A DNA stretch of 14,989 bases, taken from Gemmatimonadota bacterium. GTDB lineage: Bacteria > Latescibacterota > UBA2968 > UBA8231. The translations under genes were made by a program, and so were the position numbers. The stretch's first letter is position 1. Every line of letters starts with the position of its first letter. The stretch lies in the NCBI GenBank assembly GCA_038153405.1, contig JAYOYH010000084.1, positions 1 to 14,989 of the forward strand, written 5' to 3'. Below, piece by piece: positions 1 to 14,989 of this stretch. The notes below the pieces were generated by a model. The model worked only from the letters and a program-made list of their open reading frames with translations, was not told where the DNA came from and ran no database searches.

Positions 1-140
1 AAATCCAGTCCGGTGGCGAATAGACCATCCGGTGAACTCTGCCCCCACGCCGCGCGCAAGCTGCCGTACAGCACAAACGCCGCGCAGAACAGCGCGGTCA
101 GTGCAACGGAGCGATGGGTTGGATTAGAGACTGTGGACAT
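1..140 (-). CDS. 5' end of a secreted protein with an N-terminal signal peptide; runs off the window start
   Basis: Manual translation from ATG at 140 gives MSTVSNPTHRSVALTALFCAAFVLYGSLRAAWGQSSPDGLFATGLD..., open to the window edge. It has a basic residue, a hydrophobic core and an A-W-G|Q signal-peptidase-like site. Not in the ORF track because it is truncated. Confidence 0.7.
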   Translation of the reverse strand, partial: MSTVSNPTHRSVALTALFCAAFVLYGSLRAAWGQSSPDGLFATGLD

Positions 141-222
141 ACAGTGCGCTCTCGGGTGACGCGATGGACACGGCCTTAGTCCAAAGCGCGCAGCATTTTC
201 AACACTGCATTTACATGAGAAA

Positions 223-267
223 AATGTATCACACTAGTAATGTACGTCGGTGACGAAGGTCACATTT
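223..267 (-). promoter_or_regulatory. CRP/FNR-family-like box plus extended -10 (class II-like promoter) for the secreted-protein gene
   Basis: The minus strand reads AAATGTGA-CCTTCG-TCACCGAC (267..246), matching TGTGA-N6-TCACA with one mismatch. TG-a-TACATT (231..223) follows. The box centre lies at about -40.5 if T228 is taken as -12. Confidence 0.45.
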
Positions 268-385
268 ATCAACTTAAAATAAAACCAATCAAATTGCCAC
301 TTTTTTACACGGTGCTCTTCTAAAAAAATGTAAATTTATCTTTTTTATAATAAAATTGCCTGTTTTACTGGAGAAAACGATCGGT

Positions 386-1615
386 TCACGCCGTATCCAA
401 GTGGCGAAAGTGGGCTTCCGACCCGGAGCCATAGCCGCATTCGAAGACCAGTTCGGTCTCTGCCAAGCTCCCCTTCTCGGCCGCAACGTCGACAGCGCAC
501 CCCGCAAAGGCGTTGCCCTGCAAAAAAATGTTCTGCGCGGTTTCGGCAATGTGCACCCCGCAGGCGCCGCCGTCGATTGCGTTGCCGGACAGGACCATAT
601 CGTGCGCGTCGCTGGTCACTTCGATCTGCCCGCGGCCCTCCGTCGTCGCGTTGTCGCGCAGCTGGCACTGCTCGATGCGGCACGAGTGCACCTCGACCGG
701 GCGCGGGCTCGAGCGCGCCAGAATGCCGGGACCGCCGTTGCCTTCGATCGTGCACCCAGTGACCAGGTTGTAGCAGTCGCGCGTGCCGATGGATACACCG
801 AGTCGGTTGCCGGCAAATCCGCACGCACGCACCGTGATGTGGTTGGCGCGCACGCAGAAGAAAAAGCCGGCCTTTTCGTTGCCGTTGGCCACACAGCCGC
901 TAAAGTGCGCGTTGGTACTGCCGGCGCCCGGGTGTAGGCCGTTGCCGCTGTTTTCGTCAAAGCGGCTATCGAGGATCTGCACATCGCGGCACATCTGAAA
1001 TCCCAGCCCTTCGCCGTGGTAGTCGCGCTCGCTGACGCCGCGCACTTCAATACCTCTACTGCGCGCAAAGTAGACGGCGCTGCCGCGGCAGCCGCCCATG
1101 CCCTTTTCCTGTGCGGCGCGGTTGCCCTCTAGGTGCAGGTCGCGCAGCACCACGTCGCGCACCCGGTGACCAAAGACCAGCGGATAGACCGTCGTCAGGC
1201 ACGGCGCGTCTTCGGCGCGGTAGTCGGCCTCGATGCCGTGGTCGAGCCCGACCCAGTCGCCGTCGATCCAGGTGATCGTGGCAAAGGTCTCGTAAAAGCC
1301 GCCGTGCGTGCGGCCGTCGTGCAGCGACACGGTCATGCCCACGTCCAGTCCAGCCGCCGACTGCAGCGGCGCGTCGCACATCCCGTAGTTGTGGTAGCCG
1401 GAAAAGGGATAGATCCGACCCGGCCCCTTCTTCAATACCGTATCGACGCCCTGACCGCACAATTCGATCCCCGAACGCAGCGCTAGCCCGCGGTCTAGCT
1501 CCAGCTCCATGGCCGGCAGGACGACGCGCCCACCGCCGCGCTCGGCCACGCCGTCTATGGCCCGCTGTATGCCGGCTGCACTCGACGCTTCGTCTACGCT
1601 AAGCATGCGTTCCAT
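386..1615 (-). CDS. Right-handed parallel beta-helix (pectin-lyase-like fold) repeat protein, 409 aa, no signal peptide
   Basis: N-terminal 'AGIQRAIDGVAERGGGRVVLPA...LRSGIELCGQG' is typical of Pectate_lyase_3-type beta-helix caps. PbH1-like repeats follow (SRFDENSGNGL, CVANGNEKAGF, CTIEGNGGPGI). I moved the start from 1714 to ATG 1615 (MERML) because GGAGAG lies just upstream and the longer start overlaps the SDR gene. Confidence 0.85.
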   Translation of the reverse strand: MERMLSVDEASSAAGIQRAIDGVAERGGGRVVLPAMELELDRGLALRSGIELCGQGVDTVLKKGPGRIYPFSGYHNYGMCDAPLQSAAGLDVGMTVSLHDGRTHGGFYETFATITWIDGDWVGLDHGIEADYRAEDAPCLTTVYPLVFGHRVRDVVLRDLHLEGNRAAQEKGMGGCRGSAVYFARSRGIEVRGVSERDYHGEGLGFQMCRDVQILDSRFDENSGNGLHPGAGSTNAHFSGCVANGNEKAGFFFCVRANHITVRACGFAGNRLGVSIGTRDCYNLVTGCTIEGNGGPGILARSSPRPVEVHSCRIEQCQLRDNATTEGRGQIEVTSDAHDMVLSGNAIDGGACGVHIAETAQNIFLQGNAFAGCAVDVAAEKGSLAETELVFECGYGSGSEAHFRHLDTA

Positions 1616-1637
1616 CGCACTCTCTCCCGAAAAGGCT

Positions 1638-2414
1638 TTACATGATGGGCGCCAGCCAGCCGCCGTCAACCGGCAGGGCCGTGCCCGTGATCCACTCGGC
1701 GTCGTCCGATGCAAAAAAGACGGCGGCCCGGCCGATGTCGCGCGGCAGGCCCAGGCGCGGCAGCGGCGTGCGCTGGCGCGAGGCCTCGATCTGCTCTTCC
1801 GTTAGATAGTCCTGAATGGGCGTCTCTATGTAGCCCGGACAAATCGCGTTGACCGTAATGCCGTAGCCGGCCAACTCGACGGCCGAGTCGCGCGTCAGGT
1901 TGACTAAACCGGCTTTGGCCGGCGGGTAGACGGGACCGCCGCCGCCGGCAAAGGCGTGCACCGAGGCGATGTTGATAATGCGCCCGGCCGCCGACTGCTT
2001 GAGGTGCGGCGCGGCGAATTTGGTGCTCAGGTAGGGGCCGCGTAAATTGATCGCCATCACGCGATCCCAGTCGGCCACGTCGAGCTGCTGGCTGTCGCCG
2101 GGAATGTGGATGCCGGCGTTGTTGACGACGATATCGAGGCGTCCCCACTGCGCCACGCACGCGGCGACCATGGCCTCGACCGAAGCGGCATCGCCTAAGT
2201 CGGCCTCGACAAAATGCGCGCGGCCGCCGCCCTCGACGATGGCCTGCGCCGTCGGCGCCTGCGTTTCCACGTCGTGATACTTGCCGACCTTGGGCTCCTC
2301 GCGCAGATCGGCCACGCTAACCTGTGCGCCCTCGCGCGCCAGCTCCAAACAAATGCCGCGGCCAATGCCCGACGAACCGCCCGTGACCAGGGCCACTCTA
2401 TCCTGTAAACGCAT
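1638..2414 (-). CDS. Short-chain dehydrogenase/reductase (classical SDR, FabG-like, probably NAD(H)-preferring)
   Basis: Motifs TGGSSGIG, NNAG, catalytic S...YPPAK (YxxxK), VNAICPG and C-terminal ITGTALPVDGG. Asp at the end of beta2 (VSVAD). GGGAGG RBS upstream. Confidence 0.95.
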   Translation of the reverse strand: MRLQDRVALVTGGSSGIGRGICLELAREGAQVSVADLREEPKVGKYHDVETQAPTAQAIVEGGGRAHFVEADLGDAASVEAMVAACVAQWGRLDIVVNNAGIHIPGDSQQLDVADWDRVMAINLRGPYLSTKFAAPHLKQSAAGRIINIASVHAFAGGGGPVYPPAKAGLVNLTRDSAVELAGYGITVNAICPGYIETPIQDYLTEEQIEASRQRTPLPRLGLPRDIGRAAVFFASDDAEWITGTALPVDGGWLAPIM

Positions 2415-2440
2415 GCCGTCCCTCCCGCGCTAGCTTGAAA

Positions 2441-2456
2441 AAAAGCGCGCGCTTTT
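2441..2456. promoter_or_regulatory. Perfect 16-bp palindrome in the divergent intergenic region; candidate operator
   Basis: AAAAGCGCGCGCTTTT is its own reverse complement. It lies between the divergent SDR and DUF1684 starts. Confidence 0.3.
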
Positions 2457-2527
2457 CGTTGTTTATGATAGGTTCAAAAGCGTGCTGAAATAAGTCGACA
2501 ATCGCCGCCTGCGTCAACGCGCAAAGG

Positions 2528-3136
2528 ATGCCCATGCTCCGCCTCATACCGCTCCTACTGCTGCTGGCCCACATCGCCGGCGCCCAGCCCTCTGCCGAGG
2601 AAGGCGCCCACATCGACTTCATACGCGATACGCGCGCGCTCAAGGACAGCCTGCTCCGCCACGGCGACGACTCGCCGCTGCTGCCGGAAAACCGGACATC
2701 GTTTGGCGGCCTGGCCTACTATCCCATCGATCTGGACTACCGCCTCGTCGGCCAGATGCACATCTACGGCCGCCAGCGTCAAATCGAAGTGCCCGATACC
2801 GGCGGCACTACCCTGACCATGGAACGTTTTGGCCGCCTCTACTTCAGCTGGCGGGAAAAAGAGTACTGGCTCGAGGTCTACCGCAGCATGGAAAACGGCC
2901 AGCTCGAAGCCTTTTTCAAAGATCAGAGCAGCGGCCAAACGACCTATGCGGGCGGGCGCTACGTGCAGGTAGCACCCTTGCAAGATGGATTATATCTACT
3001 TGATTTTAATACTGCTTACAATCCTTACTGCGACTACAATCCCGCCTATATTTGCCCGGTCCCACCCGCCCATAACACCCTGCCCTTCAGCGTAGCGGCT
3101 GGCGAGAAGAAATATGGCACAGATCTTGCCCACTAA
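2528..3136 (+). CDS. DUF1684 family protein with a signal peptide
   Basis: Hydrophobic N-terminus ending AGA|Q. Family motifs SPL...F.GL.YYPID, FKDQSSGQTTYAGGRY, LDFNTAYNPYCDYNPAYICPVPP..N.L...V.AGEK. Confidence 0.9.
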   Translation: MPMLRLIPLLLLLAHIAGAQPSAEEGAHIDFIRDTRALKDSLLRHGDDSPLLPENRTSFGGLAYYPIDLDYRLVGQMHIYGRQRQIEVPDTGGTTLTMERFGRLYFSWREKEYWLEVYRSMENGQLEAFFKDQSSGQTTYAGGRYVQVAPLQDGLYLLDFNTAYNPYCDYNPAYICPVPPAHNTLPFSVAAGEKKYGTDLAH

Positions 3137-3194
3137 GCCCTAGACCACGCCGTGCTCGACACGGCATTCCCGTCTAGTGCACGTGGAGATTGAT

Positions 3195-3860
3195 GTGAGG
3201 CGTTTTATTTTTCTTTTTGCTCTGGGAGCGCTCATTGCAGCCGCTGCCCAGACCGCCCTCTGCTTGGGCATTCACCCCGAACACCTAGCGCCCTTTACTT
3301 GGGTTGGCCCCGGCAGCGCGGCGTTCATTTTGGGCACGGCTATGGCTGTCACCGGCCTGCTGGCCCTGGGCGAGCGCTACCAGCGCATTGCCCGACTGCT
3401 GCCGGCCCTGGTCGACGGCAAACAGATGGACGACGCACTCGACATTCCCCTGCGCGATGCCGAAGCCATACACTACAACCAGCATCGCTTCTGGCGCGGC
3501 TACCGCCATGCCGCCTTTGCCCTGTGCCTCTTTTTCTGCACGCTGCTGGCCATGAGCCTCTATCTGATAGAGAACGACGCGAGTTTCATCACCTATATGA
3601 CGGGCCTGAGCGCCGACATAGCCATTTTTGGCGTACTCGGCCTGCTGTGGACCGCACACGCACTGCGCCTGGCCCGCCAGGGCCATATCAGCGCACAGGC
3701 CACCCGCCATATTCTCGAGCAGCAGCCCGATCGCCTGGTCGAGGTCGCCGTGCCCATCTCCGAGGATCGCACGCGCGTGCGCTGGGGCAATCGCCCATCG
3801 CGTAAAAAGCTGTATTCCGGCCATTTAGAGCGCAAGGTGCGCCCTTTGGCCAAGCGCTAA
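3195..3860 (+). CDS. Hypothetical integral membrane protein (about 4 TM helices)
   Basis: Four hydrophobic segments in two pairs, separated by a soluble loop, with a basic C-terminal tail. I prefer the GTG at 3195 over 3177 because GGAG lies at 3185-3188. Confidence 0.7.
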   Translation: MRRFIFLFALGALIAAAAQTALCLGIHPEHLAPFTWVGPGSAAFILGTAMAVTGLLALGERYQRIARLLPALVDGKQMDDALDIPLRDAEAIHYNQHRFWRGYRHAAFALCLFFCTLLAMSLYLIENDASFITYMTGLSADIAIFGVLGLLWTAHALRLARQGHISAQATRHILEQQPDRLVEVAVPISEDRTRVRWGNRPSRKKLYSGHLERKVRPLAKR

Positions 3861-4100
3861 AGCACGCGCTTTTGCGCTTGCTATAGGCGCGCCTTCCCGC
3901 CTATATTTGGCAATATTTTCCCACACTCGCGTGTCGTGTGGAATTTTTTTCCGCATGCACTCTGCCCTACCCCCGGTAGGCGGCCCCGTTAGTCGGCCTG
4001 CCTCGTCCTCCCATATTCGGCGGTTTTTCCCCGCTTTTTACGGCCCTTTTTTCCCTTTTGGCCCCGTGTGGGGAGTAAAATTCCCCTCGTCTGGCACGAG

Positions 4101-4116
4101 AGGCATCCCTTTTGCT
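4101..4116 (+). promoter_or_regulatory. Sigma54 (-24/-12) promoter
   Basis: AGGCATCCCTTTTGCT has GG and TTGC at the exact spacing of TGGCACG-N4-TTGCW. It lies 40 bp upstream of ATG 4157, in front of an operon that encodes a sigma54 activator. Confidence 0.7.
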
Positions 4117-4156
4117 TCAGTGGGATCAATCGCAGACTCAGACCCGAGGAACGCAT

Positions 4157-4525
4157 ATGCACGCAGCAGAACAACCGCAGACGCAGCACACCGACCCCTT
4201 CTCCCAGTTGGGTGCCCAATGCGCCCAGTGTATCGATCTGGCGCAGCGCATTCGCGCCGAACTGCAGACGGGCAAGGCGACCTGCGATCTGACGCCGCTG
4301 CTGCGCCAGTCGGCCGCCGAAGTCACCCAACTCCAAGAGGGCATTCGCGCCCTGGCCGCGCAGCCGCCGGCCGAGGGACGCGGCGACCTGTCGCCGCTGA
4401 TCGCGCAGATGCGCGCGCTGCTGGAGTTGGAGGACGGCAACCAGAAACTGCTCGCCTCCAAGGGCATTCCCATCAACCGCCCGCGCCCCTATCAATACGG
4501 CGCGCGACGCGCGGCCCGGAGCTGA
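4157..4525 (+). CDS. Small alpha-helical hypothetical protein (122 aa), possibly flagellar chaperone-like (FlgN/FliT-like)
   Basis: ATG 4157 is preceded by GAGGA (4146-4150). Amphipathic helical pattern. First gene after the sigma54 promoter and 13 bp from the kinase start. The family assignment is only a guess from size, helicity and context. Confidence 0.6.
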   Translation: MHAAEQPQTQHTDPFSQLGAQCAQCIDLAQRIRAELQTGKATCDLTPLLRQSAAEVTQLQEGIRALAAQPPAEGRGDLSPLIAQMRALLELEDGNQKLLASKGIPINRPRPYQYGARRAARS

Positions 4526-4538
4526 GAGAAAGAGCGCC

Positions 4539-5786
4539 ATGGCTTCCGCAGATCCAACCTCGCCGCTGCCGCTGGGACGCAGCGACAGCCAGCTCGACAG
4601 CTTCACCGACTCCTACATCCTATTCCAGGAGACGACGCGCAAGTATCGCGAGGCCTACGAACAGCTCGAAGCGCAGTTCGAGTCGCTAACGGTCAAGCTC
4701 GAAGAAACCAATATCGACCTGCAAAAGCGCGTCGAAGAGCGCGACCGCGTCACCAACTACCTCAACAACATTCTCGACAGCATGAGCGGCGGCGTTCTCG
4801 TCGTCGATCTCAACGGCGAAATCGCCCACTTCAATCAGGAAGCCGAAGAGATCACCGGCTACAGCCAGGACCAGGTCTTGGGCTACCCTTACGCCGATAT
4901 CATAGGCCTGGCCGACGGCCGCCAGCACACGGCCATGCACACGCTGGACACCGGCGAGCGCCTGCTCAACAAGGAAAAGGCCCTGCGCCGCGCCGACGGG
5001 CGCACCATTCCCCTCGGCTTTAGCACCTCCCTGCTGCGCGACGAACAGGGCACGGTGCTCGGCGCGGTAGAAGTATTTCACGATATGACCGAAGTAAAGC
5101 GCTTAGAGGCCGAAGTGCAGCGCGTCAACACGCTGGCCGCACTGGGCGAGATGGCCGCAACCGTGGCACACGAGATTCGCAACCCGCTGGGCGGCATCGC
5201 CGGCTATGCCGGCATGCTCGAGCGCGACTTGGACGGCGAAGATCCCAACCGTCGCCTAGTCCACCGCATTATCGAAGGCGTCGGTCGCCTCAATCGCATC
5301 GTCTCCAGCCTGCTGACCTACACCCGTCCCCTGCGCCTCAATACCCACCCGGTCAACTTGGTCGAACTCGTTGAGGAGTCGGTGGCCTTTTTCGAAATCG
5401 ACCTCGAGCGCCAGCGCGACGACATCGCCGTCGAGCGCGACTATGCCGACGGCCAATTGGTCTGCCGCCTCGACCCCGAGCAGATTCAGCAGGTCATTCT
5501 CAACCTCCTACAGAATGCCACCCAGGCCATGCCCGAGGGAGGCACCCTGCGCATATGCGTCTCGGCCGAAGGCGACGCCGGCGTGCTCTGCGTGGGCGAC
5601 ACCGGCATCGGTATGGAGGACGAAGTGCGGGACAAACTCTTTACGCCCTTCTTCACCACCAAGGAAGACGGAACCGGCCTGGGCCTAGTCACCTCGAAGA
5701 AAATCGTCGAGGCCCACAGCGGGTATATCAAGGTGGAGAGCCATCCCGGCCAGGGCACGCAATTTTACGTCAATTTACCCCAATAA
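4539..5786 (+). CDS. Cytoplasmic PAS-domain sensor histidine kinase, FleS/FlrB-like
   Basis: N-terminal coiled coil (F.ETTRKYREAYEQLEAQF...RVTNYLNNILDSM) resembling FleS/FlrB, then a PAS domain (GGVLVVDLNGEIAHFNQEAEEITGY). H-box AHEIRNPL, N-box NLLQNA, G1 DTGIG, F-box FTPFFTTK, G2 GTGLGL. No TM segment. Confidence 0.92.
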   Translation: MASADPTSPLPLGRSDSQLDSFTDSYILFQETTRKYREAYEQLEAQFESLTVKLEETNIDLQKRVEERDRVTNYLNNILDSMSGGVLVVDLNGEIAHFNQEAEEITGYSQDQVLGYPYADIIGLADGRQHTAMHTLDTGERLLNKEKALRRADGRTIPLGFSTSLLRDEQGTVLGAVEVFHDMTEVKRLEAEVQRVNTLAALGEMAATVAHEIRNPLGGIAGYAGMLERDLDGEDPNRRLVHRIIEGVGRLNRIVSSLLTYTRPLRLNTHPVNLVELVEESVAFFEIDLERQRDDIAVERDYADGQLVCRLDPEQIQQVILNLLQNATQAMPEGGTLRICVSAEGDAGVLCVGDTGIGMEDEVRDKLFTPFFTTKEDGTGLGLVTSKKIVEAHSGYIKVESHPGQGTQFYVNLPQ

Positions 5787-5805
5787 ACACAGCGAGGAAC
5801 ACATC

Positions 5806-7227
<1,422 letters not shown>

Positions 7228-7253
7228 CCCTGCTCTACGGTCCGTTTTACGCC

Positions 7254-7286
7254 AATAGCGGAGCCCGTCCTACGGGCTCCGCTATT
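7254..7286. terminator. Perfect 15-bp stem hairpin after the two-component operon; probable terminator
   Basis: AATAGCGGAGCCCGT-cct-ACGGGCTCCGCTATT begins 27 bp after the regulator stop codon. The downstream sequence is AT-rich but has no long U-run. Confidence 0.7.
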
Positions 7287-7301
7287 CCAATTATAGTTAT
7301 G

Positions 7302-7330
7302 TTGATTTATTGCTATCTCCAAGCTATTTT
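7302..7330 (+). promoter_or_regulatory. Candidate sigma70 promoter for the HDOD gene (and possibly the giant gene)
   Basis: TTGATT-N17-TATTTT, with AT-rich sequence upstream, directly after the hairpin. Confidence 0.4.
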
Positions 7331-7396
7331 TGGGTCTTCGCCCGGCTGATACCCCATACCATCTCAGCGCCACAGACCCGCCTGGAGAATGCCCTG

Positions 7397-8983
7397 TTGA
7401 GCGACGAAGACGCCCCGCAGTATGAGGACAATCCGCTGATCGTCATCGGCGACAAGATTCAGCCCGAGGCGCATCTGGTCGCTCTACTGCAGCAGCTGCG
7501 CGCGGAGAACAACGCGCTCACAGCAGACGGCCGCATCAAATACGCCGTGTGCAAGGACAGCACCGAGGTCGCGCTGGCTTTGCGCCGCTATCTCGACAAC
7601 GTCAAGATGGTGCTCATCGGCCCCGGGCTGACCGGCAACGCCATCGCCGTGGCGCGCATGCTATCGAAAAAAGTCAAGATCGTCATTGTCATAAACCCCC
7701 GCAAAAATCCGCTCGGCACCAGTCTCGAAGCCATCAAAGCAACGCAGAAAAACCTCGAGCATCTCGGCATTATCATCGTCGATTTCAAGGTTGCTGACAG
7801 CGAGTTCTTTGCCCCCATCGTTAAAGACTATGTCATCTCCGGCATGTCGGTCGGCGTCGACCTAGAGAGTTTGAGCCCGGAAGAGCGCGGCAGCATGATC
7901 GATGCCCGCCTCAATGCAGTCGATAAATTTCCCTCGCTGCCCGAGACGCAGCGCAAAGTGGCCGAACTGGACGATATGGACTCGCCGAGAAAATGGGCCG
8001 AGGCCATCGATTCGGACGTGCCCATGCGCACCGTGATTCTGCGCCTGCTCAACAGCGCGCGCTACGGCTTTCGCGCCCGCGTCGAAACCATTGAACAGGC
8101 CGTCGCCCTGGCTAGCGCGCGGACGATTCGCGAGATCGTCACCGCCTGCCAGATGCGCCAAATCCTGCGCAACACCAACGAGCGCACGATTGACCAGTAC
8201 TGGCGCCACTCGCTGGCCGCCGCCTTTTACGCCAAGCTCTTCGTGCTGCCGGCCGACCCGACTCAGCAGTCGCCCCAGCACAGAAACGAGCTCGACCGCT
8301 ACCAACTAGAGGACGACCAGCTAGAGGGCCTACGCCAGGCCGCATTGTGGACCCGCTTCGATCTACACGAGAAAGACGACCCCTTCACCTCGGGCCTGCT
8401 GCACGACATCGGCAAGATCACCATGATCATATGCCTGGAGGATTCGCTGCAGCTAATCAATGCCGTCATCGAGTCGGAGGTTAAAGAGGCCGAGGAGGGG
8501 GGCCATCTCTGGGCGCATTCGACGTTGGCCATTGAGCGCTTTCTCATGCAGGACATAGACCACCAAATCATCGGTGCGCGCCTGGCGGAAAAGTGGGAGC
8601 TACCGCCCGCGCTCATCCAGGTCATCGGCCATCACCACAACGTCAGCGAAAACTCGCCGCACCTGCTCAAGCTGATCGCCCTGGCCAACCTGGCCAGCAA
8701 CTGTCTGTTCCCCTACCCCGGCGAGGAGCACCATCCGTTTCCGCACATCTTTGCACAGATCGATGCCGCGATCAAGAGCAAGGCCGGCATGGGCTTTGAC
8801 GAAGCCGTCGAGCAGGCTATTGGCCAAGACTGCCTCGAAGCGCTGGCCGGCGCGCTGGAGCGGCTCGAGGTGCCCGACTGCCTGTGGCAGTTGATCGACT
8901 TCAGACAATTCTTCAAGATATGTTATCTAACGGCGCCCAAGATCAAGAGCGCTTCCATTGCCTTTTTGCAGCAGACGGCCTAA
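7397..8983 (+). CDS. HDOD-domain signal-transduction protein with an N-terminal degenerate receiver-like domain
   Basis: HDOD motifs FPSLP, D..M...ILRLLNSARYG, TIEQAV, YWRHS, GLLHDIGK, DHQIIGARLAEKWELP, IGHHH. I placed the start at TTG 7397, 9 nt after GGAG (7384-7387), rather than 7310. Confidence 0.88.
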   Translation: MSDEDAPQYEDNPLIVIGDKIQPEAHLVALLQQLRAENNALTADGRIKYAVCKDSTEVALALRRYLDNVKMVLIGPGLTGNAIAVARMLSKKVKIVIVINPRKNPLGTSLEAIKATQKNLEHLGIIIVDFKVADSEFFAPIVKDYVISGMSVGVDLESLSPEERGSMIDARLNAVDKFPSLPETQRKVAELDDMDSPRKWAEAIDSDVPMRTVILRLLNSARYGFRARVETIEQAVALASARTIREIVTACQMRQILRNTNERTIDQYWRHSLAAAFYAKLFVLPADPTQQSPQHRNELDRYQLEDDQLEGLRQAALWTRFDLHEKDDPFTSGLLHDIGKITMIICLEDSLQLINAVIESEVKEAEEGGHLWAHSTLAIERFLMQDIDHQIIGARLAEKWELPPALIQVIGHHHNVSENSPHLLKLIALANLASNCLFPYPGEEHHPFPHIFAQIDAAIKSKAGMGFDEAVEQAIGQDCLEALAGALERLEVPDCLWQLIDFRQFFKICYLTAPKIKSASIAFLQQTA

Positions 8984-9059
8984 CGCCTATTCGACGTTCT
9001 GCCATCTGCCTCACGGCGCACAACGCCCCTGCGCCCCCTTTTACCCAGGAGAGTAATTC

Positions 9060-12000
9060 GTGTCCTCTATTGGCTTTCCCCTGCGACTCGTAGCATCGCA
9101 CAACCCACGCGCCGGCATCTGGCGCGCACGGCGCGGCACCGGCCAGCAGGTCGGATCGGGCTACTACCGCACGTCCAGCGAGGCAATCGTCCCACCAGCT
9201 ATACAGTTGGATGACGACGCGGCGGCCCCCGCGCGGCTGACGGCGCGCCTGTGCGAGCGGGCCTTACACCTAGTGCTGCGGCGCTTTGCCAATCAGGTCG
9301 ACGCAACCTCCTGGAGCGAAATGGATGGATTGCGCATTCACTTTGTGCGCGACCACGAACGACTCCTCGACATCAGCGACGAGGCAATCTACGTCGCCTG
9401 TGATATCGCCCCCCTGTTCGATATCGAGCTGGATCCCCACAAAGGCGATCTGACCGCCGCTAAGCCCGAACTGCTCAACGGCTTCGAAGTGCTGTTGGCC
9501 CTCGGCCAATACTACCTCTTCAACGTCCGCCGCGGCGCGGCCCCGCGCCGTGCCCTGCGCGATGTGTTAGCGCTGCACGACGCCCTGACGCGCAGCGAGC
9601 GTTTGCGCCTGCACCAGTTGCTCGAGTCGCCGCACTTGGACAGCGGCAACGCCTTTGCCCTCTTCCTAGACCGGGCCAGCCAGCGCAGCGCAGAAGATAT
9701 GAGCCAAGCGGCGTGGCGCGATCTGCACATTACCTGGCTGCTGGGCCAGGACCGCCTCGACCTGCCCTATGACCGCCGCGCCGCGCGCGAGGTCCTATCC
9801 AGCGACATCGACCCCGACGAAAAGCGCCTGCGCCTCTACGAAGTGCTGCGCGCCTACGACCGCGACCTAGAGGGCGACAATATCGTCCGCATCGCCGCCG
9901 AAGTGCGGCACGCACGACAGGAGCTAGTCTTCGGCCGCATGAGCCGCGCCTTTCACAACCAGGGCACGCTCTTTGCCGACGCCGCCTTGCTGCGCCCAAC
10001 TGCTGCAATGGCCGGGCTGGCCGAGGCCCTCGACGAAGCGTCGCGCCAGAGCGAGGCGCTGCAGCCGACAGCCGAGGCGCTGCGCCTGCTGCTCAAGCGC
10101 AGCGACGAAATTGCCCTTACCCAATTAGAGGGAGCCTGCGAGCGCTTCGAAGAGGCCGTGCTCGACGTCCAGCAGCGCGAGACGCTGGCCCTCTTGCAGC
10201 GCGCGCGCGAGCAGATTGAAAACCACGGCGACGAACTGGCGGCCGAAGCGCTACCGAGCTTAGATGATGCACACATCGGCCAACAGACCAGCGCTCGCCT
10301 GCGCCTGGTCGAACAGGTGCGTCGCGCGGCCCTGGCCGCGCCCAAACGCAACGCCGCCTACGTGGTCGTTAGCCAGCGTCCCTCGCCAACCGGCTCGCAC
10401 CTGCTGGTCAAAATCAACGAATTTGAAGAGCCCTACCTCGGCAAGGCCGAGAACCTCAAGAAGCTCATGCGCCTATCGGGCAATCGCGTCTACAGCAGCC
10501 CCGACTACCGCTGGCTAGAACAAGCCGACCACTGGATCGAAGCGATCCCGCTCTTTATCAAAGAGCAAGTATCGGTCGTAGACGGGCACGAGCAGACGCG
10601 CACCGTCGTCGATATCGCCGGTATGGAAGAGTCCTTTCGCGAGGAGATGGCCGACCACTGGGCGCGCAATATACGCCGCGTGCTCGAGGTCGAGTTGATC
10701 GGTATAGCGCGCGAATGGATCGCCGGCCGCGGCGGCACCGAAAGCGAGCTCACCGCCCGCGCACGAGAAGCGGCCGGCGACGGAGAGGTGCTGGCGCTCG
10801 CCGCTCTTATCGCCGCGCTCTACGCGCGCGACTGCGCGGCCGTCCACCAGTTGGTGGAGCGCGAAGACATTGAGCCCTACGCGGCGCTGCGACGCATCTT
10901 CATTGAGGAAGAACACGCCGCACTGACAGCGCTGCGGCCGCTGCACGAGGGCGGCATGTCGTGGTCGGATGCCGTGCACCAGGTGGCCACTTCGCTCAAT
11001 CTGCCGTGCGATACTGCCGCGTGGAAGGAGCGCCACTCCGAGGCATTTGCACCGCGCGCAGCGCTGCCCACGCTGCACGTGCTGACAACGCAGTCGGCCG
11101 GTATGACGGAGGGCTATATCCGCACCTGGTTGGAAGAGTCCATGGCGCTCTATAACGTCGTCAGCCAATTCGACCTGCACGCCCAGGTGGAGGAGCGCCA
11201 GCGCTTCTACTCCGAGCGCATCGCCCAACTCGGTCGCCATATCGTGCGCGAATTGGGCATTTGGGTCGAAGTCGAAGAGCTCGCTTCGCGCGAGCAAATT
11301 TCCGAGGGCGCGGCGCTGCGGCGCGTCATCGGTGGCAACGACCGCGTCCAGCGCGAACTGGCCACCCTCGGCGTGCTCGTTGCCCATCAAGAGCAACGCG
11401 CCGGCGCCCTGCTGGGCGGCGCCCTGAGCGAGCCAACGCTGGTCGAAGAGCACCTGCAGCGGGAGGGCCAAGCGCTGCGCGAGCGCGCACTCGACCACGT
11501 CGTCAGCCGCAACGGCGAGGCGCTGCAGGGTGCGGTCGCCGCCTATGCGGCCGCCCACCCCGAATGCGACCAGCACCAGGCCCTGCGCGCGGTAGTCGAC
11601 GCCGACGCCGACTTTCGCCAAGACCGCGAGACCTATGCGCGCTTTGCCGCGCGCCAGCAGGTCCTAGATGCCCTCGACGCAGGCGAACCGAGCTTGGGCC
11701 TGCGCCAGCGTGCCGACAGCTTTCTGCGCCGCTACGGACGCCTGGCCAAAACCACGGCGCGCAAGGAGATCGTCGCCGAGCACGGTCTGGCCCACCGCAC
11801 CCTGCACCCACTCCACTACTATCAGGCCAGCGGCGCCAACAAGCGCTACCACCTGCTGTACACGCCCAGTCGCGTCGACCTGGGCCACCGCGAGCGCGAG
11901 TCGGTCGAAACCTGGTCGCAGTGGGTCGGCGGCGCCGACCGGGCCGCCGCCCGCGTCGGCCGGCGCGTCTACGGCCTGATCAACAAGTCGGTCCAGAGCT

Positions 12001-14989
12001 ACGATAGCCTGACCCAACCCGAGTTGCTCAAGACGGGCGAAAACGCTTCGATGAGCTCGCACTTCGCCTTTTCTAACGCGCTATCGATGATGACGACAGC
12101 CTCCGGACACGGCGATATAGAGGAGATGGGCGACCAGATGAGCCGGCGCCGCGACCGCCTTATTCACCCGGCCGGCGAGGGCTATGGCGGTTACTGCGTG
12201 CCCAAGGATGGGCTCTTTCTCGAATTCGTTCTCACCCTGACGCGCGGCGAAAAGCTGCGCCAAATCGGCCTGCCCGAAGACCAGCACGAGCACGCCGTCG
12301 AACTGGCCAATGCCGTGTTGGCCCAGCGCGACCAATACGCCACCCACTTCGAGTGGGAGCAGTGGGCCGCCGACTACCTGCAGCAGCACATCGGCGCGAC
12401 CTCTTCCATTTTTCACCTGACGCGCGTAGCCAGCGTGCTCGACGGCCTCGGCCAGCCCGAACTGCGCGATCCCTACAGGGTCATGACCAGCCTGGCGGCG
12501 CATTGGGGCATTCACAAGATGGTGGCCGGCGGCGAGCACGTGAACCGCTTTATGCCCTTTTTCAAAACCTGGCTGCTGCGCCAAGCCGTCGTCGACGCGG
12601 CGCGGCGCCATCCGCACCTGCCCATCGACACGGCGCGCTTTGTCGCTGTGTTGGCCGCCGAATACAAGCCCGACACGCAGGACGGACGCTTTGCCGCCGG
12701 CATGCGCAAATTCGAGATCATGGCCGGCACGGGCCAGCACCTGCTCTACTCGCTCGACAGCGAAGGCCAGGAACTGGCCGCGCTGACGGGCGAGGGCTAT
12801 GCCGCCCTCAAGGCGCGCGGGCGCGGCCAGCGCATCGTCGAGTTGCTCGGCGGTCAGGCCGATGCGCTAAACGAAGAGCGCCTCTGTGCCATTTTTCCCG
12901 CCTATGCACCGCCCGGCCAAATCCGCGTTGTCTCGCCTACCGGCCTGTCCACTCAAGACCTGTTGTCCTATACCAGCGATACGCATTTGGAGGAAATTGC
13001 CACCGATGCCGAGCGACGCCTGCTGGCGGGTGGATTTAGCGAGAGCGAGATCGAGGCCAATATGCAGGTCTACGGGCCCGACGTAGCGCGCTGGGCCCAC
13101 CGCGCACCAATTGACGCCCACACCAAACGCGCCCTGTCCGAGGAGTTGGGCGGCCGCCTGCACGCGCTGCATCTGGCCACCGTCGGCCCCGAATACGACT
13201 ACGAGCGCGCACTGCAGGGAGCCGACGTGCTCGACACCGGCATTCCCCATCGCCAACTGCTCGACCTGCTGGAAAATCCGGCGCACCTGTGCGACATGAT
13301 GCTGGAAGGCAATCCGCACAGTGCGCTGGTCATCGTCGACGGCGCCTCCGGCGCGCGACGGCGCGCAATGAACCGCTTTGACGTCATGCTGTTCTTTGCC
13401 GCCGGCGACAACCGCCAGCGCGAGAGCGTGTACGCCAGCATCGGCCTGGGCGGTCAGACCATTGAGTCATGGCGCGCGGCCATGCGCCGCCGTCGCCGTC
13501 GCGCAGAAGCCCTGGGCAGCGCGCTGATCGAGAACCGACCGACCGATGCGCGCCAGGCCTACGACGAGATTCGCGACGAGATACTGCAGGAACAAGAGGT
13601 TGAACAACAGCTCGACGAGGCGGACAAGCTGCACCGTTTTGGACGCGATCGCGACCGCGACCGCCATATCGCGCGCCTGCTGGCCGGCATCGGCCGCGGA
13701 CTGGCACTGGACGCGCTCGACTTCGATACGTTTCTAGCCTTAGGAGGCCTCTTCCTGCTTGACGGCCAGCCCGAATCGGAGATCCGCACCTATCGCCAGC
13801 ACGTTGAAGCGGCCATCGCCGCCCTGACGGCTAGCGCCCCGCCCGACCCGCAGCGCCCCCTGAGCGCGCTGCTGCATGCCCGCGTTCAGCCGCGCGCCGA
13901 AGAATTCCGCGAGGAAAAGGGCATCGAGAGTTCCAACAAGGCCTCCGAAGAGAGCCCGACCATCGCCATTGAAGCGCGGCGCCAGTTGGCCGAGCGCATC
14001 GCTCTGGCGCGCGCGCTCAACGAGCGCCAGAGCGCCTTTGACGCCGTCGACGCGCAGCACATCGCCTTTGACTCAGCTTACCGCGCGGCCTTCGACGCGC
14101 TCGGCGATGGCGTAACAGCGCCGAGCGAAGCGGCCTTTGGCACCTTCTGCGGCTACGCGCGCAACGCCCTCTTTGCCCTGGCCAGCCACCTCTTTGACGA
14201 GGAGCATCCGGAGGTCGCACAGGGGTTTATCGAACGCATCTCGGCTCTCTTTGCAGGCCGTCAGATCGAGGAGGAACACTGGCGCGCCATCGCCGGCGGC
14301 TACGAGGACATTGGCGATCTGGGCAGGCTGGCCCAGCGCACCGTCGAACTGCGACAGGGTGCGCACATCACCCAGGCCGAGCACGACCGCCGCCTCGATA
14401 TGGTCGCCCGCGCCGGTGCGCTGTTTTACGGCCTGTACGCGATTGAGGCGACCATAGCATTCGTCCATACGCCAGCGGACGAGCGCGATGTAGAGGCGCT
14501 CTGGCGCGGACTGGCCGAGTTCTTTGCCGAGACCATCAACGACCACTTCTATCCCTACCGCCCGTGGATCTTTGACCGCGGCATTGGCTTTGACCACGTC
14601 GAGGGCGAGGCGCTCTACGAGCTGGCCGCGCACCACCACGCCTGGCTCTACCGCTACCTGCGCACCGTCGTCTGCACCTGCAGCGAGGTAGCCGCGCTGT
14701 CCCAGCAGGAGCAAGACCTGCTGCTGGGCAACTGGCTTGATGGACAGGCCATAGAGGCCATCGGCGCTGGTGCAGCGAGTCCAGCCGAGCATCTGTGGCG
14801 CTCCTACGGACAGCTGCGCGAACTGGCTTTTATCCGCAATGACGGCTTTCCCATCCCAGAGATCTTTAGCCAGTTCGACCCCGAACTGATCGACGCCGAG
14901 CACCGCGTCAACCACATTTTTGCCGTGCCCGTAGGCCGCACGCACTACTCGCGTGCTCTGGGCGAAGGGCCGACGCTGTGCCGCCAGCT
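9060..14989 (+). CDS. Giant multidomain protein (at least 1976 aa, 3' end outside the window) built on a greatly expanded UDP-glucose/GDP-mannose dehydrogenase scaffold
   Basis: AGGAGAG RBS (9047-9053) precedes GTG 9060. Manual translation shows no stop codon to the window end, with host-like GC3-rich codons. UGDH-family motifs appear in order: ADHWIEAIP (10524), LTTQSAGMTE (11082), LLYTPSRVDLG (11853), ELLKTGEN...AFSNAL (12021), GEGYGGYCVPKD (12174-12209), AVLAAEYKPDTQDGR (12645), ALQGADVL (13209), VIVDG (13329), YASIGLG (13431). Confidence 0.9.
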   Translation, partial: MSSIGFPLRLVASHNPRAGIWRARRGTGQQVGSGYYRTSSEAIVPPAIQLDDDAAAPARLTARLCERALHLVLRRFANQVDATSWSEMDGLRIHFVRDHERLLDISDEAIYVACDIAPLFDIELDPHKGDLTAAKPELLNGFEVLLALGQYYLFNVRRGAAPRRALRDVLALHDALTRSERLRLHQLLESPHLDSGNAFALFLDRASQRSAEDMSQAAWRDLHITWLLGQDRLDLPYDRRAAREVLSSDIDPDEKRLRLYEVLRAYDRDLEGDNIVRIAAEVRHARQELVFGRMSRAFHNQGTLFADAALLRPTAAMAGLAEALDEASRQSEALQPTAEALRLLLKRSDEIALTQLEGACERFEEAVLDVQQRETLALLQRAREQIENHGDELAAEALPSLDDAHIGQQTSARLRLVEQVRRAALAAPKRNAAYVVVSQRPSPTGSHLLVKINEFEEPYLGKAENLKKLMRLSGNRVYSSPDYRWLEQADHWIEAIPLFIKEQVSVVDGHEQTRTVVDIAGMEESFREEMADHWARNIRRVLEVELIGIAREWIAGRGGTESELTARAREAAGDGEVLALAALIAALYARDCAAVHQLVEREDIEPYAALRRIFIEEEHAALTALRPLHEGGMSWSDAVHQVATSLNLPCDTAAWKERHSEAFAPRAALPTLHVLTTQSAGMTEGYIRTWLEESMALYNVVSQFDLHAQVEERQRFYSERIAQLGRHIVRELGIWVEVEELASREQISEGAALRRVIGGNDRVQRELATLGVLVAHQEQRAGALLGGALSEPTLVEEHLQREGQALRERALDHVVSRNGEALQGAVAAYAAAHPECDQHQALRAVVDADADFRQDRETYARFAARQQVLDALDAGEPSLGLRQRADSFLRRYGRLAKTTARKEIVAEHGLAHRTLHPLHYYQASGANKRYHLLYTPSRVDLGHRERESVETWSQWVGGADRAAARVGRRVYGLINKSVQSYDSLTQPELLKTGENASMSSHFAFSNALSMMTTASGHGDIEEMGDQMSRRRDRLIHPAGEGYGGYCVPKDGLFLEFVLTLTRGEKLRQIGLPEDQHEHAVELANAVLAQRDQYATHFEWEQWAADYLQQHIGATSSIFHLTRVASVLDGLGQPELRDPYRVMTSLAAHWGIHKMVAGGEHVNRFMPFFKTWLLRQAVVDAARRHPHLPIDTARFVAVLAAEYKPDTQDGRFAAGMRKFEIMAGTGQHLLYSLDSEGQELAALTGEGYAALKARGRGQRIVELLGGQADALNEERLCAIFPAYAPPGQIRVVSPTGLSTQDLLSYTSDTHLEEIATDAERRLLAGGFSESEIEANMQVYGPDVARWAHRAPIDAHTKRALSEELGGRLHALHLATVGPEYDYERALQGADVLDTGIPHRQLLDLLENPAHLCDMMLEGNPHSALVIVDGASGARRRAMNRFDVMLFFAAGDNRQRESVYASIGLGGQTIESWRAAMRRRRRRAEALGSALIENRPTDARQAYDEIRDEILQEQEVEQQLDEADKLHRFGRDRDRDRHIARLLAGIGRGLALDALDFDTFLALGGLFLLDGQPESEIRTYRQHVEAAIAALTASAPPDPQRPLSALLHARVQPRAEEFREEKGIESSNKASEESPTIAIEARRQLAERIALARALNERQSAFDAVDAQHIAFDSAYRAAFDALGDGVTAPSEAAFGTFCGYARNALFALASHLFDEEHPEVAQGFIERISALFAGRQIEEEHWRAIAGGYEDIGDLGRLAQRTVELRQGAHITQAEHDRRLDMVARAGALFYGLYAIEATIAFVHTPADERDVEALWRGLAEFFAETINDHFYPYRPWIFDRGIGFDHVEGEALYELAAHHHAWLYRYLRTVVCTCSEVAALSQQEQDLLLGNWLDGQAIEAIGAGAASPAEHLWRSYGQLRELAFIRNDGFPIPEIFSQFDPELIDAEHRVNHIFAVPVGRTHYSRALGEGPTLCRQ

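Follow-up and report, generated by a model that had tools for sequence, protein, structure and literature searches.

The 14,989-nucleotide stretch of DNA analysed here (hereafter, the window) encodes most of a giant protein in which a remodelled NDP-sugar 6-dehydrogenase body is fused to an ATP-grasp ligase, and which is found together with a GHMP kinase and another ATP-grasp. The equivalents of Glu161 (human UDP-glucose dehydrogenase [UGDH] numbering) and Tyr10 are both gone and the catalytic Cys is kept; therefore, the protein is likely to form a Cys-acyl intermediate that is not hydrolysed, a feature common to several readings of the enzyme. Our preferred reading of what follows, which we put forward tentatively, is that the dehydrogenase reaction is run backwards, from sugar acid to sugar.

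Extent and distribution of the giant gene

The open reading frame leaves the window at its 3' end (Table 1) and was joined to contig C32 by a 55-bp exact overlap and an in-frame 17-aa match, giving a protein of ~2,475 aa, and most full-length homologues are 2,400–2,630 aa long. The single open frame, the full-length homologues, and the contig overlap ruled out that the gene is an artefact or the product of a frameshift. The gene is kept across phyla, including the cultured and harmless methanotrophs Methyloglobulus morosus, Methylovulum miyakonense, and Methylotetracoccus oryzae. The genome to which the window belongs carries three canonical NDP-sugar dehydrogenases besides it. Our literature searches found no description of a giant dehydrogenase/ATP-grasp family.

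Table 1 Features of the giant gene (window positions; residue numbers are those of the giant protein, and fractions are members with the residue)
Feature	Position	Strand	Remarks
Giant open reading frame	9060..14989	+	1,976 codons within the window, 3' end open; continues on G000:C32 (L001:3-1553)
First Rossmann strand and helix, aa 288-306	9921..9977	+	Model strand 288-293, helix 296-307; structural alignments begin here
Gln439-Arg440, end of strand 2	10374..10379	+	Replaces the NAD-ribose Asp; Q 64/65, R 65/65
Strand 4, EAIPLF	10539..10556	+	Leu498 in place of the nicotinamide-ribose Thr (Thr83, streptococcal enzyme); conserved acid Glu494 specific to the family
Leu675-Thr676-Thr677	11082..11090	+	Lys129/Ser130/Thr131 positions; TT 56/56
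Pro936-Ser937-Arg938	11865..11873	+	Ser at the Glu161 position, then the Arg typical of UDP-N-acetylhexosamine dehydrogenases
Glu988-Lys991-Asn995, central helix	12021..12044	+	K220/N224 equivalents; K 71/71, N 70/71
GGYCVPKD	12186..12209	+	Catalytic Cys1046, Lys1049, Asp1050; C 70/70, K 71/71, D 48/71 or E 23/71
Lys1203 to Asp1208-x-Arg1210	12666..12689	+	Distant members: K 60/61, D 61/61, R 61/61
Asp1427-Gly-Ala	13338..13346	+	Arg of canonical DGR lost in giants, present in the stand-alone subfamily
Conserved region, mostly helical, aa 1480-1949	13497..14906	+	Links the end of the dehydrogenase body to the ligase; seen in the model of a relative at 93% identity
C-terminal ATP-grasp, start	14907..14989	+	aa about 1950-2470, remainder on C32

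Fold of the dehydrogenase body

The dehydrogenase body is heavily remodelled, with five large insertions comprising about 750 residues. Its model (pLDDT 87) shows the three-domain fold (Rossmann, central helices, and C-terminal domain) with a complete Rossmann fold and, among the matches listed, aligned with NDP-sugar 6-dehydrogenases (PF03721/PF00984/PF03720, TIGR03026) over nearly the full extent of the latter (Z 16–21.4; 365–439 residues at Z 18–21), the nearest solved structures being 3g79, 4r16, CalS8 (4xr9), Cap5O, 1mfz, and human UGDH. The domain arrangement was closest to that of the domain-swapped GDP-mannose dehydrogenase 1mfz (rmsd 4.1 versus about 19 for the others, among the matches listed). 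A profile stripped of the inserts, with segments chosen by hand, aligned end to end. The TIGR03026 score was below threshold (54.2 bits; cut-off 189.8), and PF00984 was the sole Pfam model above its threshold (26.1 versus 25.4). Compared to the 18 invariant residues of the dehydrogenases (PMC4794789), 12 are identical in the giant and a 13th, the first Gly, probably is.

Active site

The preliminary description had placed Ser at the position of Glu161, and its codons proved correct when read directly: P936 (11865), S937 (AGT, 11868), R938 (11871), K991 (12030), N995 (12042), C1046 (TGC, 12195), K1049 (12204), D1050 (12207), T676 (11085), and T677 (11088) all lie in the open frame from 9060. 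The replacement was borne out by gap-free alignments, in which YTPSRV falls on the APERV/CPERV of 4r16, 3g79, and Cap5O (phmmer and profile searches) and the profile-profile comparison places the Ser likewise (prob 97.8, E 1e-12). Together with the insert-stripped alignment, these comparisons rejected, at the sequence level, a misalignment hiding a Glu. The giant's PxR motif is that of UDP-N-acetylhexosamine dehydrogenases.

Both Ser and Cys are invariant in close homologues (each 121/121), in genome loci spanning identities as low as about 30% (each 65/65), and among 50%-cluster representatives of the distant family (Ser 69/69, Cys 70/70), whereas the canonical enzymes in the same search, which provide an unbiased control, have Glu in 49 of 50 rows. 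Two other alignments included 26 and 39 canonical sequences, but these had been selected by a pattern that requires Glu and so give no count of its frequency. No other acid near Ser937 appears to be kept across the family in place of Glu161: E945 (59/70) and E1040 (48/69) seem invariant in close homologues but are lost in some distant members, and E994 corresponds to the Glu normally present in the EN motif of canonical enzymes (55/58).

The remainder of the catalytic set (Cys260/Lys204/Asn208/Asp264/Thr118 in the streptococcal enzyme) is present, and the invariant Glu141 (human Glu161) is absent. With human chain residue 215 aligned on aa 986, K991 and N995 correspond to K220 and N224 as had been proposed; of the two Thr codons assigned to T131, T677 is its equivalent, and T676 instead occupies the position of S130. 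Lys129, the partner of Glu161, is replaced by Leu675. Lys1203 and Arg1210 occupy the positions of the substrate-phosphate Lys320 and the NAD-pyrophosphate Arg327, respectively (roles from PMC4794789). Residues on the uridine side are variable (G1043 43/71; DGR Arg lost), and the GGYCVPKD loop has low confidence in the monomer model.

A closely comparable change has been engineered in human UGDH, where, according to the available part of PMC3265891, E161Q lowers kcat 610-fold, the thioester accumulates, slow turnover remains, and a sugar nucleotide is bound in the NAD site; this agrees with the hydrolytic role ascribed to Glu161 in the preliminary description. The mutant and the giant are alike in having lost the hydrolysis base and in retaining the Cys276/Lys220/Asp280 equivalents. 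However, E161Q is a crippled laboratory mutant that retains Tyr14 and the NAD site, whereas in the giant the replacement occurs naturally, does not vary, and comes with further changes as well as fused domains.

Coenzyme side and the stand-alone subfamily

Tyr10 of the GxGYxG loop (human Tyr14) is 98% conserved and credited with thioester hydrolysis (PMC4794789). In the giant, its position is occupied by R296 in both registers tested; R293 and R296 are each conserved in 39/39, the Arg counts of the register test itself being set by its search pattern. The GxGxxG loop is replaced by G-R-x-S-R-A-F, with S295 at the second and F298 at the third Gly, and in one register the first Gly is lost as well (the strand favours G292, the gapless fit R293, and the starts of the structural alignments M294). 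The NAD-site residues Asp29 (human Asp36) and Thr83 (human Thr93) are also missing, the former being replaced by a Gln-Arg pair that persists in distant members (Q 46/56, R 52/56). Gln439-Arg440 resembles an NADP-type signature, and it does not settle the reaction direction, because the same pair is present in 3g79. The loss of loop Gly residues and the change of the ribose Thr to Leu make NAD(P) binding by the giants uncertain and cast doubt on redox chemistry as such. The giant is not matched by Pfam's N-terminal NAD-binding model, and its N-terminal Rossmann strands did not align when profiles were compared segment by segment; these strands are therefore assigned from the model, the alignment stripped of inserts, and a stand-alone sister subfamily.

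Members of this subfamily (~800 aa) keep GxGxxG, QR, PSR, and DGRN, and of the NAD-site features GxGxxG, Asp29, and Thr83 they have GxGxxG only. The Tyr10 position is Phe in all seven members reaching it, so that the second proposed hydrolysis catalyst is lost in both groups (Arg in giants, Phe in the stand-alone subfamily), which is new here. Because the subfamily retains GxGxxG, QR, PSR, and DGRN, a lost hydrolysis step and an intact coenzyme site can go together. In a quick tree (132 columns, one canonical row dropped), giants and stand-alone members fell on one side of one branch (SH-aLRT 99). No ATP-grasp neighbour of the stand-alone genes was found in 4/4 loci.

Fused ligase and partner kinases

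In the model of the 93%-identical relative, the C-terminal domain matched LysX 3vpd (Z 20.9, rmsd 3.0, 271/281 residues, among the matches listed); Foldseek returned Ddl/RimK matches and the Atlas features agree. Two Lys (each 70/70), an Asp (70/70), and a Glu-x-Asn motif (E 69/69, N 69/69) are invariant, and we take these, by motif order, to be the ATP-binding Lys and metal-binding residues. The domain had no Pfam or NCBIfam match, and a PDB sequence search with the ATP-grasp profile gave nothing significant. Among the matches listed there was no thiol ligase; the closest were the amide-forming LysX/ArgX/RimK ligases, from which the giant's domain differs in its size (about 500 aa with insertions) and sequence (13–15% identity). 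We identified no LysW-like carrier for the giant. The region at aa 1480–1949 lies outside all fold matches obtained. All 37 representatives of at least 2,000 aa have the fused ATP-grasp and 21 have a second one as well; with two queries, a second ATP-grasp was not found in 25 of the 66 loci whose downstream sequence extends for 1.5 kb or more.

A GHMP kinase is present in 9 of 12 long representatives scanned. Neighbours were counted over 85 loci (L043–L057 were excluded so that no genome was counted twice, and greedy, noisy gene calling was not used). A short glucuronokinase-like kinase occurs in 6/85 loci and a long fucokinase-like kinase, the type found in this genome, in 21/85. The short kinase is glucuronokinase-like by motif and name, with predicted uronate specificity: its consensus GNPSDGyFGK matches the sequenced Lilium glucuronokinase peptide in the available part of PMC2823444, and JGI names members of the kinase cluster glucuronokinase. 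The short kinase recalls the glucuronokinase salvage pathway of plants and zebrafish and sometimes stands beside a uridylyltransferase; that pathway, however, ends at UDP-glucuronate, and the available parts of PMC2823444 and PMC3938481 mention no reduction.

In the fused galactokinase-like domains, the Glu that precedes His is missing from 10/10 motif matches (27 proteins scanned), whereas the genome's own galactokinase retains it; the meaning that we assume for this Glu is the basis for reading the fused domains as uronate-kinase-like. Overall, the partner kinases look like uronate kinases, which points to a sugar acid as the input and favours reduction or a non-redox relay. A true galU adjoins the giant in 4/85 loci and a HAD gene in 5/85. 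No aminotransferase or carrier gene was recurrent among annotated neighbour families, and no glycosyltransferase or export cluster was recurrent around the giant. The upstream kinase, sigma-54 regulator, and HDOD genes were rejected as parts of the system, being syntenic mainly in the near lineage.

Possible reactions of the giant enzyme

Acyl-phosphate reductases (GAPDH with PGK, ProA, ArgC/LysY, and aspartate-semialdehyde dehydrogenase) activate an acid as its acyl-phosphate, relay it through a Cys thioester, and reduce it with NAD(P)H with no hydrolytic base. By this analogy, it is possible, at the tentative level stated above, that the giant makes a uronyl-phosphate with its ATP-grasp domain, transfers the acyl group to Cys1046, and reduces the thioester with NAD(P)H. 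A kinase would make uronate-1-phosphate, to be used directly or after nucleotidylation, and the ATP-grasp would phosphorylate the C6 carboxylate. The new phosphate may be held by Ser937 and Arg296, where water and base formerly sat, before its displacement by Cys1046; loss of Glu and Tyr would avert futile hydrolysis. One or two hydrides, probably from NADPH (Gln439-Arg440), would then yield a 6-aldehyde or a hexose-1-phosphate/NDP-hexose. The analogy implies no homology: acyl-phosphate reductases have other folds and substrates and rely on a kinase for activation rather than an ATP-grasp, and no GAPDH/ProA/ArgC-type fold was among the matches listed for the dehydrogenase-body model. The conserved NAD-side residues (K1049, R1210, and TT; Table 1), the fused ATP-grasp with its invariant motifs, the uronate-kinase-like partners, and the galU genes beside the giant count for reduction. 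Against it count the remodelled glycine loop and the Leu at the ribose Thr position, the normally amide-forming RimK-type ligases, the presence of two ATP-grasps, which exceeds what reduction needs, the stand-alone loci without an ATP-grasp neighbour, the restriction of the glucuronokinase-like kinase to six loci, and the 25 loci in which a second ATP-grasp was not found.

The amide-forming habit of RimK/LysX-type ligases fits better with forward oxidation, in which hexose-1-phosphate or NDP-hexose would be oxidised to the Cys thioester and the acyl group handed on, not to water, but to an amine that the ATP-grasp domains build, or else to phosphate so that ATP is recovered. The same active-site changes speak for it, the residues for both oxidation steps are present, galU is adjacent in a few loci, and a stand-alone subfamily with no nearby activating partner suits an oxidative start. 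We nevertheless regard this direction as somewhat doubtful, given that uronate-kinase-like partners would be redundant if the enzyme itself made the acid, that the glycine loop is remodelled, and that no aminotransferase or carrier gene recurs. Transfer via the fused domains had been suggested in the preliminary description, which is partly supported overall: a fused acyl-activating ATP-grasp exists, but the forward direction that it assumed is less favoured, as the kinases point to sugar-acid input, and it did not take account of the remodelled NAD-binding glycine loop.

The remodelled loop, with two of three Gly and the ribose Thr lost, new invariant Arg residues, and no match to the N-terminal Pfam model, would fit instead a reading in which NAD(P) is no longer bound and an ATP-grasp-activated uronate is parked on Cys1046 and passed to a phosphorylated amine or hydroxyl in the old coenzyme site; the sugar nucleotide in the NAD site of human E161Q is consistent with this (available part of PMC3265891). 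Such a non-redox relay is unlikely, since K1049, R1210, D1208, and TT show no or almost no variation and the model contains a complete Rossmann fold. To our knowledge, moreover, ATP-grasp ligases normally need no Cys relay to form amides.

An ordinary dehydrogenase, slow or differently equipped, might release free uronate for amidation by the ATP-grasp domains. E161Q still turns over (available part of PMC3265891), acids conserved specifically in this family are present (E494, 65/65), and oxidation followed by amidation is established in the glucuronamide pathway of Campylobacter jejuni, where Cj1441 (UDP-glucose dehydrogenase), Cj1438 (ATP-dependent uronate amidoligase), and Cj1435 (HAD phosphatase) act (PMC11800397), recalling the HAD gene beside the giant in some loci. 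In that pathway, however, the dehydrogenase Cj1441 is canonical and a protein of its own, UDP-glucuronate is set free, and the polysaccharide is the site of amidation (PMC11800397), whereas the giant is a fusion. The joint loss of both proposed catalysts and the Lys129 partner, the lack of conservation of E945 and E1040 in distant members, and the three canonical dehydrogenases already in the genome make this reading improbable. Equally improbable is that the body ends or begins its reaction at the 6-aldehyde, or acts as a scaffold to which the ligases bind, without passing through a thioester: the heavy remodelling, large insertions, and variable uridine-side residues fit it, but a scaffold would not need the Cys, Lys, Asn, and Asp/Glu that are invariant or nearly so in very distant members. 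A dead-end thioester trap, also raised earlier, is unlikely because the gene is conserved across phyla.

Implications

Hydrolysis of the thioester in their last step is the reason why NDP-sugar dehydrogenases count as one-way enzymes, and the case for Glu161 or Tyr10 as the hydrolytic catalyst has been argued from mutants. The giants represent a natural lineage without either residue that has kept the Cys and brought in a ligase for acyl activation along with a sugar kinase. The ~800-aa stand-alone subfamily offers a small, tractable test of the fold without Glu and Tyr, and the occurrence of the giant gene in cultured methanotrophs makes genetic and biochemical testing feasible. Either direction predicts new chemistry for the fold, namely sugar-acid reduction or uronyl transfer. 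If the preferred reading is true, the UDP-glucose-dehydrogenase reaction, irreversible according to textbooks, would be reversed, and this widespread megaenzyme family would lead directly from sugar acids back to hexose phosphates or NDP-hexoses.

Extent and distribution of the giant protein

The window is an entire contig, and its last 55 bases are, exactly and in frame, the start of a second contig of the source genome (C32). The single open frame that reaches the window end (1,976 codons) extends ~500 codons further on C32, giving a fused protein of about 2,475 aa (hereafter, the giant). A homologue search that scored 7,989 candidates found 144 proteins; most of the 120 matches listed are 2,400–2,630 aa long, 41–82% identical, and labelled hypothetical. 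Hosts include Ca. Latescibacterota, Methylococcaceae, Armatimonadota, and others; a genome scan (80 of 102 loci kept) extends the range to Omnitrophota and to three named isolates of methanotrophs. Two genomes contain two copies each (L104 and L107; L099 and L108), and some homologues (P0167, P0179, P0180, P0193, P0203, P0208, P0213) reach 5,000–7,900 aa, with large unannotated extensions past the dehydrogenase and ligase modules. Using Pfam, only the central domain of UDP-glucose/GDP-mannose dehydrogenases scores on the giant, just above cut-off, and TIGR03026 gives 54 bits (cut-off 189.8). The source genome encodes three canonical (ordinary NDP-sugar 6-) dehydrogenases besides the giant.

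Features at and around the giant gene and in related proteins
Location	Strand	Feature	Observation
Window 386–2414	−	Beta-helix (NosD-like) protein; short-chain dehydrogenase	No link to giant beyond near lineage
Window 4539–8983		PAS histidine kinase, sigma-54 response regulator, HDOD protein	Lie immediately 5' of giant; synteny mainly in near lineage
Window 9060–14989	+	Giant	Continues on C32
Window 13497–14906		Helical region, ~470 aa	Many invariant residues, e.g., ESSNKA, GGYED, NDH, RNDGF motifs
L001 (locus on C32) 6308–7612	opposite	DUF2064/CofC-like nucleotidyltransferase-fold gene	Near cluster in 16 loci; could be relevant to sugar-phosphate activation
L001 7103–8299		398-aa protein	Downstream of cluster, in 12 loci of near lineage; no Pfam or NCBIfam match (checked on close homologue)
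P0201 (4,426-aa homologue), near residues 1224–1330		CsrA-like repeats
P0229, P0298–P0304; loci L168–L171		Stand-alones	~800 aa, Ser-type, intact GxGxxG

Serine replaces the hydrolytic glutamate

The preliminary description held that the active site is kept except for Ser at the position of the thioester-hydrolysing base (Glu161 in human UGDH), and all codons that it cited read correctly in the sequence. YTPSRV aligns without gaps to APERV or CPERV of solved enzymes, in agreement with a profile comparison. When homologues are aligned, Ser937 and Cys1046 (giant numbering) are present in every close homologue (121/121) and at every genome locus (65/65). Distant members came from searching 1.84 billion representatives with a profile, and rows that cover each site were counted: Ser occupies the 937 position in 69/69 rows, and the same list has Glu there in 49 of 50 canonical rows. 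Cys1046 (70/70), Lys991 (71/71), Asn995 (70/71), Lys1049 (71/71), Asp or Glu at position 1050 (71/71), Lys1203 (60/61), and Arg1210 (61/61) are retained. The role assigned to Glu161 also agrees with PMC3265891, where E161Q lowers kcat 610-fold and the thioester builds up, turnover being reduced without being abolished.

The giant appears to have no replacement for this base in its sequence, though one might still come in from elsewhere in the three-dimensional fold. Glu945 and Glu1040 are apparently invariant in close homologues but drop to 59/70 and 48/69 in distant ones, respectively. Glu494, on strand 4, is strongly conserved (65/65, and 52/57 in distant rows). Lys129, which moves Glu161 in human UGDH (PMC3265891), corresponds to Leu in the giant.

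Fold and coenzyme site

A model of residues 284–1480 (mean pLDDT 87, confident except for the Cys loop) matches NDP-sugar dehydrogenases over almost their full length (Z up to 21.4; Foldseek concurs). GDP-mannose dehydrogenase 1mfz superposes at rmsd 4.1, against about 19 for the others, and large helical insertions break up the modelled core. At the NAD-ribose Asp position the giant has Gln-Arg, like the Methanosarcina structure 3g79, which we take to be an NADP signature. Of 18 invariant residues listed in PMC4794789 (streptococcal numbering), 12 are identical in the giant; those altered are the second and third Gly of the coenzyme loop, Thr83, Ser117 (to Thr), and Glu141 (human Glu161). The loop reads G-R-x-S-R-A-F, with both Arg present in all 39 distant rows aligned there (69 proteins searched). 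Both well-scoring registers place Ser295 at the second Gly, Arg296 at Tyr10, and Phe298 at the third; the first Gly, at G292 or R293 depending on register, is probably kept. Tyr10 (98% conserved) is given a role in final hydrolysis in PMC4794789, on another paper's authority. With Glu161 replaced by Ser and Tyr10 by Arg, both proposed hydrolysis catalysts are therefore absent from the giant.

The 844-aa P0229 and seven relatives form a sister subfamily lacking the fused ligase (stand-alones). They carry PSR, TT, GGYCYPKD, DGRN, and Gln-Arg, and their intact loop, GLGFAG, has Phe in place of the Tyr. The profiles of stand-alones and giants align with each other (probability 99.9), and a quick tree on 132 columns puts both groups on one side of a branch from 47 canonical rows, with SH-aLRT 99. 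Because stand-alones lack Glu and Tyr yet retain the coenzyme loop, loss of these residues need not mean loss of redox activity. None of the four stand-alone loci has an ATP-grasp or kinase neighbour. The gene follows a riboflavin-type operon and NusB in two of four loci, and P0301 and P0302 are listed as fusions to NusB, which may reflect read-through in gene calling.

Fused ligase and neighbouring genes

The C-terminal ~520 aa of the giant is, on structural modelling, an ATP-grasp domain. The model of a 93%-identical relative best matches LysX (Z 20.9, rmsd 3.0 over 271 aligned residues), with ArgX and RimK next; Foldseek and Atlas features give the same fold, and Lys, Asp, and Glu-x-Asn are invariant in distant rows. 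All 37 representatives of at least 2,000 aa have the fused domain, and 21 also have a second ATP-grasp. In the source genome, the genes directly 3' of the giant encode a second ATP-grasp of 471 aa and a GHMP kinase of 619 aa. Across 168 genomes of the phylum, the giant occurs in 44, the second ATP-grasp in 45, and both in 41, these being kin and so not independent.

Neighbours were counted in 85 loci, of which 66 extend 1.5 kb or more downstream: the second ATP-grasp (41), long kinase (21), short kinase (6), galU (4), and a divergent HAD-family hydrolase just upstream (5: L110, L120, L122, L126, L135). A GHMP kinase is carried by 9 of 12 long giants scanned. Where the short kinase has the consensus GNPSDGyFGK, the long one has N-A-S-D at the corresponding position, but the long kinase scores highest against fucokinase. 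In fused galactokinase-like domains, Gly, Arg, or Met precedes His in 10/10 motif matches (27 proteins scanned), and Glu does so in the source genome's own galactokinase; this Glu presumably binds the sugar C6 hydroxyl and, we assume, is missing in galacturonokinase. Short-kinase cluster members are named glucuronokinase by JGI, and their consensus matches a sequenced plant glucuronokinase peptide (PMC2823444).

Proposed reaction and alternatives

The acyl-thioester trap raised in the preliminary description is implausible as a dead end, since the enzyme is conserved; the Cys-bound acyl group therefore probably comes from or goes to something other than water. ATP-grasp domains produce acyl-phosphates, and the known enzymes that couple acyl-phosphate formation to a Rossmann domain with a Cys work as reductases. 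Ser and Arg, at the old hydrolytic Glu and Tyr sites, could hold phosphate, and the kinases hint that the substrate is a sugar acid. On these grounds we prefer, tentatively, that the giant runs the dehydrogenase reaction in reverse, reducing a sugar acid. Rivals stay alive because the glycine loop is remodelled, the RimK/LysX ligases have an amide-forming pedigree, the second ligase is not accounted for, and stand-alones have no partner gene beside them in their four loci. Forward oxidation with acyl transfer is rather doubtful, and a non-redox relay on Cys unlikely. An aldehyde-level or scaffold role is improbable, and equally so the Campylobacter route (PMC11800397), in which ordinary hydrolysis comes first and amidation after it.

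By fold and catalytic core, the giant descends from NDP-sugar dehydrogenases, although several of their defining features are missing and it should not be classed with them. Full-text searches, covering main texts of papers that are mostly outside subscription, turned up no description of its combination of features. The giant family is thus a real, conserved, and undescribed variant, predicted to carry out new chemistry.
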